64,000 nucleotides of DNA from Podarcis vaucheri (taxonomy: Eukaryota), in NCBI GenBank assembly GCA_965113315.1, contig OZ220382.1, one strand, 5' to 3'. This document shows, in pieces, positions 1 through 64,000 of the stretch (position 1 is the first letter of the stretch; each line of letters starts with the position of its first letter). A program made the translations under genes and the position numbers. A model generated the notes under the pieces. The model had not been told where the DNA came from. It was given only the letters and a program-made list of their open reading frames with translations, and did no database searches.

Positions 1-193
1 TTACAGACTCCGTTAACCCAGAAACACTACCTCAGGTTAAGAACTTTGCTTCAGGATGAGAACAGAAATTGTGTGGCGGTTATGGCAGCAGTGAGAGGCC
101 CCATTAGCTGAAGTGGTACCTCGGGTTAAGAACAGTTTCAGGTTTAGAACGGACCTCCAGAACGAATTAAGTTCTTAACCCGAGGTACCACTG
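1..193. mobile_element. Tc1/mariner(pogo)-type MITE, family A, cut by the window start
   Basis: Ends in TAACCCGAGGTACCACTG followed by TA; nearly identical to the copies at 1446-1674 and 43516-43724. Confidence 0.85.
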
Positions 194-195
194 TA

Positions 196-1210
196 CAGTG
201 GAACCTCGACTTACGTACAGCTCTACAGTGGTGCCCTGCAAGACGAATGCCTCGCAAGACGGAAAACTCGCTAGACGAAAGAGTTTTCCGTTTTGGAGGT
301 GCTTCGCAAAACGAATCTCCTATGGGCTTGCTTCGCAAGACGAAAATGTCTTGCGAGTTCCTGCGGGGTTTTTTTCCTTTACCCCCCCTTCTCTAAGCCG
401 CTAAGCCGCTTATCAGCTGATCCGATAAGCTGCTAAAAGCCGCTAATAGCGCTAATCCGCTAATCCTTCAATGGGCTTGCTTCGCAAGACGAAAAAACTG
501 CTGGACGAAGAGAATCACAGAACGGATTCTTTTCGTCTTGCGAGGCACCACTGTACTTACGTACGATTCCAGTTACGGCCTTCAGTAGGTGCTTCGACTT
601 ATGAACTTTCCTCTAGATATGAACAGAGGCCTTGCCAGCAGCCCAGAGCTCGCCTGGCTGGCTGCAGGGCAGCGCTGGGGTCTCCACCCCCGGGGAGAGG
701 GCTCCCATCCCACCCCCCGAAGCTGTGGAGGAGGTGCCATCTGCAAGAGGCACAGCAGGGCGCACTGCAGCCCCAAACCCCGCCAACGAACTAACCTCAG
801 GAAGTCCAGAGAAGAACCTGGCTTGGCAAGGGAAAAAAAGGGGACCCTGGCTGAAGTGAACCAGCTCTTTACTGACCCTTGCCCCACCCCCAGCTTGTAG
901 CCAGGTAATCCCACCCACCCTCAGTGCACATAAGGAAAAATAAATGTTGATTTTTTTCATCTACAATACTGTCTTATTTATTTTATAGTACAGTGTTTTG
1001 ATTATTGCCTTTATTTTATGGATCTATAGTCTCGTTAGACAGTAAAATCTGTGTTAAATTGCTGTGTTAGGGGGTGTTTTTCATTGTCTAGAATGGATCA
1101 ATTCCCTTTTCCATTACTTTCTATGGAAAAGTGCACCTCTACATATGTATGTTTCTAGTTATGACCGGACCCCCCAGAACGGTTTATGGTTGCAAGTACA
1201 GGTTCCACTG
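196..1210. mobile_element. Tc1/mariner-type MITE, family B, hosting a nested MITE
   Basis: TIRs CAGTGGAACCT / AGGTTCCACTG; TA at 194-195 and 1211-1212. Confidence 0.75.
226..553. mobile_element. Tc1/mariner-type MITE, family C, nested in MITE B
   Basis: TIRs CAGTGGTGCCCTGCAAGACGAA / TTCGTCTTGCGAGGCACCACTG; TA TSD at 224-225 and 554-555; internal CGCAAGACGAAA repeats. Confidence 0.85.
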
Positions 1211-1445
1211 TATGGTTAGGGCATGGGCCAGAGTTTCTGCCAGTAAAGGGGGTGGGTGAAGAAGGGGCATATTTCTGCAACACTGTAAAGGGAGAAGCAG
1301 CATGACTTACTTACAGAAGGATCACATGAAGCAAAATCATGTATGGCCACCCACCACCTTATTCCTATTCTTGGGAGCACAATTTCCCCACCTAAAATAA
1401 TAATAATAATAATGAAGAGGGTGGAGCCTTCCTCCAGTTTGAGTA

Positions 1446-1674
1446 CAGTGGTACCTTGGGTTACAGACACTTCAGGTTACAGACGCTTCAGGTTACAGAC
1501 TCCGCTAACCCAGAAATAGTACCTCGGGTTAAGAACTTTGCATCAGGATGAGAACAGAAATCATGCTCTGGTGGCGCGGCGGCAGTGGGAGGCCCCATTA
1601 GCTAAAGTGGTGCTTCAGGTTAAGAACAGTTTCAGGTTAGGAACGAATTAAGTTCTTAACCCAAAGTACCACTG
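1446..1674. mobile_element. Tc1/mariner-type MITE, family A, complete
   Basis: TIRs CAGTGGTACCTTGGGTTA / TAACCCAAAGTACCACTG; TA TSD. Confidence 0.85.
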
Positions 1675-2504
1675 TACTGTCTTCAATTCACAGTATGTGA
1701 AAAGGAAATTTTGGAGACTAAAAATTCTATTGCCTCTGCCAAGAATGGACATGGATAACTGCTCATTTCCAAACACTTGCCGGTAAGTCTCTGCTGCCTC
1801 AATCATTCCAAGAACAAATTCAAAACCAGCCATTAATAAAATCAACGCTGGGAAATGAAAGCAGAATGGGGGTGGGGGTGAGATGAACAGGGGAAGGATA
1901 ACTGTAAACAGCATATAACATTTACCTAGCAAGAGGCAAAACACACACACACACACACAATGCTTTGTTTTGTTTTTTTTTTAAATTGGGCAGATTGTGG
2001 TTAGTATTAGTAATTCAAGAACCTTTAACTGGGCTGTGGAAAGAAAGAAGCCATTGATCTCAGCACAGCAGGCATGAAATTAACCAACACAGGCTAGCCT
2101 TCACCAAGACGGCGCCTTTCAAAACAAACAATAGGGCTGCTGAACTGTGCATGAAATACAAGCAAGGCTCAGGGTGCTCTCTCCCTCCTGTCACATTGTT
2201 CCGATCATGACAACCTGCAAGGAAATGCCGTCTACGAATGTATAACGTCTCACCACAGGCTAATGGTTTGAACTCAGACTCTTGAGCTCTACAATGAGCA
2301 AATAACTATTGACAGTGTAAGAATTTGCAACAGGAAGGCAGTTTTATGGAATTGGGCCACTGAGCCATCTAGTACAGCACTGCCAACACTAATTGGTAAT
2401 AGTCCTCCAGGTCATCAAAAGGGAGACTATAACTGGAGAGGCTGGGGATTGAATCTGAGACATTTTGCAATAAAAGCATGTGCTCTGCCTTAGAGCCAGT
2501 ACAA

Positions 2505-2860
2505 TGCCCACCCCATACTATTCAACATCTGTATGATTGGGTGTAGTCATAATGAGTTTTGAGCAAGGTGTCATCTGTACGCTGATGATACTCTGCTCTA
2601 TATCTCCACTACGTCTGAGTCATGAAAGACTGTGCAAGCCCTGGACTGGTGCCTGGATACAGAGGTGGACTGAATGAGGGTCAATAAACTAAGCTTGAAT
2701 CCTTGAGATACAAAGGCTTTGGGTGAGGAATCCCAAGTCTGGGAGAAATCTCACCTGCCTGTTCTGGACCAGGTAGCACTCTCTCTAAAGGAGCAGGTAG
2801 GTAGTTTGGGGTTATTCCTTGATCCATCTTTGTCACTAGAGGTCCAGGTGACCTCTAAAC
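2505..2860 (+). mobile_element. Degenerate L2-clade LINE RT fragment
   Basis: Reads LFNI...CHLYADDTLLY (YADD motif) and LDPSLSLEVQV; interrupted by a hAT element at 2861. Confidence 0.7.
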
Positions 2861-3691
2861 CAGTGTTTCCCAACCTTTTTTGGGCAAAGGCACACTTGTT
2901 TCATGAAAAAAAGTCTCGAGGCACACCACCATGCCAGATGGGGAAAGGTCACTTTTTACTTATGTAAAAAAAAAAATAGTAACAACATAGAAGGTAATGG
3001 TTAGGCTAGCATCCCTCTTCCAAATATGCTAGGTTTTTATTTGCAGGGACTGTTCTACATGGGAAAGCATTCAGCACTGTCATTCTCCCATCTGCCATCT
3101 GAATTGGTAATATTCTGGGTCAACTTACTCTGCTGCATGTGTAGATGAAAATAGCACCAAGTGTGGGGGAAGGGGCAGAACAGGTTTCAGATACAGGATA
3201 TGAAGCATACACGTACTTCAGATTGAACTGGTTGCTTGCTTTGCAAGTTTTCATTTCCCAAATGACTGCCTTGGCAAGCGCAATACCTACCAGGCTCAAC
3301 GCCGGTCTCGCGCTGCCGCTTCCCGCGCTCTCAAGGACCCGGGAGGAGGAAGGCGTGAAGGGAATCCCGAAGGCGCGAAAACCTCGCGCATGCGCAGGCC
3401 TTCCGCCTGCGACAGCCCAGTAGGCCGGCCGAAGCGAGCGGCGATGGGATGTGGGAGGGAGCTCGCTCGCCACCCCGCGTGTGCCTATGTGGGGCACGTT
3501 ACAGCCCCGTGACGTCAGCGCCACACAGGCAGCCAGCCAGGCAGACGGCGAGAGCCCCGCGCTGGGCGGCCTCTCCTCGCCGCCGCCGCCCCGCCTCTCG
3601 CCGCCCGCCTCGCCCGCCTCCCTCCCACGGCACACCAGGCAACGTCTCGCAGCACACTAGTGTGCCGCGGAACACCGGTTGGGAAACACTG
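2861..3691. mobile_element. Non-autonomous hAT (Charlie-like) element with GC-rich cargo
   Basis: TIRs CAGTGTTTCCCAACC / GGTTGGGAAACACTG; flanks CTCTAAAC and CTCTAGGG resemble the NTCTAGAN Charlie target, though the TSD is imperfect. Confidence 0.8.
3290..3630 (-). promoter_or_regulatory. CpG-island-like promoter fragment inside the hAT element
   Basis: Very CpG-rich; NRF1 motif GCGCATGCGC at 3386-3395, CRE TGACGTCA at 3510-3517, several GC boxes at 3565-3620. Confidence 0.5.
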
Positions 3692-4659
3692 CTCTAGGGA
3701 CCCATTGGGACTATCTGGGTGGAAAGCAGGGAGATCAGCAGTAGGTGGAGCAAGAGTCAATGTCTGGCAGAGCCATCCCCTGGACTGGTTTAAGTAAGAA
3801 GAATGGTAGGTGTGGGCTGGCTGAGGGCAGATGGAGGTTGATGGGGCAGGGCATCATTCACCCTAATGGAACAACCCACACTGGTGCCTCCCTCTGGTTT
3901 TTCAGCACAACCTAAAGGGCCTCTTGGCACTCAGGCTATTTCTGAATCTGACCCATGTTTGGGTTAAGAAACAGAAGCAATCCAGTTGCTGGCTACAACA
4001 AAAATGAGATTTCAAGTTATTTCCCTTCCCTGCTTCCCTCTTATTCATTTATTGAAATACTTTATATCCCACTTCTCTGCATTAGTGATAATAATAATAA
4101 TAATACTCAATGCAACTTACAGCACAATATGAAAAACAAAGCGACCATAAAAAAGCCCATTAAAAAAAACAAATGCTTGTCAAAATATCATGCCAAAGAT
4201 TATCAGTGAAGGGGAAAGACAACCTCTCTACACACATGCCAGCACAACAGTTCCACAGTCTCATTTCCCAGCCTAGCATACCTCAGGTTATGGAGGTAGG
4301 GCTGTAGGAGATGAGAATATGAATCAATATATTTATTTAGCAAACTGCATGTCACACAGCAATAAACACAACATTTGGCACTCCACAGACACAGTGGGAA
4401 GCCCCCAGGAAATGCAGGCTCAGTGGAGCACATACTGTACTCAATAAAAAGTTTGCCTATGGTTATTATTTAAATGCATTCATAGTTTATTCACACTTTT
4501 GTACATCACCCTAGAATCTTCTGGTGCAGAGTGGTTAACATTTTGAGTGAGGGATGAGGAAGCTGGGAAACTTCAGGGATTGTTTGATAACAATTCCTAA
4601 CTGTTCCTAACTTGGCCAGGGCTGGTGGGAGGTTACTGGTTCCCTGTCCTCATAATACC

Positions 4660-4798
4660 ACAGAATTTCAGAGTTGGAAGGGACCCTGAGGATCATTTAG
4701 TCCAACCCCCTGCAATGCAGGAATGAGCAGCTGTCCCCGCAGCTGAACCTGCAACCTTGGCATCATCAGCACCACGCTCTAACCAACTGAGCTACCCA
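4660..4798 (-). mobile_element. tRNA(Ile)-like SINE with a CR1-type 3' tail
   Basis: Minus strand reads TAGCTCAGTTGGTTAGAGCGTGGTGCTGATGATGCCAAGGTTGCAGGTTC, then GGGGGTTGGACTAAATGATCC...CCCTTCCAACTCTGAAATTCTG, matching the CR1 3' end. Confidence 0.75.
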
Positions 4799-4799
4799 C

Positions 4800-5975
4800 A
4801 CCACAGACAAAGATCGAGAGAACAACCTTGGATTTCCATCTGACATCCATATTTCTTGGGTAACTAGGTGCAGAATGAAATAACATGAATTCATGTCCAA
4901 GGTGACATCAAACGTTGCTGAGTTTGGCCCTCCCGACACCGTTGTCATCCAGCTCAGTGAAAAGGCATCAAGCTCACTTGGAATATAATAGAGAACTTTG
5001 AGAGACTCCTGGATTTATAGCCACATATGATCATTGTTTTGTCACATTTGCTGAAAGGCAGCACTGGCACAACAGTCCAGACCCAGCAGGCATCAACCAG
5101 GACAGGAAGAAGGCAACTACAAAGTAGCATGAAAGTGGAGTGCCTGGGAGAATGGGTGATACAGCACCCTAACATCACATTCGACCAGGAGGCCTTGTAT
5201 TGGTTTGATGGAGTACACATGTCGGAAGCGGGCAACAAAATCTGACTAAGTGACATAGTGGAGGGGCATCAAGTGTTGCTTGCAAGCATGAAGGGCTTTG
5301 TGGCAAGCCGTTTCGGCGCAGTTGGTGGTTAGGCATTGGGTAAGCCTAGGTCTTGGCCCGAGGGAAGGTTGTAGCCTCTGCCTGCCCCTCCTGGGTAAAG
5401 GGTATCCTGTTAATAGGATCTTGAGTGGCTTCTGTCTGACACCCAGGTGGGTGCTAGGGCCATAGCACTTCTCCAATGGGGACTCTATATGGGGGTACCC
5501 CTATTTGATGTAGGTCATATAGCGTGCACCCCCCCAAAAAAAAGATGTGATTTACTCTCAGATGCACTTCCAGCAGACGGGCTTTACCCAATGCCTATGT
5601 CAAACCATTCTCTTCTGTAACCAATAAAGTTATGACCTAGTTGAATTCATAAATCAATATCCTGTTGTCCTTTCTGGTCATTCACTTCCCAGGGAACTGC
5701 AGGATCATGGGGTCTTGGCATGCAAATCCACTCACCTTCTACGGTGGGCAGTGCTGCAGCCAGGCTATGGGCCACGCCAGCGATTCAGCCGATGGCAGGC
5801 CAGATCGCCCGGCTGCTGGCAATTGGCCAGTGCCGGTAGGCTTAGGACAGGCATTCCCCTGGAAGCAGATCTAACTGACCAATGAGCAGCACTTGGGCTC
5901 GCTCCGGGGGGAGGGGGTGGTGGATATATTGTGGCTTGTCTGGTGCTCTTCCTCTGACTTTTTGTTGGATAAATA
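4800..5975 (+). mobile_element. 3' remnant of a Ngaro/DIRS-type retrotransposon with a decayed SGNH hydrolase
   Basis: LGFPSDIHISWVTR...FGPPDTVVIQL...VIQHPNITFDQEALYWFDGVHMSEAGN aligns with the SGNH ORF at 39270-39773; CAATAAAGTT at ~5622 is shared with the other copy. Confidence 0.7.
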
Positions 5976-6952
5976 AATAAATCTTCAAAATATACAGTCA
6001 ATTGCAAACACATGTTTGTGCCACACATACATTATGTATAAAAGAGGAATGTCTGAAATGACGCATAGTGTGCAGCACCTCAGAAATTCCAGTATTTAGT
6101 TTTAATGCTGAGACTTCAATTTCTGACCAATTTCTGACCAACCCCACCCCCGGGAGAGGGCAGCGATGGCACACCACTGGTGCAGAATAAAGACTCACAA
6201 AAGGGGTGGGTGGGAAAGAAAAATGTGAGAATTGTTAAAGAAAGGTTCACAAGTGTTTCAGAGCAGCTGTCAATCTACAATGAAATGCAAAAATCCTGGG
6301 GGAACCTTCTGAAGGACACATGAGGCAAAACCTGGTGAGTACATGGAAGAATGCCTGTGAATATCGAGCAGATACCACAAGAACACATGGGTTTCACACT
6401 CGTTTACAGTGAGGAGCCACATTTGCACAACATGTGGCAGCTTATTACACTGGATCATTGTGGCTTTTCAGAATTCTTGGTCTAATTTGCAGGGTGGAAA
6501 GGGGGACAAAGCTGCAAAGACCTGGAAGTGAACAATCCACAGGGAAAAGGCAGACCTATAAAGCATATGAATGTTACAGAGAAAATAAAGTGAGTGAGAT
6601 ACTGCAGAAATTACAGCCACCCAGTGAGCAAGTGAAAGAAACAGACTGTTCCCAGCTTAGCCAAGCCACTATTATTATTACCAACACAGCTGTTCCAAAG
6701 CCTGTCTGTTTCCATAACTCAAGCAAACAGACCCAGAAATCTTCATAACAAACAACAGAAAAATACGAACACCAAGTGTGTGGCATAAGCAGCAATAAGT
6801 CTTTCTGCCAGCAACAAAGAAGAGGAATACCCGGAGCTCAGGACCATTTCATTCCCATCGCTGGCTGTGTTTATTACTTTTAGGAGACAACCTTGCTAAA
6901 CCTGCCTGTTCTCACTGCTAATGACCTCCTTGAAATGGTAGAATGCCCCCAG

Positions 6953-7348
6953 TAGGGCTGGGTGATATCTGGTTTTCAACATCACAATATATCACCAGCT
7001 AAACATTGTGATATATCGATATATCATGATGTCTGAAATAAGGATGGAACTATGCGGAGGTGAACAGCAGGGCTGGGCAATATCTGTTTTTCAGTATCAT
7101 GATATATCACCAGCTAAACGTCATGATATACTGATATATCACTATGTCTCAAATAAGGATGGAGCTATATAAAGGTATTGGCTGGCTTCGTGGTTTTTCC
7201 TGCATCTGTTTTTCCTGTGATTTTTGCTGACACCTACTTTTGTGATTCACTGCCCCCTGCATGAGTCAGGGGAGAGCAGAGATGGCAGAATTAAAAGGGG
7301 CCACAGGAATCAAGAGAAGCACAATTTCCCCCACATTGTGATTTTTAC

Positions 7349-7389
<41 letters not shown>

Positions 7390-7556
7390 ATTCACATTAT
7401 TGCCAGGTCTAAAATTATGAAACCAATAATATCTGTGAACTGCCCTGAAACCTCCGGGTATATGGCAATATATAAATTCTAATAATTATTATTGTTGATG
7501 TTGTTGTGGACTTCAAACTGGTTTTGGGTGATATGTCAACATATTGCCCAGCCCTA
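6953..7556. mobile_element. Non-autonomous hAT element with a duplicated left end
   Basis: TIRs TAGGGCTGGG / CCCAGCCCTA; perfect 8-bp TSD GCCCCCAG (6945-6952, 7557-7564); second left-end copy at ~7068; internal (CA)n at 7333-7387. Confidence 0.85.
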
Positions 7557-7737
7557 GCCCCCAGCTCAATTTTGCAGCACTCAAAAAGTCCCAGGCTTGA
7601 TTCCTGGCTGTTTAAAGGACCAATTAATTCCAGCTTTGTCCCTATCCTCCTCCCTGCTGAGTTCAACGGGGGGGTAACACTGAGACTGAGAAGGAGGAAG
7701 CTGGCAGGCAGGAAAGCTTCCTGGACTGTCTGTAAGT

Positions 7738-10718
7738 GTCTGTGGGGGAGGGAGACTGTGGGGGAGGGAGAGAGAGAGTGTCTGTGGGGGAGGGAGACAG
7801 TGCTCCTGAAGGTAGGAGTCTATCAATTAATGAAGATGATCATCCAAATGTCATAGACCAAATGGAGCAAACAGCACGCGGACCTAGTGGTGGGAGGAAA
7901 AAATCCTTAAATAAGAGACACGGGGGAATGATTAATGGACTTCAATTTCTGTACACTAATGCGCAAAGCATGGGAAATAAACAAGATGAGCTCGAGCTCT
8001 TAGTACAGCAAAGTAAATATGACATAATAGGCATCACTGAAACCTGGTGGGATAAGTCCCACGATTGGAATGTAATAATGGGGGGATACAATCTATTTCA
8101 GAGAAACAGACCAGACAAGAAAGGAGGAGGAGTGGCGTTATATGTCAGGGATGTGTATACCTGTGAAGAGATCCAAGATTTAGATCCTCAAAGCCAAAGT
8201 GAGAGCATTTGGGTCAAAATTAAGGGAGAGAAGAATAACAGAGACCTCATTGTGGGAGTTTACTATAGATCCCCAAGCCAAACGGAGGACATAGATGATG
8301 CCTTCCTGGAACAGATGGCCAAGCATGCAAAAGGAAGGGAGATAGTAGTAATGGGGGACTTCAATTACCCAGATATTTGTTGGACGTCAAACTCAGCCAA
8401 GAGCATAAGGTCAAACAGATTCCTCACTGGCCTTGAAGACAACTTCATTGTCCAGAAAGTGGGAGAAGCAACAAGAGGAACAGCCATTTTAGATCTGGTC
8501 CTAACCAATGTTGATGACCTGGTTAGTGGGGTAGAAGTGGAAGGATCATTAGGCGCGAGTGATCATGCTCTTCTGAAGTTTACTATACAGCGGAAAGGAG
8601 CAGCCAAGCATACTAGGACTCAATTTCTTGACTTTAAGAAAGCTGACTTCATAAAACTTAGGGAAGTGCTGGGTGAGATCCCATGGACAACAATACTAAA
8701 AGGAAAGGGAGTTCATGATGGCTGGGAGTTTGTTAAGAGGGAGATAGTAAAAGCACAACGTCAGGCAATACCAATGAGACGGAAACATGGAAGGTGCCTA
8801 AAGAAACCAGGGTGGCTATCTAAAGAACTTTTAACTGAATTAAGATTAAAAAAGGATGTGTACAAAAAATGGAAAAGGGGGGAACCACCAAAGAGGAATT
8901 CAAACAAATAGCCAGCACGTGTAGACACAAAGTCAGAAAAGCTAAAGCACAGAATGAACTCAGGCTTGCTAGAGAGGTTAAAAGCAACAAAAAATGCTTT
9001 TATGGGTATGTTCGTAGCAAAAGGAAGAACAAAGAAACAGTGGGGTCACTCAGAGGATAAGATGGTGAAATGCAAACAGGGGACACAGAAAGGGCTGAAC
9101 TCCTCAATGCCTTCTTTGCCTCAGTCTTCTCCGATAAAGAAAACAATGCCCGACCTGAAGAATTTGGAGCAAATGATTCAGCAAAGGAAACACAGCCCAG
9201 AATAACTAAGGAGATAGTACAAGAATATTTGGCTAGTTTAGATGTATTCAAGTCTCCAGGGCCAGATGAACTGCATCCAAGAGTATTAAAAGAACTGGCA
9301 GATGTGATCTCAGAACCACTGGCAGTCATCTTTGAGAATTCCTGGAGAACAGGCGAAGTCCCGGCAGACTGGAGGAGGGCAAATGTTGTCCCTATTTTCA
9401 AAAAGGGGAAAAGAGAGGACCCAAATAATTACCGCCCAGTCAGTCTGACATCAATACCAGGGAAGATTCTGGAGCAGATCATTAAGCAAACAGTCTGTGA
9501 GCACCTAGAAAGGAATACTGTGATCACCAATAGTCAGCATGGATTTCTGAAAAATAAGTCATGTCAGACTAACCTGATCTCGTTTTTTGACAGAATTACA
9601 AGCCTGGTAGATGAAGGGAACGCAGTGGATGTAGCCTACCTTGATTTCAGCAAGGAATTTGACAAGGTGCCCCATGATATTCTTGTAAAGAAGCTGGTAA
9701 AATGCGGTCTTGACTATGCTACCACTCATTGGATTTGTAACTGGCTGACTGACCGAACCCAAAGGGTGCTCATCAATGGTTCCTCTTCATCCTGGAGAAG
9801 AGTGACTAGTGGGGTGCCACAGGGTTCTGTCTTGGGCCCGGTCTTATTCAACATCTTTATCAACGACTTGGATGATGGACTCAAGGGCATCCTGATCAAA
9901 TTTGCAGATGACACCAAACTGGGAGGGGTGGCTAACACCCCAGAGGACAGGATCACACTTCAAAACGACCTTGACAGATTAGAGAACTGGGCAAAAACAA
10001 ACAAGATGAATTTTAACAGGGAGAAATTTAAAGTATTGCACTTGGGCAAAAAAAATGAGAGGCACAAATACAAGATGGGTGACACCTGGCTTGGGAGCAG
10101 TACATGTGAAAAGGATCTAGGAGTCTTGGTTGACCACAAACTTGACATGAGCCAACAAGTGTGACGCGGCAGCTAAAAAAGCCAGTGCAATTCTGGGCTG
10201 CATCAATAGGAGTATAGCATCTAGATCAAGGGAAGTAATAGTGCCACTGTATTCTGCTCTGGTCAGACCTCACCTCCAGAGGAGGGCAACCAAAATGATC
10301 AAAGGCCTGGAAACGATGCCTTATGAGGAACGGCTAAGGGAGCTGGGCAGGTTTAGCCTGGAGAAGAGGAGGTTAAGGGGTGATATGATAGCCATGTTCA
10401 AATATATAAAAGGATGTCACATAGAGGAGGGAGAAAGGTTGTTTTCTGCTGCTCCAGAGAAGCGGACACGGAGCAATGGATCCAAACTAAAAGAAAGACG
10501 ATTCCACCTAAACCTTAGGAAGAACTTCCTGACAGTAAGAGCTGTTCGACAGTGGAATTTGCTGCCAAGGAGTGTGGTGGAGTCTCCTGCTTTGGAGGTC
10601 TTTAAGCAGAGGCTTGACAACCGTATGTCAGGAGTGCTCTGATGGTGTTTCCTGCTTGGCAGGGGGTTGGACTCGATGGCCCTTGTGGTCTCTTCCAACT
10701 CTATGATTCTATGATTCT
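7738..10718 (+). mobile_element. CR1 LINE, 5'-truncated, spanning nearly all of ORF2
   Basis: APE endonuclease (YTNAQS, GITETWWD, MGDFNYPD, SDH), RT (PGPD, GVPQGSVLGP, KFADD) and the canonical (ATTCTATG)n tail ending at 10718. Confidence 0.95.
7927..10642 (+). pseudogene. Disrupted CR1 ORF2 (endonuclease-reverse transcriptase)
   Basis: Frameshift near 8880, stop at 9058-9060, frameshift near 10160, and a 63-nt in-frame deletion near 10275 relative to the copy at 16039-16558. Confidence 0.9.
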
Positions 10719-11464
10719 AAGTAAGAAGGCAGACTGATATGGGGCTGTCTGAGGGCAAACGAAGCCCCATTCACTCTATTGCACAAGCCTCCACTGACTT
10801 GCAGGTAAAGGAGCCATAATTATAACACTAGAAACATGTTGCGGTCAGAGTAGACAACACTGGGTGCAGTAGGCATATAGTATGATGCAGTATAGGGTTG
10901 TTTTTTATGTTCCTAAAATACATTCATTCACTCAAGAAAACTTGGGGTGGGAGGTGTCTGGATCAAAAATGTCTGAAGGTGGGCAGCATTAAAACATGAG
11001 CTGCAATTACACCTGAGAAGCAATTCTTGACTGTTTCCAGTTGTCTCTTTTGTTAAAACCATTTCCTTTTGCAAACTGAAGCTACAGGATCAAACTATAA
11101 ATCTATGCACAGTCGTATGCAGGAGCTGGCTCTTAGCTGTACTCACTTAACAGAGAGAAATACACTGCTCATAGAAACGTTTACCTTCAGCCCACACAAG
11201 CCTATCATCATTCTGGTTACTCTTGAAAATCACTGACATTTCAACTGTGCACACACACACACATGCCTCTATCTCAAAAGGAGATTAGAAAGACTTCAGG
11301 GAAGCAGCATGAACTGTAAAACTATTTCTGTTCCTCTGAAGCAATGAGGGTGTCAGACTACACAAAGAGATATACTTGGTTTACAGATCTGTGTCATTAT
11401 AACATTTAAAGTCCTTGGTATAATGTTTCTCTATCCACCCCCAAAGAAATCCATTTGTGATATA

Positions 11465-11724
11465 CCGTATTTTTTGCTCTATAAGACTCACTTTTTCCCT
11501 CCTAAAAAGTAAGGGGAAATGTGTGTGCATCTTATGGAGCGAATGCAGGCTGCGCAGCTATCCCAGAAGCCAGAACAGCAAGAGGGATTGCTGCTTTCAC
11601 TGCGCAGCAATCCCTCTTGCTCTTCTGGCTTCTGAGATTCAGAATATATTTTTTTCTTGTTTTCCTCCTCCAAAAACTAGGCGTGTCTTGTGGTCTGGTG
11701 CGTCTTATAGAGCGAAAAATATGG
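11465..11724. mobile_element. Tc1/mariner(pogo)-type MITE
   Basis: TIRs CCGTATTTTTTGCTCTATAAGAC / GTCTTATAGAGCGAAAAATATGG; TA TSD; internal palindrome AGAGGGATTGCTGC...GCAGCAATCCCTCT. Confidence 0.85.
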
Positions 11725-12462
11725 TACCTTCCATGTTGCTATGCATAGAAAGCACGGCAAAAAAGTCCAAAGTCAGGGCCAAATGGTCTGAGAATGGCTG
11801 TGCTAAAGCTAAGAAGGTGCAGACATCATCAGCAATCTGGACAGAAGACCACTGGGAATTCTGTGTAAGATCAGAATATATAATAAGTATTACTCCCCTG
11901 ATGTCATCAACTAAGAGGAGAGAGACACCAAAATGTCCATGACACCTAAGTTCAAATAAATCTAGGTGATTAAGAAAATAATTCAACCCACAATCTGTAA
12001 AGGAAGTCAAAAAGAGGCAGGGGTAGTTTAGCATTATGCGACTCAAGAGAAAATCCCTTCCTCAAACCACGGATATACAGGCACAGCCAGAGCACAAGGA
12101 AAAGTCATTCTCTCAGTAGTGGGCAGAGTCTGCAGTTCAATAGTAGAGCACATGCTTTGCATGAAAAAGAGCTGATATTTCATCCTTGGCATTTCTAGGG
12201 ACCATTGGATTGTTGTCAGTGTACTAGGGGGACTAGGCTAGTCCCTTAAATGTTCCTAGTAAATTAGAAGCCTGGGAAGCTTCTGTCCAGCTTAGGGAGG
12301 AAGGTGTGATACTCACCTGTGTGATGTCACAATGTCCCCACCAATCGCCCACACTGGCCCTAACTGTTCCCCTACAAAAAAAAAATCTCACACCACTGTA
12401 GGGACACCTTAAAAAGACTCTTGTCTGAAACAATGGAGAGCAACTGCCAGTCAGTGTGGACC

Positions 12463-12765
12463 AGGAGGACCCAATGTGGTGCCCTCTAGATGTTGCTGGA
12501 TTACATTCCCCATCTTTCTTGAACTTTGACCATGCTGGCTAGGGCTGATGTGAGCTGGGGTCCAACAACATCTGGAGAGCTACAGGCTAGCTGTTCCTGG
12601 TGTAGGCAAGGCTAATTAGCACATGGATGTGGACTCAGTGGTCTTCCAGGTGCGGTTGAACTCCAGCTCCCATCAGCCCCTGCTAGCTTGGCCAATAGTC
12701 AAGGACAATGGAAAGTGTAATCCAACAACATCTAGAGAGGAGAGCTACAGCTTCCCCTTGCCTGG
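12463..12765. repeat. Two degenerate copies of a short palindromic MITE
   Basis: AGATGTTG..GGA(T/C)TACA..TCCCATC...GTCCAACAACATCTGGAG pattern; similar copies near 33050, 33980, 47410 and 48380. Confidence 0.55.
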
Positions 12766-12984
12766 ATTAGGGGAACCAAACATCTGGTTTGGGATAAGGC
12801 AGCTTCCTATTTTCACACCATACCTGTTTACCATCTCCTTAATCATAACTGTGATATTGAAAAGAAGGCACAGAAAGGCAACAAGAAACTACAGTTACTG
12901 AATTGAGCCCACAGTTCCTGTGACTGAACTACAGTGCCATTTCATGGCCTATATGATATACGGTGTGAAAAGAACCTGTTCATG

Positions 12985-14112
12985 GACAGTCCGATCACCC
13001 CAGATAAAACAGAGACTGTCCTTAAAAACCTAAAACCACATAAAGCCCTAGGTCCAGATGGTTTCACAACAGAATTCTACAAGAAATTCAAATAAGTCCT
13101 GATCCCCACATGACCCATCTGTTTAATGACATCATAAAATGGGCTCCCATTCCCCAAACCTGGTCCTTCTCCAAGATAATATCTATTCAAAAGCCATTCA
13201 GTAACAGCCGCATGGTAGAAGCTTACTACCAATCTCATAGATAAATCAAAATTACAAAATATTCACATCGATCCTGGCCAACAGCCTGAAATGCTTCCTA
13301 CACAAATTAATAACCCCAGACCAAGCTGGCTTTGTCCCTGGCCATAATATAACAGACCCCATTAGGAAGCTACTAAATTGGAAAGAACACAACAAAACAA
13401 CAAAATTCCCACTAACGATCATGTCTCTAGATACCCTTTAAAGCATTTGATTGTCTAGAATGCAAATCCTTAATAGAAGTACTAATCAGAAGGAAATTGG
13501 GCCCTAACTTCCTACAAATCCTGAAAGACATTTACTCTAAGGCCTCAGCGAAAATCAGAATCAACAACCTAGACTCCAACAATATAGAAATTCAAAGAGG
13601 CACCAAATAAGGATGTCCACTCTCCCCCCTTTCTACTCCCAAAGCTAACCTACCTGTTCCAAACCTTTCCAATCTGGATCCCCCCCCCCCTGTAAAAAGC
13701 AGAAAAAAACTACACTCATTCATATTCTCACAGGAAAAGCCACTAGTAAGCTCCAAATTCCTACACCTCACCCCGCTCCCCAAGGATGGGGACTTCCCAG
13801 CATAGAACTACAGTATACTACATCACCAACTAAGTGTGCCACATAATCCCATACATCCTAGAAGAGAAAACAAAACAATGGGTGCACCTGGAGATAGATA
13901 AAACTGGAAACACCCCCACCACAGCATACCCATTCTTCCAAAACAAATTAAGAAAAATTCCCACAACAATAAACAGGTTCACACATTCCATGTTTAAAGT
14001 ATGGAAGGAAAAGGTAGGAAAACTAGTCCCACTAACTCCCCTGGCCCATCACCCACTATTTTACCATGTACCCCAAAGCATCCAAATAAAGACCTGGCAA
14101 GCTAAAGGCTTA
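12985..14112 (+). mobile_element. L1/Tx1-clade LINE ORF2 fragment, first part
   Basis: LKNLKPHKALGPDGFTTEFYKKF, DQAGFVPG, RGTK*GCPLSP; many stops and frameshifts plus an internal deletion. Confidence 0.8.
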
Positions 14113-14114
14113 TA

Positions 14115-14375
14115 CAGTCATATATCAGGTTACAGACGCTTCAGGTTGGGTTTTTTCGGGTTACAGACCTGCTGAAACCCAGAAGTTCCAGAACAGGTTA
14201 CTTCCGGGTTTCGGCGGTCGCGCATGCGCAGAAATGCTAAATCGCACTTTGCGCATGCGCAGAAGCGCCAAATCACAACCCGCGTGTGCGCGTGCATAGC
14301 GCGTCAGGTTGCAAATGCTGCAGGTTGCGAATGTGCCTCGCGCATGGACCATGTTCGCAACCCTAGTGTCCACTG
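14115..14375. mobile_element. Tc1/mariner-type MITE with GCGCATGCGC motifs
   Basis: Begins TA|CAGTCATAT and ends CCACTG|TA; related to 30771-31460 and 50273-50524. Confidence 0.75.
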
Positions 14376-14377
14376 TA

Positions 14378-17300
14378 CTGATACTAGACTTCAAAATTGG
14401 GACACATACCAAAAGTGATCACCAACCACTGTTGATGTCTATAAATTTAAACTTCAATTTAGAAACAACTAATTGGAATAACACAAAATTTTGCCAACAC
14501 GGGTAAATGACCCAACTAAAATGGTCTCAGGAAATAAGTTTAGTAGTGGGGCAAAAACTTACAGTTGATTTTAGAAATGAGTTGCTGTCTAAGCTAAAGA
14601 ATATCAATTCTCAAAGGGACATTCTGAAAGTATATAGTGAAATTTTCAAACATTTGAAGAGCTCAACACTCCACCAAATATCAGGGTATTTAAATACAGA
14701 ACTAGTCCCTGGTTCAACAATGAATGTTAAAATGTGCCAAATTTTCAAAGATAACCGTACTAAACTAGAACCTATCTACCTTGATGGGGGGGGGGAGTAT
14801 TTTGGCCAAAAAAATATGCCTCTCACAAATGGTCCCAATTACTCGACTCCATCCAAAACAAAAACAACAAAGCATTTTGGTTGTTAGTGTATGGAGGCCT
14901 GAAAGCTGATGACCATTTAGTTGTTCCACCAACTGCAGAATCAAAATGGACCCAGTATTTCATACCCATATTTAATGACCTGCACGGTGAATTGAATGGA
15001 AAGGAGACCAATGATAACAAACTGGACAGACTAGAGGAGTGGCCAAGGGTGAAAGAGCCTCCTCTTAGAGAGATAGTTAATAGTTTTAAACTGGGCAATT
15101 CGCCAGGGCCGGATGGTCTACCAATAAAATTATTGAAGACTTTCATAGATTGGTGGGCAGAACACCTAGCTCAATTATTTACTCTTATTGGTAAATATGG
15201 AATCATCCTTGAAATATGGCTCAGATCAATAATTACTCCAATCTTTTAAAAAGCTGATCTGGGTGAACCAAAGAACTACAGTCGGATAAGTCTGCTGTCA
15301 GTGATAGGGAAAATCTATGCTAAGCACCTTTTACTTAAATTGCTTACCTGAATGAAAAATCTAAACTTACAGGAAAAGAACAAATAGGTTTTTCCAAAGG
15401 CTGCCCCATTTTAGACCATTGTCTCATACTTACACATTTGGTTGAAAAATACAGATTTCAAAAACAATCCAAGATTTATGCAGCATTCATAGATTTCCGT
15501 GGTGCCTTTGATTGTGTGATATTGTGGAAGAAGCCTGCAGAGTTAGGAATTGATCAACTTTTCTTGATCTTAATACAGAATTTATATTCTTTTAACATTT
15601 CCCAAATCAAACTCATTATCAAAGGTCACCTCTCCTCTGATTTCCCTAACACGAAAGGTGTAAGACAAGGGTGTATTCTTGCCCCTTTTCTCATTAATTT
15701 ATTTTTACCAGATCTTCCAGAGCACATCCAAAAAATAGAATCACATGCCCCCCAAAGTCAACCGAAAACCAGTCCCACTTTTACCGTATGCAGATGATGC
15801 AACCTTATTATCACTGACGAGGATAGGTTGGAATCGTCTTTTACTCTCCTTGGTTTCTTACTGCGTAATTAACAAACGCTCTATAAATAAGAGAAGACAG
15901 AAATCTGGTCTTCTCTAATTCCTGAAAACTAGAGAAATGGAAAATAAGAGGACAAGAAATCCAGCAAGTAAAGATGCATAGATATCTCAGAATTTTATTC
16001 CAGGGCAACTCAGCAAGGTCAAACCATCGCCCAAGTACAATCATAGAATCATAGAATCACAGAGTTGGAAGAGACCACAAGGGCCATCGAGTCCAACCCC
16101 CTGCCAAGCAGGAAACACCATCAGAGCACTCCTGACATACGGTTGTCAAGCCTCTGCTTAAAGACCTCCAAAGCAGGAGACTCCACCACACTCCTTGGCA
16201 GCAAATTCCACTGTCGAACAGCTCTTACTATCAGGAAGTTCTTCCTAATGTTTAGGTGGAATCTTCTTTCTTGTAGTTTGGATCCATTGCTCCGTGTCCG
16301 CTTCTCTGGAGCAGCAGAAAACAACCTTTCTCCCTCCTCTATGTGACATCCTTTTATATATTTGAACATGGCTATCATATCACCCCTTAACCTCCTCTTC
16401 TCCAGGCTAAACATGCCCAGCTCCCTTAGCTGTTCCTCATAAGGCATCGTTTCCAGGCCTTTGACCATTTTGGTTGCCCTCCTCTGGACACGTTCCAGTT
16501 TGTCAGTGTCCTTCTTGAATTGTGGTGCCCAGAACTGGACACAGTACTCCAGGTGAGGCAAAGCATACCTCTTCAGCAGTAGCTCGCTTTTATTTTCAGA
16601 AAGGTAACCAATTTAAACCAGCTGCCATTCAGATTTTTCAAGCTAAAGTGTCATCCCAGCTACTTTTTGGGATCCCAGTATGGATACAAGCACATAATAG
16701 TGATTTAGATACACTCATGTTTCTTGAGACATATCCTCGGGCTCCCAAATTCAATCAGTTATGTGACGATATGTGCAGAATTAGGTATATACATGATGGA
16801 ATATTGGGCATGGACTAGCACTATAAAATACTGACTGCGTTGCCATTTTTGTTCCCAACCTTCAAGTCTGCTTTCCGATTTACTTAAGGACTCCAATAAA
16901 TCCAGATGGCTCCAACTCATACACAGCAAAATTAGATCTATTGGCAACGACTTGGAATTATGCTACAATTCTAGTGAGCAATATATTTATTGCAATATCC
17001 AAATTAGTTTAAGGGATATTGAAAAACAAAACATTGAGTCAGCTATAAATAAAATCTGCTCCCCCAAGTTCTATCGTTGAAATACAACCGGATAACTTCT
17101 ATCTCAAAGTTAATAATTCTAGTCTGATGCAGGGCACTTATGTCAGCCCGACTGAACATTTTTCCCTCAGCTTTTGTTAGGGGGAAATATCCCTAGAAAT
17201 TATAGACATTGTGGATGTTATTTGAGTGTGCTGGACACTGTAGAACATATTCTTTTCTACTGCCCGCTGTACAAACAGTTGCATAAACACGTGTTATCCC

Positions 17301-17503
17301 CCTTTTGGGGTAGTTTAACATCATGGCACAATGAAAATATCAGATTCTATCTTTTAGAGTGGTGAATGGCATGATTTAGCAGAAAGACACTCCAATGAAA
17401 ATTTATGTTACTATATATTTTAAATGACTCTTTGTATATATTTTAATTTTTTTGTATATGGATGTTTTAAGATGGTCTATATATGTTAATGCCTAATAAA
17501 GGG
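14378..17503 (+). mobile_element. Degenerate RTE-X-like LINE, interrupted by a CR1 fragment
   Basis: Endonuclease end SDHQPL, SPGPDGLP, YAAFIDFRGAFD, GVRQGCILAP, YADD near 15786, C-terminal CxC...EHILFYCPLY knuckle, and an AT-rich 3' UTR ending TAATAAAGG. Confidence 0.75.
16039..16558 (-). mobile_element. CR1 3' fragment, same subfamily as 7738-10718
   Basis: PHLEYCVQFWAPQFKKD...[10 protein letters not shown] plus (ATTCTATG)n tail; near-identical to 10268-10718. Confidence 0.95.
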
Positions 17504-17561
17504 GTTTTTCTTGGGGGGAAACAATATATATAATATTACCCCCAAGACACTACAAACCCCC

Positions 17562-17969
17562 TGTCAGGGAACTGCCATCGGAGGGACAGGTGGTGGAAGG
17601 GCTCACGGAGGTTGGGAGAGACCCAGCAGCTGAAGCAGGAACCAGCAGGGGGAGAGGTGGGTCTCTGAGGGAAAGCGAGCAAGAGGGAGGGCTCAGGGAA
17701 ACGTCGAGCGAGAACAGTGGGGAGGTTTCTGGACCTCCCATAGGGACACCCACTCCTCGCCGGAAACTGTCACGCCACGAGTCCAGAAGACGTGTTTCCG
17801 TTAAGGAGCTTTTATGTTGGAAGTGATTCCGAAAGCAACCACTGTCGGAATCTGCCAGTGACTAGAGGAGCCGTGTCTGAGGGGCTCCATCACAGACAGA
17901 GGTTTGTGGACTTGAACAAACTCTAAGGGACTACGATTTTACGCACAAGCAGCTCATCATCCCTTCACA
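17562..17969. mobile_element. Solo LTR (408 bp) of an LTR retrotransposon
   Basis: TGTCAGGG...CCTTCACA termini; 5-bp TSD CCCCC (17557-17561, 17970-17974); homologous to 30795-31227. Confidence 0.85.
17563..17865 (+). pseudogene. LTR-embedded ORF with one premature TGA
   Basis: Open from LTR base 2: VRELPSE...GPPIGTPTPRRKLSRHESRRRVSVKELLCWK*FRKQPLSESASD*; the TGA at 17824 aligns with Arg in the other copy. Confidence 0.65.
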
Positions 17970-17974
17970 CCCCC

Positions 17975-18320
17975 TCACCAGAATTAAAAAAAAAATGGGA
18001 ACACAACATAGGATACAAAATAAACTCTATACAATGGTCAAAAAGCACCATTTAAGTCCATCTCAACCCCCCAAAAAAGAGAGAATTCACTCTGAAACTT
18101 AACTAAGATGGTATCTAACACCAAGTAAGTTGTCACTAATACGCACAGGAACATAGAGGAATGCTGGAGAGGCTGAACCTCTATAGGCACATACCTCCAT
18201 ATGAGGTGGGAATGCCCCAAAGTTCAATCCTTTTGGATATCAGTGCTGCAGGAAATCTCCAAAATAACAAAACAGGTTATATAAGTAACTCCATAACTAG
18301 CCTTATTAAATATCTTCCAG
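17975..18320 (+). mobile_element. L1/Tx1 ORF2 C-terminal part, continuing 12985-14112 (also 17505-17561)
   Basis: CWRG...H..WECPKVQSF Cys-rich C-terminal motif. Confidence 0.7.
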
Positions 18321-21300
18321 GAAAAATGCACATGCCAGGGCCTTAACTAGCGGGGGCTAGCTGGATTTTTGGCGCCGAGTGAAGCCTCTAGAGGGGCTCC
18401 ATAGGGGCTCCCAGCCCGCCTGGGCTTCCTCCAAACAGCTCCTCCTTGTGGCTCCAGAGTCTAAAAGCATCCTTCAGCAGGGAGCTTCCTGCCTAGCCAA
18501 CTCTAATCTCAGTAAACATATATGTTTATACCATGTGAATACATAAAGAGGGCACTGCAATCAACTACAAAAACTGAGCCCTGTTTATATTGAAAATAAA
18601 ATACCTGCACTGAAAAAAATGTGATGTTGACATACAAAGCACTTTGTGTCCATCCCTTCCTGTAATTTGGAAGGGAAATGCAGCCAATCCACTTTAAATT
18701 CTTTAATTGCAATGGTTTAGCAGCCAGCAATTTTTAAGGAAACTTGTGGAGTATCTATTCTTTTATTTTTTTCTTTAGAGCCTTAAATTGCAAACCTTTA
18801 CTACTCAGAAGTAAGACCCACTGAATTCAATGGAGCTTACTCACAGGTAAATGTATAAAGATTATGCAGTCTTATACTGCAAACCCAAGCATTTTTACTC
18901 AGAAGTAAGTCCCACTGAGTTCAATACGGCTTTCTGGTACAGAAACATTATGTGTTTCCATTGCCATAATCATCATTATGTTTAATAATATAGTATGTTT
19001 GCCAGGGCGGGGGATGCCAAATTGAGTCTTAGACCTCGGTGAAAGAAAGCCTAGTTTCACCTCTGGCACTTGCACATGACAAGCAGCAAGAAATATCGTA
19101 ACTAGACACTGGAACGACCTATCAGGAGTGAACACAACCAATACACTAGACCCTCAGGTTACGTTACCTTTGGGTAACGTAACTTTCAGGTTGTGAATGC
19201 AGCAAGCCTATATGAATTGAAAGTGGAGACATGTCCTTTCCCGTTTATTTGTTTGTTTTGTAACACCAGAAAATATTTAATAAAAAGCTAATTGAAAAAA
19301 AGATATCTGCAGAGAGGCCCATCACCTCTTGATCCACAGAACAGATGAGACAGCTAAGAACCACTTGAGAGGAATGAAGCAACCCTTCAAATTTCTGTTT
19401 GAAGGAACACACATGGAAATTCCTGACCTTTGAGTGTAAATTAAGGGTGGCTTCTGCTATTATATGGGGAAGCAGTGTGAAAAAAACAATAGAAACTTTG
19501 CAAGCTCTTTCACTGCAGCTTTTTCAAATCTTTTTAGACCAAACAAATCAAAAGCCAATGGGTATTGCAAAAGGAAAAGGTTCATTGGATGTGGAAGTAT
19601 CCCATCCAACTCTTTAAAACATTTGCTTAGAGGGACAGGATTGTGAGGCTAATGAATGCATTTAAATGCACTCATGTATGGTTTTCTCAATTTTATGCTC
19701 ATGCAACAGATTTTTTTTGCAGAGCCCTTGTTTAAAAAAATATGGGAAAACAGAATGCCATTTTAAATGGGAGATAAAATGACAGTATTTCACATGGGCA
19801 TAGCCAGGATTTTGCTAGGGGGGCAGAACCACAGATAACCGAGTACTTTCAGTGCTTTTCAATAACATTTGTTTTAACATCCATGGGTGTTAAAACAATG
19901 TCTCCATGAATATACTTTGGCTGCCAGGGTAAGTCCACTTTTCAGTTGTCACAGCCTATTTTTCTGTAGAATTGAATGTAAATTCTCCTTCATGCATGGA
20001 AGCCAAATTTTTTTTTGGGGGGGGGGAATCCCCAACAGTTTCACAGGGGTGATGTTTACCATTGGCTGGGCCATCAGAACTGCTTATCTTTTAGCATAAT
20101 GGAGTTTTATTTGTGAGGGGGAGGGCACATCAAAAATTTGTTGGTAGCTTGACTACCATTTTGCATCCTTATAATATCCCAGACCTAGATTTGTTTCAGG
20201 AGGGGAAATGCTGGCCACCACTAACCCCTTCCTCACAAAGGTGGGGAGTATTCAGAGAAAAGCAGTCTTTTTAGGGAGGAGGGGGAACAAACATCTCAGA
20301 AAATTTCACAAAGAAAAGGTCTTCACACAAATTTTGAGTTTTCTCAAGTTTTCTGCAGGTGCCACATTAAATACAAGCCTTGAAGATCTTCAATCAAGGT
20401 TAGATACTGGCTACAGTAGTTAGGGGCCTTATGACATCAAGTTTGGAGAGAGAAGCTTGATTGAAGGATGAGGACACACTGCTTCATCTCAGAGATGGGG
20501 AACGGCCAGCCAATCCTGGCCCAACAGGCCTATTTATTTGCCCTGCAAGGCCATTGCGAAGAAACCTACAACTGAGATCTTACAAGACATCTGATATGGG
20601 GCAGGGCTCCAAAGGAACAACCAGCATCTGAAAATGGGTTCCTCAATGTTTCTTTGCTGAAGCAAGGTGCGCTCCCACTCAACCATCAGCTGATGAGTGC
20701 ACCTTGCTGGAAGTGGGGAAAGCGGTTTCTATCAAATAGAAACCACTGCTCCCTCCCAATGTTACCCTTTGAAGCAATCCACACACAGCTCCTTTCAACT
20801 TCCAATTTGCCAATGGCTTGCAAAGGGCTCAGTTTGGCTGTGTGGGAACAGGCACACAAGGACACAGAAAGCAGCCCCTTTTAGAAGCCGCTGCCTTTTA
20901 GAAGGATCGGCTATGCACGTGACTTCTCCTGCAGAATAAATCCTTTCAGGAGGCACATCCCCCCCCTCAGGTGATTTGGAAACAGCTGCCTTTGTAAAAG
21001 GCTTTCAGATGCATGCAAACACACCCCTTCTGCCCCTACTTGTTTGAGTCTTCAGAGGCTCAACAGGAGCATGGGCATATCAAAAGCTCTTAGCAAACAG
21101 CAAAAGGCTTTCAAATGGCACTGGAAGTCCCGTCAATGGGGTCTTCAAAGCACAACATCACCTGATGTCATAGTTACATCAGGGGATTGACAGAACCAAT
21201 GGTCTGATTCCATATAAGGCAAATTTCTTTTCCGCTCTTCAACGGTGTTGCTTGTCACATCAGTCTTTTCACTGACTCACTGAGCTAGAAGGAAGCGACT

Positions 21301-21611
21301 CTATCTCACTGTCATAAAGGTTTGTGCAGAGTGTACCACAAGCAGAGAGCAGAAACAAAGAACATTTCCCCGGATCATTTCATTCCAGATAACTCAAGCA
21401 AGTTACACAAGCATGAACTACAAGGGCAAAGCAGAATGTAACTTTGATGGGATCCAACTTTAGAAGATACCTTGTTTGACCATCTTCTGCAATGCTAGGG
21501 TTGCCATACTTTGAAGAGCAAAAAAAGGGCCCCCTCACCTTCCATGGCTCGTGGGCACTAGGGACGTGCACATCATACCCTCCAACATTTCACCAATGAA
21601 AATAGGGACAT

Positions 21612-21770
21612 CATCAACAACAACAACAACAACAATTGTACCCATCCCATCTGACTAGGTTGCCCCCGTCACTCTGGGCAGCTTCCAACATATATAAAAA
21701 CATAATAAAACATTAAACATTTTAAAACTTCCCTATACAGGGCTGCCTTCAAAAGATGTCTTCTAAAGGC
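21612..21770 (-). mobile_element. L2-clade LINE 3' end
   Basis: TTTAGAAGACATC..GAAGGCAGCCCTGTATAGGGAAG...GGAAGCTGCCCAGAGTG plus a (TTG)n tail; same family as 40322-40428. Confidence 0.65.
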
Positions 21771-22324
21771 ATAATGGCAATAAGAAATACAATATGAAGA
21801 TCCAAGCAGTATGGTGATCAAAGGAAAGGAGCAAAGCTTTTAGGGGGGAAATGGGGTGCCTAGTACTTCAGCCATTTCCTCCACTCTTTCCCCCCAGCAC
21901 TTTCTTTGCTAGGTTCTTCAGTCTGCTAAGATTTCGGGACACCCTCCCACACACAAATAGGGAGGGGGGGGCTTTCCCTGACCTTACATGGCAGCCTTGT
22001 ATTTTAACTTACATTCAGGAATTGTGTTTAGAGTCACCCAAGGTGATTTGTTTAATTTCTACAATAGCTATCCAAATGTCCATTGGCCTTAGATGAATAA
22101 CTTTTAATTAGAACTGAGAGAGCTTGGGAGGATCCTCTTTACTAGCAAGCTCTCTCTTCCTTTTCTTAGATCTTTCTAATACTGTATTGTAAAATAGAGT
22201 CCGCTTAATTGCAATCAATGGATAATGCATTAGGGTGGGGTGGGGTTCTTGGCATTGAGGAACACAGAGTACATGGGAGGCCCCAAACCGGGGAAGGGAA
22301 AAGGAAAGGGGAAGGGGGAAGGGG

Positions 22325-22360
<36 letters not shown>

Positions 22361-22789
22361 GACCCACTAAGGGAGGTGTCAGCAGAGACCCCCTCAGGGA
22401 ATCTTTCCCACCTACTCATGGGGAGCTTACTGGGCATGGCCAACAGCTTGGAAAGGTCTAGGCAGCAGCTGGTCAATCTGCCCAATCCCAACACCCACCA
22501 TGCGGGTGCACTATAGAGATAGGAAAAGGTTAAGAGTGATCCTTGCATGCACACTTCCTGGCCCTGCTTGTAAAGCAAAAGTTTGCACAGAGAAAAGGTG
22601 TGTCCATGGAGATACTCACATGCAAACTTCTTAGTTCTGTTTGCAAAAACCCAGACATTTTGGCAAATTCAAAAAATCTGCCCGGGCTGAAATTTTACCC
22701 CCAAGAAAGAGGACCTAGCTGGAAAAAAGAGGATGTATGGCAACCCTATGCAATGCAGAATCCTGTCTTTAATCATCTTTACTCTTCAT

Positions 22790-22956
22790 GTAGCCTAGTG
22801 GTAGAGCAACTGCCTTGCATGCAGAAGGCCCCAGGTTCAAGCTCTAGCACCTCCGAGTATGCTCCTTGCTTGAAACCCCACACAGCCACTGCCAGTGTAG
22901 ACGATACTAACCTAGGTGAAACAATGTGTCTGAGTATAAGGCAGTTTCCTACATTC
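22790..22956 (+). mobile_element. tRNA-derived SINE (Ala/Cys-like head)
   Basis: GTAGCCTAGTGGTAGAGCA..TTGCATGCAGAAGGCCCCAGGTTCAA head and AGTATAAGGCAGTTTCCTA tail; related decayed copies at ~2360-2500, 31750-32115, 45915-46050, 53900-54035, 58500-58640 and 60030-60180. Confidence 0.7.
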
Positions 22957-24595
22957 TGTAGTGTAATAATATTTAGGTTCCTGCAACTATTGCCCCTGCA
23001 AAAACATGCAATTTTTAAAAGACAAGGAAGAGCAGAGATCTTCCCTAGACCTATGCAAAGCACCCCTTAGATCAGCAAAGAGGAAATATGCCTAATTTTC
23101 TGCACAGCTCTGGACTTATTTCATCCTTGAGGTAGAAAACCCATCCAGCCAAGGGCACTTGTGCCACCATCCTCAAACATACCAGTCAGGGGGGGTATGC
23201 AAAGCCCAACCTATGGATTTTCTCCGCTGCAGAGCAACACAGCCTGACATAATGGGATGGGATTTTATTCACAGCCAAATGAAGCAGCTGCCAAAACACT
23301 TGTGTGAGAAAGCGCAAAGACTCAAGACAGCAACTTTTCATTCCATTTACCAACAGAATTCAGCTTCTCTGAACAATCCCTTACAATCAGGAGAAAGACA
23401 ATGCTACCCTCAAATGAGGCTTTTTGTATTCCAAACAGTAGTGACAACTCTTTAAGACACTGAGTGAACGAGCCTTTCGGTTTTGGCTTCTGCTGCCAGA
23501 TTGATTAGCAACCAAAAACGAAGGAAAACACACATGTGGGTGGGTAGAAGAATGCATTTTATCCCTAGCCCCTTGAATGTGGTTCACTTTGCTCTCCTGT
23601 GACAAACTGAAAATGCCTCTGAGGAGTTCATTTCACGTCTCATCCATTCTCTGAATAATGGAGAAATCCCTCTTTGTTTCTCCAAGATATCAGCACACAC
23701 TACACACCACACAGACTCAATTCCATTAGACATAATGGAACGAGATTGTTCTAGAAGTTGTTTTCAATTGCTTGAGTGCATCCTTCATTTAGGGAAACAA
23801 GAATAGATTAGCTTTTCTACCCAAGCAGACGTGCAGACACAAATTTTAAGCTAGAGCGAGGGCCATTTGTTTACAGGCTAGGCTTTGAGGTGGGGAGAAG
23901 GTCGACCATTACTGCCCCGTACTCAGGAACTACGTGAGGTGCTTGAGAAGTTCAAGGTATGGATCCCCTCATCTATCACTTGCATCTCAAAAAGGCCAGC
24001 CATCTATCCAAGCAGGGAGTTATGAATCAAACTTGAGTTTCAGCAGTCTTTTGGCAAAGGGCCTGACTTTGCACTTCTCCTATTATGCATCTAAGCCTTA
24101 AGCAATCTTTACCTCTGCACTGTGGCACTCCAGGTTATTCAAAAGCTAATAAGACCAGGCAGTTGAAGAGCAGCAAAGCAGATACCAGTGACACCATGAG
24201 CAAAGGAACAGAACTGCCTGGTGAGAGTAAGACAGAAGTCAGTGGCATAGGGCCTAAAAATACTGGAAAAGCACATGTAGGTGTGGCTGGGGGGAGATGG
24301 GAGAGGAAATGCAAGCATCATATTGAGGGTGCTGAAAAGAGACAGTAATATAAAGAGTAGGCAGTAGAGACATCTCCATTACAAAATGCTGGCACTGATT
24401 GGCGCTGTCTAGCAATAGAGTCTCCTGAACAAGAGCTCTTTAAGCAATTATTGATCACACCAACAAGAAGAGAAGCTACAGCACACTGGCTGCACATTTC
24501 CAGCAAAGACATTAGTAGCACTACCTTTTCACACAGAATGTTGTCCCTTGTGAAATCATACGCACTTGCACCCAGACCCTTCAGCAGGTCCTGTG

Positions 24596-24603
24596 CATGC
24601 GCG

Positions 24604-24635
<32 letters not shown>
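24596..24635. repeat. (GC)n(CA)n alternating purine-pyrimidine tract
   Basis: CATGCGCGCGCGCGCGCACACACACACACACACACACACA read directly. Confidence 0.95.
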
Positions 24636-24636
<1 letters not shown>

Positions 24637-25599
24637 GATCTGGCTTTTAATGGCTGCAAGTTTTATTATTTCCTTTCTATGTATTTTTCTTGGGCTAATT
24701 TATCTGTTGATATTTGGCTTGGCTGTTCAAGCATACTATTGTAACTTGGTCACAGGCAGTGGGGAGATTATCTTAAAGTATTTAAAACTGCTTGGGGAAG
24801 CATTTTTTTGTCCAGGAACCCTTCCATTATCCATGGGCTTGCAGTTCTTAAGAGTTCCTCAAATGTAATAGATAAGCCCAAATAGGAATGGCTCCACCAT
24901 ATAAGTCTCTATCTCAACTGACAGCAGCTGAAGAAGCAGGGATCAAGGGTGAAACTGCACCACTAATTCTAAGCATTACAAAATTAAATTAAAAAGAAGG
25001 GCATCCCAACAAATCAAACAAATATAGGAGTTACAAGCAAAGCATCAAATTTTATGCAGCATGCATACGCGCGCGCGCACACACACCTCCTCACACTTCA
25101 CAAATTTTTGCATCTTTGTATTCCAGTAGCCATACATTGCTTTTAGGCAGACAGGCTGATGCACAGGGTAAAAGCAGATGAACAAACCTACTCCTCATTC
25201 CAAAAATCAATTGGGTTCTTTGAGCATTCCCTTTGAGCAGTCAAAAACCCCTGAAGGGTTTTATCAATCATTTGTCATAACTAATGCCTTCTGCCATATG
25301 CTATTCCATCCCCTTTCCCCAACAGAAGAAGAAAAAAAAAACATTTACACTGCGCTAGAGCACGCATGGCATAAAACTTGCCCTCAAGCCAACGAAGAAC
25401 TTCCAAGGGCACATAATCATACTGATCAAATAACAGCCAGGGCAGCTAAGAAGAGGTTCTATGCTGTCTCTATGTTGCCCAGTTGAGATTTTCTGTGTGG
25501 TCCTGAGGCTTGTCAATCCAAATACGAGGGATTTGCCCAAAACTTTGAGGATAAACTAACTTGACTCTGTAGCAACTTGAATGCCACAGCTATGGCATT

Positions 25600-25755
25600 T
25601 TGGTTGAAGTGCACCATCCCCCTCTGCCTTGTGGGATCATTTTCAATTTATGCAGCCTGATGATGCAGACAGGATACTTGTGGCTTCACTTCTGACCACA
25701 TGTCATCTTGATTCCTGCCCATCCTGGTTGGTGAAAGACTGCCAGATTGGTATGA
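25600..25755 (+). mobile_element. L2 ORF2 fragment
   Basis: WDHFQFMQPDDADRIL...TTCHLDSCPSWLVK, typical of L2 upstream of the RT domain. Confidence 0.6.
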
Positions 25756-27479
25756 CTTCTTGGGTTCAGAGTTTTCAAGTTCCCTTTATGTTGGAAGAGA
25801 TGAGATGGCAGGGGCACCTGACAAAGATTGTTTAACTTCAGGCAATTATTATATTGTAGGGGTTGTGGAAACTTTAATCAATCTGTTGGACTAAAAAAGC
25901 AAGTAATCCAACATTAAAAAAAAAACCTACTGTTTTTAGTATAAGTAATTTATATAAAAAGTGCAGTTGGCAAGCACTGTTTTAGAAGAAGCATTCCCTC
26001 TCCACTCTTACACAAGAAGGAACATGTCTTCTGAGATGATGCCTGCTGGGATACATGTGTGTGCTATTTACTGGATTTACTGCTATCAGCTGTCTTGGTC
26101 ACCCTTTAGGGAGTAAGCGAAGAACACACACATAAAAAATGGAAAACATCGTTTTTCTTCTTAAAAATTACTATTTCAGTCATATGCTTATTTTGGCTGA
26201 TTTAATCAATTGCCACTCATATACTTATCATTTATTTAATTGTGTGACAATCCTATAGATGGCTAACTTGTGTAGGGCTTATAAATGCAATCAATCAATC
26301 AATCAATCTGCACCTCCTAAGGCAAGTGTTCCTCCTCAGGGTTTCAGACAGCCTACAATGTGAGCCTTGTTCAGGCTTTTATTTAGTGGGGGAGGGGGGT
26401 AAGTAGTGGGGAAGACATAAAGGGGCACTTTTCCCATTCAACCTCACTTCTCTCAAGGCCTTCCCCTGCTGGACTGGCGACTAGTCCATTATGGCAAATG
26501 GGTCACTGCCCCACCAACCTTAGTCATTTACTCCTGCATATCACATCCTATGCAACTTATAGTAGGATGGGAAGCTGCAGTCTGGCTTTAGAACCTGCGG
26601 CTTTCTTCAAGGAGGACCCTAATTCTCGCCTTGTTTACAGAACAATGAACACACAAATGAACGTTTTGGCATGGGCTGGGATGAGCTGTTGTCAACTGTA
26701 GGTAGGGTGCTCACATTTCTAATAAAGTTTCCCATGCAAAATAGTCCAACACCCTCAATACCGGATTACCAGACAGACAGAGTAGGCACCAGCCTATGGG
26801 TGCCTTTTCGGGGGCCCACAACAACAGATCAAAATAATATTGATTTGACCTTGAAAGAAAATTACAACCAATCTTTCTTAGTTCAGTGTTTAGAGGCCTC
26901 CATGGGTTTAATACAACACTGAACATCCTGTTCTCACAGTGGCCAATCAGATGCCTGTGGGGAGCTTGCAAGCTGGACACACGTGGAACAGCACTCTGCC
27001 CTCCTGCAAGACCTAGCAACTGGTACTCAGAGGCAATCCAAATGAACAAATTGGGATTAAGAGGCAGCCCCTTTGGGTTTTCTTTGGTAATGGGGGCTAC
27101 CATGTTGCATATGGAAGCAAATATTTGAGGATCAAGCAACCCCCCTGAAGCCATTCCATGGCCTTTAAAAACAGCTTAAACTGTCCCTGGGACTTCTGCA
27201 TAGGCTAGGTTGAAAATCCAAGTGCTTGACATCAGTGACAAAGAAGAATGAAACAAAATAACTTGGCAGGAAGTTGAGCCATTTGGCTGATGGAAAAGTG
27301 GGGGGAGAAGGATTTGCAAAAGAGATAAAAGCTCCTGGAACTGGTTGCCATCTGCATAGAATACTTGTTTGTATGTTTGAGTGCAACTGTTGTGCGCAGT
27401 TGTGTACACTGTGGAATTCTGAAGACTCTGAACACAACTGATGCCAATTCCCTCTTTCAAATAAATGTGACAACTCCAT

Positions 27480-27562
27480 GACTGTTTATTTGTATATATT
27501 TTATATATGGATGCTTTATGATAGCCTATATTTGTAATGCCTAATAAAGATTTGGCGAAGAA
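27480..27562 (+). mobile_element. Very short RTE-X-like 3' end insertion
   Basis: Matches the 3' UTR at ~17430-17500; 11-bp TSD GACAACTCCAT (27469-27479, 27563-27573). Confidence 0.75.
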
Positions 27563-28882
27563 GACAACTCCATAGCTCAGCCTAACCCATTAGTACAAAA
27601 ACAAAGTATCATGCAAATTCATCTTTCCACATCAGTGTGTGTTTTCTCCAAATGAGACTATAAACTAGCACTACTGGTAATCACCATTATTTGGAAAAAT
27701 ATACTCTGACATTTTCTGCAGAATAATGTGCAAGCATTATTTGGCTAGCTTCTCCCTCACCATCAATTTCTGCCCTCCAAAGTGGCTGCATTTTATATCT
27801 TTTGCAAAGGACCATGGGAGAGTCTTCTACTATGACCACGCATCATATGAACAATAAAGTATTTTTATTCTATGTATAAATACAGACAAGTGAGACAGCA
27901 GCAGTAAGGACAAAGGTAGTTCTCCCATGGCAAAGCTTCTCTGGAGTGAGAAGATAAAGAGCAGTTTTAACAAGGTAATTTAGAGGGCATTGATAACTCA
28001 GGAGAAAAATTATTATAGACAAGAACAGTGTGTCAGCTTCAGCAAGCGTTCTTTGGTTGTCAGCAGACCATTGGCTTAATGCAGATATACTCCTTGCACT
28101 GGGCATCCATTCAGAAAGAAGCTTTGTTGAAGTGCAGTCTCAGCCTAACCAACTGCAAAACCTTGTTGCAAGGATAAAATGGGGAGGGAAACCATGAGCT
28201 GCTGTGATCATTAGGACTGGTCAGGGCTATTTTTTTTTAGCAGGAACTCACAGGAATTTAGTTCCAGCACCTCTTAGACAGGCACCATTGCCATTCTAAC
28301 AGAACGAGGGAGGTGTTCATGGTGAGTTCTGGCACCTGTTTCTCAAAAAAAAATATCACAGGGCCTGGGACTCCTGTTTCTTCTAATACACTCAACTTTA
28401 CTTTGTGTTATTTATTGCTGGTTTACTCCTGATACCTTGGTGCACGTTATCTTTCAGCCCAATCTACCTCATAGGGTTGTCGTGGGAGAAAGATAAAAAT
28501 ACAGTGGCCTAGTTTGTGCCACACATTACGAGGCAAGACAAAGACACAGAAGAAATGTGTGATTTGACCATCACCAGCATACACGAGCCTAAGTCTATGG
28601 TGTAACTTCAGTTGGTACTTAAAACTGCCCATTGGGTGCCAAGTTGGGATGTTTCAGGAGGGAGGAGTTGGACATAAATTTAATCAATAAGTAAAGGAAC
28701 TTCTACAGGAACTACATTAGATTGCACTGATTGATCTGATGTGCAGTAGTGCCTTGAAGTGGGTGGACAAAGATTGTATTGGGATGGAAGAGGGTTTTAA
28801 GACACAGCAAATGCAGTACAAAAGAAGAGCCGACAGAATGGCACCATGCCCTTCATCTGAGGAAGCAGGCTATAGTCTAGCA

Positions 28883-29735
28883 CAGTATTTGCCAAAGTGG
28901 TCGATATTGCCCCCTGGGAAGCACTGGAACCATCCAGGGATGGGGTAGTAGCCTCGGGTACAATATACAAATAAGGGGCTGGTGGAAGCATAAAGAAAGA
29001 GAAGATTTTTTTTGAAAAACCATTCGTACAGGTTTCATTTGTTGTGTAATGATGATTACCGCCAGGTCAGGCGCCAATGTGGGACAGTGGCAACCTCTCC
29101 CATGGATCCAGTGGTTGTGTTGGAGGTGAGGGATTTTCCCGGGCTTGGGTGAACCCTTTTTAGCTTCACCCAGGCCTGGGAAGTGGATCGCAGCTTGTCT
29201 GCCTATTTAGCCAATTCCTTCATCTTATTGTGGGTTCAGTGTGGTCACAAATCAAATCTGTTAACTAAAAAAATCTGGTCACAAATCAAATCTGTTAACT
29301 AAAAAAAATAAAACTGACTGCAAATAGCTAATCAAGGTGATTTAAGAATGCTGCTGACAAAATTGATAAAATTTGATAGCAGGGCACAAGATTCATTCTT
29401 CTCATAAGGATTATTTTTAATGTTATCCGTAATTTTTCTTTTTAACATTATCCTTTGTTATCTTACTTTTCTGTGTGTAATGTGAATGTTACTGTTTGAT
29501 TTTTCTTAAAAACAACAACCATAATTTCAAGCTTCAAGGTTTCTTATTTACAACAACATCTTCTTTTACCATACTGTAGGATGCCTGTAGAAATATAGAT
29601 ACTTAAAAGAAAGCAAATTTGTCACTGCATCTTTCTGTTTGTTCACTTAAAGAAGGTAGAGTTCTGGGGGGGTGGGCTGAATAACTGTTTTCCTGAAAAG
29701 GGGGTGGTAGGTCAAATAAGTCTGGGAACCTCTGG
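28883..29735 (+). mobile_element. Internally deleted hAT/Charlie transposon with a transposase C-terminal remnant
   Basis: PSSY..GFSVVTN..LTKK and GDLRMLLTKL...HSSH* remnants; degenerate CAG...CTG termini. Confidence 0.6.
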
Positions 29736-29768
29736 TACAGTAGATGCCCATGTCACAATACGTCACAC

Positions 29769-30084
29769 CAGGGATGGGGAGTATGGCCCTTGAACACTCC
29801 CTATCTGGTCCTCAGAACTCTCCCCAGGCCGTGCCTCTCACTGGCCTTGCTTTGCACCCTCTTTGAGTCTTCTTGCCAGGCTGAGATGTGTCCTTGAACT
29901 CTGATAATGCCTCTTGCTTGTGGAGAATAAAGGAGTATGTGAATGAGTTCAGAAACTAGCCTACTGCACAAAAGATAAAATTGACCTTTGTTACTCCATG
30001 CGTATTTGCCTCTGGCTTTGCGCAACAGTGCGCCCCTCCAAATGAGGAATAAAGCCCTCTGTCTGAAAAGGTTCCCCACTCCTG
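29769..30084. mobile_element. hAT-type MITE
   Basis: Termini CAGGGATGGGGA / TTCCCCACTCCTG. Confidence 0.55.
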
Positions 30085-30111
30085 CTATACAAGAAGCTGA
30101 AGATGGTACCG

Positions 30112-30342
30112 AAACAGTGTGGTGATGTAGTGGTTATGAGTGTTGGACTAGGATCTGGGAGACCTGGATTCAAATCCCTATTCACTGGGTGAACATAGTG
30201 CAGTCTTAGCCAAACCAACCGCACAGCCTTGTTGCCAGGATAAAACAAGAAGGGAAACCATGGGGGGGGGGATGGGAATAAACTATTTATGCCACCTTGA
30301 GCTCCTTGGAGGAAAGGTGCGATTTGAATCAAATAAATAAAA
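30112..30342 (+). mobile_element. MIR/Ther1-derived (Squam3-like) tRNA SINE
   Basis: GTAGTGGTTATGAGTGTTGGACTAGGATCTGGGAGACCTGGATTCAAATCCC head and (TAAA)n tail; a similar copy lies at 50925-51120 on the minus strand. Confidence 0.7.
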
Positions 30343-30794
30343 AACCTGAGGATGGTTCAGTTCACACTGAAGGCTATTTCTGTGGTGAAGGGGGTGGGTT
30401 TGCACCATTCCCCTATATTTAAAAGAACACCTCCCCACACCAGCCTGCTCTTACACCAATATTTTCTTTGGAGGACCTCCTGTATTTGAGGTGAAATAGG
30501 TGACAACCAGTGAGGAAGCCTTATCTGACATTGTACCCTTCCTTGAGAAATCCCCTCCCCATCCCACAGCACTGGTGCCCTCTAGGTGCCAGGCTAATAC
30601 ATTCTTTTTCCCCTCACACCTTTAATGCCAGTGAAATGCTAGGGTTTCCGCTTTTAACTCTGTCTTGTATTTAACCAGTTACCTGGTGAGCATAGATTGC
30701 TTCTAAGCAAATGATGGTCTGCATCAAGAGTTAGTAGCTCAGTGGTGAACACTGGTCTGCCTTTTATATATAGTGGTACCTCTGGATATGAATG

Positions 30795-31227
30795 TGTCAG
30801 GGAACTGGCATCGGAGCTAGAGGTGGAGGGAAGGCTCTCAAATGATGCTGGAGAAGGGCCCAGCAGGGAGAGAGGCAGCTCCGCAGATGGGGAAGCAAAT
30901 CAGCGCAACACCAGGGATATAGAGGGGCTGATGGGGGAATCTGCAAGAGGGCTCCAGGACTCTTCACCGGACACCAGCGGGGAGAGCACGGGTCCTCCGC
31001 TACCCATGCCCACCCTGCGCAGAAGACTTCCGCGCAGAGAGAGTAGGAGGAGACTGGGTGTCAAACAACTTTTATGTTGGAAAAGATTTAAGAAACGCCC
31101 ACTGACGGATTCTGCTAGCGACTAAGGCAGCCATGAATTGAAGGGCTGTCCAGACAGAAAGGTTTAACAAGGCAACATAACCAGGAGAGGTGGCAACTTA
31201 CGCACGAGCAACCCCATACCCACTACA
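30795..31227. mobile_element. Solo LTR (433 bp) of an LTR retrotransposon
   Basis: TGTCAGGG...CACTACA termini; perfect 5-bp TSD GAATG (30790-30794, 31228-31232). Confidence 0.9.
30796..31125 (+). CDS. Intact LTR-embedded ORF (109 codons, no ATG at the LTR edge): acidic/Gly-Ser N-part, Arg-rich C-part, function unknown
   Basis: VRELASELEVEG...GPPLPMPTLRRRLPRRESRRRLGVKQLLCWKRFKKRPLTDSASD*; conserved at protein level with 17563-17865. Confidence 0.6.
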   Translation, partial: VRELASELEVEGRLSNDAGEGPSRERGSSADGEANQRNTRDIEGLMGESARGLQDSSPDTSGESTGPPLPMPTLRRRLPRRESRRRLGVKQLLCWKRFKKRPLTDSASD

Positions 31228-32312
31228 GAATGGGATCCGTTCCGGAGCCCTGTTCGCATCCTGAATAGAACATAAGATGCGTCTGCGCGTGCGTGGGTCA
31301 TGTTTTGCCGCTTCCGCGCATGCGCGTGACGTCATTTTGAGCGTATGCGTATGAACAAGCGGCGAAACCTGGAAGTAATGCACTTCGTTACTTCTGTGTT
31401 GCCATGGAGTACAACCCGATAATATTCATCCGGAAGCTACTTCAGCCCGAGGTATGACTGTATATGAGTGGCTTGCAAAGGAGAGATTGAACAGGCCAAT
31501 ACAGAATTTGCAGCCTAGTATTTATACTATTATTAGTCGTATTTTTGTGGGGTTATTTATAATCATGTTTTAACCATGATTCAGTGTCAATTTGATTGTT
31601 ACTGTTTTATTGATATGCTTTAAATTATCCTGGAAACATTTTTTTAACTTGAAGGAGGCACAAAAACTGCTTAAGACTTCAGCATTTTCCTTCCCCATCC
31701 CAGTTGTGGATATGAACTAAGGTACTGCCTGGCAAAGCACTCTTTGAAAGCATAGGACCAAAAGAAGCTACCTTATACAGAGTCAGACCATCGGATCAAT
31801 CTAGCCATGTACCGCCTACAGTGAATGGCAGCGGCTCTTCATTTCAGATGGGAGCATCTCCCAGGCTCCTACCTGGCGATATCAGAGATTGGGCTTCTGG
31901 TTCCTGTCCGTGACTACGGTAGCCACTCTTCATTGGATAGAATGCGGAAAGCCACTTTTTGAAAAAATTGTATTACATTTATTTTAATTTCTGGTTGATT
32001 TGTTAAAATTTGGAAAATTGATAAAAAGGATTTGGCAAAAGAGAGACACATATTGGAGATTGAACCTGTGACCTTCTGCATGCAAAACAGATGCTCTACC
32101 ACTAAGCTACAGCCTTTCCCCAAGTTTTTCTGCAAAAGAAGCTTCACAATATGCAGGTTATGGTGAAGGATCTCTACCGTGCTACCTACTAAAATAATGT
32201 CTCTTGATCTAATGCTGCAATGGTGCAGTGAATTCAGAGATATTCCAACAATTTTTTGGAGTAGGCCTTCTGTGCACCCAAAAACATATCTTCTCCAGCA
32301 AAGGATGCCAAA

Positions 32313-32465
32313 GAATCATAGAAGCACCGAACTGTAGAGTTGGAAGTGGCCCTGAGGGTCATCTAGTCCAATCCCCTGTGATGCAGAAATTTCAACTAGA
32401 TCATACATGACATATGGCCGTCCAACCTCTGCTTTAAAAAACTCCAAGGAAGGACAGACCACCAC
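32313..32465 (-). mobile_element. Old CR1 3' fragment
   Basis: SFLKQRLDGHMS plus GGATTGGACTAGATGACCCTC...TTCCAACTCTAC. Confidence 0.7.
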
Positions 32466-34339
32466 AAGGAGATGGACTGATGCCAGATCTTTTGAGTTGT
32501 TGCCTCAGCACTGCGGATTCTTTTAATTAGTAAAACCATTCCTGTTCGACAGAGCTCCATTTCACTCTCAAGTTTGCATCCTCTTAGTACTAACAGAGTC
32601 TGGTCCAATATGAAGTGTGAATTTGCTTTGGTTTCCTTCACTTAGAAGACAGACGGAGAAGAGACGCCACATTTTCAGTTTAAATCCACAAGCCCATAAA
32701 GCACCATCTGTGTCTGAGCAGGACCGGCTCTCGGCTTAGCAGAATGCTCATTGCTTAAAGCAATGTGAAATTTTGCACTTTGGGGACAGAGAAAGAAAGT
32801 CATCAGAATCTCCCTGAGGATATAAACAGCTGAAATGGCTTATAGTCCTGGGTAGCAGCAGCAACACAACAACAATAGCAACAGATTTTGTCTGAGAGCA
32901 GCAGCAGGAGCTTGTGGCTGGCCAGCTCTGCCATCTTCAGCTGCCATCAGTGCAGTCAATTAAAAACACGGGGGATGTCAGAGAATGTGCAGTCCCTGCT
33001 CTGAGAAAACTCCGCTTAAAAGAATCCTGCAAAAATCAGCAAGGTTTCAAATAGCCCAGTTCCCTGCTGATTTTGTTGTACTCCAACTCCCATCAGGCCA
33101 AGCTAAAATGACCAATGATTGGGGATGATGAAGGCTGTAATCCGTCAGCATCTGGAGGATACACCTGGCCTAAATCTGATGTAGCAAAGTGCCCCCGCAC
33201 TACAGCTAACTCACTCTCTGAAATCCAGGTATTGCATTTTTGAATGCAGCGATAACTCAATTCTACTTAGAAATTAAAAACTTGTAACTAAGGTTCCCCA
33301 AGAACAGGCTGGCTGATGAATCGATTTTCAGAAGAGTCAGTCCCCAGCAGTCTTGCTTAAATTCGCTCTTCCAGCACTGCATACTCATATAAACCTCTGG
33401 ACAAATGTCTCCTAAAACTGGAAATTTAAGGAACATGTCTGTCTTAACAGGCAGCTCTTGGTCCTTTCCTGCCCTGTGTTTTCCTGTCCTTTCCTGCCCT
33501 GTCAGCATCCCTGACACCATTCTCTGACATATTTTCTTCAAGGTAAGTTCTCTGCTAGTTCACTTCTAAATCTACAAGTGAACATGAGAGGTTGTTTTAC
33601 ACAGTCTGCCCATTGGTCCAGCCTCCTTAATGCTGTTAACACTGACATACTGAAATACTCTGAATTTTCCGAAAGCGAAACCTACTGCCAGTTACACCCC
33701 CTCAGCTTCTCCCTTCCCTCATTTCAGCAGTATAAATTTTTGGGAAGAAGTGGGAAGGGAGGGTCTTTTTTTTTTGGTTGGAATTTTAAACTGAGAGTAC
33801 AAATTCTAGCTTAAATTACTAATAATCTTTGACCTACTTTCTGCCTACCATTGAATAAAAGCCACACTGCAAAATGGAAGCTAAAAGACTGGTTTCCAGC
33901 GACTACATCAAACCATTGCATGCCTACACGAGAATTTAAAAATTATTTGGCTGAACATTGAATGACACAGATAAGAAACCTTTGGCCATCCATATGTTGT
34001 GGTAGTGCAATTCCCATCACCATCCCTGGTCACTGGGCAATGTTGGCTGGAACTGAGGGGAGCCAGAGTCCAACAACCAGGTTCCTGATTCTGCTGCACG
34101 GCAGATAAGTCCTCATACCCTTTGATAAAAATGTGGTTAAAATCAGGGTCTCATTTTATGAAATATGTCTTCTCCCAACTAGTATTTGGGTCCATATGAA
34201 TGTCTGTCCTGCTTCTGAATTAATAATTAGTGCATACATAATACCACCAATGTATTCCTGATATATTTCCTGATATTGTAAGTGAGCTGGAACTGGTCTG
34301 TGACCGTAATAATAAAATTCAATTCAATAATACCACCCC

Positions 34340-34670
34340 CAGCCAAATATTTGCCACTTCGATCAGATTTGTTCTTCCTCCTTCACACTAGAAAATGGCA
34401 TGCCTTACTCCTTTGGAATTCCCTCCCATTACATATCAGACAGGCACAGTCTCTATTGTCTTTTCATTGCTTATTGAACACCCTCTTTTTTCAACAAACC
34501 TTTAAGTGGCAATTTTTAATCTTGGTCTGTTTCTCCATTGGATCTGAAATTGTTTTTGCATGTGAAGTTATTTTTAATTGTTTTTATGTTGATGCTTTTA
34601 TTGCAAAATTGCTTGAGGTAGATTTATGAGAAGTGGCTCATAAGCAGAATCAAATTAAAATAAAATACAT
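34340..34670 (+). mobile_element. Decayed L2 3' end
   Basis: LLWNSLPLHIRQAQSLLSF..LL.T.FF motif followed by a T-rich UTR. Confidence 0.55.
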
Positions 34671-36015
34671 ATTCCCTTGCAGTGTGACAAATAGCAACTT
34701 GAATTGTGTCACTCTGAAGCTGCTCCTTCCTTTTAATGGTACTTCCCACAAGATGCTTGAAAACATCAGAACTACTCTTTGGAAAAGACAAATCCTTTGC
34801 TGGTAGTTCTTACAGTAAAGTACATACACTCATTCTGATAACATAGACCATCAAGGACAAGACAAGAGAGACTAATAGTAGCTACTTGCCCAAAACAAGA
34901 ACAATTTCTTTTATAAAAATGCATATAACTAAGTTTCTTTGCTGCGAAACTGGTGCAATCTTAAATTAAGGGTCAAGAAAGCAACTCATTTCATTAAATA
35001 CAATCCGATTAACCCTAACCTGATTAGGTTAAGTGGATATAGCAGTCCATAAAGGGGAACAAAACTCATTCAGGCCAGTAACCTGTTAGTTATTTGAAAG
35101 AAAGAGTAAATGAAAGTTTCACAGAAAGGCTACCTAGCAGCTATAACCCAAATAGATTTTCAGAGAACTTATGATAAAGTGCTGTCTAAAAGATTAAATA
35201 AAGTAAATGTCTAATGAGTAAGATGCACATAGTCTTTGCATGCACACACATCCAGCAACTGTTATCCACTAGCATATCCACCTCTGACTGCTATCACAGC
35301 TAATCAATGCAAATGATTAGTAGAAATGTAGGGCATGTTGAATTTTTCAATTATCGCATTCCTAAAATGAGGGGTGCTATGAAGCTGTCATATGTCTTGG
35401 GAATTCAGAAGATATTCTGGTTAAATTAACATTTGGTTTTGCTTGGTAGGTAACTGCATAAAAATATTGACTTTTTATGTTTCTGTGAAATTTCCAATAA
35501 TTTTAAACTTGTTTCATTTAAAAGTTATGAAAAAATGTGTGTAATATTGCATAAAATCATTAAATATGATTGCCAAGTACTTTCAGTTATATTATATATG
35601 CCTGAGCTTAACAAACAAGTCAAGAAGCAAAGCAGCAAGAATATGAGAGAAGGTTTGCTGAATATAAGCAAAGAACTAAGCAGGATGCTTCCATACCATC
35701 AATTGAAATTTTCTCTGCTGGTGAAAATGAAAAAACCAAGTGTGCCTTCTACTTCTAATAAAACGTCAGAGCACAACACATTAGAAATACATTGTGTTTT
35801 TATGCAGAGTATCATATGTATGGTGTAGGCCTGCGTGCTACAGCTGCCATCATCACTGTCACCTGTATGGTCGCTGGCTTGGTCACCGAGGAAGAAAAGA
35901 GACTTGTATTGATCACAATAAAGTCAAGAGCATCCAATAAAAAGTTATGAAATCCCTGGATCAGGAATTTATCTTCATCAAAAAAATCTTCTTCTGCATC
36001 TTCTTTGACGGCTGT

Positions 36016-36302
36016 GAAGAAGAAGAAGAAGAAGAAGAAGAAGAAGAAGAAGAAGAAGAGGAGGAGGAGTTTGGATTTGATATCCCGCTTTATCACTACC
36101 CGAAGGAGTCTCAAAGGGGCTAACATTCTCCTTTCCCTTCCTCCCCCACAACAAACACTCTGTGAGGTGAGTGGAGCTGAGAGACTTCAGAGAAGTGTGA
36201 CTAGCCCAAGGTCACTCAGCAGCTGCATGTGGAGGAGCGGAGACGTGAACCCAGTTCCCCAGATTGCAAGACTACTGTTCTTAACCACTACACCACACTG
36301 GC
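36016..36302 (-). mobile_element. Young Squam3-like tRNA SINE with a (CTT)n tail
   Basis: Minus strand GCCAGTGTGGTGTAGTGGTTAAG (A box), GGGTTCACGTCTCC (B-box-like), GTGACCTTGGGCTAGTCAC core; (GAA)n at 36016-36059 on plus. Confidence 0.85.
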
Positions 36303-37289
36303 AGTTGAAGATACAACTGCTGCTGTTGTTGTATAAATTTGTATACCGCCCTATACCCACAGGTCTCAGTTATGCTGAAAGCAGTCAATTCAGATCAGCA
36401 GTTCCCCAGCATCATCACAGAACAGCATTATTCTATGTCCCCAACTCCCCACCACCACCATCACTTGAGAATTGTTGAGGGTCGTGGTGGACCACTTTAT
36501 GATTTTTCTGTCTGTTGTAGCAATTATAATGCATTCTACTACATGCTGTAAGATTTTAAACTGTATTTGCACTGACATGCCATGGACCACCTAAATGAAG
36601 CGGGCGGACCAGTTTGGAAACACTTGAAATATGAGACAGGTTATCTTACAGAAGCCTGCTGTATTTAATCATTTGCTCCATTTGCTCCATTTCCCAAAAC
36701 CAAAAAACTAAATTCAGTCTCTTCAGAACACTTGCTAAGCATTGTTATCTGAAGCAATTAAAATGTTTGCATTTAAAAGTCAAGATTTGTACCCTAACCT
36801 CTTGCCAAAGTCTTTTCCTCATGTCACGTGCTATACTTTAAAGCTCACCTCATGATTTCTAGCATTCCTCTTGGAAGGCTAGTGTAGCAGATCCCACCAT
36901 TAACCACCAATTAATAATGTAGTGGATTCACCTTGCTAACTGCCCACAATTAAATATAGTGGACCCACCTCAGGATATGCCAATTAAATGAATGTCCACC
37001 ATTTACCACAGGCTATCTTGTGGGGGTCTTGTGTGAGGGAAAACTTAGTGATTTAGAGTCTCAGGCAGGAGTTGATCAAACAACAACAAAAGTTTTATTA
37101 ACAAAAAGAAGTCTGTGAAACAAAGTTGGGTCAAATGCATTCTTTCATATAGAAGTTTACTTGATTACATAAAGAAACTAAAGAAAAAAATAAAATTGCA
37201 AATTCTGGAAGGAAAAATGCACTTTTATAGCAAGATTTGATGCATTATGCAAACTAGGAAACTTCATGCATATGTATTTAATCTGCATC

Positions 37290-37565
37290 ATTTCTGATCG
37301 GATGACTTCACATAGGTTTGTTTTTAGCACTAAGTTCTGAACTGGTTTTACTTGTTGCAGGAATATTCCACAAGTATTGTACACCCTATAACTTCCGCCA
37401 CCCGACCCCACCCCCACTCACCTCTCCCCCCCTTTTCTTCCTAATGTCTCAACAAACAAAACTAATCTGTAAAAAATGTTAGTTGGAAAAAAAGAGAGAG
37501 AGACATTGCACATACTTTTGTAGACCAAGAAAATCTCTAATAAAAATATATTTTTTTAAAAAAAG
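37290..37565 (+). mobile_element. L1/Tx1-like 3' end
   Basis: C-rich stretch, AATAAA and an A-rich tail typical of L1-clade 3' UTRs. Confidence 0.5.
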
Positions 37566-37679
37566 CTTTGTGAAGTAGGGGAGGGAGAGGGAACAATGTA
37601 TCCTTGAGTAGATTTGGTGTGAAAAGTTAGCTACAGGGTGGGGTGGAGGCAGGGAGGGCTAAGGAAGAATTTGCACATG

Positions 37680-37970
37680 TTGTCTGTGTTTATACTCTAT
37701 GTTTTTAGATTTGCCTTGAGACAGTCTTTAAACCTCTTTTGTTGACCACCAGCATTACGCTTTCCATCGTTAAGTTTGGAGTAGAGTAGTTGCTTTGGAA
37801 GACGATTATCGGGCATCCGCACAACATGACCAGTCCAACAAAGCTGATGTTGAAGAATCATTGCTTCAACACTGGTGATCTTTGCTTCTGCCAGTACACT
37901 GATATTAGTTCACCTGTCTTCCCAAGTGATGTGTAAAATTATTCGGAGACACCGTTGATTCGCCGAAGAA
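37680..37970 (-). mobile_element. RTE-clade LINE fragment, apparently 5'-inverted
   Basis: Minus strand QRCLRIILHITWEDR*TN.SVL...WTGHVVRMPDNRLPKQLLY...GGQQKRFKDCLK; 16-bp TSD GAAGAATTTGCACATG (37664-37679, 37971-37986). Confidence 0.85.
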
Positions 37971-38037
37971 GAAGAATTTGCACATGGTAAAGCCCGTGAG
38001 CTCATTTCTTATTTAACATGTGGTAACAAAAGTAAAG

Positions 38038-38379
38038 GGTGGCGCTGTGGTGTAAACCATAGAGCCTAGGACTTGCCGATCAGAAGGTTGGCGGTTCAAA
38101 TCCCCGCGACGGGGTGAGCTCCCGTTGCTCGGTCCCTGCTCCTGCCAACCTAGCAGTTCGAAAGCACATCAAAGTGCAAGTAGATAAATAGGTACTGCTC
38201 GGCGGGAAGGTAAACGGCGTTTCCGTGCGCTGCTCTGGTTCACCAGAAGCGGCTTAGTCATGCTGGCCACATGACCCGGAAGCTGTACGCTGGCTCACTC
38301 GGCCAATAAAGCGAGATGAGCACTGCAACCCCAGAGTCGGTCATGACTGGACCTAATGGTCAGGGGTCCCTTTACCTTT
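38038..38379 (+). mobile_element. Sauria SINE
   Basis: GGTGGCGCTGTGG...GCCGATCAGAAGG...GTGCAAGTAGATAAATAGGTAC...GGGGTCCCTTTACCTTT; TSD TAACAAA(A/T)GTAAAG. Confidence 0.92.
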
Positions 38380-39244
38380 TAACAAATGTAAAGCACTGAG
38401 AAACAGGATGATTTAAGAAAAGGAGCCTGAATTCATGTTCCATTTCATAATCATAGTTCTCTAAGCGTTGTTGGTTTTTTTTTGCCCAAAGCTGACTAAT
38501 TATTCATGCATCTATAGAATTGCTACTCCTGAGCTGTTCTTCTGCTCTCCAGCGAAGTTGCCCTGGTATGGCTGAGCTGAGCTGAAGGGCAATACACACA
38601 CTGGTCCCTGCCATCACCTAGGAAACCAAGCACTACTGGGAGGGCTGCCTCCCAGGCTTAACTCACTTCTTTTATTTGAAAGCATTTATAAACTGCTCCA
38701 TATTTCTGTTTGGTTTTTTTTAAAAAAAAAAATCCTCTAAGCAGTGTATGTTGCATGTCGAGGTCCCCAGGGCCACCCCAATAACTCACACATCACACAG
38801 AATTTTTTGTTTAATATTTTTGGCATAATTTTGGCCACAACTTTATTGAAATACAAATTTGTGAGTGGCTGCTTAGGCATTGGTTGCGACTATCTGCCCC
38901 CACCATGGGGGACAGACTGACATTCCGCACGATGCGAAAGTCAGAATAGGGGAATACACTTGGGGGTTACGCAGAGCAGGGAACCTGCCCTCACCCCAAA
39001 TGCAACCAGGAGCTCATTGCTATGGCCTGAGCCCCCTTGACAGAGTGGACAAGCAATAGTTAGCCCCCAATTCCTTTAACGGAATCCCTTGCAGCAGCAG
39101 CATTAGAGGGGCAGGCACTCAACCTACCAAGGGCAGGCACTCAACCACTTCTCCTCAACAAAACAAACCAAACCATAAACCAATGCCTAACCGTCACCGA
39201 GCACTCAAGCTCGCCACCAACCACTCACAACTGCAGCCCCACCT

Positions 39245-39773
39245 TCAAACCCACACAACAGAATTTAACCATGTGTCATTTCCCAACGGGGAAAGATGCA
39301 CACCATCGTCCCTGAAAAGGACAGCCGCCTTGAAGGTGATATCGGGGTGCGCAATCACAGAACCACCATGAGCAATGACTGCTTTCATTGCCACCTTATT
39401 AACACGCTTTCTGGCTCTATCAGTGGCGGCTGGACAGTGACTGCCATGCCACTGGGACCAAAAACTTTCACACCTGGCAAAAACTCTGCCAATTCAGCCA
39501 GGTCCTTTTGAACTGTAAAATGTAAATAACAACAGTCCGTGGCAAGCAGATCATTTCCCCCTAACTGCAGCACGATAGCTGTAGGGGGGCCCTCCAACCT
39601 CACATGCTTCCGAACAAGGGGAAGCAATTCGGCCCACAGCATTTCACGCCTAGACAGCCAAGACACTTGCGCGTGTTGAGGAAAGCCAAGACTGAGTCCA
39701 AGTCCAGACTCCCTTGCTCTGATACCAGCCCAGTAGACAATGCTGTGGCCCACAATGTGAACAGCAGCCACAC
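39245..39773 (-). pseudogene. SGNH/GDSL hydrolase (esterase) ORF of the YR retrotransposon
   Basis: IVGHSIV (block I), LQLGGNDL (block III); after a frameshift, HPDITFKAAVLFRDDGVHLSPLGN (block V, DxxH). Confidence 0.85.
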
Positions 39774-39807
39774 CTAAGAGAAGACAAGCAAATATAAGTA
39801 TGGGTGA

Positions 39808-40310
39808 TCAACGATGTCTATGCACATATCCACAAAATGCATTGGACTTCCAACGGCCCATGTTCTTAATTCTTTCTACAGTCCCCAATGAGCTGCTGTA
39901 GTGGCAGCACCATTGCGGAAAGAATGAGAGGCGTAACCTGCTGCTTTCAAACCACAAGCTGCAATCGCTTTCCGCGTCACCTTAGCAAATTGATGCCTAG
40001 CCAACGGGGCACCATCCTCATGAATAAGGAATGGACCCTCCCCCCATGGCCTGAGATCCAAATACCTGGAGGTATCCTTAACCGGGCAAGGACCCTTATT
40101 CTCAGTGGCAGGCAGCCTAAGAGTGGCACCCCTGCCTAACTGGTCTGTCTTCGAATTCCGGATAAACAGGACCACCTCCGAAGGGGATAGAGTTACGTCC
40201 TGCAAAAGCAGTCCCCTTGACTCTCTGCCGCGGGTGAACTCCAATACCACCTCTCCTACCCTCGGGGCGCCAAAAAAGGATAAAGAAAAGGTGGCTGAAA
40301 AAAGTCCCAA
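39808..40310 (-). pseudogene. Tyrosine recombinase (phage-integrase-like catalytic domain)
   Basis: FFGAPRVGE (R), SKTDQ (K), HSFR (HxxR); after a frameshift near 39878, VERIKNMGRWKSNAFCGYV* supplies GRW and the catalytic Y. Confidence 0.9.
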
Positions 40311-40321
40311 TGCAAGCTGCT

Positions 40322-40428
40322 TCCTAACCTTCTTTCTGCCTTCCGATGTCTTCTAAATGTCTGGTAGTTGACATCTGGTGGGAGGGCTCTCCACAGGACA
40401 GGTGCCACCACCGAGAAGGCCCTCTGCC
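40322..40428 (-). mobile_element. L2 3' fragment embedded in the YR element
   Basis: RAFSVVAPVLWRALPPDV..FRRH.KA; the nucleotide string TTTAGAAGACATC..AAGGCAG is shared with 21612-21770. Confidence 0.7.
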
Positions 40429-40469
40429 CGGCCCCCTGCAACCAGGCTTCTGTCCAGGTAGAACGATGG

Positions 40470-40553
40470 GGGAGCATGCAGCTGTCCCATACAGGGACCA
40501 ATCCTGCAACCTAGGCACTACTGGCATCACGTGCTGACCTGCTGAGCTAACCA
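40470..40553 (-). mobile_element. Degenerate tRNA(Ile)-like SINE head embedded in the YR element
   Basis: GGTTAGCTCAGCAGGTCAGCACGTGATGCCAGTAGTGCCTAGGTTGCAGG...GGGACAGCTGC aligns with the SINE at 4660-4798. Confidence 0.6.
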
Positions 40554-41084
40554 GGATGATCCTTAAAGACCCGGGACAGCCTCACCCTGACCCCATAGAG
40601 GTCCAAGGTGGCGCCTGAATCGTCATCAGAGCCCAGGAATGAAGTACCTGTGAGGAAGTGTAAGAATCACCTCTGCTCTTCTTTGCCCTCCCCTCCTGGA
40701 TCGCCGCCTCTGAAGACACTTTCTTCCAGAAGAAGGCACCTGGGGCATCAGCAAGTCATCCTCTGCAGGAGAGACAAGCTCTGGAGGCATCTGCAAAGGC
40801 CCTGCCATAGTCTGCAAAAAACTAAACAATGTGAGGAACCAGTGAAACCAATCCTTCGTGCACCACATGGGGACGCTATTCAGGCCAGAATCGCTGCCAG
40901 AGGCCATCATATTCTCGAGCAAAGCCCTAGGATCACCTGCTAGGCCAGACATAAATGTTTCCAATGAGATAACAGACTTGAGGCAGCCCACCGCCCGTCC
41001 AGGTACCCCTGCTTGCCCTTTAGAGGGAAGAACACACCCTCAAGAAACCCAAATTTATTTTGATTTGTTTTGTTTTGTTATAAC

Positions 41085-41160
41085 AATGGCTAGGTGAGGG
41101 ATATGAACCCTGTCTCCCAGGACCTAGTCCTGCACTCGAGCCACTGAGCCACAATGGCTC
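41085..41160 (-). mobile_element. Squam3/MIR-like SINE head fragment embedded in the YR element
   Basis: GTGGCTCAGTGGCTCGAGTGCAGGACTAGGTCCTGGGAGACAGGGTTCATATCCC resembles 30125-30180. Confidence 0.6.
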
Positions 41161-42493
41161 GCCTCTAAAATATTTTCTTTACAATTAAAGTACCCAGGCT
41201 GCAATGTCAGCCTAAAATAATGCAATAAAAACAAGCGCCGAAGTACCTCGGAACGGCCACTAGAGGGCCTATGAGAGCAAACTAGGCCTCAAAAATGGCG
41301 CTCCCGCCATTTGGTGATCACAACGGGGCCTGCTCCCAGGCCCCAATTAGGCCGCGCCTGCCTCCCTGCAGCCCTGGTAGACACCAGGCCTCCCTGCCAG
41401 GCTAATAAGGCCGAAACCGGCCCTTTAAGAAATAGGGCGGGGGGGGGGGGAGCTCACGGGCCTGGCAAGGCCGGAGGCACTCCTTGCCACAGCGCAGCAC
41501 CAGGCGCCTCCTAAAAGGCCTAAAAACGGCCGCCCAAGGCTGCTGGGCCCCTGCGCAGGCTGAGGCCTCTGCGCCCTCAGCCAGGCCCACCCTTCACCCG
41601 GGACTGGCAGGAAAGGGGCAGCCAGGGCAATGAATTAAAGAAAACTGGCCTTGGAGAGGCCTGTCACCAAATTAGAAGGCCCAATGTTAAGGTAAGCTAA
41701 AGGAGGGGGAGGGGGAAGTAGGGGGGAAATTAAAGACCAAAAAAGGGGTGGGGGGTGGGAAAGCAGAGTAAAAGTAAAAAGAAAATATTACATAGGAAAA
41801 AGAAAATTTAATAGGACTAAAATATCAATTAAATAGAAGCTAACGCAATTAAAGCAGGCCAAAGACACAAGGTAATTAGTAGAAAAATACAATCCGATGC
41901 ATGGTCGAAAAGAGGAAGCCCTAGCCTCGTGCAAGGAGTTTTAGCATTTCTGGCTGTCAATCAATCAAATGGCAACATTAACTTCGTCCCAACAACAAGG
42001 GAAGCCCCAATCGCATCAGTGGCCAACGAACAATTAGCCCGCCCCCAACTTTGGAGTGTCCTGGCGGCCCCCACCGCAACACATGCTCTCTATGAAGGAG
42101 AACACGCTTTATAAAAAAGAAATGAAATATGCCCCATTAAAACAGAAACGCAACCTAAAACCAAAACAATTGCAACACAAACACACATAAAACAAAATAA
42201 GACGGAGATCAAAAAAATTAAGAGCTGGGTATACTTTTTCTGGATCAGGCAAAACCAGAGCCAAGAGAGGTCCCCCCCCCCACACACACTATATTTTATT
42301 AAATTTTCAAAAAGTCCACATGTACACTCCAATACATAATAGATTTTTTTGGGTCAACTTCACACCCTGTTTTCCATGGTGTTTTTTATCTGTCTCCCTT
42401 GCTGTACCCTATTGACTATTATACCATAATAACAAAACAATAGGCTCTAATTACTTCTGTTGCGTAACAATCATCATTAGGTTCTCTTATTTT

Positions 42494-42746
42494 CAGGGGT
42501 CAGCAAACCTTTTCAGCAGGGGGCCGGTCCACCGTCCCTCAGACCTTGTGGGGGGGCCAGACTTTATTTTGAAGGAAAAAATATGAACAAATTCCTATGC
42601 CCCACAAATAACCCAGAAATGCATTTTAAATAAAAGGACACATTCTACTCATGTAAAAACACGCTGATTCCCAGACTGTCCGCGGGCCGGATTTAGAAGG
42701 CGATTGGGCCACATCTGGCCCCTGGGCCTTAGTTTGCCTACCCATG
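42494..42746. mobile_element. hAT-type MITE
   Basis: Termini CAGGGGTCAGCAAAC / GTTTGCCTACCCATG; GGGCCGG subterminal motifs. Confidence 0.7.
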
Positions 42747-42759
42747 TTTTAGCTGTTAA

Positions 42760-43860
42760 CTTTGCCAGTTAGACATAAGCCATCACTCTACTTATCCATT
42801 CTTCTTTGGTGGGAACTACTTCTTCCTCCCTCCCCCCCCCCATCTCTCTCTTGTTTTTGTATACAGAATCCTAGCTGCTCCTGTTACATACATAAAGAGC
42901 CTAATCATCTTTTTTTAAAAACTTCTCCCTAGAAGAAAAGCTTCAGGTTTTTTGGTATTATCATTTTAAGCATCTTTTTTGCCTCATCATATATCATTTC
43001 CCAAAAATACCCTCACTTTCTTACAAGTCTACCACATATGAAAAAAAGATCCATCTACTGTACTTGTTTACACTTGTTTACACTTCCAACAATTTGGGAA
43101 CTTCTTATACATTTTAGACAACTTGTTAGTTGGTAAGTACCATCTATACATAATTTTCATGTAGTTTTCTTTTAAGGTACAGCAAGCAGTAAATGTCATA
43201 TCAGTTTTCCATAACTTTTCCCATTTCCATATTATATCCTACATCTTTAGCCCAATGCATCATTAGTGATTTAACCTTTTCATCTTTCGTCTAATTCTTT
43301 CATTCATTCTAATAACTATACATTTTTGAAATCAATTTTTCTCTTCCTTCAAGCAGAATCTTTTCAAAGTCAGGTCTAAGGTCTATGAAACCTTTTAATA
43401 AATCCTTTTTAAAATACTCATTAATTTGATAATATTGAAACCAGTCCAACACCCATTCTTGGATTTCTTCGAACTTTTTCAATTTGCACATATATTGGGG
43501 GCGGGGAGCAGTATACAGTGGTACCTCGGGTTACAGACGCTTCAGGTTACAGACTCCTCTAACCCAGAAATAGTACCTCAGGTTAAGAACTTTGCTTCAG
43601 GATCAGAACAGAAATCGCGTGGCAGGAGGCCCCATTAGCTAAAGTGGTACCTCAGGTTAAGAACAGTTTCAGGTTAAGAACGGACCTTCAGAATGAATTA
43701 AGTTCTTAATCCGAGGTACCACTGTATCTCTATAGGTACCCCAATTCTCTGTCATATTTAGTTTCTTTTGAGTACGAGCTTCTATTGGGGATAACCATAG
43801 CAGTGTTTTCCTTTAACTTGATATCTGGTTCACACACAATATAGACATCTTCTTATATAA
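42760..43860 (-). mobile_element. L1/Tx1 ORF2 3' fragment, interrupted by a MITE
   Basis: LDWFQYYQINEYFKKD..., ENYMKIMYRWYL, CWKC...FFHMW.TC motifs. Confidence 0.75.
43516..43724. mobile_element. Tc1/mariner-type MITE, family A
   Basis: TA|CAGTGGTACCTCGGGTTA...GAGGTACCACTG|TA. Confidence 0.88.
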
Positions 43861-44015
43861 TGATTTAAAAATTATCTATGTACCTTTACCTTATCATACC
43901 ACAAATAGGTAGGGCTGTGCGATAAATCACTGGATCATTGAATACAGTATTGAAATAACATCGTGTTAAGTGTTTCAACAAGGCAATATACCAGGGAACA
44001 AAAGATGGACACTTA

Positions 44016-44375
44016 AAAGGTAAAGGTAAAGGACCCCTGACAGTTAAGTCCAGTTGTGGCTGACTCTGGGGTTGCGGCGCTCATCTCACTTTACTGGCCG
44101 AGGGAGCCAATGTTTGTCCACAGACAGTTTTTCTGGGTCATGTGACCAGCATGACTAAGCCGCTTCTGGCGAACCAGAGCAGTGCATGGAAACGCCGTTT
44201 ACCTTCCCGCTGGAGCGGTACCTATTTATCTACTTGCACTTTGACATGCTTTCAAACAGCTAGGTTAGCAGGAGCAGGGACTGAAGAACGGGAGCTCACC
44301 CTGTCTCAGGAATTCAAACTGCCGACCTTCGGATAAGCAAGCCCAAGGCTCAATGGTTTACACCACAGCACCACC
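44016..44375 (-). mobile_element. Sauria SINE
   Basis: AAGGTAAAGGTAAAGGACCCCTGAC tail and conserved body. Confidence 0.9.
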
Positions 44376-45090
44376 ATTATCTTTCCACTTAGAGCTCAGC
44401 TAATTATGCAGAGCCTGCTAACAATCCAGGAGGAACCGCCCACGGCTAGACAATCAAAGATCCAGTGGCAAAGTAAACAAAGAATGTAAACAAAGAACTG
44501 GAAAGCACTTCTTTCTTCCCTCACAATCACCCCCAAGAATGGAAAAAAGAGGGGGAACAGTATTTATTTTTATTTTCTGGTGGTGTTTATGTTGTTGGTT
44601 CCCCCTAAATAGCCTTCCTCCGTATCAAAAAGGTCTTTTTATTTAAAGGAGACTTTGCTTGCTTGCCCTCCCTTCCTTTGATAAAAAGGGAGAGGATGGT
44701 AAAATGAGGACTGGGGGGGGTCTTCTGGGGGGGGATCGAGAGAAGAGGATTTAGCTGGTTGCCTTATGCTGCAATGGAAGCTTGGGAATGATGGGGAGAA
44801 TGTTTTTCGGTAAGGAGTGCAAGCAAATGTGTGTCTACTCACAAGCAAGCCCTACTGAATTCAATGCGGCTGACTCCCAGAAAAGTTTAGTTTAACTCAG
44901 TGGGGTTTATCCACACACAGATTCCACTTAGACTGCTGAGTGGGGAAGCAGATGCAACTTGAGTAGTAAATCACTTAAAATACTCTTAAATTAGTTAGAA
45001 ATATATTAAATATACTATATGGAAGTTTATTTAATATTTTTATTAAATCTACTACTTCCATATGTTTTAAGGCCCTCTACCACTGCAGGG

Positions 45091-45514
45091 CCAGTAGTGA
45101 TGTATGGAAGTGAGAGCTGGACCATAAAGAAGGCTGATCACCAAAGAATAGATGCTTTTGAATTATGGTGCTGGAGGAGACTCTTGAGAGTCCCATGGAC
45201 TGCAGAAAGATCAAACCTATCCATTCTTAAGGAAATCAGCCCTGAGTGCTCACTGGAAGGACAGATTCTGAAGCTGAGACTCCAATACTTTGGCCACCTC
45301 ATGAGAAGAAACGACTCCGTGGAAAAGACCCTGATGTTGGGAAATATGGAGGGCACAAGGAGAAGGGGACAACAGAGGACAAGATGGTTGGATAGTGTTC
45401 TCGAAGCTACCAGCATGAATTTGACTAAACTGTGGGAGGAAGTGGAAGACAGAAGTGCCTGGCGTGCTCTGGTCCATGGGGTCACGAAGAGGCGGACACG
45501 ACTAAACAACAACA
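45091..45514 (+). mobile_element. BovB (RTE) LINE 3' fragment
   Basis: VVMYGSESWTIKKA..RIDAFELWCWRRLLRVPWTA...LKLRLQYFGHLMRR; (CAA)n tail; 12-bp TSD ACCAC(T/C)GCAGGG. Confidence 0.95.
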
Positions 45515-45654
45515 ACCACCGCAGGGAGGCACGGCAAGGCCCTCTGCTGCTTTGCGGAAGCATGGCATACCCTCTGCCACTACAGGGAGGTACAGCAGGA
45601 ACCTCTGGGGGCATAGAAAATCCTTCTGCTGCTGTGGGGAGGTACAGCAGGAAA

Positions 45655-45800
45655 GTTTCATCCTACTCCATCTCTCCATATTTTGTTTAATCTTGCTCCA
45701 CGCAAGCACATAATTGTTCTGGAACAGATTAGCACTGTTATTTGTTATCCAAACACCTAAATATTTCACCTTCTTCTCCACATTAGTACCCGACAAGATG
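45655..45800 (-). mobile_element. L1/Tx1 ORF2 fragment
   Basis: KKVKYLGVWIT..NLFQNNY..WSKIKQNMERWSRMKLS. Confidence 0.7.
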
Positions 45801-48800
45801 TCTTTAAAAGACATCTGAAGCAACTGATGGCAGAAGGAAGAGCATTCTTCTATACAGGAGCAACTTCCTCTTTCTTTGCACATGCACAGAAAATAGTACA
45901 ACAGGTATCCACAGGAACATAGGAAGCTGTCTTACACTAAGCCAGAACTTGGGTCCATCTAGCTAAGCACTGTTTACACTGACTGGCATCAGGGATTGAA
46001 TGTGCAGCCTTCTGCATGCAAAGCAGCTGCCCAGCCAATAAGCTGCAGCCCTTCATGAAAACATATGAAGGCATTTTAGCTTCAAAATACATATGTCCTG
46101 AGACTCAAGCTGAAGGAGACTCAGAAGTTCAATTTAGTTTCAAGAAGAACGATTTCCCTCCTACTGAAGCACAGGAAGCAAGGGCTAAATTAGGAACATT
46201 CTGTCAGCTCCTTGGCCCATCTGCCTCAGTACTTCCAACTGTTGCTGTTTGTTAGGGAGCTAGGGACGAGTGGACCTTTTTATCAGCACAGCTGGATGGG
46301 GACAGGGAACCACAAGATACACACAGGAACCAGAATAATGGAGAGTGATGACTCTTTGTGGTTTCAGACACAGATGCAGGTGCAGTGGAAAGGGGGAGGC
46401 AGGCAGACTCCTTGGAGCCCCCGTGGAGCATCCTGCCCCAGCTCGCCCTGCCCTGTGGGCAGCTGGCCCCGCCCCTGGGCGCAGGGCATGCGCACCACCC
46501 CAGGCTCCCTATCGGCTTGCTCCGCTACTGCACAGACGAGGTCACTCATATGTCATGCCTGCTCACAGTGGCTGAACATTGACTCCTGGCTGTTGCAGTA
46601 TGCTGTCTCACCAATATGTGTTAGTGGAAGGAATGTACCCAATATGCAGCCGAGTAAGGCTGCTCCCGCTGCATGAGTATTCATGCTTCTTCACTGTAAC
46701 TTGCAGCTTCTCCTTTATCTTAAAGCAGGGAAGCCCCTTTAAATGTAAATTCCCCCCCCCCCAGTCCTCTTGCTACAATACAAATCTATTTAGAGAGAGG
46801 GAGAGAACAGTAAAAGATAAAGCATTTCCCAGCTATGCATGGTTTTAAACTGGAGAGTGTTGTAGCTCAGAAATAATTGCCGCTGGCTGTAATTGGTGAG
46901 ATGTAGGAAGGGAGCCGGATACACGGAGCCTGGTGCAATTTTGGAAGATTTGTTACGCTTAGCTCACTTCTATCAATTTTGGTGGCTCAGGCGCTTATGA
47001 CCTGTTGCTCGGCTTATTGTGAAAATGGCTTTTATTTACTGCACTTCCATTAAAAGATGAAATCCACGCATAGGGCTCACAGGGCAGAAAATCACAGTTT
47101 ATGCCTAAGCTTATCTCCCTTCAAGCGGCCTCAACTCATTTTCACCCTGGCTCACTCTCAGTTGCTATTAAAAATGGAGAGAAACTGGGCAGGCTGTCTA
47201 CGGAGTGACAGAGCCCCACAGTGGTCAGGAACTAACAAGGCCAGGCAGGGGTGTGTGATAAAGCTACAACACCATACTAAACAGAATGCTACCTGTGTCC
47301 ATGCAGGTAGCATTCTGTCCTAGCACAGCAATCAGAAGAAACACAAGCAGAGAAGAACAGAGCCAGTGACTACCTTTATACATATATGTTCCACAATGCC
47401 TTTTCTAAAGTAGAGATGGAGAGCAATCATCCCTGACCACTGGCCACGCTGGCTGGGGTGGGTGGTCTTTGGATTCTAACCACATCTGGAGGACCACAGG
47501 TTCCCCACCTTTGTCCTAATCCAACCACTACATAGCACGCCAAGCTTACATATCATGATGATGATGATGCAATGTGAGTGTTCTGTCCATTTAAGAATCT
47601 GTGTGCCATATGTGCAGGCAGAATCTAGCCTAATACAACTGCATGACCTTGTATCTAACTCTTTAGATCCCTCAATCTGTAGTATATCAAGTTCAGATGA
47701 GTGTCTTGCTTAGCAGTTAAGCTGTTGCTTTCTTGAATTTAAGGAACGACAGGTCAGTTTTTTGGCTTAGGAGGAGAGTGTGCTGGAGACATACAGAGCC
47801 TTCATAACAACTCACTTTATTTCCAGTTGTAGAGATTGAGGAGTGATTAAAAAAACAGCACCCTCTTATTCTCAGGGCAGAATGGGTTACTCCTCCACAC
47901 AATTTAACAAACCTCTCTTGACTGCTCTGCTTCTTCTCTTTTGCAGCATCTTATCAAGTCAGTTAAAAAGATGTGCTGTAACTTCTTGCCTACCTGCACT
48001 CTTGTTAGCCTTTCAAGAAAACCCTTTGTGTTTATTATGAGTCTGGACTGGACTGTAGATTGTAAAATGCACCTTTAAGCAACACGCTAGATAGCTAGAG
48101 CTTAGTGTTATGAGTGACACATCTAGCCATGCCCATGGGAGAATAGTTAGGCCCTGATATGTGTATACTCTGTGCTGAGATCAGCACTTTATGGAGTGTG
48201 TGCTTAAGGACTGGCCCCTTTCTGTGTGCATGCAGTGATGAGGCTGGAGTAGTTATGGCTGACTTAAAAAGTTTAAACTGTGCAAACATTGGCCTCTACT
48301 AAGGGCAACACTGGCAATAGCTAGGAGCAGCATCCCACAGAACAAGACGTTCTATGACATCTGAAACCCTTATGGTTGATCATCAGGAACCTGTGCTCCT
48401 CCTGGACTTGTTGGACTACAACGCACATCACTCCCAGTCAACACAGCCCATGTTGAGGGATGAAGGGAATGGTAGACTAGGTGTCCGGAGGACTACAGGT
48501 ACCCAATGCCTGCTCTGTTCTTTCATGGATTGTGTTAGGAAAACAAGTCCCCAGCTGCTATATGTTCATGAGATAAGTTTAAGCCAATGCAGCCCATAGA
48601 ATAGACACTATTCTTCCTCATTTCCTACAGCACTTAGTTATTTGCTTGTGTGGGATGAAAGCACTGGGAACCTTTCAGATCATTTGGCAGAGAACAAAAG
48701 ACTCTTTAAAAACAGTGCTTGGGGTTTCCACACAGATTGCTTGCTGCTGCTGGATCACAACTTGTTAGGGCTGATTCTGTTAGGATTATCAGTATCTTCA

Positions 48801-49715
48801 TAACGACCAGGGTTTATGGGGTGGGGTTTGGCAGTCTGCTTCATGCCAATAAGCCCCGACAAAGGCTTTTGAGATTGTTATAATTTAATGTTTAATTGTT
48901 GTAAGCCTCCTTGAGTAATACAAATGTATTAGCCTGGCAGGATATTGATTCTCAAATAAAGCAAATGTTCTCATTTTGGGGAGAAGGCTTTCTCTCTTAA
49001 TTTTATGAGCTATTTTCTACAGTTCTAAAATGAAAGTGCTATAGAAATGATAAATTATTATTTGTTTTACCATACCATCCTGGGGCTGGGGGGGGGCGGG
49101 GGGGAAGTAGAACTACATTCTCATCTACTGTATTTTAACCAATTTTCTCATATGAAAGGGGTTAAGCTGAGAGAATGATTTCTTAGCTGTAGCCACCCAG
49201 AGTGTTTTGCTGAACCCAGCATGAATACAATCAGAGGAGCTGAATCATTATAAAAAGTACTTGCTGTGAACTTTTAAGCCAAAAATAAGCACCTTCTTGG
49301 AATACAGGGTTAGCTACAATGCTACTTTTCCTCCTACACATCCTCATTTCCACGCATCTCCTAGAGTCTTGAAATGCTTCTTCACTCCTGTCAATCTAGA
49401 ACTTGGAAGGCTGGTAGGGGGGAGAAGTGAGCACAGAGTAAGCAACCCTATATTGTAAACTGAAGGCTCTCATATTCAATCTAGGAGTTGCCCCAGACTG
49501 TATTAGTCCTGCAACAGGGAGAGAAGCCCTTGGAGCAAGCAGCAGCAGAATCTCTGCCAGCACTCCCAAGTGAGGCCACTTCATGCTCAAGGTGCTGCCT
49601 GCAAGGGCAGCAGGAGATGAGTCCTTGTCGCCTGCAAGGAGTTGCTAAGGTTACCTTGCATTTGCCTAATTAGAGAGGCTGTCAATCCCCTGGCAAAGAT
49701 CACAATGAGAAAAGT

Positions 49716-49746
<31 letters not shown>

Positions 49747-50029
49747 CTTTTAAGAAATACAAGCATTTTGTACTGATGCAAGGCCAGGGGTGGGGAGAGA
49801 GAACACACACTACTAATCTGTCCAACATGGAGCCCCATTATAACCGTTGCAAGGATATCTTGTCCTGGCAAAATACAACAGCAGTATTCAGCTGTGTGAA
49901 AGTAGAGAAGGATGAAAGAGCACATGTGCAGCCCAACAGTTAAGGTGCTCAGTGAATTATATTGCATGTCAATATTTTTTTTAAAAAAATTGCAGGCTAC
50001 CTTGAAATCATTGATAAAAGGCAATAGTA

Positions 50030-50270
50030 CAGTGGTACCTCGGTTTTCGAATGTAATCCGTTCCAGAAGACCGTTCAACTTCTGAAACATTTGAAAACCA
50101 AGGTGCAAAGGGTGGTCTGCAGAAAATGGAAAAAATTAACATGTACACGCAGCGGAAACCGTTCAACTTCCGAGGCCTGTTAAAAAACAGAAGCATTTAC
50201 TTCTGGGTTTTCGGCGTTTGAAAACCCAAACGGTTGGCTTCCAAGACGCTTGAAAACCAATGTACCACTG
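50030..50270. mobile_element. Tc1/mariner-type MITE
   Basis: TA|CAGTGGTACCTCGGTTTTCGAA...TTGAAAACCAATGTACCACTG|TA. Confidence 0.8.
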
Positions 50271-50272
50271 TA

Positions 50273-50524
50273 CAATGGTACCTCTGGGCGCAAATGGGAT
50301 CCATTCTGGAGCCCAGTTCTCATCCTGAAGCGAACGCAACCCGCGCCTGCGTGTGTGCAGGTCACAATTCGCTGCGTCTGTGCATCCGTGTGACGTCATT
50401 TTGAGCATCTGCGCATGCGCGAGCGACGAAACCCAAAAGTAACATGTTCCGTTACTTCTGGGTCACCGTAGAGCACAACCCGAAAACGCTCAACCCGAAG
50501 CTACTTTAACCCAAGATATGACAG
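50273..50524. mobile_element. Tc1/mariner-type MITE, family D, sharing a TA with the previous MITE
   Basis: CAATGGTACCTC...GATATGACAG|TA; homologous to 30771-31460. Confidence 0.8.
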
Positions 50525-52571
50525 TATATAAATGTGTTAAATAAAGAAGCTTCCCTAGGCTCAGTTCATGCAACAGCACTGTCTTGCATCTAGAATAATC
50601 CCTTCCCTTCTTACGCCCCTGGTCACTCATACACATATTCACACACACACCCTCACAAACACCACTTGTAGTAGCCCTTTTTTTAGGAATCATTCTTTAA
50701 TAGAATAGTCAAAGTTCTTTCAGTACAGCATGGAAGCTTCTGAGGTTACACGACATCACATTTTACAGGAATTGGTAGAGAGGGGTATAAAAGATCAACT
50801 GAGTCACCTAAGATTTAGCATCAAAGAACAGATTTGTAACAAGGTAGAGTGACTGGCAGGGAGGAGACACCCATTTACTTGAAAACTTCTATAGGGACCT
50901 GTTGCAGACTTCATACTTTTGGAATTCATTTATTATATTTATATCCAAACTTTCCTTCAAGCTCAAGGTGGTATACATACTTTGCCCCATTTTATCCTCA
51001 AGGCAACCCTGTGAGTCAGGTTAGGCTGAGAGTGAACAAAACCCAATGAGCTTCATGGCTGAGTAGGGATTTGAACCCTGGTCACCCAGGTGCTAGGCCA
51101 GCACTCTAACCATGCTGGCTCTGCCTATCCATCACAGGTAGAAAACATGCTCTAACAGAAGTCAACCTGTATTGCAGTTCAGCAGATGACCAAGCCTGCT
51201 TACATTCAGACATAACTACTTTTGAACTCAAAAAGATCAATGGCAATTTAAGCTATAGTCTAAAAGAAGGATGAGGACAAACAAAAAGAGAATGTTCCAA
51301 TGACAGAATATTGCTAACAGTTAAGGAGTTCGTGAGAGATGAATACAGCACCAAACCAGCTAATGCCACTGAAGGCTGGAATACTTCCTTGTTGTTAAGG
51401 TAGGAAACCTAACTTTTTTCTTTTTGGTTGGGGGAATTCTGCAATGGGGCTGTGGAAGGAAAAAATTGGAGGTGTGTGACCATTAAGAAATTTCAAAAGT
51501 GGCAGAGCAAAACTGGGAGCTGAGTAGAGTGAATTTGCCCTTCTGTCCCTCTAACCATGGCAACTATTTCCATAGGCTTATCTTCTCATGAACCAGCTTT
51601 ACACTTAAAAACACAACCAAGAATTCTCCATCCTCTCAAAAATGCCACTGTAGATCAGATTTTATTTACTGTTACGCTTGCATGAAACTAAAGGTCTATC
51701 ATGCAACTCTGCTTCAAATGATAAGCTTTGGTAAGATCAAAATAATGGACCAATGAATCAAATGACAGATTGGCAACTCTAGAAAGTGACTCATGTTAAG
51801 ACCCGGAAAACTAGTGCAGCCCAAAAGATAGATATTGCAGGAGAATGGGAGGGCATGAAAGTGGTGGGCAAGGCCACTGATAAAACTGGGGCAGTGGAAC
51901 AGGTGTGATGGGATAGTATAGCCTACATTTTATCTACATGGAAGTCAGAAGTTTCTACATACACATACCAATGCCTTCTTCCAGAAACACTCGATAAACA
52001 ATGAATCGGGTGGTGAGGGGTGTAGCCTGGGGTGAGTGTAGCCTAGAGAGAATCCCAAGGATCTAACAGAAGCCTGGAGAGTTATATTCAGACCCTGGGT
52101 CTGAGGTTTCCCGCCCTGATGTACTGAAACTAGAATGTGAGGGCCTGAGTTTCTACTCAGCCATGAAGTCACTGTGTGGCTTTGGGCATGCCACTCGCTG
52201 CTCGCTCCTCTAAAAAATAACAACTGTGCTCACCAAATGAGAGTGACACTGAGACATACTAGAAAGCAGTTTGTACATAAGAAGTACTAACTTATTATTA
52301 TGACAAAGCCATCACTAGGGCACACTGCATGAACAAGGCAAGGCATTTCAATTTGGAAACACATTTAACTGATGGGGATACACAAAGGTTTTTTGCACCT
52401 GCAGATTATTATTTTTTGAGGGTTATGTTTTGAGGGTTATTTTTGTAAGTTGCTTTTAAGCATGGTTACCCACCTAGCCTGGGCTTTTAATGACAGAGGT
52501 GTATGAAAAGTGGGGCGGCGGGGGAAAATATGCATGGTGTAGATAAAAGAATTTTCTCCCTCTCTCATAAA

Positions 52572-52695
52572 TAAGGTTACCAGATTTTTTTTCAATGAAT
52601 CCAGGGACACTTTTCAACCTCAATGGATTTTGTATGGGGACTGATTTGTAAATCCAGGGACTGTCCCCGGGAAACGGGGACGTCTTGTAACCTTA
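52572..52695. mobile_element. Short hAT-like MITE
   Basis: TIRs TAAGGTTACCAGA / TCTTGTAACCTTA; GGGAC subterminal repeats. Confidence 0.65.
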
Positions 52696-52699
52696 CACT

Positions 52700-52890
52700 A
52701 GAACTAATGGAAATCCAGTGAAGCTGAACGCTGGAAGATTCAGGGCAGACAAAAAGAAAGCACTTAAATGTGAATCTATGGAATTCACTCCTACAAATAG
52801 CAACGATGGCCACCAACTTGGATAGCTTTCAAAGAGGATTAGACAAATTCACGTTGGATAAAGCTATCAATGGCTACTAGCTGCAATTAC
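52700..52890 (+). mobile_element. Old CR1 3' fragment
   Basis: GRFRADKKK...LWNSLL....NLDSFQRGLDKF motif. Confidence 0.6.
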
Positions 52891-52908
52891 TATGTTCTAC
52901 CTCTGAAT

Positions 52909-53251
52909 GTAAACCACAGAGCCTAGGGCTTGCCGATAGGAAGGTCAGCAGTTCAAATCCCTGTGACGGGGTGATCTCCCATTGTTCAGTCCCTGCTCCT
53001 GCCCACCTAGCAGTTCGAAAGCACATCAGAGTGCAAGTAGATAAATAGGTACCGCTCCGACGGGAAGCTAAACAGCATTTCCGTGTGCTGCTCTGGTTTT
53101 GCCAGAAGTGGCTTAGTCATGCTGGCCACATGATCTGGAAGCTGTCTGCGGACAAACGCCGGCTCCCTTGGCCTACAGTGTGAGATTAGCGTGCAACCCC
53201 AGAGTCGTCTGCGACTGGACCTAATGGTCAGGGGTACCTTTACCTTTACCT
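52909..53251 (+). mobile_element. Sauria SINE, slightly 5'-truncated
   Basis: Conserved body and GGGGTACCTTTACCTTTACCT tail. Confidence 0.9.
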
Positions 53252-54046
53252 ATGAATGCTACTTGATGGGAATCACAAGTAGGCAGAGTGCTGATGTCCA
53301 GCTGCTGGATTTCCCATTGGGGTGTCTGGTTGGTCACTGTCAGAAGGAGATGGTGGACTAGATGAGCCTTTGGTTTGATCCATCAAGCTTTTCTTCTGTG
53401 CTTAAAAGTTTACTAATACCGGTGTTATTTGACAGGTACTGAAATGACGTGTCAAAGAGTGCTGCAAAGTAGGTATTCCATCCTGCAAGGGAGCAGAATT
53501 CCTTTGTCTTATAACTGGGGGGGAGAGGAAGGGGGAGAACAGGCACTATTCCCCTTATAAAATCACAGTAGTTCTTTCCAGTGGACATGCAACTCTTGGG
53601 CATGCAGCTCCATTGCTACAACTCTCCAGACACAGTGTTTTTAATTATACAGCACAGAGTCAATGGCCTCTAGGCAAGTAGCAAAATGAAAAGGGTGGGG
53701 GGAGACTCGGAACTGTCAGCACAGTCAAATGAGTTTTAAATCCATGAAATTCTGCTACAGCAGCACAGAAAAGACACACATCAGCAGCATGGGATAGTAG
53801 GGAAAATAAATGTACCAACCCACCAAAAAAGGAGATAATTCAAAGAATGGCATTTGCTCAGAAAAGAAGAAGCCCGTAGCAGAGACTTAATATTGATCTC
53901 AGTTCCCACAGGAGACTCCATAGTTGCATGTAGAATGTCCCAGGTTCAATATCTGCAGATAGGACTAAGAGTTCCACCCATCTCAAACCTGAAGAGTCAC
54001 TGCCAGTCAGTGTAGGTAATATATGGACCAATGGACATTCTTAGTA

Positions 54047-54397
54047 CTATATCTAAGATGATGTTTTTCGCTAAAAAAAAAGTTACAAATTGGGAGTAGT
54101 CTTATACATGGATGGTGAATGCACTTACTTTCCTACGGCTGCAGTGAAGAAGCTGCCAGAACCAGTTCCACCAGCCATTACAGGCTGACCGTAATGGTTG
54201 GGTTTGCCTGCTCGGCCAAAAAAAAGCTCAACAGCTTAGTGGTTGTTCGCTCAACAATTTTACTTCGCTGCCACCCAGCATCTAGATTTTCACTTCTGGA
54301 GACATGGCAACCCTAAAATATTGATTTCTTAATTTTGTGTGCCAAAAAATAGGGGTCGCCTTATACATGGGGGAGTCTTATACACGAAAAAATATGG
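54047..54397. mobile_element. Degenerate pogo-type MITE related to 11465-11724
   Basis: Right end GTCTTATACACGAAAAAATATGG and internal GTCTTATAC repeats. Confidence 0.55.
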
Positions 54398-55772
54398 CAT
54401 GTTCCTAAGACACAACCCAAACCTATGTTTCTTTTATCTAATATGCATCTGCTCCCCAGTCTTCAACCCTAAAAGGGATCCCATGGCAATAGCAATTAAA
54501 TCCAACAATTTTATCACCACATTAAAGAGGAAAACAGCAGCACATTTACAGAGTGTTAACAGCAGGGGAATGTTACAACCTCTTCAGACACCATACCTTC
54601 TCAATGCTTAGTTCCACCCAAGGCTACACAGTAAGAATGTTGTTTAATTGGGGTACTATATCATGTGGTAATCATCCCTTGATCTACTTGTGAGTTTTCT
54701 TCCCCCAACAACCAATTTTCTTTAGGAACTGTTCTGTTTGATCTTTTGGCACTTCTCTCCAAGACACAGGTCAGGCCAGATCTACAATTAGGGCAGTGCA
54801 ATTAAGTTCCAATTACAACAAAAGAGTCTTAAGGTATTTGTTTGGTTTTGACCTGAAAAATACTGTCTCAGCTAACTCTCTAGAAAAAGTTTCAATTGGT
54901 GCAGTTTACACGCTAGTATTTTCTGCAGCAGATGTATTAAAGTGTGCAAGCATGATATATTTACACACCATTTCTAATACCTATTTGTTGCTGGCATTCT
55001 TCTGTCTCAAGAGACAATGGACTGGGACTCCAAGGGTGAAGTCAAACTGCTGTGTTAACGACACCTAGTGAACTTCCTGGGAAGTGAGCTTGGGCAGTGT
55101 ATAGGGAGGTTCTTTTGTTCTAAAACCTGCGTACACATATTAAGGGGCCAAACAACATAGAAGAACCACAACTAGATCACCTGAATTCACTAAAACAACT
55201 GAGAGTGGCAAATGGAATTGAGAAAAGGCACATTTAACCTTTCCCTTAAATTCCATTTTCTCAATTGAAATAATCTCTTCCTCACCCCCTCCAATGTTGC
55301 CAGCAGCCCCAATTAAGGAAACTTAATTAAGAGATTACCCTAGGATGCGCAAAGACAGTTTTCCTCTCGGGAATACAATTTAGTTCACTTTTAGGGCACT
55401 TTCAAGCCACCCATTTAGTAAGCCCTCATCCTGATAGATTTGCAAGATCAGCTGACTTCAGGCCAAATTCTATTGACATAGGAAGTCCTTAATAGCCTGG
55501 GCTTTACTCTACCTTACTCCATGTGTGCCCATTCAACCACTTTGATCTGTAGGTCTGGCACTACAACACGTGCCAAACAATTACCTGTTCTGCATTTTTG
55601 TAAGAAATAGCTATTTTAATGTGGAAATGCCTACAGTTTGGAACTCTCTGCCTAAGGGAGGCATTCTTTGCCACATTCCTTTTGGCATCTGCTTAAATTA
55701 CTGTTTAGACAAGTCTAGCCAGATACATAGATGTTGACATGCTTACATCTATCTAGTTTACTGCTGATTTTA

Positions 55773-56128
55773 GGTAAAGGTAAAGGGACCCCTGACCATT
55801 AGGTCCAGTCGTGGCTGACTCTGGGATTGAAGCGCTCATCTCGCTTTATTGGCCGAGGGAGCCGGCGTACAGCTTCCGGGTCATGTGGCCAACATAACTA
55901 AGCCGCTTCTGGCGAACCAGAGCAGCACATAGAAACGCCGTTTACCTTCCCGCCGGAGTGGTACCTATTTATTTACTTGCACTTGATGTGCTTTCGAACT
56001 GCTAGGTTGGCAGGAGCAGGTACCGAGCAACAGGAGCTCACCCCGTCGCAGGGATTCAAACCGCCGACCTTCTGATCGGCAAATCCTAGGCTTTGTGGTT
56101 TAACCCACAGCGCCACCCGCGTCCCTCC
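55773..56128 (-). mobile_element. Full-length Sauria SINE inserted into an old L2 3' end
   Basis: Starts GGGACGCGGGTGGCGCTGTGG on minus; perfect 13-bp TSD ACTGCTGATTTTA (55760-55772, 56129-56141). Confidence 0.95.
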
Positions 56129-59100
56129 ACTGCTGATTTTAATAGTCTTTTAAATGTTTTCACTACAGTACTTGCTTTTACTGATAATTTCAATTTCCTT
56201 TAAACCATTTAAAGGTTTTGTTACAATCAAGCTGGATATAAATTCTGTTAAATGAATAATAGAAAATACAGTTCTGAGCATTCATTCATATTTGCCTTCA
56301 GGGAGGTTACATGGCATCACCTCAAAGCAAATGTTACCCCGCTGTTTCCAGTGCAATTTAAAGCCACTTTTCTTATCTCAAAATCTAACCTTTTGGGGAA
56401 GCAGGTTTGAGGTGAAAAAACTATAATTGTACAACTTGAATTTGCCAGTAAATAGCAACAGTCTGTAAATACTATTAGTATTTGTAATGGTGATACCAAT
56501 GGCTTTGAATTTTCTTCTCCAGCAGTACCAATAGGAAGCTTGAAGCAGGTTGGGGAAATACAGAAATAGTTCCCCTGGGGAAACAGCATAGGAAAAGAAC
56601 CTCCCCAGGGTGTCAAGTCTCAACTAAATTTATGCTCTCCTAAGTCCCCCCTTCCTCTTTGAAGAACCTCAGGAGATCTCATCACATTGAGAACATCAGA
56701 ATAGCTGCTGGATCAAGCCAATGGGCCATCTAGTTCAGCGTCTTGTTCTCACAGTGGTCAACATTGCAATTCAGCCTTTGGAGATACGGGGACGCATATA
56801 AACACATATATGTATAAACACACACACACACATTACTTCTGCATGTGAACATTTGCTGAGGCAAACATTGATTAGCAGGGAGCTGACTGCCACAGCCCAG
56901 GCTTTTAGAGTGGAAGGCAGGACAGGAATCACTCCCAGCCAAATCTATCAGGAAGATTGGATGTTTTATACAACCCGTAGTGAAGTTCATCAATATACTA
57001 GGTAGGATTTACATTTACAGCAGCATCTGCCAAGATCAAGACAGAGTGCAACCTCAAATCATTCAGGCAGGTACTCCTACTGAATAGGAAGAGTTCTCTC
57101 GAACACTCATTTCTGAGTGAAAACCAAAACAAAGTACAATGTGCTCACTTAGCCTGCCACCTCCCTCACCCTGATTATCAAAATACCACTAAAACTGTCT
57201 GTACATTTAATCCAAACCTTCTTCACTTCTCACCACCACAAGGTGGTAACTTTTCCTATTAAAAACTTTGATATATAGGGCAGTCATTAGGGGTCACATT
57301 CTTTCAGTTAGGATTTCAAGTGTATACTGCTCAAAGATATTTCTGTAAAAGCAAATGGCTTTTTGCTACAATTCACATGTCCTCTGGGATGGTGCAAGGA
57401 TTCCCCTTGCAGAGAAAACAGCCTTTCTTGGATCAATCCAATTTCCTTTTTTCCCCCCTCAAGGAAGCTGGCAGGAGGGTATAAAACACACCCCTCCTTG
57501 TATCTCCCCTTAGAGAGACAAAAAGTGGGGGTTGTGAGGAGAGAGAGAAAGAAAAGGCAGTTTCATGTTAAATTATAAGCCTTGTCTTTTATATAGCTGT
57601 CAGGCTTTTAACTTTACATTCTGAACACCATCTACTCTTCTCCTTGTTAAGACATTCCCAATTAGCAGAGGTCTGAGAGCTGCCCCACCTCAGCCATCCA
57701 ACTTGAAAAGGTTTTGTATACACAGAGCAATTGATCAATCCTAGACATCCCAAGGGAGACTGGGGAGTGCTGGGTGGGGAGTAATGCAATTTAGAAAGCG
57801 TACGCCAGGTAATTTGAAAACAATTTTTCAGCCGTTCCTGCTGAAGAAAGGCTTTATGGGCCGAGACATCCTAAAAAATTGTTTTGAATGACTCTTCGCA
57901 TGCTATAAAGCTAGCAGGGAAACCTGCCAGAAAAGCAGATGTCAGCCAAGCACTCATATGCCCTGGAATTGAAAGGCATCTGATTCATATCAGTGCAGCA
58001 AAGCCACCTTTTGAGATTGGAACAAATCCCTCAAGGGGCATCCTGGCCACAAAGGCACTTTTGTCATCAGACATTCCCTCCACGGCCACTACCTCCTGCC
58101 CTCTGAAGCTTGCTATGGAACATATAAACAATCACATACACATCCATTGTGCTGTTATGCAGAATAGCACTGAGGAGTCACTGAAATAAAGGCATGAACT
58201 TCGGCCATCCAAAAACCTATCAGGTTGCTGTTTTGTGGGACCCACCTCTCTTGCTGAATTTATACTGTCGGTTCCATCTGGAAGTTTTATATGTTTTCAC
58301 ATTGTTAATGGTATTATCTTTATTCATAGTTGAATATTTTATTGCTGAAGCCTGCTCCAGAACCTTATAGTGAAGGGCAGGTAAGAAATCCAACAAATGA
58401 AATAAAAGCACCCCTGACCACCAGCCATTCTGACTGAGACTGATGGGCATCTGAATCCAGCAACACCACCGATTCCACCATCACTCCCTAATGCCTACTG
58501 TGACTGAGAGTGGTTCTCCCAACAGCTCCAGGAAGGGCCTTCTGTAGCCTTCAGAGTCAGAGACCTTTTAAAGGGAGATACCAGGGTCTGAAGCTACAAC
58601 ATTCTGGATGCACAGCATGTGCTTTATGACTGAGTTATGCCCCCCTCCGTTCCACATCTCAAACACAGGCACTAGAGCTATGCAATGCAGCTAACAAAAT
58701 AAGCCTTTGTCATATGCACAGTGTTTCTATAGAGAAAAGGAACAGTATTAATAAATTTGGTGCAGAGAAGCAGAGTGGGAGCTTTATTGAACTATAAATG
58801 TGAATCTTTCATGAATCTCTAAAACCTACATTACTATGCATGCCCAAACCAAGCAGATTGCACCGGGTGTTCTATCCTACTTTTTCCGCGGGGTTTTGGA
58901 AACTACCTGGGGCTCTCAAACTGAGCAGCATTGGACTCCCAATACAGCAGGATCCAGCTGTGTCTCTACCTATCTCACAATTGATATTACATAGGTCAGG
59001 TGTGGGGCAGGTGGGTGTGGCCTGGGGAAAACAGCCTCACAGGCCAAATGCAGTGGGTCACATGCAGTCCATGGGCCAGAGGTACCCCACCTCTGCTCTA

Positions 59101-59227
59101 GATCAAACAGAATGTTGCCCAAGACTTCCCAATGCCACTACAATGCCATACACCAATACAGTACAAACACCTGTCATGCATTTTGAGTTTTGTGTTCAGC
59201 TAGAGGCCAACCTAATCAGAAATACAA

Positions 59228-59321
59228 GGAAGGTAAAGATTGCCAATGACTCTGGGGTTGCGCACTCATCTCGCTCTATAGGCCGAGGGAGCCGGCGTTG
59301 TCCGCAGGCAGCTTCCAGGTC
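59228..59321 (-). mobile_element. Sauria SINE 3' fragment
   Basis: AGGTAAAG...GACTCTGGGGTTGCGCACTCATCTCGCTCTATAGGCCGAGGGAGCCGGCG. Confidence 0.8.
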
Positions 59322-60770
59322 CAACTGTGTTGAGGTTTTTTAATGTACATAATAAAATTACATGTCTGGGTAGGTGTGTTTAAATGAGAATGGGCTTAGA
59401 AGGCATAAAAACAGTATAATGAAGGCACTTGCTTAACATGAATAGGGAGGGAGTTTCAGAGAAGTGGTGATGCCTATACTGCCAAACTTTAAATGTATCT
59501 AGCATACATATACAGCTCTTTTCTGTTGGCTCAACAGTTACCAAATAGAACAGGATGCCTAAAATACAGTTTTAAATATTCAGTAAGGTGTTTAAAGAAA
59601 CATTCAGGCAACTTTGCTATTCCTGCCTCAAAGGAATGGAATATTGTAAATTTTACATCAAAATTGCCTACAAGTAAACATGCTAAGGAACATCAGAGGT
59701 GTTCTACACTTTGCCAAAGATCTTAGGAAGATGAAAAAGCCAGGTTGCAAGTGGAGAACGAGTGTCTCCCTCCCAACCTCAAGTGTTCTTGTGAGTGCAG
59801 CACTCCTCCCCAAAGCGAAACAAAGAAATATACAAACTACATTAATTCCCAGCATTTTTCACAAACTGTAGCGGCAGGGACAGGCACGATATTAGAAACA
59901 CCAGTCTCCCCAAAGCACTGTGGAGAGTATTGCAGGATAATGGGAAGCTAGCATTTTCCTATGTTAATTCTTTCTGAAAGATCCCCCAATGCCCCTAAGC
60001 AGAGACAGAATCTTAGGAAGCAAACCACTGGTTCAGCTAGCTCAATACCGTCTACACAGAATGGGAGAAACTCTCCAGACCTGCAGGCTGTGTTCTCTCC
60101 TCTAGCCTCACCTGGAGATGTCAGGGACTGAACCTCACACCATTTGTATGCAAAGCAGATGCTCTACAACTGATCTATGGTTCTTCTCTCTGGGCTTAGG
60201 GGAGAAGAGGAAAGGGACACAGATTATACGCTGCATTTTTAATTTTTCTTGTAAGCCATCCAGGAAAACTGTATTGACCAGAACCAGTATTTATTTATTT
60301 GTTTCCTTATTAGACTTTCATAGGGCCAAATATTTTCCATTGAGCTAGTGTAGATGAAGTAATTGTGACTGAGGGGTAAAACTATAGGCTGGTGGCGTGG
60401 TGTGGTGGAGCCAGAGGAGCCATGGTCCCAGTTGTAGATTTTTGAGGGGGCATGAAGCAAGCACCCCCAATGTGGCACGGCCTGGAGCTCGTCCTCCTGC
60501 ACTGGAGAAACCAACGCTTGCAGAGATGAGCTGGGCTAAGGACACCTCCTTTGCACCACATAGTGCCACAAGCTGGCTGGTTCCCCCCTGTGCAGGCAGG
60601 CGGGTGGAGCAGGCCGCCCTGGATCTGAGCCTCGCAAGGCCGCTCAGAGAGGGCAGAGTGGGGCTGCAGCAACCATGCGCCCTTCAACCCCAGCCCCACG
60701 AGGCTGGGGTCGAGGGATACATGTCTGCTGCGTACCCCGGGTTGCATAGAGACACACTCCGCACTGCTAT

Positions 60771-61190
60771 GTTGTTGTTGTTTAGTCGTGTCCGATTCTT
60801 CGTGACCCCATGGACCAGAGCACGCCAGGCACTTCTGTCTTCCACTGCCTCCCGCAGTTTGGTCAAACTCATGCTGGTAGCTTCGAGAACACTGTCCCAC
60901 CATCTTGTCCTCTGTCGTCCCCTTCTCCTTGTGCCCTCCATCTTTCCCAACATCAGGGTCTTTTCCAGGGAGTCTTCTCTTCTCATGAGGTGGCCAAAGT
61001 ATTGGAGTCTCAGCTTCACGATCTGTCCTTTCAGTGAGCACTCAGGGCTGATTTCCTTAAGAATGGATACATTTGATCTTCTTGCAGTCCATGGGACTCT
61101 CAAGAGTCTCCTCCAGGACCATAATTCAAAAGCATCAATTCTTCGGCAATCAGCCTTCTTTATGGTCCAGCTCTCACTTCCATACATCAC
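60771..61190 (-). mobile_element. BovB (RTE) LINE 3' fragment
   Basis: VMYGSESWTIKKA...LRLQYFGHLMRREDSLEKTLMLGK; (CAA)n tail; perfect 24-bp TSD TAGAGACACACTCCGCACTGCTAT (60747-60770, 61191-61214). Confidence 0.95.
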
Positions 61191-63084
61191 TAGAGACACA
61201 CTCCGCACTGCTATAGGTAACTCTAACACTCTTCAGTCTTTTTAGATACAGATAAACATTTAAACCTAACATACACTTGGGGACAGACAGAATACACACC
61301 ATACATTCAAAGCACATGACTTTCACCAGCCTGGGAACTTCAGTTATCCTTCACAGAGCTACTATTTCCAGCACTGTTAACGAACTACAGTTCCCTGGAC
61401 TCTGGGGAAAATTGTGAGCTTTAAGCAAATGATATGTATGTAGCCTTGTTTCTTAAATTCACCACCATATATATGTATGGAGGTAGTGCTGTTGCTGTGA
61501 CCCATATTAGATCAGGCTATGGCATAGTAGTAGGTTGTGACTCAGTATTGAAGACCAAAAAGTTAGACAACAATTCAGAAATGAAAGTTCATACCAACGA
61601 GCCTGGTACCAGGAGAAAGCAGGGCTGGAGATAAGGGAAAGACAAAGGAAGGAACTTAAAGAGCCAGGTAGCAAAGCAGGATCAAGGAAGCAGGAAGCAG
61701 TGTCTCTGAGCTGGTCTGGTTCACACACCATGCTAAGGCACACCATGGCTTTGCAGGAATGCATAGGTTCTGCAAGAGGCCAATTTGCTCCTCCTAGGTC
61801 ATTCTGCTGCTACACATGGCTTGGTTTAACATGCCACCCAAACCCAGGCTCAAGATTCAGACTAACCACAAGGTGTAACCAAGGTTTGTCCAATTGTTTG
61901 AAACTCTTTTAAGAGTCTGTGACCCCCCAAATTCAGTGTCAGGTGTTTGAGGCTTTTCAAAGTGCTATGAAGCTTTGACAGTCCCTACACCTCCTTTGTA
62001 CTGTATCTTATGCCAGGAGGTGGGGGTACCATGGCAACTTTTTCAGCACAGCACTTAGTTGCCATACTTTAATTAAGTGTGACCTCTAACATTTATTTTA
62101 AAAGGCAAGCAGAGAAGGCACAAAAGGTCTTAGAAAAATCTGTTTCTGTTGTCTCCAACTGATTGATCCAGATCATAGGATCCTTGTTGGTCCCAGAGAT
62201 TAAGAAATGCAAGACAGACAAAAGCACTTTTATTTCTCTCTTCCTTTTGTTGATGTAAGCTTTTGAAATACAAACAGAGAATGCCTTTATTTGGCTCAAG
62301 TGTTTAAAGCACTGAAAACTGAGCTTTCAAGTCACACACACCTACTGAATTGAAAATTCAAGGGAGGGGGTGAGGGAAATATTGCTTGGCCAGGTTCATA
62401 CATTCTAAGGAATGCCTGCAGACTTCCAACAGCAAGGTGCTAAATTCATGTTGGAGGAGACATGTAGGCTTAACATACTGATAAGGTTTTAAACTGCACA
62501 TAGATTTCTGAGCTTCTAGTACAGAAGCTTTCAAAAGACAGAATGGTGGAGTAGCTAAATCTCAAGTGTATTGAGCACACTGGCTTGCAAGCAAAGAAAG
62601 CTTTGCATTTTGGAAAATGGCCTATTCACAAAGCATTTCCCATTCAGCAGCTCTCCAGAAGTATATGCTGTTTCAATATTATCATTCTTGACAATGTTGA
62701 AATTTAATATTGCTGTTAATGTAATGCTCCCTATTATATTGTGTTTACATTGTAAAAGGCTAATCACCACATTAGCAACAGCACACTACCACCACCCATT
62801 TTCATTTCATGGAAAACGCTTGTGAATCAGACTGCAATTTGAAATGTGTGTTTTAGGCACTTAGAACCAACCTTGTTGAGAGGCATGGGCACTTGTGCTT
62901 GTTTCAGTCTCTGAAACCCCAAAGTTTGCAGGTTCCTACACCAACAGAATAAAAAGATATGGTGTTATATACAACTAAGTTCTTTTCAGAGTAGACCCAC
63001 TGAAGTTAATGTATCTTAGTCAAATCCAGTATCTTCCATGATTCTACCCCGAGTAGGAGAGCATCGAATACAACCCATAATTTA

Positions 63085-64000
63085 TTTGTGGCTCCAAATT
63101 GTGCAGGGTGCTTCCAAACCTACTGGTTTCACTGATAATGAACTTTGGGGATGTTCTATGTCAACCACACACTGTTTAATGGTTTCTTTGGCCTGTTCAT
63201 AGCCCATGCCGAGTAAAAGCTGTGGGGTAAGACCTACAGTTAACATTTTGTCTACCATGGCTGGATTCCATGTCGTTTGAAAGTTGTCTTTTGTAATTAG
63301 TCGAGCAAGGCCATGTGGGTAAAACAATAGCCAGAAGTTAAGTGTAGCCATCCACAACGTAGCCTCTACTCTTACAAGACCTGCCTCAAGATGTATGGTA
63401 GCATTTGAGACATAGTTTGACACTTGAAGAACTGATCTTAGGAACTTAGATTGTACTAGTTCCAATGATGTAAGAGGTGAAGAGGTCTAGTTGGGCGCCA
63501 TATACCGTAAAAGCTGTGCAATCGACTTGGCTTCAAACAGTTTAAAGGCTTTGGGTATATAATGTCCACCTTTGGTTCTAAGATATTTAAGTATGGCAGT
63601 TGCACTTCTCTGTGCATTCTCAGCAGCATAGTTCACATGGGCTTTTCTGCTTCCAGAAGCATGGAGGACTACCCCCAGATATTTAAAGCAGGCAACCTGC
63701 TCAATCTTATGACCATCAATGTACCATGGGAGGGGTTTGGGGCCTTTGGGCAAATGCCATGATTTTAGTTTTCTGATATTTAAGTTCCAATTTGCCCTCC
63801 TTGCAATATATTGCTAATGCTTTCATAGCTCTTCTAAGGCCTATGGGTGTTCCTGAAAGAATTGCTGCATTATCTGCATGCAGAAGGATATGCGTCCCTG
63901 ACAATTTTGGAGGATGGAAGTTCACATTATGCAGGTAGGGTAAAATATAATTAATATACAAATTCAATAAGAGTAGGGCCATTATGCACCTTTGCTTGAC
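63085..64000 (-). mobile_element. Degenerate RTE-X-like LINE RT fragment running off the window end
   Basis: VKQRCIMA..LLNLYIN, ILLHADNAAILS.TPIGL, IEQVACFKYLGV, VQSKFLRSVL.V...VSNATI.LEAG. Confidence 0.8.

What the first reader, a model, noticed from the sequence alone, without database searches (positions are those of the whole stretch)
30795..31227. Solo LTRs encode a conserved, selected Arg-rich protein inside the LTR
Seen: this LTR and the one at 17562-17969 are independent insertions (different 5-bp TSDs) and divergent. Both open the same frame at LTR base 2 (VREL.SE), differ in length by an in-frame 27 nt (330 vs 303 nt to the stop), and end in SASD*. By hand alignment of the last 49 codons, 32 residues are identical and 17 of those use different synonymous codons (e.g. 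TCC/AGT, CGT/AGA, CGG/AGA); the stops are TAG and TAA. That is a purifying-selection signature on protein in a region usually non-coding. The product is acidic/Gly-Ser-rich, then Pro-rich, then RRRLPRRESRRR...LLCWKRFKKRP (NLS- or RNA-binding-like). There is no ATG at the LTR edge, so the ORF should start in the internal region of the full element. Established precedents for LTR-overlapping ORFs are retroviral: HIV nef and MMTV sag. Inference: an accessory gene of a squamate LTR retrotransposon or ERV family that may be undescribed.
Basis: partly seen in the sequence, partly recalled or inferred. Interest (0 to 1): 0.85.

Follow-up and report, generated by a model that had tools for sequence, protein, structure and literature searches.

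The report
Lizard retrotransposon integrase tail inside LTR
The reading frame in these lizard solo LTRs is not a separate gene but the selected tail end of a retrotransposon's integrase, and just upstream of it that tail carries motifs that likely mimic host proteins binding LEDGF, the chromatin tether that HIV also uses.

Summary
The frame and its selection are real, but it is not an accessory gene, and solo LTRs should not make the protein. Both LTRs belong to Ty3/Gypsy chromoviruses (gag, PR-RT-RH-IN-chromodomain). In natural 3' ends the Pol frame runs on from the chromodomain through an acidic tail, the PPT and the LTR (in phase in 19 of 30 family-A and 6 of 6 anchored family-B junctions). 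The elements have a Tf1/sushi-type self-primer, which puts the likely RNA start just before the stop: in four families with 368-756 bp LTRs the whole U3 is coding. The last ~50 codons have dN/dS 0.20 between subfamilies; inserted copies drift near neutrally. Plant CRM chromoviruses are a precedent for Pol entering the LTR. New lead: between chromodomain and LTR lie one or two F-acidic-FxGF motifs patterned like the LEDGF/HRP2-binding motifs of JPO2, PogZ and MLL1, in a clade whose chromodomain has lost its aromatic cage. Binding is untested.

The parts
30795..31227 (+). Solo LTR of family A (433 bp, TG..CA), TSD GAATG at 30790-30794 and 31228-31232
30796..31125 (+). LTR copy of the last 109 codons of Pol plus TAA; translated only from the 3' LTR of a full element (inferred)
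30796..30960 (+). Weakly constrained acidic/Gly-Ser spacer part of the tail (dN/dS about 0.7), predicted disordered
31018..31098 (+). Selected Arg/Lys-rich block with the short predicted helix ending in LLCW (31069-31080); CW invariant in 13 of 13 aligned copies, codons vary synonymously
31101..31111 (+). 11-nt self-primer, complementary to the family's PBS; predicted RNA start and U3/R border
31126..31227 (+). Non-coding rest of R and U5
   Evidence: 101-105 nt among subfamilies, many single-base gaps
17562..17969 (+). Solo LTR of family B (408 bp), TSD CCCCC at 17557-17561 and 17970-17974
17563..17865 (+). LTR copy of the last 100 codons of family-B Pol plus TAG, broken in this copy by a stop at 17824-17826
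17841..17851 (+). Family-B 11-nt self-primer; differs from family A at two positions, matched by changes in the PBS

Best explanation
The frame is the C-terminal end of the Pol polyprotein of lizard Ty3/Gypsy chromoviruses, running from integrase and chromodomain through the PPT and the LTR, and this tail likely serves to bring the integration complex into the nucleus and tether it to host chromatin. Shown (about 95%): Pol is in frame with the LTR frame; the stop sits 6-25 nt past the self-primer start in four families; the last ~50 codons are under purifying selection between subfamilies but not after insertion. Inferred: RNA starts at the self-primer, so only the 3' LTR copy is translated; reverse transcription copies U3 into both LTRs, and LTR-LTR recombination leaves solo LTRs such as these two as untranslated relics. 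Inferred (about 50%): the LTR-coded Arg-rich block with its LLCW helix is a nuclear-import and DNA/nucleosome-binding element. Inferred (about 55%): the one or two F-acidic(Ser/Thr)-FxGF motifs just upstream of the LTR are TND-interacting motifs that bind LEDGF/p75 or HRP2, replacing methyl-lysine reading by a chromodomain whose aromatic cage is lost, which would steer integration towards transcribed chromatin.
For: Continuous natural frame RH-IN-chromodomain-tail-LTR; phase 19 of 30 (A), 6 of 6 anchored (B), 12 of 15 in sister family E reach the same kind of end; database proteins show the same fusion. Self-primer in 8 of 8 5' LTRs, 4 exact, plus 2 of 2 in family E, 1 exact. dN/dS: last ~50 LTR codons 0.20, motif 1 0.15, motif 2 0.12, chromodomain 0.14. 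Private variants 9 syn:35 nonsyn (A, 24 copies) and 10:15 (B, 30 copies). Strict motif pattern in 13 of 13 tails, twice in 8; in 4 of 4 known LEDGF-binding motifs; shuffles 0.4-1.9% for one, 0 of 2000 for two; 1 of 105 other integrase hits. Third cage aromatic in 0 of 20 clade members vs 65 of 68 others. Host has LEDGF-domain genes.
Against: 11 of 30 family-A junctions are out of phase and only 12 of 30 are open from chromodomain to the end. The motif pattern was written after seeing the motif, the tails are acid-rich, and motif 1 reads L/S in place of the first F of FxGF in family B and one other copy. AlphaFold2 predicts no helix before either FxGF in the free chain, although the helix is an obligate TIM feature. 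Cage loss and motif gain map to one clade, so they are one event, not a correlation. The RNA start, translation of the tail and its retention on mature integrase were not observed. No Pfam, PDB or Atlas match gives a function to the LTR-coded part.
Confidence: 0.8

Rival explanations
1. A separate accessory gene (nef/sag-like) expressed from a spliced or internally started RNA, or from solo LTRs.
For: The LTR part alone is an open, selected frame in most close copies: 27 of 30 (A) and 26 of 30 (B) reach the family stop (these were the hits most like the query).
Against: No stop separates it from integrase; the predicted RNA start lies near its end; private variants are near neutral.
Confidence: 0.04
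2. Pol reads through to the LTR stop, but the tail is a passive or merely charged spacer; the conservation reflects promoter, att and self-primer DNA constraints, and the FxGF motifs do not bind TND proteins.
For: The first LTR codons overlap the att site and PPT; the last eight overlap the self-primer; a TTTTAT lies about 31 nt before the predicted start in some subfamilies; the first half of the LTR frame has dN/dS about 0.7.
Against: Third positions diverge two to three times more than first and second over the last ~50 codons; LLCW is kept with changing codons, and CW in families only 28-33% identical; both FxGF motifs have low dN/dS.
Confidence: 0.12
3. The tail is functional but its partner is another TND protein (IWS1, TFIIS, ELOA, MED26, PNUTS) or a non-TND factor; or the tail is cut off by the protease and acts on its own, for instance in RNA packaging.
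For: TIMs bind several TNDs (PMC9987994); the Arg-rich block could bind RNA; no cleavage map exists.
Against: The review states that FxGF is the feature required by LEDGF and HRP2 in particular, and FxGF is the best conserved part here.
Confidence: 0.25

Closest known systems
Tf1/sushi group chromoviruses (V-clade: Sushi-ichi, Amn)
   Same: gag with zinc knuckle, PR-RT-RH-IN-chromodomain order, Tf2-type SH3 domain, no tRNA PBS but a PBS complementary to the LTR, 5-bp TSD (PMC6317226, PMC4600332 passages).
   Different: Most relatives end 20-60 residues after the chromodomain and keep the aromatic cage; this clade adds 170-420 residues, codes through all of U3 and has lost the cage.
Plant CRM group A centromeric retrotransposons (CR motif); beet Bingo elements
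   Same: [quoted passage not shown]
   Different: CRM has the CR motif in place of a chromodomain and uses tRNA-Met; here a degenerate chromodomain is kept upstream of the PPT, priming is by self-primer, and no sequence likeness was found. Convergent layout, not membership.
TND-interacting motifs (IBM/TIM) of JPO2, PogZ, MLL1, IWS1
   Same: F, then an 8-11 residue acidic Ser/Thr linker, then FxGF; tandem copies as in JPO2.
   Different: Here on a retrotransposon integrase; helix not predicted in the free chain; binding untested. Lentiviral integrase binds the same LEDGF domain through its folded core, not through such a motif (PMC5053271 passage).
HIV nef, MMTV sag
   Same: Protein-coding sequence inside U3.
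   Different: Those are separate genes on spliced RNAs of enveloped retroviruses; this is part of Pol in an env-less element.

Membership tests
Ty3/Gypsy chromovirus, Tf1/sushi group | gag, then PR-RT-RH-IN order, no env | tested here: met
Ty3/Gypsy chromovirus, Tf1/sushi group | Chromodomain at the integrase C-terminus | tested here: met
   PF00385, E 6e-11 and 2e-7; folded in the model; cage residues 1 and 3 lost
Ty3/Gypsy chromovirus, Tf1/sushi group | PBS complementary to the element's own LTR (self-priming) | tested here: met
   8 of 8 and 2 of 2 5' LTRs, covarying between four families; priming itself not assayed
Ty3/Gypsy chromovirus, Tf1/sushi group | RT phylogeny with named Tf1/Sushi-ichi references | not tested
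   Only an integrase-core tree with database hits; no named reference elements in it
Endogenous retrovirus with accessory gene | env gene and tRNA PBS; ORF separate from pol | tested here: not met
CRM group A | CR motif replacing the chromodomain; tRNA-Met PBS; plant host | tested here: not met
TND-interacting motif (LEDGF/HRP2 type) | FxGF | tested here: met
   at least one strict match in 13 of 13 tails
TND-interacting motif (LEDGF/HRP2 type) | Acidic linker of 8-16 residues with Ser/Thr | tested here: met
   8-11 residues; definition
TND-interacting motif (LEDGF/HRP2 type) | Short alpha-helix with anchoring hydrophobic residues before the linker | tested here: inconclusive
   Anchor F invariant (motif 1) or nearly so (motif 2); no helix in the free-chain model, pLDDT under 50
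TND-interacting motif (LEDGF/HRP2 type) | Binding to a TND | not testable with these tools
   Needs an experiment; the complex predictor was not available

The most novel reading that the evidence does not exclude
A lizard LTR-retrotransposon clade swapped heterochromatin reading for host mimicry: its chromodomain lost the methyl-lysine cage and its integrase gained host-type TND-interacting motifs that dock on LEDGF/HRP2, plus a basic anchor encoded by a fully protein-coding U3. It would have reached the same chromatin tether as HIV integrase independently and by a different binding mode.
Probability: 0.45. Interest if true: 0.85.

Novelty: new variant of a known kind. Interest (0 to 1): 0.62.

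Why it matters
If the motifs bind, this would be a retrotransposon using a host short linear motif to engage LEDGF/HRP2, for which my searches of the held library found no report. It gives a natural second solution to LEDGF tethering and a directly testable case of a chromovirus changing its targeting rule. The fully coding U3 also explains why thousands of lizard solo LTRs look like conserved genes, a trap for gene annotation and dN/dS scans.

Tried and rejected
Complex prediction of motif 1 with the LEDGF domain: tool not available, no result. Expression: no RNA holder listed on record; contigs of four runs guessed to be RNA cover tail and LTR in pieces but cannot show start, strand or level. 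No Pfam family for the LTR peptide or tail, no PDB sequence match below E 1.2, no usable Atlas hit. Profile search of 1.84 billion representatives gave 6 hits; the 3 named are labelled Podarcis muralis, so breadth beyond lacertids is not shown. An antisense ORF over the same stretch was rejected as the mirror frame: the chromodomain shows the same mirror signal. A promoter-only reading of LLCW was rejected because its codons vary. A recalled report of an LEDGF-binding motif in pogo transposases was not found in PMC7386202 (0 term hits). The Gao 2008 chromodomain paper was not held. Three look-ups of earlier scan findings returned nothing. Left out of dN/dS: one copy with a replaced 3' end, one with an internal compensating shift, three too distant to align.

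Full report
Observation. Both window LTRs are solo LTRs with TG..CA ends and 5-bp target duplications. The genome search gave 3740 and 1373 first-look candidates for the two LTRs, 40 scored each, so both are high-copy families.

What the element is. LTR pairs 5.1-5.2 kb apart enclose gag (Retrotrans_gag, zinc knuckle), protease, RT, RNase H, integrase, a Tf2-type SH3 domain and a chromodomain, with no env. The two copies read in full are broken elsewhere in pol. LTR pairs differ at 5 of 433, 7 of 408 and 7 of 408 sites, so these insertions are young. The closest named proteins are labelled Podarcis muralis, which points to a lacertid host.

The frame is the end of Pol. In a family-B copy one natural frame of 831 codons runs from RNase H through integrase, chromodomain, an acidic tail and the PPT into the LTR and stops where the solo-LTR frame stops. 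Across 3' junctions the chromodomain is in phase with LTR base 2 in 19 of 30 family-A copies (17 share a 408-nt spacing; 12 are open to the end) and in 6 of 6 family-B copies with an anchor (7 examined); the remaining 11 family-A copies are shifted. Database proteins show the same fusion. More distant families keep the junction peptide and a basic end with CW or WC. In sister family E, 209 codons lie inside a 756-bp LTR, and 12 of 15 copies examined are open from the motif to that end.

Self-priming defines U3. The PBS is not a tRNA match by eye; it is complementary to 11 nt inside the LTR in 8 of 8 5' LTRs (4 exact, 4 with one mismatch), and the two sequences change together between families; family E agrees (2 of 2, 1 exact). 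This is the Tf1/sushi mechanism, in which the 5' end of the RNA is the primer (PMC4600332 and PMC6317226, passages; the 11-nt length for Tf1 is recalled). The predicted start is LTR nt 307 (A), 280 (B), 221 (D) and 610 (E), and the Pol stop ends 25, 25, 6 and 22 nt further on. So U3 is coding from end to end whatever its length, and only the 3' LTR copy lies on the mRNA. The start itself was not observed.

Selection. I compared natural copies pairwise, one per subfamily (10 used, chosen from 29 uninterrupted frames in 14 clusters). Among the 8 family-A-group copies (28 non-independent pairs) dN/dS is 0.07 for SH3, 0.14 chromodomain, 0.15 and 0.12 for the two acidic motifs, 0.61 near the PPT, 0.73 for the first half of the LTR frame and 0.20 (0.12-0.32) for the last ~50 codons. 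Other frames give 1.26-1.36, the mirror frame 0.29. Variants private to single inserted copies are near neutral: 9 synonymous to 35 non-synonymous in 24 of the 30 family-A copies (ratio 1.27) and 10 to 15 in 30 family-B copies (0.52). Selection therefore acts on replicating elements, not on solo LTRs. AlphaFold2 folds the chromodomain, leaves the tail disordered and gives one low-confidence helix over the KQLLCW stretch.

The upstream motifs. Between chromodomain and PPT lie two stretches of the form F, 8-11 acidic or Ser/Thr residues, FxGF. PMC9987994 (passages and section 6) defines TND-interacting motifs as helix plus 8-16 residue acidic linker plus FxGF, the last being essential for LEDGF and HRP2. 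A strict pattern matches 4 of 4 known motifs taken from database fusion constructs (JPO2 twice, PogZ, MLL1) and 13 of 13 tails, twice in 8; shuffled tails give one match in 0.4-1.9% and two in 0 of 2000; 1 of 105 other integrase hits matches. The pattern was written after I saw the motif. Family E has a single Ser/Thr-rich variant. All 18 FxGF-tail rows fall on one side of a branch in a 46-row integrase tree (support 100/98). In that clade the third cage aromatic of the chromodomain is absent in 20 of 20, against present in 65 of 68 other hits, and the first is missing too in the rows printed (cage positions from PMC3059260 and PMC3605345 passages and recall). The host genome has two LEDGF-domain loci, one exon 97% identical to lacertid PSIP1. 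Against: no helix is predicted before FxGF in the free chain, family B alters motif 1, and this is a single evolutionary event.

Mechanism. Shown: layout, phase, self-complementary PBS, selection pattern. Inferred: translation through the PPT and U3; import and nucleic-acid anchoring by the basic LLCW end (about 50%); LEDGF/HRP2 tethering by the FxGF motifs (about 55%).

Relation to what is known. Pol entering the 3' LTR is described for plant CRM group A and beet Bingo elements (PMC3059260, PMC3605345; passages), so the layout is not new in kind. I found no report of it for reptile elements (searches; listings only) and none of TND-type motifs on a retrotransposon integrase (listings, plus 0 hits for 'transposon' in PMC9987994). 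The library lacks most subscription papers; Butler 2001 was seen only as a reference entry; Repbase and Dfam could not be searched and may already annotate these families; no supplements were read. PMC3601003 and PMC5053271 were read as passages only.

Verdict. The finding as titled is explained by a known kind of element with an unusual, real extension. The interest rests on the untested tethering motifs.

Noticed in passing
P0141, P0143, P0145, P0147 (labelled Anolis carolinensis): A separate clade also runs about 100 residues past a PPT-like stretch, with unrelated sequence, an acidic ..EENLGF stretch and a basic end, while keeping the chromodomain cage: possibly an independent extension into the LTR. 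No DNA was held, so the LTR border is unverified.
   Followed up: partly
L181-L197 (sister family E): A very young sister family: 3652 first-look candidates, near-identical top hits, LTR pairs 99.3-99.9% identical, longer tail with one Ser/Thr-rich FxGF motif and a chromodomain region that Pfam no longer scores.
   Followed up: partly
G000 contig C41 (41 Mb): Holds a large share of the internal-region hits, as a retrotransposon-rich chromosome such as a W would; not tested.
   Followed up: no
L031, near the end of gag: gag and pol are in different frames and a GGGAAAC heptamer lies near the gag end in family A; the same heptamer is recalled as the PEG10 frameshift site.
   Followed up: no
L094: A chromovirus in the same genome with an intact-looking cage and no tail: a natural control for insertion-site comparisons.
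   Followed up: no
window 7736-10161 and 45010-45687, 60687-61232: Long frames that read like LINE reverse-transcriptase/endonuclease fragments (CR1-like and BovB-like, by recall).
   Followed up: no
window 31229-31470: The family-A LTR sits directly beside another repeat that recurs at 50293-50534 at 75% identity, so it may have inserted into an older transposon.
   Followed up: no
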